64,000 bases of DNA, taken from Antedon mediterranea. Taxonomy: Eukaryota; Animalia; Echinodermata. The stretch covers positions 2,046,001 through 2,110,000 of the forward strand of contig NC_092674.1 in assembly GCF_964355755.1 (NCBI RefSeq), written 5' to 3'. The notes below the pieces were generated by a model. That model was not told where the DNA came from and did no database searches. It saw only the letters and a program-made list of their open reading frames with translations. Position 1 is the stretch's first letter, and every line of letters starts with the position of its first letter. Below, one piece after another: positions 1 to 64,000 of this stretch. The position numbers and the translations under genes were made by a program.

Positions 1-3000
1 GTAATTCCACATTTTCAAGACAAAAATCTAAATTATTTTTTGCAATAGTAAGCTCTGGAGATATATTTAGTTTCTTGGTACCGCTAGAATTCTTAAATGT
101 TTGTGTCTCTTTTAAATCACTGGTAGTTTCAGATTCTTGTTTAAAGAGTGATTGCTTGTTTTCTGGACTATTTTGAAGATTCGTCTGCAAACTATCTTTC
201 TTTTTAAACAAACCGGCATCTCTACAGTCTTGTAGGTTCATATCAATGTATTTAGATTCCATTACACAAGATGCTGTCAGATTTTTCTCCAGATCATCAT
301 CACTATCAGAAAGATCTGAAGAAGGAAAATATTCCTTTGCTCCAGAGAGATTTTTTAATTCATTTTCTACTTTCTTTTCGACTGTTTTTCCAACTTGTTT
401 AGGTTCGTTAATGTCTGCATTTGGAGCAGTGGGTTCTTTTGAAGTCACTTTAGAATCTTTTTCTAATTCTTGAGTTAAAAAAGATTCTGTTGGAATTTTC
501 TCCAGATCATCATCACTATCAGGAAGACATTCTTTAAGATTTTTAAATTCATTTTCTACCTTATTTTCAACTGTTTTACCAACCTGTTCATGTTCGTTAA
601 TATCTGCATTTGAAGCAGTAGGTTCTTTTAAAATTACTTCTAAATCTTGGGTTCCAAACGATTCTACCGGATTTTTCTCAAAATCATCATCACTATTAGA
701 GAGATCCAGAGAAGGAAGACATTTCTTAGGATCTGAGAGATTTTTTAATTCATTGTCTACTTTCTTTTCGACTGTTTTTTCATCTTCTTCAAGTTTGCTA
801 TCTGCAGTTGAAACAGTGAGTTCTTTTGATGTCACTTCAAAATCTTTTTCTAATTCTAGGGTTTCAAAAGATTTTGCAGGATTTTTCACCAGATCATCAT
901 CACTATCAGAGAGATCCAGAGAAAGAAGACACTGCTTAAGATTTGAGAGAGTTTTGAATTTAGTATTTACATTCTTTTCAACTGTTTTTAGATTTTCTTC
1001 AAGTCCATTAATATCTGCATTTGTAACAGTTGGTTCTGTCACTTCCGAATCTTCTTCTAATTCTAAATTTTTCGATAAAATGTCAGGAATTTCACTTGTG
1101 GAACTTTCCAATTTTGTTGGTACATTTAGTTCTTCTTCTAATAAAAGATCTGGTGGTAATTCAGACTTACTTATATCATCATATTTTGTATTCTCTATTT
1201 CTACCTGATTGCATAGAATGACTTCAGCTGAATTTTGCTCATCTGCAACTTCTTCTGTATATCTATGAACGGCATCACAAAAGAGATCACTTGAATTCAA
1301 CGGGTTTCCATAATTATCTTTGGTTGTGCCACCAATTGGAAAATCTTGTTTTACGGAAGTTATACCATCAATATTAGGTGATACTAGTGAAGTATGGACT
1401 TGGTCATCTCTTACATCTGTCTTTGATGAGTCACCATTGTCTAAATCACTCATCTCAGAAAGCATAATATCATGATCTTCTACTGGACTTTTAGCATCTG
1501 CTGAACAAATGCTGTTATCAGATTCAGCAATGGGTTCTTCAACAAGTTTTTGTAATGGACTCAAATTTGTTATTGATTTACAGTTTTGTTCTTCATTTTC
1601 ACAATTTACATCATTAACAATTTTTCTCAAAATGTCTTCACACACATTTTCAGTAGTTTCCTCAATCTCATTGTCAACGTTTATCAACAGATCTTCTGAA
1701 TTCCAATTAAATTTTGGTTGCGTTGTATTTTCACTTTCCACTACTGTATTTGTAGAGGAATGATTATTTGCCTTATTATTTTTCATAATTACATCGGTTG
1801 ATAAAGTAGAAATAACATTAGGTCCATTAAAATTGTCTGCTTGATTTTCTATAACTTCTGAAGCAGAATTGGAGTTATCCAATTCACTAAAATTATTCTT
1901 CACTTCACTATTTACTACATCAACTTTCACAGCTTTTTCTAAAGTAAAATTACTTTCTTTTTCTACATCTTCTGAAGCATCCGATTCTTGGTCGTTACTG
2001 TTCTTTCTTCGAGATTGCTTTTTGATTTTCATTGGTAATGAAATATGGACGTTTTCTGTACAATTGCTATTAGAATTCTTAGTTCTAGATCTAGTCATTC
2101 TTGGAGGAGTGTTGTTAATGAATGGCATTTTGGATTTGGAGACTTCGCTATGTGAAGATTTAACTGGAGTGGGTATCTCCGATGAAGCATGACAATCATT
2201 TGCAATATCTTCCTTTGGTTGAGATTGTGCTTCATTTGGTACCTCTAGGAAAGTTGGGTTTTCTGTGATATCTTTACATTGTCTGGTTGCTTCCATTGGT
2301 TGAGATTCTGCTTCATTTGGTACCTCTAAGGAAGTTGTGTTGTCTGAGATATCTTTACAATTTATTGTTGGCGATTTAACTGCATTTGATATCTCTAAAG
2401 ACGCCTGGCAGTCATTTTCTTCCATTGGTTGAGATTCTGCTTCATTTAATACCTCTAATGGACGTGATCTTGATGAGTCTTCTTGCATTGGTTCGGACTC
2501 TACTTCTTTTGGTACCTCTAAGGAAGTTAAGTTTTCTGTGATATCTTTACATTGTCTGGTTGGCAATTTAACTGGATTTGATATCTCTAATGAAGCTTGG
2601 TGGTCATATTCAATATCTTCCATTGGTTGAGATTCTGCTTTATTTGGTACTATTAATGGACATGATCTTGTTGAGTCTTCTTCCATTAATTGTGATTCTA
2701 CTTCTGTTGGTACCTCTAGGGAAGTTGGGTTGTCTGTGATATCTTTGCATTGTCTGGTTGCTTCCATTGGTTGAGATTCTGCTTCATTTGGTACCTCTAA
2801 GGAAGTTGTGTTGTCTGAGATATCTTTACAATTTCTTTGTGAATTAAGTGGATTTAATATCTCTAATGAAGGTTGGTGGTCATTTGCAATATCTTGAGAT
2901 TCTGCTTCAACTGCTTCCTCTAAGGGAGTTACGTTTTCTGTGATATCTTTACATTGTCTGGTTTGCGATTTAACTGGATTTGATATCTTTAAAGAAGCCT

Positions 3001-6000
3001 GGCAGTCATTTTCAATATCTTCTATTGGTTGAGATTCTGCTTCATTTGATAAATCTAAGGAACAGGATTTTGAAGAGTCTTCTTGCATTGGTTGTGATTC
3101 TACTTCTCTCGGTATCTCTAAGGAAGTTGTGTTGCCTAAGATACCTCTGGTTGGCGATTTAACTGGATTTGGTATCTCTGAAGAAGCCTGGTGGTCATTT
3201 TCAATATCTTCAATTGGTTCAGATTCTGCTTCATTTGGTACCGCTAGGGAACAGAATCTTGATGGTCCTTCTTGCATTGGTTGAGATTCTACTTCCTTCA
3301 GTACCTCTAAGAAAGTTGTGTTGCCTAAGATACCTCTGGTTGGCGATTTAACTGGATTTGGTATCTCTGAAGAAGCCTGGTTGTCATTTTCAATATCTTC
3401 AATTAGTTCAGATTCTGCTTCATTTGGTACCGCTAAGGAACAGAGTCTTGATGGTCCTTCTTGCATTGGTTGAGATTCTACTTCCTTCGGTACCTCTAAG
3501 GAAGTTGTGTTGTCTAAGATACCTTTGGTTGGCGATTTAACTGGATTTGGTATCTCTGAAGAAGACGGGTGGTCAATATCTTCTATTGGTTGAGATTCTA
3601 CTTCCTTCGGTACATCTAAGGAAGTTTTGTTGTCTGAGATATCTTTACAATTTCTTGGTAAATTAACTGGATTTGATATCTCTAATGAAGTTTGGTGGTC
3701 ATTTGCAATATCTTGAGATTCTGCTTCAATTGCTCCCTCTAAGGGAGTTATGTTTTCTGTGATATCTTGACATTGTCTAGTTGGTGATTTAACTGGATTT
3801 TGTATCTCTAAAGAAGCCTGGCTTTCATTTGTAATACCTTCCATTGGTTGAGATTCTACTTCATTTGCTCCCTCTAAGGGAGTTATGTTTTCTGTGATAT
3901 CTTGAAATTGTCTTGTTGGCGATTTAACTTCATGGAGTGTCTCTACAGAAGGAATGTCTTTCAACAAATCTTGAGTTGTTCCGTGTGGATGTTCATGTTG
4001 GTTTGGGATCTTTAATGGAATTCCATCATTTACTGACCCTTGACATGACCTTGGTGATGTTTCTCCATTGTTTGGTATTTCGAAATGAGAGTCATCGTGT
4101 AGAGAGTCTTGACACATCTCTAATGCGTTATCAATTTCATCTGCAATCTCTGATATCTCATCTTCTTCTTCACTGGAACTACTGTCACCAAGATCCTACA
4201 AATAAAAAATAATAACATATTAGTATGCAATTGAATCAGACACAATTAAATAGGAACAAATATTGTTTTGTTACTTACCTTTACAGGGTATTTACATGGT
4301 GATGGTGGTATAGGTGAAAGGCACACTGGCATCCTTCTCATATCTAAATCTCTCAATCTGTCCAACACAGACTGCTGCTTTATCTTAGTTGCCTTTCTTA
4401 TCGTTTCAACATGATCTTGCTGGTAATGGCTGTCTTGATTTCCTTTCACATTTACAACGGCTTCTATAAAACTTGTTTCGTCTTCAACTAAGTCTGTTTG
4501 CGTTTCTTGATCATTTTGCAATACGTTCTTCGATAATGCTGCATTTTTCTTATTTAATAGTTCCTGTAAAGCTTCATCATCAATTTGGTCTAAAGAAAAA
4601 AGTAAGATAATTAGAAATATTTGCAGAAACGAGGTTAAGACACTTGACTATCATACAGAAAGGCCTGGGTTCAACTCCTGATAACTACCTGGTTAAAAAA
4701 TACTAAAGAGGATAAGGCCACACCACCACATAATGCCGAGACTTACTCCAATAATAATTCCAGAATGAATACAAGGCTCACTCTTACCTTTTTTCTACCT
4801 TCTAATCTAAGACATACAGTAAAAATATTTGTGTATTTAATGCATACTCAGAAGTTACAATCTGTAGAATGTCTTACCTTCTTCACTGCAGGGCTCCTTG
4901 GCTGTCTTTGTAGCTTCTAGTTTTTTTACAGTTGGTATTGACACTCCGTGGAAAACTAACAGCTCACGTAACTTTTGTCCTATATTCTAAAGATAGATAA
5001 TATTTATAAGAATAAAATAATATTTTTAGTCGCGTGGAAGCGACTCTATAGTTCACTATGTCGGTCGGTCGGTCTGTCGGTCCGGTATCACTATGCGTTT
5101 TATCGCTTTCTGACCTTATCTTGATATCAGTTTAATCTAGCTAGGTCAATTTTTCACAGTATATTCCTTATGGCCAGGAATCGATGAGGTTATGTTTTCA
5201 TGGTGCGCAATAAAAAATTACGCGGTCTACGCACGATTTAACGAAATCATGTTTGTAATCATATCTTCACAACCATGAATCACAATTAAATAAAATTTGG
5301 TAATTTCCGGGCATAAATCATGATATGGCAATACAATTAAAAAATTTTCAAAATTTATTTTCGATGAAGTAAGAGTACGTTTCAAGCAATTTTAAGCGTT
5401 TACAAAATTGCCATGAGTGCGCATATTTTTGCGCGCACACTGCGCGTTAAATGTTATTGCGCACTCTTTTTGCCCGATTTCTGTTTTCTTGACTTACTTT
5501 TCAACTCGAAATTACGTTATACGAGCACGTCAAAAGTGACAGGCTACGCACGTGTAAATTTAAAAAATATAAATGTTTTTAAACATTTCAACATTTTTAA
5601 ACATGTTTAGTAATTTCGGTCAGTATAGTTCACTACGTCGGTCGGTCGGTCTGTCTGTCGGCCTGTCTGTCGGTCCGGTATCACTGTGCATTGTAGCACG
5701 CGACTTAATGGCTGTTGGCCTTGTTTCAACAATAAAAGGCCATATAAAAAGATTAAAATAACAACAATACATCATTAAATCACATTGTCATATACAGTAA
5801 AAAGGATTATTCATTTTAAAATAATGCCAAACAATACAAACCTTAGATGAAGTCAATCTTTTGTTAGTTGTCCAGTTCTTCTTTTTTAATTCTGAGTTTT
5901 CCTTCTTTAGATTCAAATTGTCTTCTTTTATCTTCGCTACATTCTTTAGATCACTGAAAAAAATATTTTAAAAAACAATTTCATAACAATATCATATTGA

Positions 6001-7526
6001 ACTTCCATAAACATGTCTCTTTAAATTTCATTTTAGAATAATTAAATGTACATAAAATAATGGTTTTGTGTGATTGTCGAAATTAAAAAAAATATAAAAT
6101 ATAAAAAAATACAATATAAAGGCTTTCAAACCTGTTGTATTTGTCCAGTTTAACGTTTACTTTTAATAATTCAGTTTCTTTTGTTGCTAGTAAGTCTTTT
6201 AACTGGACACATAATGCATCATTTGCACCTTGGTTGATTGAACGTTCTTCTGCGTTCTTGTTCAATTTTTGATTTTCAAGCTTCAGTTTTCCATTTTCCT
6301 AAAAGTTAAAAATATAATATTTCACAATTATTATTATAACAAAGGAAATTTATATGATTAAAAACATTATATTGGTATACTATCCTTTTTGGTAGGAAAA
6401 TTAACAAAACAACTTCCTAATTATTGAATAAGTATAAAAAACTTACAGATCGTACTGGAATAATTTCTTTTAATGTATTGGAGAGTTGTTCTTCTAGCAC
6501 TCTGCAGTCTCTGAAAGGAAAAAACATAGTAACAATTGTTAAATTCACATATATTTATACGACATTGCGGAAAAATGCATCAAGACAAAATTGTTGCATT
6601 ATAATTATCAACTTACTTGCGAGACGATGACACACGATTGGCTAATTCCTTCAGCTTGTTCTTCAAGACTGTATTTTGTAAACATACAGTTAAGAAATAA
6701 AAGGTATTAAAATGGCTATTGTTATCAATACTTGGATTAATATTCTGATCATTTTCATAAACATTTTTATCAACATTTCATCAACATTTTCATCAACATT
6801 TTCCTCAGCATTGCATCAACATTTTCATCAACACTTTTATCAACATTTTCATCAACATTGCATCAACATATTTATCCCCATCAACATACGTATTCTAAGC
6901 CTCAACATTTTCATCATCATAATCTTTATTTAAATCATCACTGTTTTTGTCTTATCTATATTTTTTATATTACTACAAAGGTTAATTTAATAAAATAAAA
7001 GGATATCTTGTGTCTTTGTTTGGTACTGTCTGATTAATTCACTGTTGAGAAAAAAGATCAGTAAAACATTAATGAACAATAATTAGAAATTATACCATAT
7101 AAAATTACAGTATAAATATGTTTTCTTCAATACTTACTCAACTAACATCATTTTCTCTTTTAGTGCTGTATATTTCAAGGTGTGTTCTGTCTTGCACTGT
7201 TCCAGTTCCTACAAAAAGATAATTTTTGATAAATAATTTGTAATAATGTATAATATAAAACAAAATAAAAGATAAAAGAGACAATGTGAGGCAAAATGTA
7301 TGCTTCAAAAAACTAAATCGTAAGATCAATCAATCAAATAAATTTATTACATCTAATAAGGAAAGTTATGTACAGAAAAGAGATATAAGCAAGGCTTTTA
7401 TTTTAAAGCAGAAGAAGATGGTAAACAAGGTTGTACCTGTTGAAGCTGGTCACATCCTTTGCAAGACAGAACACTTGGTTCCTGTTGGTTTAACATTCTA
7501 ATACATCTACTGTCAACTGTTGCCAT
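1..7526 (-). CDS. ICE1: Little elongation complex subunit 1 (ICE1/KIAA0947)-like, 3'-partial. Coding exons: 7526-7437, 7208-7138, 7041-7007, 6677-6617, 6510-6447, 6298-6132, 5953-5842, 4986-4878, 4589-4279, 4195-<1
   Basis: All junctions are phase-consistent. The N-terminus MATVDSRCIRMLNQQEPSVLSCKGCDQLQQELEQCKTEHTLKYTALKEKMMLVDELIRQYQTK resembles ICE1 (SRCQGCASLQQ..ALITLKQKIINTDNLLTEYQKK) and is followed by a coiled coil. MPVCLSPIPPSP..DLGDSSSSEEED resembles the ICE1 PPLLSPLPSP..DSSD motif. The large exon was spot-checked open in the same frame at both ends; the ORF track probably omits it because it has no stop inside the window. Confidence 0.85.
250..1070 (-). repeat. Coding repeat in ICE1 large exon: 4 diverged copies of 180-213 bp
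   Basis: The motif (ag/aa)atcatcatcactat recurs at ~291, 504, 682 and 891, encoding SD/NSDDD(L/F)(E/V)K-type acidic motifs on the minus strand. Confidence 0.85.
2200..3930 (-). repeat. Coding tandem repeat in ICE1 large exon: core unit 189 bp (63 aa) plus shuffled sub-units
   Basis: Antisense ORFs at 2980, 3169 and 3358 are spaced exactly 189 bp and are near-identical. Motifs ESQPMEE, PVKSP and KDITEN recur across the interval. Confidence 0.9.
5023..5726 (+). mobile_element. Helentron-associated non-autonomous element (HINE/DINE-1-like) in an ICE1 intron
   Basis: T-run at the 5' end; sub-terminal inverted repeat AGTCGCGTG (5028) / CACGCGACT (5697); (GTCG/GTCT)n microsatellite blocks near both ends; short 3' hairpin ggctgttggcc followed by TTGTTT. 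Confidence 0.7.
6678..7006 (-). other. U12-type (minor spliceosome) AT-AC intron of ICE1
   Basis: Donor G|ATATCCTTTT at 7006; branch site TTCTTAAC at 6696-6689; acceptor TTTAC| at 6678. This junction keeps the reading frame. Confidence 0.88.
6755..6870 (+). repeat. 12-bp low-complexity repeat (ttttcatcaaca)n inside the U12 intron
   Basis: About 9 imperfect copies are visible. Confidence 0.8.
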
Positions 7527-7574
7527 TCACAAATGTTACTCCTTCTGCTATATTTCTTCAGACAATGAATGATT

Positions 7575-8186
7575 CTAAAATTGTTAAAAAGTGAAAATAA
7601 ATGTTACAATCTAGGCCGCCAGTAGACACCACACTGTCACAACAATCTTGTAAATCTAACATTTTTCATAAATTCATAAAGAATTCATTTTAGCCACCTA
7701 CACTAATACGCGATCTAAGTACGCCTAGGCCCAGATGGGTGGGTGCAAAACGAGAAAATACTAGTCATTAAAAAGCGATCTCTCCGCCTAACAAATCTAA
7801 ACACCAACCCATCAGGACAGCAGAGCAGACGGCCTAGCTCAGGCTGAGATAAATAATACGCTCAATAACCAAATCAGTCTGTGATGTCTTCAATCTATAA
7901 TAATTGACACATATTTGACTAGGTCCTTTGACTATAAACAGATATTTCAACAAACTAACAAACAATAATAAATGCAAAAAACAAACCAAAAAGTTCTTGA
8001 CAAAATCCACATGCTGTTCGTACGTGCACGATGTAATTTTTTCCCATACGTTATTTAATCGTGGTTTGCTACCCTCTGGTGGTGGTGGAGGAAAGTATGA
8101 AATATATTTTACTGGACGCGAGAGGCGCCCTAATATTTTTTCGTGGACGGAGTGTGAGAAAAATTGAAACAATAACTGACATTTTG
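7575..8186. promoter_or_regulatory. Probable bidirectional promoter between ICE1 (-) and the eIF2A/PYM-C-terminal-like gene (+)
   Basis: The two start codons are only ~660 bp apart, head to head; locally higher GC and CpG; GGAAAGT and GGCGCC motifs. Start sites cannot be placed. Confidence 0.55.
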
Positions 8187-10191
8187 ATGGCTGGTAAAGG
8201 GTTTATTCACTTTTTATATAACATATAAGCCTAGCTAACATTAACCATTATTTATATTATTATGTTAAAATTTAAAATAGTAAAACTGGAGTTGTATTAC
8301 GACACACCTCCTTTTGATGACTCGACCATGTGAGACAGTGAGTGAGTGTCAAAAGTTGGCGAGCATCGATTGCCTGGAATTTAGGGAATTAATGCCGGCT
8401 AGCCTACAATTATTCACAATTTTTAACAAAATTGCTATGTTTTATAAAAAAAAATTTTCATCAGATTTTTGTCCAGTTGATTTAAAATAATAATTTTTAC
8501 CATATGTTTTTTTAAAATATATAGATAAAACTATTATTACTATAGTTTAGAAGTAGAGTAGGTACGTAGTCTAGTGTAGTTAGTAAAGTTTTAAAAATGC
8601 CTACTTTAATATTATTATTAGTAATACTAATATTAATAATTTTTTTAATAATTTTAATATTTCAGACAGTACCGGTCTTAGCAAAGCAGCCAAGAAGAAT
8701 CAGAAGAGACGAGGAACCGGAGAACAAAATGAAGTAGACTTGATTCAAAATCTTAGAGATCAGCTAACAGAGGCCAAGACTAACAAAGTCAGTTCATCAG
8801 CATCATTGTGCCATGTTTATCGCAAATAGCATGCGCAATGCATGGTGGGAAGGATATTAAAGCAGCGTCATGACGCATATACATGATTTGTTGTTTGTAC
8901 GTGTACGTATTCCCATCATGCATTGTGCAATGATGTTCCTCGCGAAATCAAGCTATTTGCAATTTGCTTAAACATGCATTTTACCCTTGGGCCTTTATAT
9001 ATGCTTAACAATCTTGGATCTCCCACAGAAGGATTTACAGTCAGCATAAAACAAAAGGCCAGGGATACAAAAAAAAGACATAAAGGACTTGTTCTCTGGG
9101 GGAGGACCTCACACCCCTGCTCACATAAACCTCCTTTCCCATCTTCCTGGATCCACTTTTTACCATGCTTTTCATTTAGCTTTCATTTCAGATATTTCTT
9201 TAAGTTAATATTGTGATTCAAAAATATATAACTATTGTACTTTCTACAGGATCATGCTCTGGCTAATGAATTGAGGCAGAAGCTGTGGATAGCTCAGGAT
9301 TTAAATGCAGGACTGAAGTAAGTCTATTGAAACCCACATCATAGTACAGTCAACTCTCTCAATACCAGACATCATGAAAGTTGAGTTGGCCTAATATTTC
9401 TGGTTTTCGAGAAATGTTGGTATTCTAAATGTGTTTTTAATGATAAAATATAATTTGGGAACTTTTTGACATCCAAAAATGTCTGGGTTTATTAGGAGAA
9501 TTTGCAATTTTCAAAGAGTTCATCATTTGGAGACTTTTGTGTTAATTTGATTTTTATTTTATTAGTGTGTAGCTAATAATAATTCATATTATTGACCAAA
9601 AAAGTATTAACCAAAACTATGTCTTAGACCTGCCATTGACAAGGACGACGACAAGGCTCGGAAATTACTGAACACGGTAACGAATGAAGGACTAGGAACT
9701 CAGAAGGATACTGTACAAGTTGTAGCGCCCTCTGTAACTTCTACTGCCGACCAAGATGAAAAAAAGATGAGAAACCTTCAGAAAAAACTCAAAAAGATTG
9801 AAGAATTGAAAGTAAAAAAAGAAGCTGGAGAGAAACTAGAAAGTAATCAGGTAAGTTTAGCAGCAGAAAAACTTTTTTTTATTTAATTTTATTTATTTGA
9901 TGGAGATCAACATTTTAATGATGGATCCAAATTAGTTTGACAAAAAAAGTGTAATGTGCCCAAATATGGTAGTGATATGACATTATTATGTCCATATATG
10001 GGCAGATCGCATTGTTTTGTCACATAAAGTTAATACAGTAGTGTAGACAGAGCTTTATTTTATATTTTATCTATTCGCTTATTCAGTTGTTTGTTTTTTG
10101 TTTTTAGTTGAAGAAGATTGAAACAGAATCAGATGTGTTAGAAGAAATTGAACATTTAAAGAAACTTATGAATGTTACAGTGAAAAGGTAA
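8187..10191 (+). CDS. 167-aa protein similar to the C-terminal region of eIF2A/PYM1, with a UVR-like helical hairpin. Exons: 8187-8193, 8666-8787, 9250-9317, 9628-9850, 10108-10191
   Basis: Phase-consistent GT-AG splicing gives MADSTGLSKAAKKNQKRR...LIQNLRDQLTEAKTNKDHALANELRQKL...EKKMRNLQKKLKKIEELKVKKEAGEKLESNQLKKIETESDVLEEIEHLK. Compare eIF2A DKKIKNLKKKLKAIEQLKEQAATGKQLEKNQLEKIQKE and PYM1 GLSKTAKRNLKR. The 7-nt first exon is the least certain. AATAAA follows at ~10521. Confidence 0.75.
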
Positions 10192-11744
10192 CATTGGCAG
10201 TTACCATGGTAATGGTAATTAACAAAACAAAAACAAAATTACGCTTTGACTTATGGCAATATGGAATTAACCATGTGAAAAAGGAATTGACAATTATACC
10301 ATAACAACAGCTCAAGACTTTTAATATCTCAAGCTGGAATAATTTGCCAGTTGGAGCTTTTGGCACGTTTTCACTGGAGCAGTCTGTAATAATTAATATT
10401 GTAATTAAAATGGACAATAATTAAACAGTAATGTAAAATGAATACAATTAAATATTATTAATATCTAATTTCAATGTAATTCATATATTTTGTCAGTAAT
10501 TTTGTCGTAATAATTTATTTAATAAATGACTTGTTCACATTTTATTTGATTTCAACTACAGGTAGTATGTTGGTATTTAAAATAAAATAATTTTAGACAA
10601 GTTTTGTTTTTTATTTTATTTTACTCTTCCACACCATAAACCTCATCATTTTAGAATTACATTTGTTTCACTTTCTCTCACCTTACCATAAATCTATAAA
10701 TTGTAAATCTTATTTGCTTAAAATAAACACAGTTTTATTTAACTGGGCCATTACCATAAATTTGTGTCAGTTCAATATGTGGGTGGTTTCTTGACTAAAT
10801 TAATTGTTCAAATCTTTGCCCTGTCAAAGCTTTTCAAATACTAACAACGCAAGTCACTAAAGCTATATTAGTATACTGTAAGTTTGTACTTGGTTTTATA
10901 AGAATCCCCCATGCATATTTGTATTACTGTATCTACCATTTCTGTCCAGTTTAAGTACCTTAACAGATTAATATTGTTAAAAACACATCGTAGACAATTC
11001 TAGTCTAGTTGTATTCAAATTCTGTCCTATTAAAAAGCAAATATCGTTTTTATATATAAAAATATATCAATTTATTATACCGTTCAATTCATTAACAATG
11101 TTTCTTAATACTTATATAATTAATACAGAAAACAGTAACAGTAAAATGCTAAAAAGACGTCAAGTATACACGGAATACAGTAGGAGCCCTATTAAGGGAA
11201 CACCTTCAGGACCCAAAATAAATGTCCTATTAAGAGATTACTATAGTGTTAGAACATACTGTACATGTCATGGGAAAGTAATACTGTATAATCCCTTATA
11301 AAACCAATTATACCATATCAACACATTAAACTTAATGTATACAATACTATTATAATTACTATGTTTATATATACAGTAGTACTGTATCAACACATACACT
11401 TTATACAATTAAAATCTATATATAATTTAAACTACAGCAAAATCCATATTAACAGGATGACTTTGAGACCCAAGAAAGCCCTTAATTTTTTTTACAGGAA
11501 AGTTCCCCCTTAATAAGCGTGTCTCAATAAAAGATTCTAATATAAACCCGTTTAAAGTATGAAAAACATGTTTAAAAGCACCTTTTTATATAAAACCACT
11601 AGAACTATTACCAATATATTTTTACAATTTTAAGATAATAAAATAATAAGACGGAGTTTCCAATTTGATCGATTGTCAATACATTCACATATTTTAGTCC
11701 AAACTTTATAAAGTATTAATGAAAACAACTTGGTAACCGGTGAC

Positions 11745-14700
11745 TTAATCATCATCGTTGTCGTAACCACTCCCTGCTGAGTTATGCCGTAGAAGAAGTT
11801 CCATTTGATCCGAGACAATCTGAAAAGGAAGGTAAGCAGGTTAGAAAAAGAATAGAATAGACTGAATTGGGAATTGATGGGAGAGAAACAAGGGTGCTGG
11901 CTTGGCAATTAAAGGCGGTAGGAACAGGGATGCTGGATTGACAATTGATGGGAGAGAAACAAGGGTGCTGGCTTGGCAATTAAAGGCGGTAGGAACAGGG
12001 ATGCTGGATTGACAATTGATGGGAGAAACAAGGGTGCTGGCTTGGCAATTAAAGGCGGTAGGAACAGGGATGCTGGATTGACAATTGAATTGGCGTGGCT
12101 TATGATGGGGTTGTTGGCTTGAGAAATTTGAACAGGTATTGCGCAATTAACAAATTTACAGTTTACAATGCTACCGAGTGCATTAGCGTTAGTTTGGCCT
12201 GTCATTGGTCAAACTACTTATGTTACAAGTGAAAACAAAACTTCTAGCTTTTCTATTTCTAAAAACTAATACAGTCAACTTTCCCAATACCTTTGGGCTG
12301 GACTAATATGTCTGGTTTTCCAGAAAGTCTCATATTCGGAATGTGTTTTTAATGGTAAAAAGGAACTTGGGACCCTTTGGATCTCACGAAAAGACTGGTT
12401 TTGGGTGACTTCCAGGTTTCAGAGAGTCCGGCATTGGGAGAGTCGATTGTAGTGACAATGTCTCACCCCATTTTGCGTAGTTTCTTTACCGGCATACTCT
12501 TCATAAACAGTATCGTTTTCATGCTCATCTAATTTAGATAAGTGTACACCGTCACTGTCTTTACTCACGTTATAAATATAAATACAAATAAGTACAATCG
12601 GTGCTTGCAAGTAGAAATTCAGCGTGGGGTTGTAACCAAAATGAAATATCGAAAACGTTATCACCACAACTGTCATAACCTGAGTGCTTAGTATATGAAA
12701 CATATTGTCTTTAAATTTTAAAATTATTGACACAGTTAATCCAATAAACGCAATGTCAAAAATCAGAATCGACGAGAAGACGTTGTATCCGTCGAAGAAG
12801 CCACATTTCCAGACACGCTGTCTGTAATCGCTATGAGTTAGTAACGTAACAACGTTAAAGAACACGCCAAACATGTATAGTTTCGTATTCTGAAAAAATA
12901 TACTTTCTTGCAGTCCGCCATCTTGTTTGAATATTTTCTCGTTGTAGATGTTTGCGAACGAAGCAATAAAACAACTTACGATGATCAAAACGTGCCCTGT
13001 ATTAAATATTTTTATTTCCTTTTCGTTGGAATCCTTATGCTCAGTTGTTGAGATGTGTTTTGTTGGTAATAATTCATTTTTAATGTTTTTTTCATAACTG
13101 CATATAACTTTGTCAGATTTTGATGATGTATTCTTTTGTAAATAATTGACATCTTGTTGATGATGTATGCTTTCAGAACTATGACTGCTTTCATTTGACA
13201 AGGAAACAATTGCTAAAAATAAAATAATAATTGACGCCCACTGGACCTTGGTAAACTTCACTCTAAAATAAAAACATTAAAACTATTAAACAAATAGCAA
13301 AGAAAATGTATTCATAATTTCAAACTCTATTATAGCCAATACAATAGAAATCTTCTTTGGGCACCCTATTTACAGGACACCCATTTAGTTTGGAAACTTT
13401 GTTGGGTCTCAAAAGGGTGTCCCATCTCTACCGTATTTTACAAATATTCAGAAAAATATAAAAAATGATGTACTTACTTTAAAATAAATCGAAATAAAAT
13501 TGATGTTGAAATGATAACAAAGTTATTCAATAAAACTGCCACTGCCTGAGATGAATAAAATAAAAACATTTTATACAAAAAGAATATACATAAGAATGAT
13601 ATTGGGTTGATTTAATGATTTGTGTTTTTTTTTTCCATTTACTTTATTTTTGTCTCCATAAAAATACAATACAAAAAAAACACGAGTCCAGGCCGCCTCT
13701 AAAGTTCACAAATTGTAAAAGATAAGACATCAAATTAAGTTCAGCACTTCATTTTGCTACTTATAGACCCTGCCCCCCCCCCCCCCTCCCCCCATTTTCC
13801 AAAATCCTGTATCCACTATTGCATATAATTTCCGAGACAAATTGATGGAGTGTGAAATATCAAAGTAATAGATACACCTCATACAGTAACAGACAGTAAA
13901 TACACCTCATAATAGACAATACATTTCATACAGTAAATAGACAGATGCACCCCATGCAGTAACAGAAAGATATGCTAGTATTTTCTAATTGTAATCTTTG
14001 ATTGTTTTTACTTACCGGCTCCAAGTATGTTAGAGTATAGAATCCAATCAGATTGTCCAAAAAATACAGCAATCCTGGAATACTCCATTTTAGAAAATGT
14101 GCCGTACTGTGCGATGGCTTGCTGAATATTTCAGAAATCTGGCGTCCCTCTTTAAAATAAATATTCAGTCAATTTCTTATCTTTCTTCAAATACTATAGT
14201 ATTTACTATTTATTTATTTATTTTATTTATTAATACCATAAACCAGTGAATTGAAACACTAGCCACATTCACAAAAGATGTTATTATTTGTATTGTGATA
14301 TTGAATATCACGTTAGCAGACCAGGTAAAGGCTTAACAACAATGACCTTGAGTTGTAATTAGTGTATAGCAATTAAAAGCCAATTCTTTTGTTCATCAAT
14401 TTATTAAACATAACAACATCTGTTATCTGTTCTGAATTTAATTAGTGGACAGACTAGTATAGACAGAAATGTGACAATTAATAAAAATGTATTACAGTAT
14501 TAGGAAATACCTATTCAGGGAAATGCCTAGTAAGGGGATGCTTTCCCCTGACATGAATGAGGGAAAATATATTAAGCTCTGTCTACACTATCAAACTAGT
14601 TTGACAAAAAAAGTGTGATGTACCCAAATGTGGTAGTGATATCTTTATGTCCGTATATGGACACATCACATTTTTATTGTCGCATAATGTTTGATAGTGT

Positions 14701-15425
14701 AGACAGAGCTTTAAACACCACAGCCAACCCTTCAGGGTTCATCATTTTCATCATAAAGCACCATACTATTCTATATTCATGTTATGTTTATGACAAGCCA
14801 CATTGACAAACTACTCCATAGAGTTGATTACAGTCATCCTATGTTTTAGTTAAACATGCTTTATACATACCTTTGTAAAGCAAATGTATTGAAAGTAAAA
14901 AGCAAACTGCAAATTTAATGGTCTCTGCACATATATTCACTGTTACTGGTAAGTAATCATACTTATGTTCTGTTGGAGAGAAAAACTAATGAAAATATGT
15001 TGTATTACAAATAAAATGCTGTACAAAGTACAGGAGATAATGTGAAGATCATGTATACCATATTATATAATTTATAAATGAACCATAATGTTCGCCATAT
15101 AAGTAAAATAACAACTCAATGAATTAAATTCATTGAGGGCCCTATACAGGAGCGGATCCAAGGGGCCCCGTCCTCCACACTAAATTAAAGATAAAATATC
15201 AAATTAAGCTCAGCCATTCATTTCACCATTTTCAGGGCATGGGCCCGCTACTTACATGTAGGTTAAGTATATTTAGGGGTTAGAAGGTTGCAAGATGTTA
15301 TAGATTGTCAATACTGTACCTGTATTTGAAGACAATCTTGTGAGTGGTAGACGAGCTGATCCAAGACTAATAATAAGGGCAGCTAAGCCTACTGATATAA
15401 AACGGTCTTTTTGAGACTGAATCAT
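11745..15425 (-). CDS. SLC35A5: Nucleotide-sugar transporter SLC35A5. Coding exons: 15425-15320, 14969-14871, 14149-14016, 13545-13478, 13262-12467, 11819-11745; probable 5' exon ending at 17660
   Basis: HKYDYLPVTVNICAETIK, KWSIPGLLYFLDNLI, QWASII, GHVLIIVSCFIASFANIYNEKIFK, ESIFFQNTKLYMFG and ILKFKDNMFH match SLC35A5. A donor G|GTGAGA at 12467 joins in phase 0 to an acidic last exon IVSDQMELLLRHNSAGSGYDNDDD*; unspliced read-through would stop at 12419. Confidence 0.92.
11872..12088 (+). repeat. 71-bp tandem repeat x3 in the last intron of SLC35A5
   Basis: attgatggga recurs at 11873, 11944 and 12015; the copies are near-identical. Confidence 0.95.
14575..14710. mobile_element. Representative of a high-copy ~130-190 bp PIF/Harbinger-like MITE (over 20 copies or fragments in the window)
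   Basis: TIR AGCTCTGTCTACACTATCAAAC, flanked by TTA/TAA. Other copies at ~9930, 18795, 19540, 19740, 20825, 22670, 24421, 24815, 40435, 40921, 43546, 48159, 49647, 50557, 51018, 51944, 52588, 53152, 53808, 54215, 54584, 57256. Superfamily inferred from the TWA target and TIR shape. Confidence 0.85.
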
Positions 15426-15568
15426 TATTGCGCTACCATGAGAATCACTTACTAAATATGAAGAAAAAAAATGTTAAAACAAAAAGTGCACAAGCCGGAA
15501 CCTCCATGGTCCACTGAATCTTTTGATTCACTGATGTCGATGATATAGGCCTACCCCATACCCACTAC

Positions 15569-17323
15569 GGATGCTAGTCAAGTCGCCCCATCGCAAAGTC
15601 GCCCCATACAAAGTCGCCCCTTACACAGTCGCCCCATCGCAAAGTCGCCCCGACACAGTCGCCCCATCACAAAGTTGCCCCATCGCAAAGTCGCCCCAAC
15701 GCAAAGTCGCCCCATCGCAAAGTCGCCCCATCACAAAGTCGCCCTATCGCAAAGTCGCCCCAAAACGTTAAAAAATAGTTTACAAGTGCGTAAAATGTCG
15801 CAATGATACACAAAATAACATGGAACGTGTAGGCATAAAAAGGGGAAGCCCCGCCATGTAGTCGATCTCAGGTCACACGATCGGCACGCACCACCATCCA
15901 GAGAGGAAGCCCCCGACTAATCACTCCGCGGTCGCACTAACGTGCTAGCTTACCAGAGGGAAACCCCCGTAATTACTCCGCCGTTGTCGCACTACAACGC
16001 ACCATAGATGGGGAAACCCCGCCGGAGTTTTACGATGATATCAGTCGCGTTCGAAATCGGTCGCGTTTAAATTTGGTCGCGATAAAATGATGTTATACGA
16101 TCTAGATTATATACATAGTATTACGTAATGAACATTGATTGTAAGCCTGGAAAGGCAATCCCATCATTATATCCATTATAAAATTGCATCATATCACCAC
16201 TATGTCGTAAATGATGACGTGCGTGTGTGTATTCGTCGTACGTCCGTGTACGTATTATTCCGTGCCTCTTCACGGTCTTGTTTAATTTAAAATTAAATAA
16301 ATACCCGATATGAGGATATTTATTAGGCATGATAATTAGAATGTTCTAGGCCTAACCAAAAGGGTTGAAAAGAATTTCTTCAGTAAAATGATCATTGTGC
16401 TGTTGAATAAAAGGCGACTCGCCATCTGAAACATTCTCTGAAACCAATCGGAACTGCGCCGTCTTTCTGCTGACCATCGGGGATTCCCCTTTTTAAAAAA
16501 CACGCACACGATACTGTACGATGGTTTTTCCATGGTCAAAATGTAGCGTTTTAATTTTACTAAAATACCTGCATGTAAAACAATCATATCGGCGATGAAA
16601 TCCTTTTTTTTAAATTTCTTTATTTTGAAAAGTCATTATAAAATTAAGACACATAACTTGTCAATAAATGCAAAATGATCAATAAGTAGCCTATAACACT
16701 CATTGTCTTACAACACTGTTATTGTTTTAACTACTGTAAATCTATAGGAAGGCCTAGGCTACTACACATTTATACATTTATTATATTATCCTAAAAAATT
16801 AGCTGGTATCCACGCGTAGGTTGAAGAAAGATTCGTAATTGTGGCTCTGGTAACTAATTTAAAAATCATATTAAATTAACATTTTCGAAACTATAAATCA
16901 GGGATAGGCCTAATCTTTTTAGAACTTTCAAACAAGGGACTATTTTTTTAATGATTTTTAATAAAAAGCACATCACTCCATTAAAACCTGTAAAATAAAA
17001 ATTAAAACACAAATTATGTATATAATAGGATAAACATTATACTGTATACGACATTTAGCGCGAGCAAAGTAACAACGCAATCGATATCAAACGCAACCAA
17101 TATGATTAAAACCGTGGGCGACTTTGCGATGGGGCGACTTTGCGTTGGGGCGACTTTGCGATGGGGCGAATTTGCGATTGGGCGACTTTGTAATGGGGCG
17201 ACTTTGCGATGGGGCGACTGTGCCGGGGCGACTTTGTTTTGGGGCGACTTTGCGATGGGGCGACTTTGTATTGGGCGACTTTGTATGGGGCGACTTTGCG
17301 ATGGGGCGACTTGACTGGATCCC
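15569..17323. mobile_element. Non-autonomous foldback/MULE-like DNA element with arrays of sub-terminal repeats, in SLC35A5 intron 1
   Basis: About 200-bp inverted ends made of ~17-18 bp AAAGTCGCCCCATCGC units; direct flanking duplication CCCACTAC at 15561-15568 and 17324-17331; no transposase ORF recognised inside. Confidence 0.88.
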
Positions 17324-17725
17324 CCCACTACCTAGTACTGGTGGTATGGTAAAATGTTTCTATTGGCCCCTCTCAATTCAACAGACCTGTCATACCTGTG
17401 TAACTCATAAAGGCCAGGCTAGAGCACGTTAGATCTACTTACTCGCCCTAGGCCCAGCTATACCTCCATGAGCTATCTATAGTAGGCCGCTAGCCTACTA
17501 CTAGACCTACTAGGCCTACTACCTAGCCTAGCTAGCCTAGCTAGGCCTACCTGCTTACTTTACTAGGCCTAGCTAGTTAGTGTATAGTATAAATTGTGCA
17601 CCACTTGTAGAGATCACACCCACTTTATTTACAAAACATATTTATTGTTACATACTCACAAATCCAGGTTCATTATTGGTTGGGTCTCCATATTGTGAAC
17701 CAAATCCTGCGACCCCCTCTGTCTG

Positions 17726-18738
17726 CGAGGTATAATCAGAGCGTCATTTTCGACGATCGAGCATTCTCTACTTCTACGGAGCGCCATTTATGCCTTTATT
17801 TACTTCCGAAATAGAAATAGTACTACGGTAACTGGTTCAGTGGACCAAATTTAGCACCAGTGGAGCACAATGATATAAAATAGAAATAAGTCACTAATTT
17901 TAATATCTTTTCGTATGTTAATACACTGTGCTCAAGTGGACCCAATTTTGAGCCAGTGGAGCACAGTGATCTAAAATAGAAATAAGTCGTCACTGAATTT
18001 TAATATCTTTTCCTTTGTTAATACACTGTGCTCAAGTGGACCCAACTTGGAGCCAGCGGAGCACAGTGATATAAAATAAAATTCAGTGACTTATTTCTAT
18101 TTTATATCACTGTGCTCCACTGGCTCCAAGTTGGGTCCACTTGAGCAGAGTGTATTAACATACGAAAATATATTAAAATTCCGTGAATTATTTCTATTTT
18201 ATATCACTGTGCTCGCCTGGTGCCAAATTGGGTCCACTTGAGCACAGTGTATTAAAATACGAAAAGATATTAACATTCAGTGACTTATTTCTATTTTATA
18301 TCAATGTGCTCTCTGGCTCCAAATAGGGTTCAATTGAGCAAAGTGTATTAAAATACGAAAAGATATTAAAATTCAGTGACTTATTTCTATTTTATATCAC
18401 TGTGCTCCCTGGCTCCAAATTGGGCCCACTTGAGCACAGTGTGTATTAACATACGAAACGATTATTAAAATTAGTGACTTATTTCTATTTTATATCACTG
18501 TGCTCCACTGGCTCCAAATTGGGTCCAATTAAGCAGAGTGTATTAACATACGAAAAGATATTAAAATTAGTGACTTATTTCTATTTTATATCACTGTGCT
18601 CCACTGGTGCTAAATTTGGTCCACTGAACCAGTTACCGTAGTACTATTTCTATTTCGGAAGTAAATAAAGGCATACATGGCGCTCCGTGAGAAGTAGAGA
18701 ATGCTCGATCGTCGAAATGACGCTCTGAATATACCTCG
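17726..18738. repeat. 1-kb palindrome / foldback structure with internal ~89-bp tandem units in both orientations
   Basis: CGAGGTATA.. at 17726 pairs with ..TATACCTCG at 18738. About 3 units run forward, then about 6 reverse, with the switch near 18075. Confidence 0.92.
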
Positions 18739-19263
18739 TCAATCTTAATAATTTTGAAGCGCCCTCTAGACAAAGTATAGTACTTTTGACGCTAAGCTGT
18801 CTGCACTATCATTATCAACTAATTTGACAAAAAAGTGTGATGTGCCCAAATAGGGTAGTGATATTCCCAAATATGGTAGTGATATTCCCAAATATTGTAG
18901 TGATATGACATCTTTATTTCCATATATGACCACATCACATTTTTTTATCACATAAAGTTCTGTTTGATAGTGTAGATAGAGCTAACTTATTTAATAGCAT
19001 TTACAACTTTGTTGAGTGAGGGATCTGAGATTTCTATATAAGAACATAACACTAGATAAGAAGTAAATGTATGAAAACATTTTATTCACTATACTTTTAA
19101 TACATAAGTAAAAACGTTGTTTATAATATATAATACACGTTAAAATGTATTTACAAACTGACTATAGATTTCAAAACCCGTAAAATGATGAATCATTTCT
19201 ATACTACTGGTGGTATACACCAGAAGATGACGTGGACTGATCTTAGGAGGAGAAATGAAAAAC

Positions 19264-22200
19264 TCAGTGTTTGGCTGAGCCTTTGATTTTCACCGTGAAG
19301 TTTATTCTACCCTCAGATCGCGAATGGTCAATGTTTGCCGCCCATGTGAAACAGACGATACGGATAGATACATTCTCCACCGGACTCATCATTTGGACGG
19401 TTACAAAAGAGTTGACAAGATCGTCTGATAAAAATCCCGCCGATGGTGTGACCACGACAGATCCAAGTATTCGTTTGTCAGCGTTTGTCTAGAAAAATAA
19501 TGAATACATATACTGTGACTTCATTTTCACGTATGGTCAAAGCTCTGTCTACACTATCAAACAAAAAAATGTGAAGTTCCCATATATGGGCATTATTATG
19601 TCATATCACTACCACATTTAATCATATCACTACCATATGTGGCCATATCACACCTTTTTTGTCAAACTAGTTTGATAGTGTGGACAGAGCTTAAATTTCC
19701 ATTTACCAATAGAGAGCAAAGTAAGACATAAAGCATTGTCAACAAAACTGTGATGTGCCCAAATATGGTAGTGATATGCCCAGATATGGTAGTGATATGA
19801 CATCATCATGCCCATATATGGGTATGAATTCAACACTATGATATCAATGGAAGTAATGGCTGTGTTCTTTTAAGCCACAAAAAGTGGTCTCTCTCTCTCG
19901 TTTTTCAATTATAAATACAGTTACCTTTCCCTCGCACGTTAGAGGCAGGTGAGAGTCAACGTAGACATCTTTAATCGTGGTTGGTATCAGCATTGGTAGG
20001 TATGGCAACGGTGCCCACTCCTTGGGGTTCTATATAGTTGAACATAGACATTATTATTATAAAAATAAAAGATACGTTATTATTTTAAAAATAAATAAAC
20101 TTGATAATCATTGACAACAATCAGCATTTATAACAAAAAGGCAACGATGATATTATAATCTGATGTATGATGATGATGATATTGATGATGATATTTAATA
20201 TTGATGGGGTCATGGGCTGATTATAACATACCTATAATGTTTAAGTTATATTATTAAAATGTATATATTATATTTTTGTTTTGAGTTTGTGTTGTGTCCG
20301 TTGGATATTGTGTTCTGCCAATTCAAACAAAGCAAACAGAATTTTTATTATTTTTTTCTTAAAACAAATGACAATAAATGACACTTGACTTGATAAGAAA
20401 ATAAACACACTCATTGTTGAACCTATTTTGAATTATATCAATTCCTCTGTACTTACTCCCGTAAAAGTAATTATAACGCATGGACAACCACTTGCATATC
20501 CAAATTTAGTAGCCGGATTACAGGTGGCGTGTGCACTAGAATCTGGCAAAAACATCGACAATGCGCGGACGTACTTCATGTAGGTCGACGGTACGGTAGG
20601 CTTGTATGATATCACCGCTTTATCTGGAATCAACTGAAGATCTATAGATTAGTAAAACAACTATTAGATACGTCATTGTTAAATTCACGCCATCTGATTG
20701 GTTTAAAGTTACAACTAATCCCTGCGTCTGTCTTTTATTGTAATCGTTTCTTTCTGCAGATTTCGATAACTCCGTGCTTAGACCCAGAGTTAACCAAGTC
20801 AATATTTGAATAAGGTATATCACTAAAGCTCTGTGTACACTATCAATCCTTTTGTGATAAAAGAAAATGCCCACATAACACGGACATGATGACGTCATAT
20901 CACTACCATATTTGGCCACATCACACTTTTTTTGTCAAACTACTTTGATAGTGTAGACCAAACTATACGGTAGCTATAGAAGTTTAATTCTAATCTTATT
21001 TTTTTCTTTCTTTTTTATTCATTTATTTTTTTTGTTCACGCACTTGGAGGGTCTACAAACTCTTGAGATGCTGCTGGAAGTCCACTGTCCTCGTCGATAT
21101 CAAACGGCCAAGCACCGAACGGAAGAGGTCCTGTCCCGCCATCTGGCCCGTCAGATCCATCCGTCATTGTTATGACGCCACGCGAGGAATTGAAGTTCAC
21201 CATGTATTCGGAAATGACAGGAGTTACACTGTGTTGCATTGGACGGTGTATAGCTGAAATGTACATTTGAAATAATTATCGTATAAAATACAAATGTATC
21301 ATTGTGTCCCCTGCCAAAACAATTCTTTAAAATAATTATTTTTTCTTTATGTCCCTTTCTAAATGTCTCAGATTAATCTTGCTGGCGACATGCGTAGTAC
21401 CGTAAATAACTAAGCGGTTCAATAAAAGGTGTAAGTTTCCCCATGTCGCATTGTATTTCTTGTACAGCTTTGTTTCACTAATGTCCAACCAAACCAGCTT
21501 GGTGTGTACTTGGACGCGACGCAATGCAACGCAAGGCACAATTGACCAGTTAGGATAATCCATAGGCGCGCGTCGTCGTGATTGGTCAAATTCCGTCATT
21601 GGGTTTCGTCCAATAGAAGCAAACTTTAGGCTTGGTTCCTACCCTGGCGCAACACAAGGACATAAGCGCAACGTAAATGATTCGACCAATCACAAGCGAT
21701 GGATTATTCGAAATGCCGCTTGTGTCATTGGTCAACTCGCTTGCGTTGCGTTTACGTACCTCCGCTACGTATCTGTGTGAACCAAGCCTTAGTGAGTGGC
21801 CCAATTCATAATCAATGCTGAGGCTTCGCGAACCACTACAGAGTAAGGCAAACATACTCACATGAAGTTATAGGTCCGTAACCTAAAAACATATAATGTG
21901 GTCGATACAGATTGAACGTCTTGTCGTTTTCAGGTATGTTCTTTTTTCTTGTAAATTTGCAAGATATATATCCATCAACATATGAAGAACTATGGACCAT
22001 CAAATTGTCCTTAAAGAAATCAACATGTGTAAGCATGAAATAGAAGTTATCGAAGTAATTTTGGATTCATCAAAACCGTTACAATTATTCTATACTGTAC
22101 ATTCAACATATTGTAGTTTTAGATACTCTAAAGACGATTTTCCACTAGGCGAATTTGTTCGCGCGAATCGAAACGTCAGCTTATATTACGCGTAGAGAGA

Positions 22201-25200
22201 GATTTTGAAGATGGAAAATTCGCCTAGTCTTCTTGTTGACTCTATAAGCCAAGCCTAGTGGGAAATCGGCTTGATGGCAAAATACTGGTATGGACTTACC
22301 GGACTGGTGATCTCCTCCATGTAATGTCGAGCGGAGTACGCCTGCTTTACATCCGTCCTTCCCTCTGTTTTCCCTCTAATACAAAAAACAACATCGTCTT
22401 CATTCTACAGATTACAAAGATGATCAATTACAAATCTTCATCGATAAACATATTGCAAATCATTAATTTACCTTTTCATATTCCTCACCATGACATCGTC
22501 AATGGAGCAGCCAAGCGGCAGCTTCGTAAAGCTAGGTTCGCATTGGACGGAACGCAATTATGTACGGTACGCGCAATTATTTGCGTTGTGCGTACGTCTT
22601 GCGTTGCTTGAACTAAAAAGTCGAAGTTACTCGAACTATAGAGTTTTAACGTATATTGTGAACAACACTAAAGCTCTGTCTACACTTTTAAACGTTATGT
22701 GCTCATGGGCATGATGATGCCATATCACTACAATATTTGAGAATATCACTATTATTGGGCACATAACACTTTTAGACAAAGCTTTAAAATGGTGTTTGAT
22801 ACTAACCATTTTTTTATCTTCAGAAAAGGCCAGTGCAATCCATCCATTTGATTTACCAGCTAACAGAAATGTAAGAGAGTCACCCGTCTTATTTTCCTTA
22901 ATTCGTACGCTAATATCGCATTTATTCCAATCACAATCATCAGGTACTTTTGCACACTGTTCGTATTTTCCACATTTGTTTAGTTTCAGAAAATCTGGTG
23001 GTTGAAAAGGGTCAGTACTACCTCCTTTGTCTAGTTTGTCAGTTTTTGGTTTTCCAGCTGGTTTTATGTCTGTTTCAGCATAAAGTACATGCTTTGCTAA
23101 AGATACTTTTCTTTTTGTAACCCTTTGAGGTCCTTGCATTAATGGCATGCCTACGAAATTAAAAAAAAACATAAAAACAGTAGGCACTAATAATTGTTAA
23201 CAACATTCAAGTCTAAGTATTAAGAGTTACAAGGTATAAGATAACAAAGTTAAGAACAAAAATGCCTATCTGTAACGTCAAAAATAAGCACAAACTTTGA
23301 GCAGGAACGCGTTCTAATGTTGATAAAAATCTTACGCCTTTTGTACGCGCGCGCCAACTTTGTGCGTCAATATAACAGTAACATCAGAATAATGTCAAAA
23401 GCATACCTTTCTTTAGAGCACCACTAGCAAAAATTAAATACCATTTTCGTTTCATGTTAAAATACTGAGGTACAGACTTTAATATCTTCTTTCTTGTAAA
23501 TACACAATGTATCATTTTGTTTTTACGGTCGTATGTTGCTTTTAATATCGTAGCTCCTTCAATCTGAATATGAAATAATTAATAATAATTACAATTCAAT
23601 TTTATATTTTAAAAAGATCTTCATTGATTGTATTGTTCATCTTAGCCTTGGTTGCGATGAGATATCATTTAAAGATGTATTGTGCCCCAAAAACATGAAA
23701 AATAAAGATAAAATAAGACTTTGAATAGATTATTTTGTAGATTTAATAAAGCTAATCACTTCGGTAGAAAAAAGGGAACAATTGAAAGTTTTCATCTATA
23801 AAATGAAAAAATAAATGATTAAATTCAACCAAAAAACCATTTGCTGGTAGCCAATTTGACTATTTTTTGCTTTAAATTACAGGTTTTCAGGTAAATACAT
23901 TTTTTCCATCCCATTTTTGGTCAAAGTGGATAAATATTATGTAACATTAAAATGGCATATTAAAAAAAAAATTATGAATGAATTATTTTTTTAGGGGGAC
24001 AATACATCTTCAATAAAGAAACAGGAACAAAAACGTGTACCGGTAGTGCAATTTTATTCTAATTAGTTGATACTGTATCATGCTAAATACAAATCGTAAA
24101 TTAACTATTACGAACTCTTGCCCGCGTTCAAGGTGCTGAAGTCAGATGTTTTGCCCAAATTTCACCCCGAGTATCCATACAATTACGTCATAATTAGGAA
24201 AACATCTGACTAATCAGCTACAATAAAATAATACAACAGGGAAGAGTAAAATTATACTCTTCCCTCCTGAAAATAACAAACCAAATCATCAACGTGTAAT
24301 CTTGAATATTCTCCATATATGTGTTTTACTTGCACTTTCGTTTCATTTAAGACACAGGCTACCATGTCATCACTGCCCTAGTGAAACAAAAATTAAAGGC
24401 TAGCTCCATGTATACCATTTTAAGCTCTGACTACACGATCAAACTAGTTTGATAAAAAAAAATGTGAGGTGCCCAAATATAGTAGTGATATACCCAAATA
24501 TGGCAGTGATATGACATCATCATGTCTATGGGCACATGACATTATTTGACACGTAAAGTTTTATGGTGTTGACAGACCTTTAGTTTTTATTAAACTTATT
24601 TTGTAACAACTTTATAATATTAACAATCCCACTTATTTTTTCTTCAGCGGTAAAAAGTAAAAAGATCATCGTAATAAAGCCTATAAAATAACTTTCCAAT
24701 GTGAGTGCAACCGACTTTTTCATATGTTATAAGAAGAATTGACTGTCACAACACTACACTATTGCATATTTATAAATAAAATATAAATATAAATCGAACG
24801 ATTGATTGATTGATTGATCAAACTTTTTGTGACAAAAAAAATATGAAGTGCCCAAATATGGTAGTGAGATGACGTCGTCACATACAATTCGATAGTGTAG
24901 ACAGAGCTTTAGGGAAAAGGTATATAAATCGAAAGAATTACAACCAATTTTACACAGAAGATCAGTAATATCTAAATTACAAATAGTACCCGGTTGTGGA
25001 TTGTAAGCAAAAATCAGTTTAAAGCATCATATAATTTAAACGTAACATAGACGTAAAACAAACCATTTCGTTTGTCCTAATCTCACCACAAATTTATCCT
25101 TTGATAAGCCTACAGCTACAAAGCCATCAGCGCTACCTCGTAGGTTGAATTTAAAAGATTTTTTATCACTGGTTTCTTTGACAGAGAGGGCATATCGACA

Positions 25201-25368
25201 GTTGCCGTCTTCTGGGTTACATTTGGCAGGTTGCAGATAACAAGCAGAACGGTAACAAAGTTTAGGTGTCGTCGTAGTAGACTTTAAATCGACCTTCGGG
25301 GAAACGTTTTGTCCCATACATCCGGATAGCCAAATCACGAGAACAATTAAAGAGCTTTTTGTAGGCAT
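19264..25368 (-). CDS. Secreted protein: signal peptide + 2 DOMON (FRRS1/SDR2-type) + Na,K-ATPase beta-like ectodomain, ~618 aa. Exons: 25368-25087, 24377-24282, 23563-23407, 23150-22807, 22404-22300, 22009-21862, 21253-21044, 20641-20457, 20029-19925, 19488-19264; upstream exon ends at 26640 with an in-frame ATG (26642)
   Basis: All nine introns are GT-AG with matching phases (0,0,1,0,0,1,1,0,0). DOMON motifs: ADGFVAVGLSKDKFVGSDDMVAC and SNGWIALAFSEDKKMNEDDVVFC, plus ISCKFTRKK. Beta-subunit motifs: DPPNLQLIPDKAVISYKP..TYMKYVRALSMFL, C....FGYASGCPCVII, LPLTCEGK, IRIVCFTWAANI....EGRINF. Confidence 0.85.
21629..21788. mobile_element. Harbinger-like MITE
   Basis: TTA|GGCTTGGTTC...GAACCAAGCC|TTA. 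Related fragments at ~21497, 22530 and 54480-54765. Confidence 0.7.
22132..22272. mobile_element. Short MITE-like inverted repeat
   Basis: agacgattttccactagg ... cctagtgggaaatcggct, an imperfect TIR pair. Confidence 0.55.
23673..24009. mobile_element. Kolobok-like MITE, copy 1
   Basis: TTAA|AGATGTATTGT..CCCC ... GGGGACAATACATCT|TCAA; interior homologous to the copies at 44039 and 56551. Confidence 0.75.
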
Positions 25369-27212
25369 CTTTGCCTAAAGAAAATATAAAACAATATCAA
25401 TATAAGTAAACAAAGTTAAATAAAATCAACTGGATTGGTTAGTGACAACGTTATGCATTTACTTGAATAAAAATGATAATTTATATATATATACTAGACA
25501 AAAAATATAAATAATACAATGCATTCCTTTAATTTCCCGATACTATATATTAAAAAATAATTACAGCTATATCTATTTTTAGTATTTATTTTATTCCTCT
25601 GTAATTGCTTTTGTATATATAAGTTATAGTGAGGCTTTCGAAACTATTGAACGAGTCTAATACACATTTCAACGATAGTTATATTACATAAACTCTGGTA
25701 CACTTCAAACCCTGCCACTCCCAATCAAAGGACGTGTTTTTAATCCTTAACATATGAAAAATGTGTTAAATTGTAGTTAACATGTCCAACTGGGAGCCAA
25801 CCTAGGCCAACTGTTAGGACCTACACCTGTTACCAGCTCCTACCACCCTCTAGAGTTTTCAGGCTGCTGGTTTTGACCTACAAACAAGGCAATGAACTTT
25901 AAGCCCACTTTAAGTGCAATACACCGAAATACGTGGCAATGTTATATTCATTAAGGTGTCAAACCATAAACACAATATATCCTCATGCTGCTATTAGTTG
26001 TTAATGACGTCATAGAGACACAAAGTTGACGCGCGCGTCAAATTCGTATTCTCATGCTGCTAATAGTTGTTAATGACGTCATAGAGACACAAATTTGACG
26101 CGCGCGTCAACGCGTACCATTTTCATCAGATTGAGCACGCCCGCGTTATATTTTATGACGTCATTGACAAGAGTAGTAGGAAACGATCAGTGTAAGAAGA
26201 TCCAAACTTGTGGACAAAACTCATCCATTAAACTGGACTGGAATAATTCCATTTTGGTCGCCAAAGAAAAAATAGCCGGGACCTCCGCGCTTGAATTATT
26301 CATATTATTAGACCAATAAGATGTAAAATTGATTAGACCCTAATGCTATTTAGTTTAGTAGCTCACCAAATTAGTGCAAAATACAGGACCTTATCTTAAA
26401 ACCAATTTATAATAATAGGGCCTACCATAATAATGATAGTCTATAGAACTGGAATTTAATTTCGCCAAAAGCATTCAAAATTATTATTAATTCATCTGAT
26501 TTCTTTAATATTATGTTTAAATAAATCAATATAAATTCGGTAAATAAGATTTCAAAATATAATTTATAAAAAAACCAACAAAAAAAACAATTCCAAATGT
26601 CTTAGGCCTATACTACCAACAGAAAGGCTAAAAACTTACCATCTGCTCCAAGTAAAGTCCCGATGCTACTCAAGAATATACCTCACACTGTCTGTTCGGA
26701 AATAGTCAATGTACTGTTAGCCTGCTAAATAAAAGACTTCAAACTACCAATTGGGATGATGTCCACTTCCGATTGGGCCACCGACTGTAGTTAAAACAAC
26801 ACTGTTATTCCAGACAAAACCCAATTAAGAATTCAACTGATACTTCACTGCTTTTATACACCAACACTTAGGCCTATGTATAGTTTTTCCAGAATTGCTG
26901 TATTGTTTGCCAATCCACCGCCAATCAGCGCTTGGTACTGTGTTTACTTCCACCAACAATGAATAACGTTTCTTCTGGTTTGGTATAAAGTGCGTGAATA
27001 GCCCTCCTCACGTCAAACTGATTTAAACTTTTATTATTTAAACGTTTAAACATATGTTTATATATTTAATCTCCTGAGATTTTGCTCTAACAACTGCAAG
27101 GCTTTCTCATCTTCGATAGTAGTTTAAGAACGATTAACTAAGCTTAATTTCAGGATCTTTTGAAAGATTGCCAATTGCAAAATAAATCAAATTTATTGTG
27201 AAATTGTTCGAT

Positions 27213-27213
<1 letters not shown>

Positions 27214-27254
<41 letters not shown>
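27214..27254 (+). repeat. (AAT)n microsatellite
   Basis: About 13 perfect units. Confidence 0.95.
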
Positions 27255-27255
<1 letters not shown>

Positions 27256-27677
27256 TATCATGACGAGTATGAATTTGCAGATAATACGTTTGATATACAG
27301 TAAACACAGCATATACTTATTCATAAAATGTAAAACAATATAATATATTCGGAAATGTTTATTAAACAAATTATAAGCAATTTTTTTCTAGACTAAACCA
27401 AGTTTCCCTATAATAGGAGTGTCCCCTGAATAGAGGTGCAGGTTGGATGTTAGTGTTAAAACGTATATTTCCCCTAATATTCTGTTCTGCTTCATGATAA
27501 TGTGCAGATAACATAGCAGAAATAAAGCGTTGCGTCACTAACAATAGGGATGTCCCCTGAAAAGAGGTATCCCGCAAAGAGGTTCTAGTATAGACATTTA
27601 TTATAGAAATCTATTTTTAATCTTTGGAATTTATTTAATCTTTAGACTTTAATATAAACGTCTTTGCTGCTAAATAT

Positions 27678-29273
27678 TTATGTAGAATCCTTATCAATTG
27701 CTTCATTTTCCTCCTTTTTCGTTGTTCTTTCTAGTAGTTGTATGTATTGTTTTCGACGCCTGTAACTGGAAATACAACGCCTGTGGACAAAAATGAATGA
27801 TTGTATTAGGCCTAAATCAACGCTCAGAGAGAGTGAAACAAATCGTTGACAACAGGGAGTATGTTATTGCTGTGTGGTTGAGTTATGCTGTGGGTGGGTG
27901 GTAGGGTTGGGTGGGTTGGGTTATGCTGTGGGTGGGTGGGTGGTAGGGTTGGGTGGGTTGGGTTATGCTGTGGGTGGGTGGTAGGGTTGGGTGGGTTGGG
28001 TTATGCTGTGGGTGGGTGGTAGGGTTGGGTGGGTTGGGTTATGCTGTGGGTGGGTGGTAGGGTTGGGTGGGTTGAGTTATGTTGTGGGTGGGTGGTAGGG
28101 TTGGGTGGGTTGGGTTTGAGAAACAACTGATGATAATTATGATCCAATTTTTGGTCAAAGTGAATAACATTTTTTTTTTGAGGGAGATAATAAATCGATT
28201 TGAATGAGCGGCTGCTGTATTTACCTGATCTGTGGTATCTTTAAGTAAAGACACACCAGTAGTATGAAGAGGGTTCCACCAACTGCAAGTTCCCACCAAA
28301 TCCAGTTGCAGTGCAACGCACCTATGTCTACCTTTGTTATTATTTTATTATCTAGGCCTAAATCATTGCAGCGCGGTATGATATCTTTACGTCCCTTAGG
28401 TGCCAATATCCCTTCATTTAATTTTATCCAATTGATAAACCAGACCAAGTCACAGTTGCATGTGAATGGGTTACTAAAAACTGATAACTTATTCAAATTG
28501 GGAAAATCTTGCAATCCGGCCGAGGGACCTATATTTGCTAGTAGATTGTCGTGGATATACAGTACTTCAATACTGGCACTTGACGCCTTAAAGAATCCAG
28601 GTGGAATGTACGTGATTTCATTGTTGAAAAGCGCTACAAGATTGAGTTTTGTATGTTTCTTGAATAGACCAGAAGGCAGAAACCGTATGTTGTTGTCGCC
28701 GAGATTAACCCACTTAAGATTCAAGTTATTGTCGAATAAATCTCCGTCGACGGATGTGATGTCACAGTGACGAAGAACGACGATAGTTAAGCTACGAAGC
28801 TCCTCAAACCAACGTTTATTTACCTTTTTTAAGGTATTATAACTTATACGTAAATATGAAAGTTCATCCAAGCCACTAAAAGCGGTATCGTCAATTCTAG
28901 ATTCCGTCAGTTCGTTGTTGATCAAGTCCAAAGAGATAATGGACAAATTCGAAAACCCGTATGCGTCCAACGTCGTTATAGCGTTGCTTCCAAGGTATAA
29001 GTTTTTGGTGTCAACTTGGAGTCGTGGCATCTTGTTCAGATCCTTTGAAGTGCAGTTTACATACCAACTACATTGATGGGAACATTGCAAATCATTTTCA
29101 CAAAAAGAACAAGAGCATTTAACCTCCTCAACACAATCTTTTATTATAAAATCGCAGTGAAAGTCGCAGCCATGACATTTCTTCTCATTGTTGGTACCAT
29201 GGGTAGTACTTACCAATGCACATAGGATTACTAGGCTTACAAATGTTGTCACAGACAAAACACGTAAGTACAT
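27678..29273 (-). CDS. Single-pass leucine-rich-repeat receptor without TIR domain, ~383 aa. Exons: 29273-28225, 27780-27678
   Basis: Signal peptide; Cys-rich N-cap; ~8 LxxLxLxxN repeats; LRRCT NPFTCNCDLVWF; TM WIWWELAVGGTLFILLVCLYL. Phase-2 splice AG|GTAAAT..CAG|G adds the tail RRCISSYRRRKQYIQLLERTTKKEENEAIDKDST*. Confidence 0.88.
27883..28115 (+). repeat. 38-bp G-rich minisatellite x6 in the LRR-gene intron
   Basis: Unit ttatgctgtgggtgggtggtagggttgggtgggttggg at 27883, 27921, 27963, 28001, 28039, 28077. Confidence 0.95.
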
Positions 29274-30356
29274 TTTTGACCGATCATAGAGATATTATAG
29301 AATATATTGCAGTAAACTGATGTATTTCCTTCTTTCAATCGGAACCGACAAAACGAAAACGAGAGTGGCATATTGACATTTCCTATGACGCCTCTAATAG
29401 CAAACATCTCCATGATGATAGCTTCATGAAAAAAAAATGTACCGCGATTTTTAAACAACGAAAAAACAAAAACAATACAAACCGAAAAATTGTAAGGTCT
29501 AATTTTTTTTGTCTAGTCAAGTTTATATTCCTACCGATTACCATGCATCATATCTCATCCCTTCCCTTCCCTACTTCCCACTCTCCTCTCCCAATTCTCC
29601 TCCTCCCCAACCACCTATTCTACTGTCTATAACTTGATCTCTCTCCAAAGCAAGGAAGGAATTTTCTGTCTGCCACCACCAATGTTTGAGATATAAAAAA
29701 ATCCAGTTAATAAACTCACACCCTATTTACAACATGCGAGATATTATTAATCCAGAGGGAGTAAAGACATTTAATACATTTTCTCATAACATTGGCCTGA
29801 ACTCTGTCTCAAAACCGGGGACACGGTGTGAGGCTTGGCCGTTCAGTCAGATAGATAGGCCTACAGACTTGGACGTAAATTCCTCGAAAAGTAAAGTAAT
29901 TGAAACCTATTGTAAAAAAAACAACTCGGGAACAGCCATCATGTTATTGTAAGTATGTTTTGAAGACAAAAAATAGCTTTTTAGTTTATAATAATTACGT
30001 TTTGTTTGTAAGATTCTTGGGTGGGAGAACGAATGAGAGGTGTGCTATCAACTCCCACCACACACCGACGGTGGAAGAGAGACGATTAGCCGCTAGTATT
30101 TTACTTCCGGTAGTTATCAAGTCGGGCTTACAGATGTATACTGCTCAAGTGAATTAACATTATCCTCGAGTACACTATGCTCTTGGTTTATTATGCTGTA
30201 TCCTATATAGGTTCTATCTACCGTCATTACAGTTACTTCAATATGTTATGTATCTTGAACAATATGAATTATTTATTTATTTTAGGCTTAAACTATTGAC
30301 TAATAAAAGCTACTGCCATGATGTGTTATTGTTTACTACTGTACGTATTTAATGTT

Positions 30357-31119
30357 CGCCGTGGCTAAAGATACGGTACCGTATTCTAACTTCTGTTTAC
30401 TAAAGGTACGGTAAAATTGCATTACGTCATATTAATCAGCCAATGGAGTGCTGGTACGTGTGTGACGTCATCGTATAAGGACTTTTTTTCATATCGCGTC
30501 TGTTGTATATGTAGAGAATTCCTATCGGCGGCGCCAGACTGCGTGGATGTGTGTGCGCTGTAGATGAGGGTTTTATTTTTATTCCAAATGGCCTATTTAG
30601 GCCTATATTTTTTATTAAACTTTGTTTACAATGGTGACCATAAACAACAAGCAAATGCGGACAATAAAGGGGCCCTCAAATACTATGATTTAGACAGTAG
30701 CCCCAGGGCTGACGAGTCACAGAAATCAGCGCACACATGCAGCTGGCTCCAGCCTGGCATCGCTTTCCCTACACAAACAAACTCATGAGGTTATAGTACG
30801 TAGTAAGTAGGCCTAGGCCTCTGTTGAAACGGTTTTCTGTAATCTAGAATTAAAATCAATGTTTTGGCTTTTCAATAATAATAACAGACGTAGGCTACAT
30901 TTAGTTTTTTTCACACACGACTGCGATAATAGCGATGAATGAAGCATAAAGAAAATGCGGTTGATCACTGTTTTCGCGAGATGAAAAAAATCCACAAAGT
31001 CCTTATACGATGACGTCACACACGTACCAGCACCCCATTGGCTGGTTATGACGTAATGCAATTTTACCGTACCTAGTAAACAGAAGTTACAATACGGTAC
31101 TGTATCTTTAGCCACGGCG
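30357..31119. mobile_element. Non-autonomous MULE (Mutator-like) element in the ARHGEF7 5' region
   Basis: ~75-bp TIRs CGCCGTGGCTAAAGATAC..; perfect 9-bp target duplication TTTAATGTT at 30348-30356 and 31120-31128. Confidence 0.9.
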
Positions 31120-31811
31120 TTTAATGTTTTACTTACTTGCTTACTTGATAGATAGGCCCTGTATTCCTTTGAGAAAGGGTCCTCAATTTTTCTTTGAAGG
31201 ATTTCATAGTTTTTGCAGAAATTATATCGTCTGGTTGTAATTTGTTCAAATCGGAAATTATTCTATTACCAAACAACTGTTTTTGTTTACTTTTTCCTTT
31301 CTAGGCCTATAGTTTATTATATTTTTTGTTTCATACTTATAAAGCAAGTAACTCAACATTTTACAGTGATTGATAATCTATAATCTCATGTTTTGTAAAG
31401 ATCTAAGTTTAGGTTTAGAGAGTGGAGTAGAAACAGATGATTGTGAAGTAAGAATCTTCTTGAGTTGAGGTTTTTTCTTGAGATTGCAGTCCAATTTCTT
31501 GAGATTGCAGGCCAATTTCAGAGGTTTGCGATCTATCTTTAAAACAACCCCGCAGAATTATAATAATTAATAGAATAAAAGACAACAATTATGCATACTT
31601 CATGGCAATCCAAAAATCTTGCATTCCAATAATATTAATGTTAAAAACTTTAGAACAAGATTTAAATGCCTAAATATGGTAATACCATTTGTCTGCTAAA
31701 AGTTGGCCAACTAAATTTTTTTCAGTGGTGTTTTATTAAAGCATATTTTTATTTTTTATTTAGATGATGTAGATACGCCAACTAGCAAGTAGTAGTATTT
31801 TGAATTGCATC

Positions 31812-34800
31812 ATGGCTACCAATATAGATTCCATGAAGTTGGTGCGAGCACGTTTCGCGTACAAAGCCACTAGCACAGATGAACTGAACTTTAACAAAGG
31901 TGACATCGTTATGGTCACCCAACAGGTTGAGGGCGGATGGTGGGAAGGAACGCTAAACAGTAAAACTGGATGGTTCCCTAGCAACTACGTCAAAGAAATT
32001 CCCTCTGCTGGTGGTGAGTTCTAAATTTCCTATCGCATTCAGGCAAAATGGGGGTGGGGGGGGGGCGGGGGTGTGGAATCAGATTGTTAGTCTATTGCAT
32101 TTACAGTTTACAGCCCATTTCAACAACAAAAAGATGCGCCCCCTCCCCCTCCCCCTCCTATGCTATTAGACAGAGTCTTTAATTGGAAGGTGCAGCTAAT
32201 CATCTGCAACCACAGTCTTTATTTGGAGAATGTAATAACTAATATATTACATTTATTTCTGAGCTGTAATTTTGCTTTAACCCGGTCAGCACATGTTTAG
32301 GCCCTTGACACTCCTTAATTCAAAATCCTGGTCAGGGTCAGTAACCAGTTAAGTTGTACAGTAACTAAAAAACTTCACTAATAACCAATTAAAAGATGTT
32401 CTAACAACATTTTAATGCTTATTTTAAATTTGTTTACTGCCAAAAAGGATTTTATTATTTTTATTGAACCATGTTTGATGAGGGTAGCCCATCTAGCAAA
32501 GCTGATCATTGGGCCCTCAACAATACAATAATACACAATACACACAGATAACTTTATTCACAAACAAGTTGTTCATCACAGCAAAATATCCATTATGTTA
32601 TTGTATTTTGATTTTCAGTATGCTGCATTATAATGACATTCTGTGACTCATATCATTATAGTGCCAATGTTTAATAACAGCATGCAATAATGTTAATGCT
32701 AATGAACATAATAATGCAGACATTCATGTTATTACAATAAGAAAAAAGATGCACAAGCTACACTTTCTACCTAAATAATGGGAAAAAATGTTTTTGCTAA
32801 TAAGCCTCAGTTGACAGAGTGTGTCGTAGTGGTCAGTTGACATAGTGTGTCGTAGTGGTCAGTTGACATAGTGTGTCGTAGTGGTCAGTTGACATGAGTG
32901 TGTCGTAGTGGTCAGTTGACAGTGTGTCGTAGTGGTTAGTTGACTGAGTGTGCCATAGTGGTCAGTTGACATGAGTGTGTCATAGTGGTCAGTTGACTGA
33001 GTGTGTCGTAGTGGTCAGTTGACTGAGTGTGCCATAGTGGTCAGTTGACATGAGTGTGTCATAGTGGTCAGTTGACTGAGTGTGTCGTAGTGGTCAGTTG
33101 ACTGAGTGTGCCATAATGGTCAGTTGACTGAGTGTGTCGTAGTGGTCAGTTGACTGAGTGTGTCGTAGTGGTCAAATTGTTAATGGTTAGTGTTGAAATA
33201 TATTCCTATAACAACATGCTTTTCAAATTCTATGGGTACAACCCCAACATCTTGAAAACCCAACTGAATCGATATAATTATTATTATTACCGCATAGTAC
33301 CCATAGTACCCCCATGAAGACTGAATACAAAAATTCAACTGGATACAAAATTTGGCAAAAATGATTGCATTTGTAATGTTTTTGTTGTTTTTATATTTGT
33401 TTTTTAAATGTAAAATATGGTGATACTGATTTTGGTTCAAATAAATATTAAATTGAATGTATTTTCCTTTCCTCTTGACATGTAGACTAAATTAGAGCAT
33501 GGGATTACTGTACATTTGAGGATGGGATTATACTTGGGTCATACTGTATACCATAATGTAACAAATATAAGACTATTTTGTAGGCTACAGAATACAGCAG
33601 AGACTTAGTAGAAGTCTTAAAGCATTTTCAGGAAGTTTCTTAGTTAAAATACCAGGAAGTTGGAAACTCCTAATCAACAATAACCTTTGACCTTGGAACA
33701 TAATAGTTATGAGGAACCGTATACAGTGTTTTTATAAATTTAGATTATCAGAACGATATTACAAGTTGTATTTGAATATTAACGATTTATTTGTTTTAAA
33801 AATGTATTTATGATTTGTTTATTGTTATTAAAATATGTGTCTTTATCATTAATACATTGTACATGTTTCAAAGATTCAGAAAAACAATTTCTTCTCGATT
33901 TAATTAAAAAGAAATATTTAAAACTTGATGTAATAATAATGTCCAATTTATATAGTGCAAAATGCAGGGCACCTCTAAGTGCTGAACAATGTTAAAAGTG
34001 CAAATTAAAAAGGTTGGATTTGAGGATGTGTTTTTAATATTTTACAATGTTCTGATTACATTAATTATAAATGAAAAATTTGTGGATAATTAATTTATGT
34101 AGGTCAGCATTTTCTTGACACATACCGTACCATTATCTATCACAGTCGATGCTTTGACGTCTATAAGCTGCTTTAAAAGCGTTTGCCTCCAGCAATATTT
34201 ATGTTACTTTGTTGGCATAATCTCGTATGATTTATGTTTGCCTGCCATGGCTTCAGCACTACATTTCATGTTTTTATTATTGCGCGCACATTACCTTTCC
34301 TCTTCGGGCCGAGTGTCCCATAAGGCTATAACAGGGTTCGAAATAACACTGGTCCGCCGGCCAATGGCCAGTTAAATGCGTGGCGGACCAGTAAGAAGCC
34401 AAATAACAAGTCTGCTTGACCAGTTAAAATTTCAGTAAAACCTGATGAAATACATAAGATGTTCTATCAGTCAATTTCGCTTCTATCTAGATTATCAGCA
34501 ATTTAATTGGTATTTTAAAATGTTAACTATTATATCTGTTTGTTTGTTTTATTTGGTATTCAAACAACGAACCAAAATGGCACTTCAAGCTAACACAGCT
34601 TGTTTACTAAAAGCATAAATTATTGCAGGAAAGGAAATGCAGTATGTCCGCAAAATAATTTTGACATGATCGCCCAAAGAAAATACAGTATTTAGCATAA
34701 ACAGCCAGCTTGATGCTTTATTTGTATTTTAATCCAGAAAACGAAGGTGTACAGTGGTTAAAAGGAAACAATTACAAAATTGTGAAAAGTGGACAGTTTT

Positions 34801-37800
34801 AGAATTTATTTAATAGTAACTGTCAACTGTACTGAACAAAATAGGAGGTTTTCAATATATACTGTGATACAATCAATAATTACTAAAGATTGAAATATTA
34901 GAAGTATCCAATAACTCAAGTTCTTTGCTTTCTAGAGATGAGCTTTATAAATTATATTATACAAATTTGTAAGCGCTGTACAAAATAGGATGTTTGCAAT
35001 ATACTGTTGTACTGTACAATCAATAACATTAAAGATTGAAATATTAGAAGTACCCAATACCTCAAGTTCTTTGCTTTCTACAGATGAGCTTTATATTAAT
35101 ACAAATCAATATAAGTTTTCATTATGATGACCGGGACATGTTTCATATTACATAAAACTTAATCATGAACCTGAATTTTTAGAGTGCTGTATCTTGGTTT
35201 AATTGAGATGTTGAAGAAACAGATGCATACTTAGTTTAATTTGATTGAGTTTAAATCAAAAGATTAAATATCAGTGTTGAATAAATTAAGGAGCGACTAT
35301 AATGGTATTAGCTGACATGATAAACTGAGCAAAACCATTACAAAAATATATAGATTTTATGTTTTTAGTTAATTTTCTTTTTTTTATAAGAAAGTTTAAG
35401 TTACATTCATCATCAAGTTTTTATGTAACTTCAAATAATTTTAATTAAAAACAGTTTTAATTTTGTTACCAAACACACATACTCACTGTATGTGGGATGG
35501 TCTCACAGACGACTCCATTATCGGATAGGTGTGCTTAACTGAATTCCTTATTTTTCGTAAATGTATCCTCTCTTTAAAAAGCCAGGACTATTGTTGGTTT
35601 ATCCGGGTAAGCAACAACCATAGACTAAAGCAGGTTTTGTTTAAGTGTTACATTAATCATTGTACATAAGTAACCATGCCACATTAATTTCTATTTGCTA
35701 AGCCATAAGAATTTATATGTACATAAATTTCTAAAAAATCTTCTTCTTAACGTTTTCCGTCTTCTGCCATTACGCTTTCCACAATTTGTTTCTATTTTTA
35801 AATTTTCAAATTAATATATAAATTAACTTGTCATTGTTGGTAGTTGGCAAATAATTTTTTCTTTTAGTTAATTCCGTAAAATTGCATTCCTCGGAATATT
35901 TTCGTTTGTGCCATTAAGATGACTAATGTTGTGTTTGGGGATTACTTAAGCGTTGGGAATGTCTCGCTCCCGTTAATACATTCGGCATTTTGCGCATAAA
36001 TTTTGCATAATTACTCTTCAAGATTGTACATTAAACTTGAAATTGCATTATAAGACAAGCGTCACATTTAAGTGGTGTTCTAAGATGCTTTATTTATAGG
36101 AATAATAATAAAGAACTAACGCAGTTGTAATAGAATACAATGTCTAGTGAAAACACTGTCGGGCTAGCCAACATATTTTACTTTGTTGGCTAGTGACAAT
36201 TTAGTATCATTGTGGCTATTTTTAAGACAAACTGTCAAAATCTAGATAATAATAATATATAATATAATTGTTTTAATTCAGACAGGCAGACCGTAACATC
36301 TTTTTTCCTAGCAAACAGGTTAATTACTTTCACTTACTTAATATAGTTTGTTTTTCTGTGACATCAGATCAATGATAAATTGTTATCACATTGTTGTCAT
36401 ATTGTATTGATGCAGTAATTAAAATCTTGACAAGCACATACTATAATGAACAAGCATTGAATAATGTAGAACAACGAACATTGAATAGAACTACAAACAT
36501 TGAATAGAACTACAAACATTGAATAGAACTACAAACATTGAATAGAACTACAAACATTGAATAGAACTACAAACATTGAATAGAACTACAAACATTGAAT
36601 AGAACTACAAACATTGAATAGAACTACAAACATTAAATAGAACTACAAACATTGAATAAAACTACAAACATTGAATAAAACTACAAACATTGAATAGAAC
36701 TACAAACATTGAATAGAACTACAAACATTGAATAGAACTACAAACATTGAATAAAACTACAAACATTGAATAAAACTACAAACATTGAATAAAACTACAA
36801 ACATTGAATAAAACTACAAACATTGAATAGAACTACAAACATTGAATAGAACTACAAACATTGAATAGAACTACAAACATTGAATAGAACTACAAACATT
36901 AAATAGAACTACAAAAATTGAATAGAACTACAAACATTAAATAGAACTACAAACAATAAATAGAACTACAAACATTAAATAGAACTACAAACATTGAATA
37001 GAACTACAAACATTGAATAAAACTACAAACATTAAATAGAACTACAAACATTAAATAGAACTACAAACATTGAATAAAACTACAAACATTGAATAGAACT
37101 ACAAACCTCCAGTAGGACAAAAAACATTTAATAGAAGAACAACTGAATAGCATAACAAACATTGAATACTGTAGAACAATAAATGTTACATTCTATAGAA
37201 ACATTTTTTATGTCGTAAAAGTCAAAATTATAAATCATGTTTTTCATGTGCAAAATTTTAATGTGCTCTGTGCCGTTGTTCATTTATAGAACAATTAGTA
37301 ATAGGTTTAATTGATAAAACATGAATATATTCAATAGATAGAAAAGATGTATAAACTGCAGAAATGTCAGGAGATTAATACATTCATGTTTAAAGTTCAG
37401 CGTTGTAATGTTCTCCGTGTCATTAGAGGACAGTAATTAATAATAATTTTCCTTGAAATAGTGCGATGGAACATCTCTGCATAGAAGCTGTGTGAAATAT
37501 TAAAGCTATGTATATCATATTTTAATGTGCAACTTTGTAATGTGCTCTCGTTGTCTGTCGGGTATTTATACGGATCAGTTACAAATATAAATTAATTTAT
37601 TAATGCACAAAGCCTAGGATGACAAATTCCATTAATTTCTTGCATCTCTTAAGCTCTGTTAAAGAGCGTCACGTATTGCTTTCGTTCAGCAGCGTGTGAA
37701 CTGCTTGCGCCATCTACAAATTTAACACGTATTGTTGTTAATTCTTCTCCCTATCGTCACCAGTGCTTTTTAGAAGTTGATTATTTAAAAGGTTTCAAGG

Positions 37801-40800
37801 ACCTTCAATGAATTGTATGAATTCATGTTCTGATAAACTAGAATTTATTAGTCTATTAGTCGTGCCTAGCTTACCTGGATAAACCAACAATAGGCTTTCT
37901 CCTCGAAGAGAAATGTAGAAGATTTCATTGAATCCCCCCTCCACAAATGGTATAGTACATAAACTATGGCCTCAAGTGGGAACCTGCCCACAAACCACCA
38001 TCATTTTAATTTTTTATTAATTTTTAAGAACTAGATACTGTACTTGCAAGAAAAACTAAAATCATCACAAATTGTATATGACAGTAAAGGAACACAATAC
38101 AAACAACCACCATACTAAACCAGAAAGTTGTATGATGTAATTACACTACTGTATGACAGCAGAACCCTTCCTTTGGGACACCTCAAGGGGACACTTTCCT
38201 GTGATACGAATGAGGGAAACAAATGATATAGCACTACTGTATGCTTATCCCCTATTCAAAGAACACCTCTATTAAGGGGACACTTTCCTGTGATACGAAT
38301 GAGAGAAACAAATGATTTAGCACTACTGTATGCTTATCCCCTATTCAAGGAACACCTCTATATAAGGGGACACTTTCCTGTGATACGAATGAGGGGAACA
38401 AATGATATAGCACTACTGTATGCTTATCCCCTATTCAAGGAACACCTCTATTAAGGGGACACTTTCCTGTGATACGAATGAGGGGAACAAATGATTTAGC
38501 ACTACTGTATGCTTATCCCCTATTCAAGGAACACCTCTATTAAGGGGACACTTTCCTGTGATACGAATGAGGGAAACAAATGATATAGCACTACTGTATG
38601 CTTATCCCCTATTCAAGGAACACCTCTATTAAGGGGACACTTTCCTGTGATACGAATGAGGGAAACAAATGATATAGCACTACTGTATGCTTATCCCCTA
38701 TTCAAGGAACACCCCTATTAAGGGGACACTTTCCTGTGATACGAATGAGGGGAACAAATGATATAGCACTACTGTATGCGTATCCCCTATTCAAGGAACA
38801 CCCCTATTAAGGGGACACTTTCCTGTGATACGAATGAGGGGAACAAATGATATAGCACTACTGTATGCTTATCACCTATTCAAGGAACACATCTATTAAG
38901 GGGACACTTTCCTGTGATACGAATGAGGGGAACAAATGATTTAGCACTACTGTATGCTTATCCCCTATTCAAGGAACACCCCTATTAAGGGGACACTTTC
39001 CTGTGATACGAATGAGGGAAAAAAATGATATAGCACTACTGTATGCTTATCACCTATTCAAGGAACACCTCTATTAAGGGGACACTTTCCTGTGATACGA
39101 ATGAGAGAAACAAATGATATAGCACTACTGTATGCTTATCCCCTATTCAAGGAACACTTCTATTAAGGGGACACTTTCCTGTGATACGAATGAGAGAAAC
39201 AAATGATATAGCACTACTGTATGCTTATCCCCTATTCAAGGAACACCCCTATTAAGGGGACACTTTCCTGTGATACGAATGAGGGAAACAAATGATATAG
39301 CACTACTGTATGCTTATCACCTATTCAAGGAACACCTCTATTAAGGGGACACTTTCCTGTGATACGAATTAGGGGAACAAATGATTTAGCACTACTGTAT
39401 GCTTATCCCCTATTCAAGGAACACCCCTATTAAGGAGACACTTTCCTGTGATACGAATTAGGGGAACAAATGATATAGCACTACTGTATGCTTATCCCCT
39501 ATTCAAGGAACACCCCTATTAAGGGGATATTATTTTGGGTCCCAAAGGTGTCCTCTTAATAAGTTGGGGTTCTACTATAAGTCCTAAAAAATGTTTTTCA
39601 AATCATGTTATTGAAAAGACACTTTACTAATCCTATAAAAGCCTAAAATATTAGACTATGTTTTTGTCATATACCAGGGAAAAATTTCATTTGAAAATTG
39701 CTAATCAAACTGATTTTTTAGTCAAGAAACATATTTTTGTATTGTATTTTTTGCTACACAATTGTAGAAATGTGTAGCAAAAAGGTTGTTTTGTATAGCT
39801 TTTTGCTATGCTACACTGGCGAAATTATTCCCTGTATACTGTAACTGTCTTATCCACACCATAATTTTGAAGTAAACAATAGTTTAATTGTAAGGATTAC
39901 TATTTTATAAATTAATTGATAAGATATTAATATTGTTTTATTCAAAAATATTATACTGTAATACTGTACACTGTATGAATTTCAGTAAACCAAGTATAGT
40001 CATTGATATTGTTCTAGAAACTTTACAGAAATATTATAAAGTTCTTGTTGGTGTCGTTGGTGACCTAAAAAACTAAAGGTCATTAGATGACATTTACTGC
40101 ACTAATAAGTACCAGGCTGTTCAAATAAGCAGAATTATTCTATAGATTATTATCAAGCAATTGTTTAAATTGTTTGTGAAAGTTTTTCATGGAATCTGTT
40201 AATTATCATTCCAATCATCTTTTTATTTATTACAGACATTTCAGAATTGTTTAAAAGGACAAAATTTCACTCCCAAAGACTTATTATGTAGAGCATATTG
40301 TGTATATGTTTGTCTTAAGAACCACTGAGGGTCCCTAATGATCAGCAATTGCTGGATGGATCACCCTTATTAAATATGGTTAAAAAAATACATTACAGTA
40401 CTATACTGTAGTACAGTAGGTTACCTGACCATAACAATCTGTCTAAATTATCAAACTCTATGTGACAACAAAATGTGATGTGCCCATATATGGACATGAT
40501 GATGTCATATCACTGCCATATTTAAGCATACTGTATCACTACCATATTTGGGCACATCACACTTTTTTTTTCTGGTTTTCAGTTATGACCTTATTAAAAC
40601 TTCTTTACAATGCATCCTTTTTCAACACTTTGTTGAATCTTTTATTGTGTGAATGTAACAATAAAATATGAAAATAAACAATCGCTGAATTGTCATTCAA
40701 GTTATATTCGTTGGTTTCTGTTCCTTTTTAAAATGTTTTTTCGTATAAACTTCCTGGTTGTGTTTATAATGTGTTTTTACTATTATAAAAAGAAATTTGA

Positions 40801-43800
40801 ACAATTAAATCAGCATTTACATACATGTATCTACGCAAGTACAGTAGTGAACAAAAGGAGGTTCGGTGAAAATATTTGTGCAATCAATACGAATACAATA
40901 CTACGTACATTTTAATGTCTAAAGCTCTGTCTACACTATCAAACTAATTTGACAAAAAAAGTGTTATGTGCCCAAATATGGTAATGAATTGTTTAAATAT
41001 GGTAGTGATATGTCTAAATATGGTAGTGATATGTCTAAATATGGCAGTGATATGATGTCATCACACATGGGCCGGGCTTAACAGCTTACTACATGTATAC
41101 TAATGTTCTTTTTTGTCAAGAGCAAAAATGTAAATACTGCCCTCTGGAACCTTTCCAAACTTGTAACTTTAAATATTTGTTGTTTGCTGCCCTCATGGGT
41201 GTTTTTTCATTTTTCATTCTCATTGCTTTTGTTGATAACGTTTATTAATGATATTTGAAATCTGAAAATTCCTTTTCAACAAAATTAGTTGGTACCAAGA
41301 ATCTATAAATGTTTGCATGGATTTTTCAGATTCAAAAGTACTTTTGGTGTTTTTTTTTAGTGTTGCCGTATAAAAAATTATGGAATATCAATTTTTAATA
41401 TGGATAATTGGCTCAAAGCAGCAAGGTACAGAAATGAAGATGATTCTAAATCTAATAATTTAAATCTAATATTATATGCAACCTAGTGTAACAAAATATT
41501 AATCTATTTTTATATGTTTGTATATATAATATTCATGCACTACACAATTTTTTAATGTAGTATATTTCACAGAAACCCGTCAAACAATTCATGATATGAT
41601 AGTGATACATACTAAGAATATTTAATTGTCATTTAAAAAATTGTAATAACAAGATTTGTCTTTGTAAAAAACAAAGAAATGTTATCTATCGGTTTTCTGG
41701 TCTGGTTGACTCTCAAAATAAATTGTTGAATGTTTATTATAAAGTTTGTTTTTGCAAGAAGTAGAGCGTTTAATGTTTGTTGAGTTCATTTTTGTTTTAT
41801 TTATGTCAGCTTTTATCAATTTGTATTTTAAGTGGTTGGCAGTTCATGTTGTAAAATAAACATACCTTATCTCCTTCATTGGTTGCTGATAACATTTGAA
41901 ACAGTAGCAGATATTTTTTGAGTGACATCAACAGACAGACAAACGTTATCTCTTCTGATATGATTTGTATTATTAACAACTGTTAAACAACGATGCTTGT
42001 TTAAATTCTAAACATACCCATCTGAGAGTTAGTCATGATTGGTCCTCTGCTTGGCTCTCAAATCATTATTACACCATAATAACTCATAAGGATGTTTTAA
42101 AAAAAATACTTCCACTTTTAATGGAGTTCGGTGAACGAGTCAAACAAATTTATCACCCTTGTGCTTTGAGAAATATTATCTTTGTGTTTTACTGGATGTT
42201 TCATGGTTACTGCACTGGAATCTTCTTCTTGGCTGAGGTGTTGTCTAGGATTGTAGGCCTACTACACTAGTAGCATACCTCTGGCAGCTGACTGCAGCTA
42301 TCATATTCCGAGGGTTCAAGCAGTTGGGTGTACAATCCTATTTTGGAGCTAAGCCTCCATTGGAATAAACAAGTACTGTAGACAACACTGTTTTAATTTG
42401 AGTGAATTTAAAAACCATCTTTGAGATGTTTATAAATGCCTAGTTCCTTTTGAATGCTTAAGACTACTGCTATAAGAGGAGTCATCTATGTGGATTATAC
42501 GTAGAATACCTAGGCCTAGTTGTTTATGTGTAAACACCAACACAGGAGACAAACGCTCATCATTCTATTATGAAAGTAAGTCTGAATTTATATTAAAGTT
42601 TAATCAACTTACCGACTACCAAAAACTAATGGACTTCTGACTTTAAAAAAGCAAGGATTAGAAAAGAGGACTTCTTCATAGTTTTTGGAGTTATGATTAC
42701 ATTTTTAAATAAAAATTAATGGTACATCATTGGGATGATCCCACTAGACTGTACCATTTTCACCTTGGGGTATTCAACTAAAAATTCATCTTTTTGTGTT
42801 GGTTTGCATTTAAATATGTACGATTTATATATATTGTTGGATATGTTGAATTTCGTCATCACAATTGATATTGATAAAAACCAATTGTTTCCACCTTGGT
42901 TTAAATATACAGTATATTTGCCTTCAATATTTATACAAATATATATTTAGAGGTTTAGTAACTAATTTATAATTAATTTCAGCTTTGTGATCACCTTTGT
43001 ACTTGAAATGTGTTTAAATTATTAGTCATAGATAGTTTCCAAGAAGTCAGGTCTGTCATTTTTGTATGAATTAAACCTCCTTATTTATATTATATTATTT
43101 AGACATTTTTGCATTAGTTGTATAGATGCCAAGTTGTAGGTTTCACCTGCTCCTCCATGTGTTTTGGGCTGCTCCTCCGTGTGTTTTGGGCTGCTCCTCC
43201 ATGTGTTTTTGGCTGCTCCTCCATGTGTTTTGGGCTGCTCCTCCATGTGTTTTGGGCTGCTCCTCCATGTGTTTTGGGCTGCTCCTCCGTGTGTTTTGGG
43301 CTGCTCCTCCGTGTGTTTTGGGCTGCTCCTCCATGTGTTTTGGGCTGCTCCTCCGTGTGTTTTGGGCTGCTCCTCCATGTGTTTTGGGTTGCATTTAACT
43401 GTTTATTTTGTCATTTTATTTAAGGGAAAACATTTTTCGGGGGTTTTTTTTATGGAAATGATTAACTTTGTTAAAACTACACTACATGTCCTGATTATGT
43501 TTTTGGGAGAAAATTCATCATCTGATTCTTCTGACTTTCCAACTAAAGCTCTGTTCACAAACTTTATGTGACAAATAAATGTGATGTGCCCATTATATGG
43601 ACATGATGATGTCATATAACTACCATATTTGGGAATATTGCTACCATATTTTGGCCCATCACACTTTTTTGTCACACACACTTTATTAGTGTAGACCGCT
43701 GGTATAGACCATGGACAGAGCTTTAGAATAAAACTTTTCATTTTCTTGCATCATAATCATCTTCAAGTCAATTCTCTTTTGGTAAAGAATATCACTATCT

Positions 43801-46800
43801 TGTTGAATGAAACATATACCTTGTGAAGCGTTCGTTCATCGTCATAGCCTTTGGGAATATTCCATAATGTTTGTTTATTTATAATTATACACTATTCATT
43901 AAAAGAACTCGGGTGTTGAGTAGGAAATTGCTTTCTGGTTAATTGTCTGGAAAAATGAAGACTAGGCAGTAAGAAGGTGTTGAATTCTATAATAATGAGT
44001 TCAGCTGGAATTGTATCATAACAAACTAATTTATTTAAAGATGTATTGTCCCCAAAAACATGAAAAATAAAGATTGATAAAATCAGACTTTGAAATAAGG
44101 TCATTTTGCAGGTTTAATAAAGTTATTCACTTCTGTAGAAAATTATTTTACTTAAAAAGACAAAAGAAACGGTTAATTTTAACCAAAAACCATTGTCTAA
44201 AGTATTTTTTGCTTTCAAATTAATTTTTTTCAGGAAAAAAATGTTGGTTCGATCCAGTTTTTGGTCAAAGTGAATAACTATTATGTGACATTAAAATGGC
44301 ATATTAAAAAAAATTGGAAAAAAAACCCAATGTTGTAGGGGACAATATATCTTTAAACTTTTCATCCTTATTTTTGATGTGGTTCATCTTTATGTGTATA
44401 TTTTAATATTGTATAAATAATTTGACTTTCTTCATATCAAATCAAGACCAGATACAGTAGAATTTTGAAACCATGCTTAAACTACTGTACACTTAAACTA
44501 CTGTACACTTAAACTACTGTACACTTAGGGCCTGTTTCTATTGAAAAATAAAAAAAGAACGGTTTTTTGGAAACCGGTTTCGGCTGTTGTTTATAAATAA
44601 AGATCGCGTTGCAGCTCAATTTTTACTCCAATAAAACCGGTTCCGTCCATGTGCGTTCGTTATGAATGACGTCATTATATACACCACAATGCAGTTCGTT
44701 AGGCGGAAGTGCGATTTGATCGAGGTCATGTTTACTTTTTTTCGCATAGCGCGATCCCCAAGAAATAGCATCCATTTCATCATAGAAGGGGGAATTATTA
44801 CCTGAAACGTTATTGTGGTCCTTGGTTAAAGTATAGGTAGGCCTACGTTGCACCCTCTGATATTGTCAAGTTGAACTCGTCTATTTTTCACACGCTTTAC
44901 AATATTCTTAAAAACATGTAGGCCTATTAATTATACGCGAGTCTTTCTTCCGACTCCCGACAAGTCCCCTCATCTTCTTTCCTTCACATATTTTTTACGA
45001 ACCTCGTAATAGCATCGGTCAACATTTTTTAGTTAAATAAAATACTCACTATCTAGAGAAATAAAAATGACTTAGGCCTAGGTCCTATCGCGCGAGTTTG
45101 ACTGCGAGTTGACCGCAATCATCCCAGTGCAGCAGACTGCAGAGTTCAGTTTTGGGGTCAAATTGAGACCGCGATTGTGTTGCAGCTAAAAATTGCTCCG
45201 CGGAAACCGGTTTCAGAACGGTTCTTTGCGATCGAGACCGCAATCAATTGGGGTTTTTGAAACCGTTTTTAAGATCGGTTCTTTTTTGTGGTTTTTTGTG
45301 GGGACCCATTTCTGCTGGCAAGAAAAAACGGTTCTTGAAAAGAACGGTATTCAAAACCGTATTCTCTGCTCTATAGAAACAGGCCCTTAAACTAGAAAGA
45401 GAGATGATAAATGTGAGATTGATGAGTCACGGGAGACAACAGATTATTAATAAATCAAACTACAGCATTATGATAGTTTTATTTACTAAAGTGGTACAGT
45501 TACAGTACAATACAAGATACAAGATTTATAATATGATAGAGATATCATATTTATTGGGTTTTTTTTCGTGATGCTATAAATAATACAGTATACAAATTAT
45601 AAAAAACAGACAAAACCTAAAAACAATTAAAACATTATGTATTGCACAAGGAACCATTTTATTCATTCTTTTCATTATCTTCTATTGATATACAAAATAA
45701 AACAATTAGATCAAAACTTAGAGATTAAAATGAAATAGTACCTGTATTACAGTACATGGTTGTTGTGGGTGAATGAATTTCTTAATCTATTAGTACTATA
45801 TTTTTTACAATAAAGTAGAGAGTAGAAATACTTATAGGTTGGAAATGAAAAGTTGGGTTTTGGATATATAATATTATTAGTATCTGAACTGTTTAAACAT
45901 AGTATTCTTTTCTTTACAGGATCTCCAGGATCAACGAATTCAGCCAACAAAGGAGCGTCGCCCTCATCGAACGAAGAAAAATCGCAGTACCATGCTCAGG
46001 TACAGTATAAACATCAAAATTCCATTTCTAAACTTAATGAATTAAATCAGGTAGAACAAAGTATTTATACTTAATGCTTAAACATTGTGAACTCATTACA
46101 ATATTTTTTTGAGAAAATAATGATAAAATAATGTAAATATTAGATTTGAAATTGATAGTTTTGTGACAACTAAAATCCTTTGTATTGTACTCGTACATAA
46201 TTTACTAGATGTACGAAGCGTGCACGGAATAAAATTATCCCGATTGCAAATGAACCTTAGCGAGTGTAATGCTAACATTTCTTAGGCCTGTGTAAAGGAT
46301 TAATAGGAAGACAGATGTTGTACTAAAGAATGCATAGCTAGCTCAGCCTACAGCTGGCTCACAATAACTTGTTTACATCATCTCATTAAAACATTGTAAG
46401 CGTCGGATTCATTGGCTTTATTCCGCTCTTGATTGTCGGTTTTAACAAGGTTTCTATTGCTTCAGACCCAAACCATTGTGCTTTTTGATTTTGAATTGAA
46501 TATATTGGAAAATTCAGCATGAGTATCTAGTATACTTGAATTTGAAAGATCTTAATACTGGTTTTAAATTGAAACTGCATCTTGTTGAAGTTTTGGTAAA
46601 TGATTTTGAATTCAATATCTGGTCATAATCAGCGTGGAGTCTTGCATACTGTACTTAAATTTAAATATTCTAATCTTAAAATCTGATGCTTAAAAGACCA
46701 CCATATTACTGGATTTATGGGGCCGTGTTTATCTTACAGAAGGTGCCAAAAAAAATATGTAAGTTTTCCTAATTTTGAAAATTGAAATAATATTGATATG

Positions 46801-49800
46801 ATTTTTGTTTTATTTTATGAATAATTGTTTTTTCTTTCTTGCAGGTCATAGAAAGTTTAATTGAAACTGAGAAGCAACATTATAATGATATACAAAATTT
46901 ATTGACAAATATTTTAAAACCGTTAGAAGCTACAGAGAAGTAAGTCATAACTTTATTCATTTATTTTTCTGTTACATAATTGTGTCATTTATGCTTGGGT
47001 AAACACATAAAAAATCAACTCCTAGAGAATTAAAACAAACTCCAAAATTAATGTGTGACTAACATATGTTCTCAGAAAGATCTATTTCGTGCCTAGCCTA
47101 CCTGGATAAACCAACAATAGCCCATGCTCTCCAGAAGGAGGGCATTAATAAACTGTTAAAATTCTTTGAGCACCCCTCTACCATGGACCTAGTTTATAGG
47201 TCCATGCCTCTACCATATCGTTTCCATTCATATACTGTTTGCTAATTCTTGTTCTTTTTACTTGGTTGTGTAGGCTAAGCCCAGTTGAATATGCCACTTT
47301 AAAAGGCAACATCGACAAGTTCTTGCCCTTCCATCAATCACTCAAGAAAGTTATCGAAGAAAACGCACTGTAAGTAAAATGCAATATAAATTCTTTATGT
47401 GCTGTCTAGGTTTTTATACATACATTTTTTTGGCAATATTGTTTTTTTTTACACAAAATTTGGCCACTAGTTGTAAACCTGGTCAGTATTTTTGTATAAT
47501 TTAGAAATAAAGAGGATAATAATAAAATCCAACATTGGTACTTGGATATTAAAATAAATATGTATTCTGGTTAGTTTACATTAGATATAGATTACAAACA
47601 TATGAATTCTATTACAACTGGAATACCCTGTACTGTACATGCTAAACTGGACAAATTAAAAAACAAATTGAAATGATGGTTAGTTTTGAGACTGTATAGT
47701 ATTAGTCTCAGCGAAAGACCAAAAGGAAAACCACAAAAAAACATGGATGACAAACCTCAAAAAGGAAAGAAAACCTTTCACATGCTTTCTGATAAACGTA
47801 CTGAGTGGTGAACACAAGTGAGACGCACAATGTCTAACAACTATTAGTGTTTAAGATGATGAAGATGATAATATTAGTAGAGTGTTGATATATTATTGAT
47901 AGTACATTAGTTCTGAAAAGAACTGTTGAGTTCCTCGACATTTCAATCAATAGGGTTTGATCGTCCTCAGGAGTGAGAATTTAGAGTAAGGTGCTTAATA
48001 ATTATTCTCTATTCAACTCATATAATGCACAAGTAAAACAAAAGAACCTGTAATTACATTTTGCTTACAGAGTTATAGTCTCTCGAAAGATGAGAAGAAA
48101 GTAAGTCTATTCATATCAAGCTTTTTGTATCATTATTTTATATATTTTTATTATATATAAGCTCTGTTCACACTATAAAACTTATATGGTACTGATATGA
48201 TGTCATCATATCCATATATGGGCACATTGCATTTTTTTCCACATAACGTTTAATAGTGTAGACAGAGCTTTAGTGTTCACCCCTTCCAATATCAATGTAC
48301 AAAACTATTTTTCCAATATTGTAGCACAACAGGGTTTTTGCACATGAAAGCATTTTTTCTAGAAAGATCAGCCTGATTGATATTAATTTGTTTATTGGTG
48401 CAAGAAAAGTAAAATTTAAACCTTAGTCAAGATATTTCTGACCTATGCTATTACAGTGTGTCTACCTAATTTTCTCTAAAATTTAGTTAAAATGTAGTGG
48501 CAAAAAAAAATTAGACTAAAAAGATTTAGAATAAATTTACCAGAAACATTCCAAAATTACCATAAGTTCTAAAAAGATCAAAATCAATCATTTTCCTATG
48601 CTTATATATACCGTACTGACGCGGGTATAAGCCCACCCCCCTCGAACATGAAATCACGTCAAGTTTGGGGGGTGGGCTTATACCCGAGGATCCAAAAATG
48701 CAGATCGTCAAAAACAGCACATGTACACTGTGTATTCCACCATGCGAGCGAGCGCCCTCACGTGTACGACGTTGACTCTAAATACACGAGGTGTAGAGTG
48801 TCGGAAAATTAAGTTTATAGTTCGTGTAATTAATATCGTAGAATATCTTATTTTAAACATCAATTTAACAAGAATTTATCAAGCAGAAAAGCAAGTATAC
48901 AATGTTCGTTAAATAGAAATGTACCAAAGAAATTTAATAAGCTTGTTTATGGCAGCCGATACCAAATAGTGGTTTTCCCGTTTTGGCGACTTGTAGCGTC
49001 GTGTGTGAAGCGATCTTCGACCGCGATGGAGTGTAAACAAAACAGGACCGCTAGGCCTCATATGGCCTAGCGTATATTAGCCTAGCTTGGTTATGATCAA
49101 AGGTAGGTGTATTCGGTGTATGGACGTCGCCAAATACAAAATAATGTATTACGACACGCACTGTTGATCTTCGAATTAATGGGTGGGCTTATACCCGAGT
49201 GCCTCATTTTTCATGAAAATTAGTCAAAAGTCGGGGGTGGGCTTATACCCGAGTATGGGCTTATACCCGCGTCAGTACGGTAAATATAATGGTCTTTTCT
49301 TTATCCTTAATCGTTATCAGCAGTCAAAGTTTATTTGTATTTTAGTTGTAAAATGTTTATTTGGTTATTGTCAACATTGTGGCATGCTGTGTTATACGTT
49401 GTACATAAGCTCCCTTACCACTTGCATTTTTAGCGTTTTCTCGTCTTTTCTACCAATAGATTTTTTAAATTCCTAGTGCATCACATTTTAGGCCACAGCA
49501 TGACTACTTCACCTCAAATTCTATACTTTTGTATTTATGCAGCTAAACAGAATTTACTAAATGCGGCCTAATCCTAAACTCAACTCAAACCAAACTAGAA
49601 ACCGGGAAAAAAAAAAAAAAAATTTGACTTGGTTTAATCCTCTTCAGCTCTGTCTATACTATCAAACTAGTTTGACAAAAAAAAAGTGATGTGCCCAAAT
49701 ATGGTAGTGATATGCTTAAATATGGTGGTAATGATATGACATCATCATGTCCATAAATATATATATCACTGTTTTTTTCACATAAAGTTTGATAGTGTGG

Positions 49801-52800
49801 ACAGAGCTTAAGAAGACCAGAATTGTTGTATTCGCATTGGTTGTATACCCAGGGATCCCAAATTCTATTGTGCCACTTAAAGGCAGTTGCAACAACAGAG
49901 GAAATCATTGAATTGTCTTCCACGCCATCAAATATTTGCTTTTAGTTGAGTTGAGAACCTGCTCAGTTTAAACGAAAATTAAATGCACCTAATTTTAAAG
50001 CAACATTTTGCCATCACTACTGACACACTTTAAGTAATGCCCAGGCTAAATTCTGCTTTACTGCACAAAAGCATTCAACTCCATTGGTTCAGAAAATGAG
50101 CGTAGAATTCTGAGTTGATTAATAGTTGTGTTGTGGTATTTCAGATGAGAAAATTTAAATTTTTACTTTTTGGTTATGTTCTCCCCTTGAAGGGAAAAAG
50201 GCCTACGCCGGTTCATCCAGGTAAGCTAGTCACTAATAAATAGACCATGATTTTTTTTTTATGACTTTGTCAGAAAAAATAGGTTTTTAGAATTTGCTGA
50301 GCTGATTTGATTTAGTTTATTTAACAGTTAGACTATTCCATTAAGAAAAAAAAAAATCTTCTATTAGTATTACACTAAGTACACCGACCAAACTTAAATA
50401 CCCACTAAGCTTGAATTTACTATGTTAAGTACATTCTCATAGTGAGCAAGGCATTGTACTGTACATGCTGATTGTGAACAAATTGTGCTCACCAAAAAAA
50501 TCAAATGCACCAAATTCTGTAGTGTAACTGTGTCTCCACCGTCTGTCCAGTATCTAAAGCTCTGTCTACACTATTAAACTAGTTTGACAAAGAAAGTGTG
50601 ATGTGCCCAAATATGGTATTGGTATGACAACATCGTGTCCATATATGGGCAGTTTGACAGTGTAGACAGAGCTTTAGGTAAATACAGTCACATGTGATCA
50701 CATGTGACACCCTAATGATAATAGGAAAGTTACAGATACAGTAATGATAATCGGCTAGCACGTGAACAGGATGTTGATTCATATTGTGAACAGTGTTGCA
50801 TGTGCTACACCTTGTTTTAATATACAGTATTGTATTTTCCAATTTTAATTGTAATTTTCATATCTATTTTATTTAAATGCTGCATGAAATTTTTTTAAGT
50901 ACTGGTTCTTTGATTTTTTGTGTTAAACTGTTTTTGTAGTTTTTATCATTAAAAAAAACAAAAATAATTCATATAAAAAAAAATAGTGTATTTAAATAAA
51001 CAAATAGCAAATAGCTAAAGCTCCACACTATCAAATTTTATGTGACAAAAAAAATGTGATGTGCCCATATATGGAAGTGATATGCACAAATATTGTAGTG
51101 ATATGACATCATCATGTCCATATATGGGACATCACATTTTTTTGTCACATACATTTGATAGTGCAGACAGAGATTAACATGTATTCTTCTAGTCACAGCA
51201 AACGTCCCCTTAACATGTATTGCCTCGTTTCACAAAAAAAGTTTTTCCTTAATACTAAGGGATTCCCCTGAATAAAGGTGTCCCGAACACCAGTTGTTTT
51301 ATTTGTTTGAACATTAATAATACTGTCATGTTCTATTGCTACATTCTAATTTGTGCCGCATTGCTTTTCTTTCAGATCAGACACAAAACAACGAATAGGA
51401 CAGTGTTTTATCAAAGCAGCAGCTGACTACAAGGCTATCTATTCAACTTATTGTGCAAATCATCCCAAAGCAGTTGCTGTACTTACGCAACATGGGTAAA
51501 ATAGTTTTTAATCATTTCAGCCACATTCAAATTTAGCGATAACCCGGTATACAGTAGCCGAGAAGTTAAACCAGGGGTAGTTCAAACCAAATCCAAGGTA
51601 TAAGGCTCTCCTCAACCATAGTCCTGATGCTAGAGTAAGGTTTACCCCCAGTGTTCTGGTACATCTTAGCCCTTGTGGTGTGGACAGAAAAGAGAACCAT
51701 TTGGTGGTAGCTCTACATAAAGAGATCTGTAGAAAGAATAAAATTTGTTTTATTTGTAACATGTTTTGGGCTACTGTACTTACATGTATGTGGGCTAGTT
51801 AGATCTGATAAAATGAAAAATCAAGGCAACAAGTTATCATTCTGTACTAGCGTATTATGGCAAAAAACTACGGTAGAATTATCTTAAACAGCAATCTACT
51901 ATACTAATGAGTCTTTTTTTCGAATTATTCCTTAACTAGTATTAAGCTCTGTCTACACTATAAAACTAGTTTGACCAAAAAAAAGTGTGATTTGCCCAAA
52001 TATGGTAGGGATATGCCCAAATATAGTAGTGACGTCACATCATCATGTCCATATATGGGCACATAAAGTTTAAATCTGCCCAATTTACATTTATGTTCTA
52101 CTTTTTGAAAGAGAATTCTGCAAAAATCTTTTGAAATGTTGTTTATGCTTTAGGATAGGTTGATATAATGACAATCTAATTGAATGTGAGCCATCATTTT
52201 ATATCCTAAATTCCTGATAGCTTTTGCTCCTGTTGATTTAATGTGCTATCTGTACGTCAATAAATCTTACAACATCTTGTGCTCGGTCTACTGCTCTGGA
52301 TGACCATGGAGGTATGAATACCTCCATGGGATGACACAAGAGAAAAATTTACAGAGTTAGAAACAGTTGATTGTTTGTTCAATTCCGACATTAGGACTAC
52401 TGTAATAACTTTTGAACAAATATGTAATAAAACATACACCGCTTCTTGTCATTAGTGATAGATTTTGAAATAAAGACCTTTGTGTTTTTGATTTATTGTT
52501 TCATGGTTGTAAATTGTTTAATTTATTACCAAAAAAAGTATCTACTGCCCTCTATTTCCTTTATTTCTTTAAAATTGTGAAGGTTTAAAGCCCTGTCTAC
52601 ACTATATAAACTAGTTTGACAAAAAAAAAGTGTGGTGTGCCCAAATATGGTAGTGATATGCTTAAATATAGTAGTGATATGACATCATCATGTCCATATA
52701 TGGGCACATTTTTTTGTCACATAAAGTTTGATAGTGTAAACAGAACTTTAAATAAACAAATATTTTATATTCAATTATTTCATTAAATTCTAGGGATGAG

Positions 52801-55800
52801 CTTGGAAAATATATGGAAAGCAAGGGAGAATCACTGATGAATTTAACAACAGGTTTGAGTAATCCCTTCCGATGGATGGACCAGTATACAAACGCATTAA
52901 GAGAACTAGAAAGACATACAGCAGTAAGTGATATATAAAACACGCATTTGAAGGTCGATGACCTTATTGTATATTTTTCTCTTGACCTTATTCCGTAATT
53001 CAATTAAATTTTATTCAATTTATTCAAAGTTATCTCCAAGATGGAGCAGAGAAATTTATATATTTTTTGTATTTCATTCGATATTATATACAATATCTTA
53101 CCAAGTAAAGTCCTACTATAGGTCTGGTACAAACAAAATTTGAACAAACTTAAGCTCTGTCTACACCATCAAACTTTATGTGTAACAAATAAATGAGATG
53201 TGCCCATATATAGACATAATGACATAATATCACTACCATAAATGGGCACATCACATAAAATTTGATACTGTAGACAGAGCTTAAGACAGAGGAGAGAAAA
53301 GTTTATACTGTATCTTTATATCTTCCCAAGTATAGTCTTTGGGCACAACATTTGGATAAACTTAGATTATACTCAGAATGCATTAGTAATGCATTGACCA
53401 AAGTATTGTGCAATAAAAATGTATAATATCATAAATAAGTAATTATAATAGTGACCTTCATGTGACCAAACTCATAAGCCATACAAACTATACTATATTC
53501 AACTATCTTATGAAATAATTCACATTAACCATTCATATTCGACATAGTCACGTTTATTGTATTTCCTATTCCTAGTATAATTTAGCCACAACTTTCAATA
53601 ATTTCTTTTACTTTGTAATGTTTATCAATCACATACAGTATGTGCCTTTTTTTCATGTTCTTCTCTCTCTCCATGTCAAATGAATTTCCTTTTGATTTAT
53701 AGGTTGGCCAGTCTGACAGGATTGACGTGACGACGGCGGTTTCTGTCTACACAGATATAGCTGTGAGTTTAACAATTATTTCATTTATTTTTAATTATTA
53801 GTTAATGTAAATCTCTGTCTACAATATCAAACTGTATGTGACATGTAATGTGACCATACTGTATATGGACATGATGATGTCATATTACTACCATATTTGG
53901 GCACAACACACTTTTTTTTGGTCAAACTAGTTTGATAGTGTGGACAGAATTTAGAATACTGTATTTTATGCCACTAACCTATTACCAATCATGTACAAGA
54001 TCTCACACAAATGTAAACCAAGGTCATAAAATAAATGCTAGTGTATTATACACCTTGATGATGCTATAACTATTTTATATTTTACATTATTAAATAATTA
54101 CTTTTCTTTTTAGAAATTTTGTAAACAACTCAGGAAAAGAAAAGAAATGGAGTATGATATAATGACAGGAACAATACAAGGATGGGAAGGAGAAGTGAGT
54201 AAAGTAAAACATCTGACTAATATAGTAATGATAAGCCCAAATATGGTAGTGATATGCCCAAATATGGTAGTGATATGCCCAAATATGGTAGTGATATGCC
54301 CAAATATGGTAGTGATATGCCCAAATATGGTAGTGATATGCGATCATCATGTCCATATATGGGCACATCACATTTTCTTTGGTACCAACCCACTTTTAAA
54401 TTGTAAATTCTCATTTACAATTTTCTGGAAAACTAATAAATATAGGTTAAACCACTGTATTTTGTTTATCTGTTACAAACTTAGTCCCCACTTGGAGTTA
54501 ACGCAAGGACGTAAGCATGCGGCAATTAATTTGAACAATCACGATGGATAATCCAAACTGTCGCTTGTTTTTGATCAACAACTTAAGCTCTATCTACGCT
54601 ATCAAACTAGTGTGATGTGCCCAAATACGATAGTGATATGCCCAAATATGGTAGTGATATGTATGTATATACATCTTCATTTCCATATATGGGCACATCA
54701 CATTTTTTGTCACATTGCGTTGAACCTAAGCTGTTGTGTTGCGTCCAAGTTTGAACCAAGCTACCTTATTATCTATTCTATAAGAGTCAATACTGCCAAG
54801 AAGCAGATTTAGCTGAGAAAAAAATATTAACTAGTTATAATATTTGGAGCATGATATTGCAAAACTATTGGCTCCTGTTGCAATAAAGTATATCTAATCT
54901 AACAATAGGTTTATGCATTCTCTCAAGTGTATTAACTATTTAATTAAATTGATGTACTGAACTTTAAAACAATGCAATCAAGGCTTATCAGATTCTATTT
55001 CAAAAGTTTGACTATAGATTAGTTTAGCTTGTTACCTCTAGACAATATATGACTAGACGAATAATAAAACATTGGATTCCATGTCATGCTGACTGGTCAA
55101 GCATGAAATTTATGCGCATTTATTTCAATTTGTTCTGGGTAATTGACCAATCATCTTGCATCATTTGCATCACTTTTAAATGTTGTAACTCAACTATGTT
55201 AAATACTAATTATTGTGTTATAATATTTTTCCTCCAAAGTATTTCAATTTATTTGGCTCCTATTTAAATATTTTAAAGTTTAAACTTTCTTCAATGAATA
55301 TATATTTCTAGTTTTTCAACTAAATTATTTTCAGTTCCACCTTTTTATTTAGTGTCAACAAAAGTAACCTAAAATCTATAAGTATTTTTATTGTTGTTTC
55401 GGCAAACAAACAAGCTAATAACTTTTCTGCGGAAAGGGGTAACAAAGATAAAACAATGTGCCATTCTAACAAATATGAATTTAACAGGGACTTCGGAGAC
55501 TTTTAAATACCTTTCGACCAGTTTAAATATGTTACATAGCATGTTGGATCATGGTTGGATGATAAAACCAGAAATGAGATATCTACTGTTCCCATGTTGA
55601 ATTTTTTTGTCAAAACATATTTGTCCGAAACTAAACTAAATACAACAACAAGCACTTTAACAATACAAATTTGAGTAAAAAATTCTTTCTTTTGTATAAA
55701 ATAAAATAAAATACTGTTGGTATTCTCTACCAGTTGTGTGACCTCCATATCACTACCCATTATTAATGGATGAGTTATTTTAGAGACAATTCTATGCTAT

Positions 55801-58800
55801 TAAACAATAACAGCTGTACAGTATGCTATGAATATTATAAAAGTATTTGTTTAGTGCTGTATATATTTCAATTTGATTCGGCATTTGATTAGCACCAAAT
55901 GTTTAAATAATGGAAAGGTAAGTTGGTTATCTTTCATTAGAATAATTGATAAACATTGATTAAATAGTATTAATGATATTGATTTGAATAATAAAGACTA
56001 AGTATTGATTTAATTGATAAAAATTGATTGATTGAATAGTATTAATGATATTAATTAGAATAATGAAGTATTGATTTAATTAATAAACATTGATTGATTG
56101 AACAGTATTTATGATATTGATCAGAATAATAAAGTATTGATTTAATTGATAAACATTGATTGATTGAATAGTATTAATGATATTGATTAGAATAATAAAG
56201 TATTGATGTAATTGATAAGCAATCATTGATTGATTGAATTGGTTTGATGATATTGATTAGAATAATAAAGTATTGATTTAATTGATAAACAATGATTGAT
56301 TGATTGATTGATTGGAAAGTATTGGTGATATTGATCAGAATTATTATTATTGATTTAATTCATAAACATTGATTGATTGATTGAACAGTATTGGTGATAT
56401 TGATTTTAATAATGATTTGTTGAAACCAATATTTCCTAAGGGTGGTGTGAAAGGAAAAATGAGATAATTAGCATATGCTCAAATTACTGTTTATATAGAC
56501 CCACTGCCATTTTGTTTGTAATTTATTTGTAAATTTATATTTTAAGTTAAAGATGTATTGTCCCCCTGAAAATAATTTTTGTAAATTGTTGTTGTTGAAT
56601 ATGCCATTTTAATGTTATATAATAGTTATTGACTTCGACCAAGAATTGGATCCGAAAAAAATGTATTTACATTAAAAAAACTGGAATTTAAAGAAAAAAA
56701 TGGTCAAATTGGCTGTCAGCCAATGGATTTTTGGTTGAATTTAACCATTTATCATGTTATTTTATAAGTGAAAACATTATATTTTCCCGTTTTTTTTTAC
56801 GGAAGTGATTCACTTTATTAAAGCTACAAAATAACCTATTCAATGTCTGATTTAATTAATCTTTATTTTTCATGTTTTTGGGGGACAATACATCTTTAAG
56901 GGTGCCAGATATTAAAAGCTTTTGCTTGCTTGGGGTAATCCTGTGTTTCACACTTTTATGAATTTTGTTTGAAAAATAAAGAATACTCAACACAATTTAA
57001 CCAACTATTATTATTATTAAATATTAACTTCTCTCAATAAAAGAATACTGTTTGTTTTCTTTTTTCAGAATATCAACAATCTTGGAGGTGTTATTAAAAT
57101 GTGGCAGTTCTCTGTCATCCTAGACAACGTCAAAGAAGAAAGGATATTTCTGCTATTTCCAAATTTATTAGTTATTTTATCACCAGATGGGAATATGAGT
57201 GGTTTTACTTATGAGGTAAGTTTGTCTTCACGATTATGTATCCATTATCTACTTCAGCTCTGTCTACACTATCAAACTAATTTGACAAAAAAGTGTGATT
57301 TACCCAAATATGGTAGTGATATGACATCATCATGTACATGGGCACATCACATAGAGTTTGGTAGTGTAGACAGGGCTTTAGACAGCTTCTGAAGCCTGGT
57401 AGATAAATTTTGCGACATTTCTAATAATATGTACACTAGTAGTAACACTTCTTGGTGTAAAATATTCTGTATTGGTGTATAAGAAATGAATGAATTTTAT
57501 TTTTTTGCTTATTTCTGTGCTCTGTTGGTGTTTAGCACCTGTTTGGTCTTTCCTTGACTTTTATATTTGTTTTGTCTTCTTTGTATTGTATATGGCAGAA
57601 AATTGAATAAATAAAAATAAAATAAAAATTTAAAAAAAAGTTCTTTTACAGTGTTGTTTCAAGAATGTTTTTTCAAAAAAAGGTAGCTCCCCGGTTAAAA
57701 GTCATTTAATTATTTAGAGTCGGAAGTACACTGTTTATAAATTTATTTATTTCCTGAGTGGGTGATTTGGATCACATCTATCACATATTTATTTACAGTA
57801 TATATTTATATTTGCAGGGGAGAATAACTTTATCAAATTTACGTTTGACACGAATTGACGACACAGAGACGTTAATGAACGCATTTGAAATGTCAAATAA
57901 CGGCACCGACAAAGTGTTGTTATCCGCAGCGACATTGATGGAGAAGGAAGAATTTATTGACGAAACGGAACGATTACAAAATCAGACACCGGTTCCAACT
58001 GTCACACCGGTTTCTACTCCAGCTGTTGTGTTGCGCCGTGATAAAAAGCAACAAGAAACACAAATGGCAGATGTAAGTGAAGATTTTTATTATCCAATAT
58101 AATAATCAAATATTGTCTATGAATATTTTCATGGGCTGCCTCTCCAAGCTTTGCTTTTTTTTTTGGAATTTTGCCCCTCTTAGTTTATAAATTATTATTA
58201 TGATTTTATAAGAGAAATAAATGTTACTTTGATTGATTGATTGATAATATAGTTTATTGTTTTGCTTGCGTATTTGCTAAAATTGGTTGAATTTTATGTG
58301 TTTTATGACAAAACTTACCATTAATAAAATCATATTTCCTCCTATAACACCAATGCTTGCATCAGTGATTAAGCAATATTGTTCAAACTTTTGCCAAAAG
58401 CCAATTTATTATATTAAAATATTAACAATCATATTTGGCATAAGTTGAGACACTGATCTGTCAATGCGAAGCCCATCAAATTATCATTATCTATCCTGTG
58501 TGTAATCCAATTTCTCCACTTCCTTCGACATGTACGCTAAACAGCGCCTAAGCCTTTAATAAGGGGAACAACTGATTTCACCTCTCCGGAGACACGGCGG
58601 CCATTTTGTTTGGCGATATTTTAAGACACAGGTGGCTAGCAGGATATGATGACAGACACCATATTCATAAGATTGTCATTGTCATAATGTAATTATTTTA
58701 TTGAGAAAAAAAATTTGTATCAAAGACTGGTTAAATTTTTGCGTTGTCTACATTTCCCTGTCGGTTGTGGTTATAGATAATAAGATACAGTGTTTTGTGA

Positions 58801-61800
58801 TCAGTCGCGTTTGTCTGGATTTAATATAAAATGGTTGCAACAAAGCTTTGGCTCGCTTATATCCAACAGGAGGTAAATTGTTTCTTAACCTTTATTGGAG
58901 AGGTAAGTCCCAAATACACAATGGAAGATTATTATTTATTTTATTATTCAATTCAATATTCCAATATTTAAACCTTTCTATCCAAGGTCTTTTTCTGTTT
59001 TCTTATCACAAACTTTGTTATTGCTACTGATACTAGTGACAATGTGTAAAATATAAATTATTCTTATTCTCTTTAAAAAATTAATTTTTTTTCCATCAGT
59101 TAATTTAAAATATCTAAAGAATTTACTTACTAATCTAGTATTATAATAAATGGAGAAATCTAGAAAAATTGTGATTTTGTAGATTAACCAATATACCTAT
59201 AATGAAACATAAATTCATAAATTTAATTTCTATTAAAAATCTTCAAAAAATTCAAGAGGTACCCAGTTCTTTGTTAGGCCATCCGCCCATCGTTTCATCT
59301 TGGGCTATTTGCCAAATTCAATAACAGCATTGTCATTTTTACAGTAATTTGCCTTTGGATTAAAAAATATCAAAATCAGATGTTTATTTTTTTCTGTGTT
59401 TCTATTGAAATTGCGTTGGAATATTTCAGTTATAGGTAAATGATATTCTGAAACTACAGTAAATACCATGTTTCCTTTATTATGATTATATAAAAAGATT
59501 TAAAAAGAAATCTTGGAATATCAGTTTAATTAAGTTATTTTTTTATATTGTTTTTTGATGTCCTTTTTCATTATTGAACATTTTTCGTCTTATTTAGGAA
59601 ATACAGTATACAAAATTTGTTAATAACTAAATTTACACAGATAAGGATGGCTTCCATTAATAGCTTGAAAGCCCCGATGCAAGTTTTGTTAGAAAAAGAA
59701 TCTAAAAATAGCCTACGAAAGAATGGTATTATTTGTGTTATAAATTTGAAGGCCCAAGTTTAGGGCCCATTAATATGTATTTTCTTGTTTTTCAATTTTT
59801 ACTGCGTCAAACTTAATCATATATTGTACTAGGCCCAACCACTCACTTTTTCAGTTAATATGGATTGGACCCCATTGGAAATAAGTTTACTTTTTATTTG
59901 TCGACTTAATGGGTTATCCTGGTATTCTTTTTAATATGTACATTGTATATTTTAACTATTTTTATGAATATCGAATAAAATCAATCAATCAATCAGTCTG
60001 CAGTTGATTGGCTTTTTTATGTTTTTCAGATCACAACTCGCGTTGAAAATGTAAATAACACAAGAAATCAGGACACAACGTCACCGCCACAGTTAAAAAG
60101 CGTTAGTTTCTTGCGACCAGCGCCACCGATCAGCCCACAAGTGGTATGGAATTTACGTGATGGTCCGAGTAAAAGCCCAAAGGCTTCTCGTAAACTACTC
60201 ACGTCTGTTAAAAAAAAGCAAGGTTTGTGGAAATTTTTATGATATTATTGTTTGAATGTTTGCATAGCAACAGTTTGCAGTAAATCACTTGGTAGTTCTG
60301 GAAAAAAACTGTTTAGTTTCTTGATGTTTGTTTCTTTTGAACTTTATTCAATCAATCGTATCGTTCAATCGTATCGTAAATAATATTAACCATGATAACG
60401 TGTATAGTACAGTGATTTTTACAAAAAATATTAATTATAAAATATATACATTCATTATTAACAGTAATGATAAATTTTAAAAATGTAATATGCTTCGTTT
60501 GTCCTTAAGATCAGGAGTTAGAAAATTGTCGTATTCGATTGGGAACTTTCGTTGTCAACATAAAGATTCGTTGAGTACTTTTTGTAACAGAAAGTCATTC
60601 GAATAGAAAACGTTGACAACGAAAGCTTTTTAGTTAAGAACAATCTCAATGCTCAAAATACTCCGTTAAAGAAGTACTCAACGGAAAAACTACTTAACGG
60701 TACACTCGAATACGACAAATGTGGTGTACCTTAAACTTACAGACATATTTTCGTTATTGTTTTTCTTTTTTTATACATTTTTTCTATACCAATAATAGAT
60801 AAATTAAATATAAAAATAGTATAACTTATTTAAAACCTGGTCTTGTTATTGCATCTATTGGTAGTATAACCTAATGTAAACCTCTTTGACTAACAGCCAA
60901 AGCATTACTCAGACTTGATGATTTAGAGTATCTGAGTTTAGACCTGAAGACTAGTTTCTGCTATTCACATACAAAAGGTCGCGCCTTAACCTTTGTTATC
61001 AACTAGACCACTGATCTACATAGATTCTGTACATTTAATAAACCTATATTGTCTTTTAAATTGGTGCCTGGATCTACTGCCCATTTGTTACTAACCTAAC
61101 ATTTGACCTGCGTATAATCCCATGTAAATTTTGTTCGTCAATCATGCAAACCTTTTAAAAATATAATCCTATGCTCAAGTTTTTATCCCACCCCCTAATT
61201 TAAGCTACATTTAGACACAAGGTCATTGTTAATCCAATCCGAGTATAATCCCACCTCCTAATTTAAGCTACATTTAGACACAAGATCATTGTTAATCCAA
61301 TCCGAGTATAATCCCACCCCCTAATTTAAGCTACATTTAGACACAAGGTCATTGTTAATCCAATCCGAGTATAATCCCACCCCCTAATTTAAGCTACATT
61401 TAGACACAAGATCATTGTTAATCCAATCCGAGTATAATCCCACCCCCTAATTTAAGCTACATTTAGACACAAGATCATTGTTAATCCAATCCGAGTATAA
61501 TCCCACCCCCTAATTTAAGCTACATTTAGACACAAGATCATTGTTAATCCAATCCGAGTATAATACCACCCTCTAATTTTCACCAGATTTGGTACCCGGC
61601 CCTATGGGACTACACTCATATTATATAGTAATATTTAAGACTAATTTTTATTTAAACTTGGAAAAAAAAGTTATGTCATTATGATTGTTCCCTGCAAAAA
61701 CAAATCATGACACTAATGTGATTCTTCTTTTAATGGATTGTAGTGTACAATAATATTAATGATATTATTATACCAAAAAATAAAAAAAAAATATAGCAAT

Positions 61801-62578
61801 TAATTTGCTGACAATTCAAAATACAATTAGTTAAAAAAGTACCATTGTTATTTAAAATAAACATTATTAAATTATCTAAAAATGATACTTATTAAAATCT
61901 TCCTAATGAAACAAATTATTATGAAAATTATTCTTCTTTTCCATTGTTTTACAAGAGTCTTTCTGTCGTCAGAATTGTTTCAATAATTTGACCTGATAAA
62001 GCATGACCTCTTCATTATTGTCTCCATAGACTAACTATCATATTAAACAGACTTTTCCATTTGTAATAGTCTATCATAATATTATTATGAAATTGAGCAG
62101 GTGTCATGGAGGTTATAATTCAAACAGGAGGGTAACACTTTGTTCCAGCAATTTATTTTGGTTGAATCATTTTGTGTTTAATTTTACACATATCACTGGT
62201 AATTTGTATGTTTATTGAGTATTTCTGTACTTATATTACACCTGTCTAACATTTTATGTTCTGTTCTGCCAAACATGTATTTTTTATTTCTTGTTTATAC
62301 TTTTTTTTGTCAGAAAAGTACTTGATTACATGAAATTATATTTTGCCCGACTGTTGTTCTTCATTAGGCAAACTTGCTGTAGTTATATACTAGTTTGTTG
62401 CGAATAAATGTGGAATTTTACAGTATAAATCGTAATATCAACAATTGTTTTGTTTTTTTTTCAGCTGCGAAATTATCAAATTTTCAAGTTCATCGGTTAG
62501 AGAACCAGGAGGAGGACACCCAGATATTGAAAGTGATAGAAGCTTATTGTTTCTCATCCGGAAACGCTCGCATATCAG
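31812..62578 (+). CDS. ARHGEF7: Rho GEF beta-PIX (ARHGEF7/ARHGEF6 family), 3'-partial. Exons: 31812-32013, 45920-45999, 46845-46939, 47274-47369, 51376-51495, 52794-52923, 53703-53762, 54114-54194, 57069-57215, 57818-58072, 60030-60222, 62465-62578
   Basis: SH3 ([32 protein letters not shown]); DH ([39 protein letters not shown]); PH ([23 protein letters not shown]); LRPAPP..SKSPK; GIT-binding [14 protein letters not shown]. All phases are consistent. The C-terminal coiled coil lies beyond the window, and no CH-domain exons were seen. Confidence 0.95.
32808..33173 (+). repeat. 26-bp minisatellite, ~14 copies
   Basis: Unit cagttgactgagtgtgtcgtagtggt, head to tail with no spacers. Confidence 0.95.
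36478..37106 (+). repeat. 19-bp minisatellite, ~33 copies
   Basis: Unit acattgaatagaactacaa. Confidence 0.97.
38157..39577 (+). repeat. 89-bp tandem array (~15 copies) inside a Tc1/mariner-like MITE
   Basis: Unit aaggggacactttcctgtgatacgaatgagggaaacaaatgatatagcactactgtatgcttatcccctattcaaggaacacctctatt. The array is bracketed by cagcagaaccc... and ...ggggttctacta. Confidence 0.93.
43148..43388 (+). repeat. 22-bp minisatellite, ~11 copies
   Basis: Unit gctgctcctccatgtgttttgg; it explains the overlapping repetitive ORFs here. Confidence 0.96.
44039..44352. mobile_element. Kolobok-like MITE, copy 2
   Basis: TTAA|AGATGTATTGTCCCC ... GGGGACAATATATCT|TTAA. Confidence 0.8.
44528..45386. mobile_element. 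PIF/Harbinger-like non-autonomous element
   Basis: TTA|GGGCCTGTTTCTA ... TAGAAACAGGCCC|TTA; sub-terminal AAACCGGTT-type repeats. Confidence 0.88.
48611..49280. mobile_element. pogo/Tc1-mariner-like non-autonomous element
   Basis: TA|CCGTACTGACGCGGGTATAAGCCCA ... TGGGCTTATACCCGCGTCAGTACGG|TA; perfect 25-bp TIR and repeated internal GGGCTTATACCCG motifs. Confidence 0.92.
55940..56415 (+). repeat. Degenerate AT-rich ~60-bp tandem repeat with (GATT)n runs
   Basis: aagtattgatttaattgataaacattgattgattgaatagtattaatgatattgat recurs about 7 times. Confidence 0.8.
56551..56895. mobile_element. Kolobok-like MITE, copy 3 (opposite orientation)
   Basis: TTAA|AGATGTATTGTCCCCC ... GGGGGACAATACATCT|TTAA. 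Confidence 0.82.
61186..61580 (+). repeat. 63-bp tandem repeat x6, apparently inside a decayed pogo-like MITE
   Basis: gagtataat recurs at 61241, 61304, 61367, 61430, 61493, 61556. The GTATAATCCCACCCC motif resembles GTATAAGCCCACCCC of the element at 48611. Confidence 0.9.
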
Positions 62579-62689
62579 GTAACAAAATGCATGTAATGCT
62601 AAAAGTTGAAACAAATGATAATGTATGATAAAGGTTGCATTTGTAGGATGTATTGTACTGTTAAGTTAACCTTAATCTTCAATTTCAAT

Positions 62690-63530
62690 TGGTATGTCTC
62701 TTCTAAGACCTTTTACGAATAGTGTTATTTCTTTTGCCAGAGTTTCCTTCTAAGAAGTTTTAACTCCTTCTGCTTTTGAATAGTGTTATTTCTTCCCCCA
62801 GTGTTTCTCTTCTAAGAAGTTTTAACTCTTTCTGCTTCAAATAGTGTTATTTCTTCTCCCAGTGTTTCTCTTATAATAGGTTTTAACTCTTTCTGCTTTT
62901 GAATAGTGTTATTTCTTCTCCCAGTGTTTCTCTTTAATAATAGGTTTTAACTCTTTCTGCTTTTGAATAGTGTTATTTCTTCTCCCAGTGCTTCTCTTAT
63001 AATAGGTTTTAACTCTCTGCTTTTGAATAGTGTTATTTCTTCTCCCAGTGTTTCTCTTATAATAGGTTTTAACCCTTTCTGCTTTTGAATATTGTTACTT
63101 CTTCCCAGTGTTTCTCTTCTAAAACGTTTTAACTCTCTCTGCTTTTGAATCATGTTATTTCTTCTCTCAGTGTTCTCTTCTAGGAAGTTTTAACTCTTTC
63201 TGCTTTTGAATAGTGTTACTTCTCCCCAGTGTTCCCCTTTAAGAAGTTTTAACTCTTTCTGCTTTTGAATAGTGTTATTTCTTCTCTCAGTGTTCTCTTC
63301 TAGGAAGTTTTAACTCTTTCTGCTTTTGAATAGTGTTACTTCTCCCCAGTGTTTTTCTTATAATAGGTTTTAACTCTTTCTGCTTTTGAATAGTGTTACT
63401 TCTCCCCAGTGTTTTTCTTATAATAGGTTTTAACTCTTTCTGCTTTCGTATAGTGTTATTTCTTCTCCCAGTCTTTCTGCTTTCTACTTTGATTTGTTCT
63501 CCCAGGGTCTCTCTTCAATAGTGTTACTGC
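62690..63530 (+). repeat. ~61-bp tandem repeat, ~13 copies
   Basis: Unit ttttaactctttctgcttttgaatagtgttatttcttctcccagtgtttctcttataatagg. Confidence 0.93.
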
Positions 63531-64000
63531 TTTCGTTTAGAGTTTAGATGTTTTGGTTAAGTTTAAGCAGGCCTTTATTACCAAGAGGTTTCGAATGCAT
63601 CGATGGTCTCAGAATTATTGACTTCGGATGGCAAACTTTTCGAATCTGTAAACTAGTGTTTCTTTTTTTTTTCTTTTTTTTTTAAACTTTTGTGTTTCAC
63701 TTATTTCTGCTTCTAGTGTTCACCTTCTGTTGGTGTTATTTTTTATTCCAGTGTTTTTCTTTCACTTAGTGTTCTTAGTGTTCTTAGTGTTCTATTAGGA
63801 AATTGATATGCTGGGTGGAGTCATTCAATTCTGTTTGGTTGGCAATTCCAATCGTATATAGGGTGTATGCCAAATTTACTTTATAATAATTATGTAGAGT
63901 TTAAACAAAGTTTTTAAGTTTGAAGTAGAGTTTACTAGTGATGTAGATTTGTAGACTACATTGACATTGACTAAGTAACTACTTAGTAACTTAGTTGTAG

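Follow-up and report, generated by a model that had tools for sequence, protein, structure and literature searches.

The β subunit of the Na,K- and H,K-ATPases is regarded as the pump's obligate membrane partner, adhesion being a secondary role, and its FPY loop has a role in assembly. According to one study, a soluble form of the β-1 ectodomain remains both folded and adhesive, its C-terminal half mediating dimerisation, and Asn182 of the shark subunit, within the region Asn182–Ile185, is named as an α contact (PMC6770782); the Drosophila β-like genes CG11703 and CG5250 appear only as candidate subunits in another (PMC522876). For DOMON domains, a haem motif, SxDxxMGxD, and comparison data on the DOMON of CG8399 are found in a third source (PMC10691727). 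Here we describe a gene of the crinoid Antedon mediterranea whose predicted product carries domains of both kinds, an architecture that a sequence-only reading of the locus had considered undescribed and of which, as of secreted β-like proteins in general, we found no account in the literature searched (most subscription papers lying outside its scope).

The gene lies on the minus strand of the window, the whole stretch of 64,000 nucleotides that was analysed. Ten exons form a single open frame of 618 residues with one terminal stop, separated by introns of 256–718 nt that are all GT-AG (nine of nine) and phase-consistent, and this frame, already proposed from the letters alone, is identical at 618 of 618 residues to the RefSeq protein XP_071949616.1 (P0001). 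The latter is three residues longer at its N-terminus; an acceptor at 25375 and an upstream ATG exon account for them, the sole ATG|GTRAG donor between 25379 and 30000 being at 26640, and the resulting 11-exon join reproduces XP_071949616.1 letter for letter. Since the additional residues fit this acceptor and donor, the gene probably reaches beyond the coordinates first assigned to it. XP_071949616.1 and its Anneissia counterpart discussed below are both NCBI predicted models and may share a modelling bias. The features, all on the minus strand, are:

26640..26642, minus: ATG at the 3′ end of the likely upstream exon
25087..25374, minus: coding exon with the likely signal peptide (residues 1–22) and the start of DOMON1; the ATG of the sequence-only reading is at 25368, and the Gly|Gln site is also in the ortholog
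24282..24377, minus: coding exon, middle of DOMON1 (frame, Pfam)
23407..23563, minus: coding exon, C-terminal strands of DOMON1 (Pfam DOMON 82–124)
22807..23150, minus: coding exon running from the end of DOMON1 through a spacer into the Cys-rich beginning of DOMON2, with Met296 (candidate haem ligand, 22809–22807); mostly missing in the Anneissia model
22300..22404, minus: coding exon, middle of DOMON2 (frame, Pfam)
21862..22009, minus: coding exon, C-terminal strands of DOMON2 (Pfam DOMON 79–124, E 2e-4)
21044..21253, minus: junction exon, end of DOMON2 with His388 (21233–21231), linker (21167–21069) and β-like residues 443–450 (alignment)
20457..20641, minus: β ectodomain exon that encodes the opening strands, a helix, Cys491 and Cys505, with the first-disulfide segment deleted within it (alignment, profile)
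19925..20029, minus: β ectodomain exon, Trp517, Pro519 and Cys544 (alignment)
19264..19488, minus: last exon, β C-terminal strands, Cys593 and stop, with the FPY loop deleted within it (alignment, profile)
19081..19086, minus: AATAAA, a candidate poly(A) signal about 180 nt past the stop, weak because the window's minus strand carries 2.3 such hexamers per kb

At E ≤ 1, Pfam finds DOMON and Na_K-ATPase in the whole protein and nothing else, the former in two stretches with 117.1 bits (cut-off 32.7) and the latter (PF00287) with 35.2 bits (cut-off 23.3); taken singly, four of the ten exons match DOMON and two Na_K-ATPase. The two DOMONs and the β domain that had been read from the sequence are recovered with scores above the cut-offs. 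The profile of the β part finds the β-1 structures in the PDB at E 5e-13, the β part scores 32 bits against TIGR01107 (cut-off 189), and the motifs named earlier as signs of β-family origin align, in order, with bovine and shark β-1. The predicted structure, with pLDDT mostly >90 over residues 451–620, would place an Ig-like β-sandwich in the β ectodomain; Foldseek returned 39 matches at E ≤ 0.001, which among the matches listed are all P2C β chains, and the predicted C-terminal domain superposes on β subunits with Z 18.5 and an rmsd of 2.1–2.3 Å over 170–171 residues (next fold, Z 6.8), a fold match that is not independent of the sequence match because the model was built from the β alignment. 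Prediction from the single sequence reached a pLDDT of 31, DOMON2 was modelled with low confidence in both structure runs, and a sequence search against solved DOMON structures gave no match. We conclude that the C-terminal part derives from the β-subunit family. Residues 446–617 of the model superpose on shark β 72–305 and residues 443–452 also align to the β stalk, so that the join falls, as had been noticed, near the place of the β helix. The exon shuffling suggested earlier is not a clean intron-bounded event, because exon 21253–21044 holds the end of DOMON2, the acidic, variable, Gly/Pro-containing linker and β-like residues up to Pro450. Three intron positions, with their phases, are common to DOMON1 and DOMON2.

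The N-terminus has a basic n-region, a short hydrophobic core and a Cys-x-Gly|Gln site in both crinoids; from hydropathy and visual inspection, cleavage is predicted at Gly22|Gln23, and the Gly|Gln site is identical in the Anneissia ortholog. Over the whole 618-residue frame, the 19-residue Kyte-Doolittle mean peaks at 1.34, within this signal peptide, and a profile of the β tail, helix and stalk has no matches on P0001 or P0002, nor on the minus strand from 20641 to 21862, in keeping with the earlier impression that there is no membrane anchor. The encoded protein is likely secreted. A hidden transmembrane exon was also considered and rejected: several introns contain hydrophobic open stretches, yet the two introns that precede the β exons hold no match to the tail-helix-stalk profile.

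A search of relatives showed the same domain pair in Anneissia japonica, at locus LOC117117609, with identities of 70% for DOMON1, 62% for the C-terminal part of DOMON2, 66% for the β part and 11% (3/28) for the linker; in sequence, the DOMON and β halves are conserved to a like degree. Among the relatives found, the DOMON-β fusion is confined to these two crinoids. An anchor-less β ectodomain as such is not unique to this gene, as there are 20 others of the signal-peptide type among the invertebrate relatives, all database predictions, with a Kazal, a collagen, another or no N-terminal module. Examples are Anneissia XP_033114003.1 (Kazal-Kazal-β), Owenia CAH1782013.1 (collagen-β), Ptychodera XP_070539165.1, Glandiceps XP_077987584.1, Chamberlinius GAB6030011.1, Culicoides XP_063695879.1, Bradysia XP_037035084.1 and Ruditapes XP_060603241.1; P0104, with bacterial Ig repeats, is a false match and was left out of all counts. 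A single clade for all anchor-less forms is rejected (p-AU 1e-43). The tree test is compatible with the DOMON form sharing its origin with the Anneissia Kazal form (p 0.82), or with that and the hemichordate forms (p 0.80); the quick tree built without constraints fell short of the optimum by at least 26 log units.

The β part keeps two of the three disulfide pairs (Cys491/505 and Cys544/593) and 16 of the 22 ectodomain positions that are ≥80% conserved in 50 anchored relatives (profile column 143 onward). The cytoplasmic tail and helix are gone, and the ectodomain itself has lost the first disulfide segment along with the FPY loop and the Asn equivalent to the α-contacting shark Asn182. The first disulfide pair is deleted in both crinoids, its two Cys being present in 98/104 and 99/106 relatives, as are the FPY-loop Pro, present in 108/113, and the Pro after the loop, present in 109/110; the aromatic-Pro pair of the loop occurs in 18 of the 20 signal-peptide-type relatives. 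The Asn182 equivalent is found in 39/46 anchored relatives, 4/20 of the signal-peptide type and neither crinoid, counts drawn from related, non-independent sequences of which the 20 were chosen by eye. The two internal deletions had gone unmentioned in the sequence-only reading; missed exons are ruled out as their cause, both falling inside single exons. Deletion of the first disulfide is by itself no proof of lost pump assembly, because a few helix-bearing relatives (P0011, P0105) share it. With tail, helix, first disulfide segment, FPY loop and α-contact Asn all missing, the β part is, judged by its sequence, unlikely to be a pump subunit. The C-terminal half, through which β-1 is reported to dimerise, is the half retained here; the vertebrate adhesion segments 198–207 and 221–229 lie in it and share few residues with the crinoid sequence.

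A haem/redox or ligand-binding domain had been proposed in the sequence-only reading; of the two DOMONs, DOMON2 alone keeps both haem ligands. DOMON2 has residues at both haem positions, Met296 and His388, fits every fixed position of the haem motif except Gly (replaced by Asn), and spaces the two by 92 residues, against 93 in CG8399. His388 is present in both crinoids, and Met296 is seen in one species only because the Anneissia model is without 105 residues that include this region. DOMON1 has no Met at the haem position (Val97; Leu in Anneissia) and Gln187 at the distal position (His in Anneissia), and carries 34 K+R and 15 D+E in Antedon, and 25 and 19 in Anneissia. No cytochrome b561 domain occurs in the chain (Pfam E ≤ 1; no helix). 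DOMON2 is likely a haem domain and DOMON1 probably not.

On balance we lean towards a secreted adaptor, in which a trimmed β ectodomain would serve as a pump-independent binding module and keep DOMON2, the predicted haem binder, on matrix or the surface of cells. A duplicated β gene would have had its tail and helix swapped for a DOMON module, itself tandem-duplicated; the product would be secreted via its N-terminal peptide and would not assemble with the α subunit. DOMON2 would grip a b-type haem with Met296 and His388, DOMON1 would be a non-haem spacer or ligand-binding unit, and the β sandwich would bind protein, be it its own copy, another secreted β-type protein or a membrane β subunit; because the chain has no cytochrome b561, any redox partner of DOMON2 would have to be a separate protein, or else the domain would simply bind haem or metal. 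The main competitor, to which we give roughly one chance in five, is a secreted structural matrix protein of cuticle, ligament or skeleton, whose DOMONs bind carbohydrate or matrix polymers rather than haem and whose β sandwich is an oligomerisation or spacer unit. The missing b561 partner speaks for it, as does DOMON1, which, although its Met is missing in both species and its His in Antedon, is conserved better than any other part, and which is basic in Antedon; among DOMONs there are sugar binders and domains that take neither ligand (PMC10691727), and a brachiopod shell proteome includes one DOMON protein (PMC4453069). The occupied haem positions of DOMON2, with His388 in both species, count against it, as do the less basic DOMON1 of Anneissia and the lack of any DOMON or β term in four text supplements to the paper on the genome and skeleton proteome of a feather star (PMC7351957), whose full 280-protein list may lie elsewhere.

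We consider it very improbable that the locus comprises two transcription units or a minor read-through, with the DOMON exons terminating at a poly(A) site inside the intron past 21044 and the β exons being a relic that gene prediction attached. Read-through of the junction exon does stop within three codons, AATAAA hexamers follow at 21027 and 21019, and the donor, GTGCGT, departs from consensus; the β exons, however, come with neither their own start nor a signal peptide or helix exon, remain open and 66% identical to the ortholog, and are preceded by β similarity that starts before the intron, in the junction exon, the same join recurs in two genera, and AATAAA is frequent on this strand. 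A DOMON-only side isoform may exist. As little credit is due to a soluble pump modulator, whose β domain would bind extracellular loops of the α subunit and compete with or cap the true β: the first α-contact segment (shark 69–83, PMC6770782) is partly kept, with two Pro, a Leu and a later Pro aligning, but both species have other residues in the second (shark 182–185) and a deletion of the FPY loop, and without a helix the contacts that PMC4742777 describes for it are impossible. A bolder version of the adaptor, which we hold to be doubtful, is that invertebrates freed the β ectodomain from the pump several times (with DOMON, Kazal, collagen, coiled-coil-like or no partners), and that the crinoid protein docks its haem domain on pump-bearing surfaces via β-β contacts, as a soluble natural ligand for the adhesion face of the pump.

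A natural, conserved, anchor-less β ectodomain that has shed its α-contact features reveals which features of the fold remain necessary in the absence of the pump, and lets a stand-alone adhesion role be tested. The signal-peptide-type β proteins taken together, often auto-named pump subunits in databases, suggest a mis-annotated extracellular class in insects, myriapods, molluscs, annelids, hemichordates and crinoids. These proteins resemble the crinoid protein in their hydrophobic N-terminus, C-terminal β ectodomain and tail-helix-stalk scores of at most 3.5 bits, but none has a DOMON and most retain the FPY loop and first disulfide. With the Na,K-/H,K-ATPase β subunits (ATP1B1, AMOG/β-2, nervana; PF00287) it shares ectodomain sequence, predicted fold and two disulfide pairs, and differs in having a signal-peptide-like segment and two DOMONs in place of tail and helix. 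DOMON2 is akin to the DOMONs of CYBDOM, SDR2 (FRRS1) and CG8399 in its SxDxxM motif and the similar distance from Met to His (PMC10691727), whereas the crinoid chain has no cytochrome b561, reeler or anchor, and its DOMON1 no Met. Also comparable is sec-β1, an engineered soluble β-1 ectodomain that is likewise anchor-less, folds alone and is reported to stay adhesive (PMC6770782); sec-β1, however, is a laboratory construct, while the gene for the crinoid protein is a natural one, and it adds further domains and has deletions.

The gene on the minus strand at 19264-25368 is real; it is annotated already, yet uncharacterised. The ten phase-consistent exons proposed from the sequence hold, with GT-AG ends at 9/9 introns and one frame of 618 residues, and single-exon searches lead to two proteins, P0001 (XP_071949616.1, Antedon mediterranea, identical to the query) and P0002 (XP_033117858.1, Anneissia japonica, 74% identical over the last exon), both labelled 'uncharacterized' in RefSeq. 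P0001 matches all 618 residues (618/618) and is three residues longer at its N-terminus; an eleventh exon, with its ATG end at 26640, supplies these, and the 11-exon join equals P0001. Because this distal exon contributes the start codon alone, we infer that the RefSeq model is likely based on transcripts, as its structure suggests. Between the two species DOMON1 is 70% identical, the C-terminal part of DOMON2 62% and the beta domain 66%, against 11% for the linker; judging by this conservation, the DOMON and beta parts are one gene under selection. P0002 is without 105 residues encoded by the long exon, Met296 among them; Antedon has a GT at the matching place, after 23122, and the gap could stem from a mistake in the model or from use of another donor. 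Other features of the window are:

28221-29294, minus strand: open frame of 357 residues lying just upstream of the gene; it has leucine-rich repeats and a C-terminal hydrophobic stretch
12419-13276, minus strand: large exon of a nucleotide-sugar transporter (PF04142, E 6e-28)
17776-18688, downstream of the gene: ~97-nt tandem units that form a large inverted repeat with 213-nt arms (97% complementary), foldback- or MITE-like
18828-18946, 19563-19822, 20879-20958, 22691-22756, 24437-24543 and 24816-24880, both orientations: members of one short dispersed repeat family, found within four introns of the gene and in its 3' flank
17099-17326: minisatellite of 16-nt units
about 36500-37100: minisatellite, 19-nt periodic array inferred from even spacing of frames

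No TIR match was found in the three frames scanned downstream of the leucine-rich frame.

Pfam recovers the domains named in the sequence-only reading, DOMON twice (E 7e-34) and Na_K-ATPase over its cut-off, in both crinoid proteins, and a profile built from two sequences of the C-terminal part matches PDB beta-1 chains at E 5e-13. An AlphaFold2 model from a 68-row alignment has pLDDT mostly >90 across 451-620 and low confidence over most of the DOMON part; with it, Foldseek gave 39 matches at E<=0.001, and all among the matches listed are Na,K- or H,K-ATPase beta chains. VIA-align places model residues 446-617 on shark 72-305 (Z 18.5, rmsd 2.1-2.3 Å, 170-171 residues), the runner-up fold reaching Z 6.8. 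This predicted structural match to the beta family, anticipated by the earlier reading, indicates a compatible fold and not independent proof, because the model derives from beta relatives.

The absence of a transmembrane segment was likewise borne out. The top 19-residue hydropathy window (1.34) lies in the N-terminal peptide, which ends at a Cys-x-Gly|Gln site common to both species, and a tail-helix-stalk profile built on 50 anchored relatives, which gave 20-70 bits for 10/11 held-out proteins (the exception, P0027, resembles a truncated model from the P0126 locus), had no match in P0001, in P0002 or in the pair of introns preceding the beta exons (minus strand). Since the profile finds none in the protein or these introns, a separate helix exon for the beta part, which would have refuted the original proposal, was not found within the window.

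For conservation, 113 relatives were used (115 matches among 1.84 billion representatives, minus P0002 and the false hit P0104), counting only rows that span a given site. The crinoid proteins retain four cysteines present in 108/108, 110/111, 112/113 and 110/110 relatives and lack two further ones found in 98/104 and 99/106. Helix-bearing P0011, P0105 and P0006 likewise lack the first-disulfide cysteines, and this loss is a weaker sign because a few such relatives (P0011, P0105) share the deletion. Also missing are the FPY-loop proline (108/113 relatives), which has a role in alpha-beta assembly, and the next proline (109/110). The two crinoid deletions each fall inside an exon. An extra Cys503 in Antedon (20484-20486, minus strand), possibly unpaired, is Asp in Anneissia.

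In the search of 1.84 billion representatives the P0002 cluster alone scored high, at 387 bits against 76 for the runner-up. A word-based search over proteins of 341-1087 residues had 226 candidates and picked out none but the two crinoids. Pfam scans of 42/113 relatives, including all 17 with at least 331 residues, found no DOMON. These searches have limited sensitivity to fusions that have diverged further. Unexpectedly, 20 proteins (P0003, P0023, P0034, P0056, P0069, P0081 and 14 more; 19 search matches and one cluster member, chosen by eye) combine a short hydrophobic N-terminus and a C-terminal beta ectodomain with no tail-helix-stalk match; in some the model may be truncated or the N-terminus a signal anchor. 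They come from hemichordates, a millipede (Chamberlinius), an annelid, a clam (Ruditapes), flies (Culicoides, Bradysia) and a second Anneissia gene, and several are auto-named pump subunits in databases. The Owenia protein joins collagen to the beta ectodomain, those of Ptychodera and Glandiceps a likely coiled coil (by eye), and the second crinoid fusion (P0081/P0124, Anneissia LOC117114442) two Kazal domains, with the FPY loop kept. Beta-like P0019 repeats its second-disulfide segment in six nearly identical copies, which probably reflects an artefact of the assembly or the model. In a short tree (74 rows, 143 columns; free search suboptimal) the crinoid pair, on a long stem, falls within an unresolved group of 12 rows that also contains the Kazal form and betas of hemichordates; a single clade of all 22 anchor-less rows is rejected there (p-AU 1e-43), and a DOMON plus Kazal grouping, also with hemichordate forms added, is not.

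The junction exon (21253-21044, minus strand) runs from the DOMON2 end through the linker to beta-like Pro450, so the breakpoint lies within an exon. Two introns, one of phase 1 in residue 451 and one of phase 0 after Lys547, fall where human ATP1B1, by its exon sizes, has introns (Gly76, Lys216). This would be consistent with origin from a beta gene duplicate that lost its helix exon by decay or replacement. DOMON1 and DOMON2 agree in the positions and phases (0, 0, 1) of three introns, which points to tandem duplication of the pair.

PMC10691727 gives the DOMON haem motif as SxDxxMGxD, whose Met binds the haem, and places a His 93 residues further on. DOMON2 carries it with Met296 and Gly replaced by Asn, His388 lying 92 residues from Met296; DOMON1 has Val97 and Gln187 at the haem positions (Leu and His in Anneissia). 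We lean towards a secreted adaptor, whose beta sandwich, freed of pump contacts, would bind protein at the surface or in the matrix and so place the predicted haem-type DOMON2; docking on membrane beta subunits, the original proposal, would be one candidate version. A matrix protein that binds no haem seems rather unlikely. Still further down we place a DOMON-only gene with predicted read-through into the beta exons: translation past the junction exon would meet a stop within three codons and two AATAAA hexamers follow, though this hexamer is frequent here (2.3 per kb). A DOMON-only side form may exist alongside the fusion.

A soluble pump modulator is equally improbable. According to PMC6770782, whose numbering agrees with the shark chain matched here, the main alpha contacts are Tyr69-Tyr83, partly kept in the crinoids, and Asn182-Ile185, replaced in them. 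The Asn182 equivalent occurs in 39/46 anchored, 4/20 signal-peptide-type and 0/2 crinoid proteins (Fisher p 8e-7, the sequences not being independent). Regarding the adaptor, the same paper reports that soluble beta-1 ectodomain stays folded and adhesive, and that trans dimers form via residues 198-207 and 221-229; these stretches have crinoid counterparts with few identical residues. Beta-1 and beta-2 are reported to use different surfaces (PMC12040271), and adhesion is therefore not readable from sequence.

Neither the fusion, for which the sequence-only reading knew no counterpart, nor secreted beta-like proteins were found described in full-text literature, mostly outside subscription papers, or in passages of PMC9110512, PMC11172918, PMC4742777, PMC522876, PMC4453069 and PMC7351957; four text supplements of the last contain no DOMON or beta terms, and its full skeleton-proteome list may lie in other files. 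The crinoid protein is homologous to the functional pump beta subunits but no member of them: a new combination of known domains, inside an apparently overlooked class.
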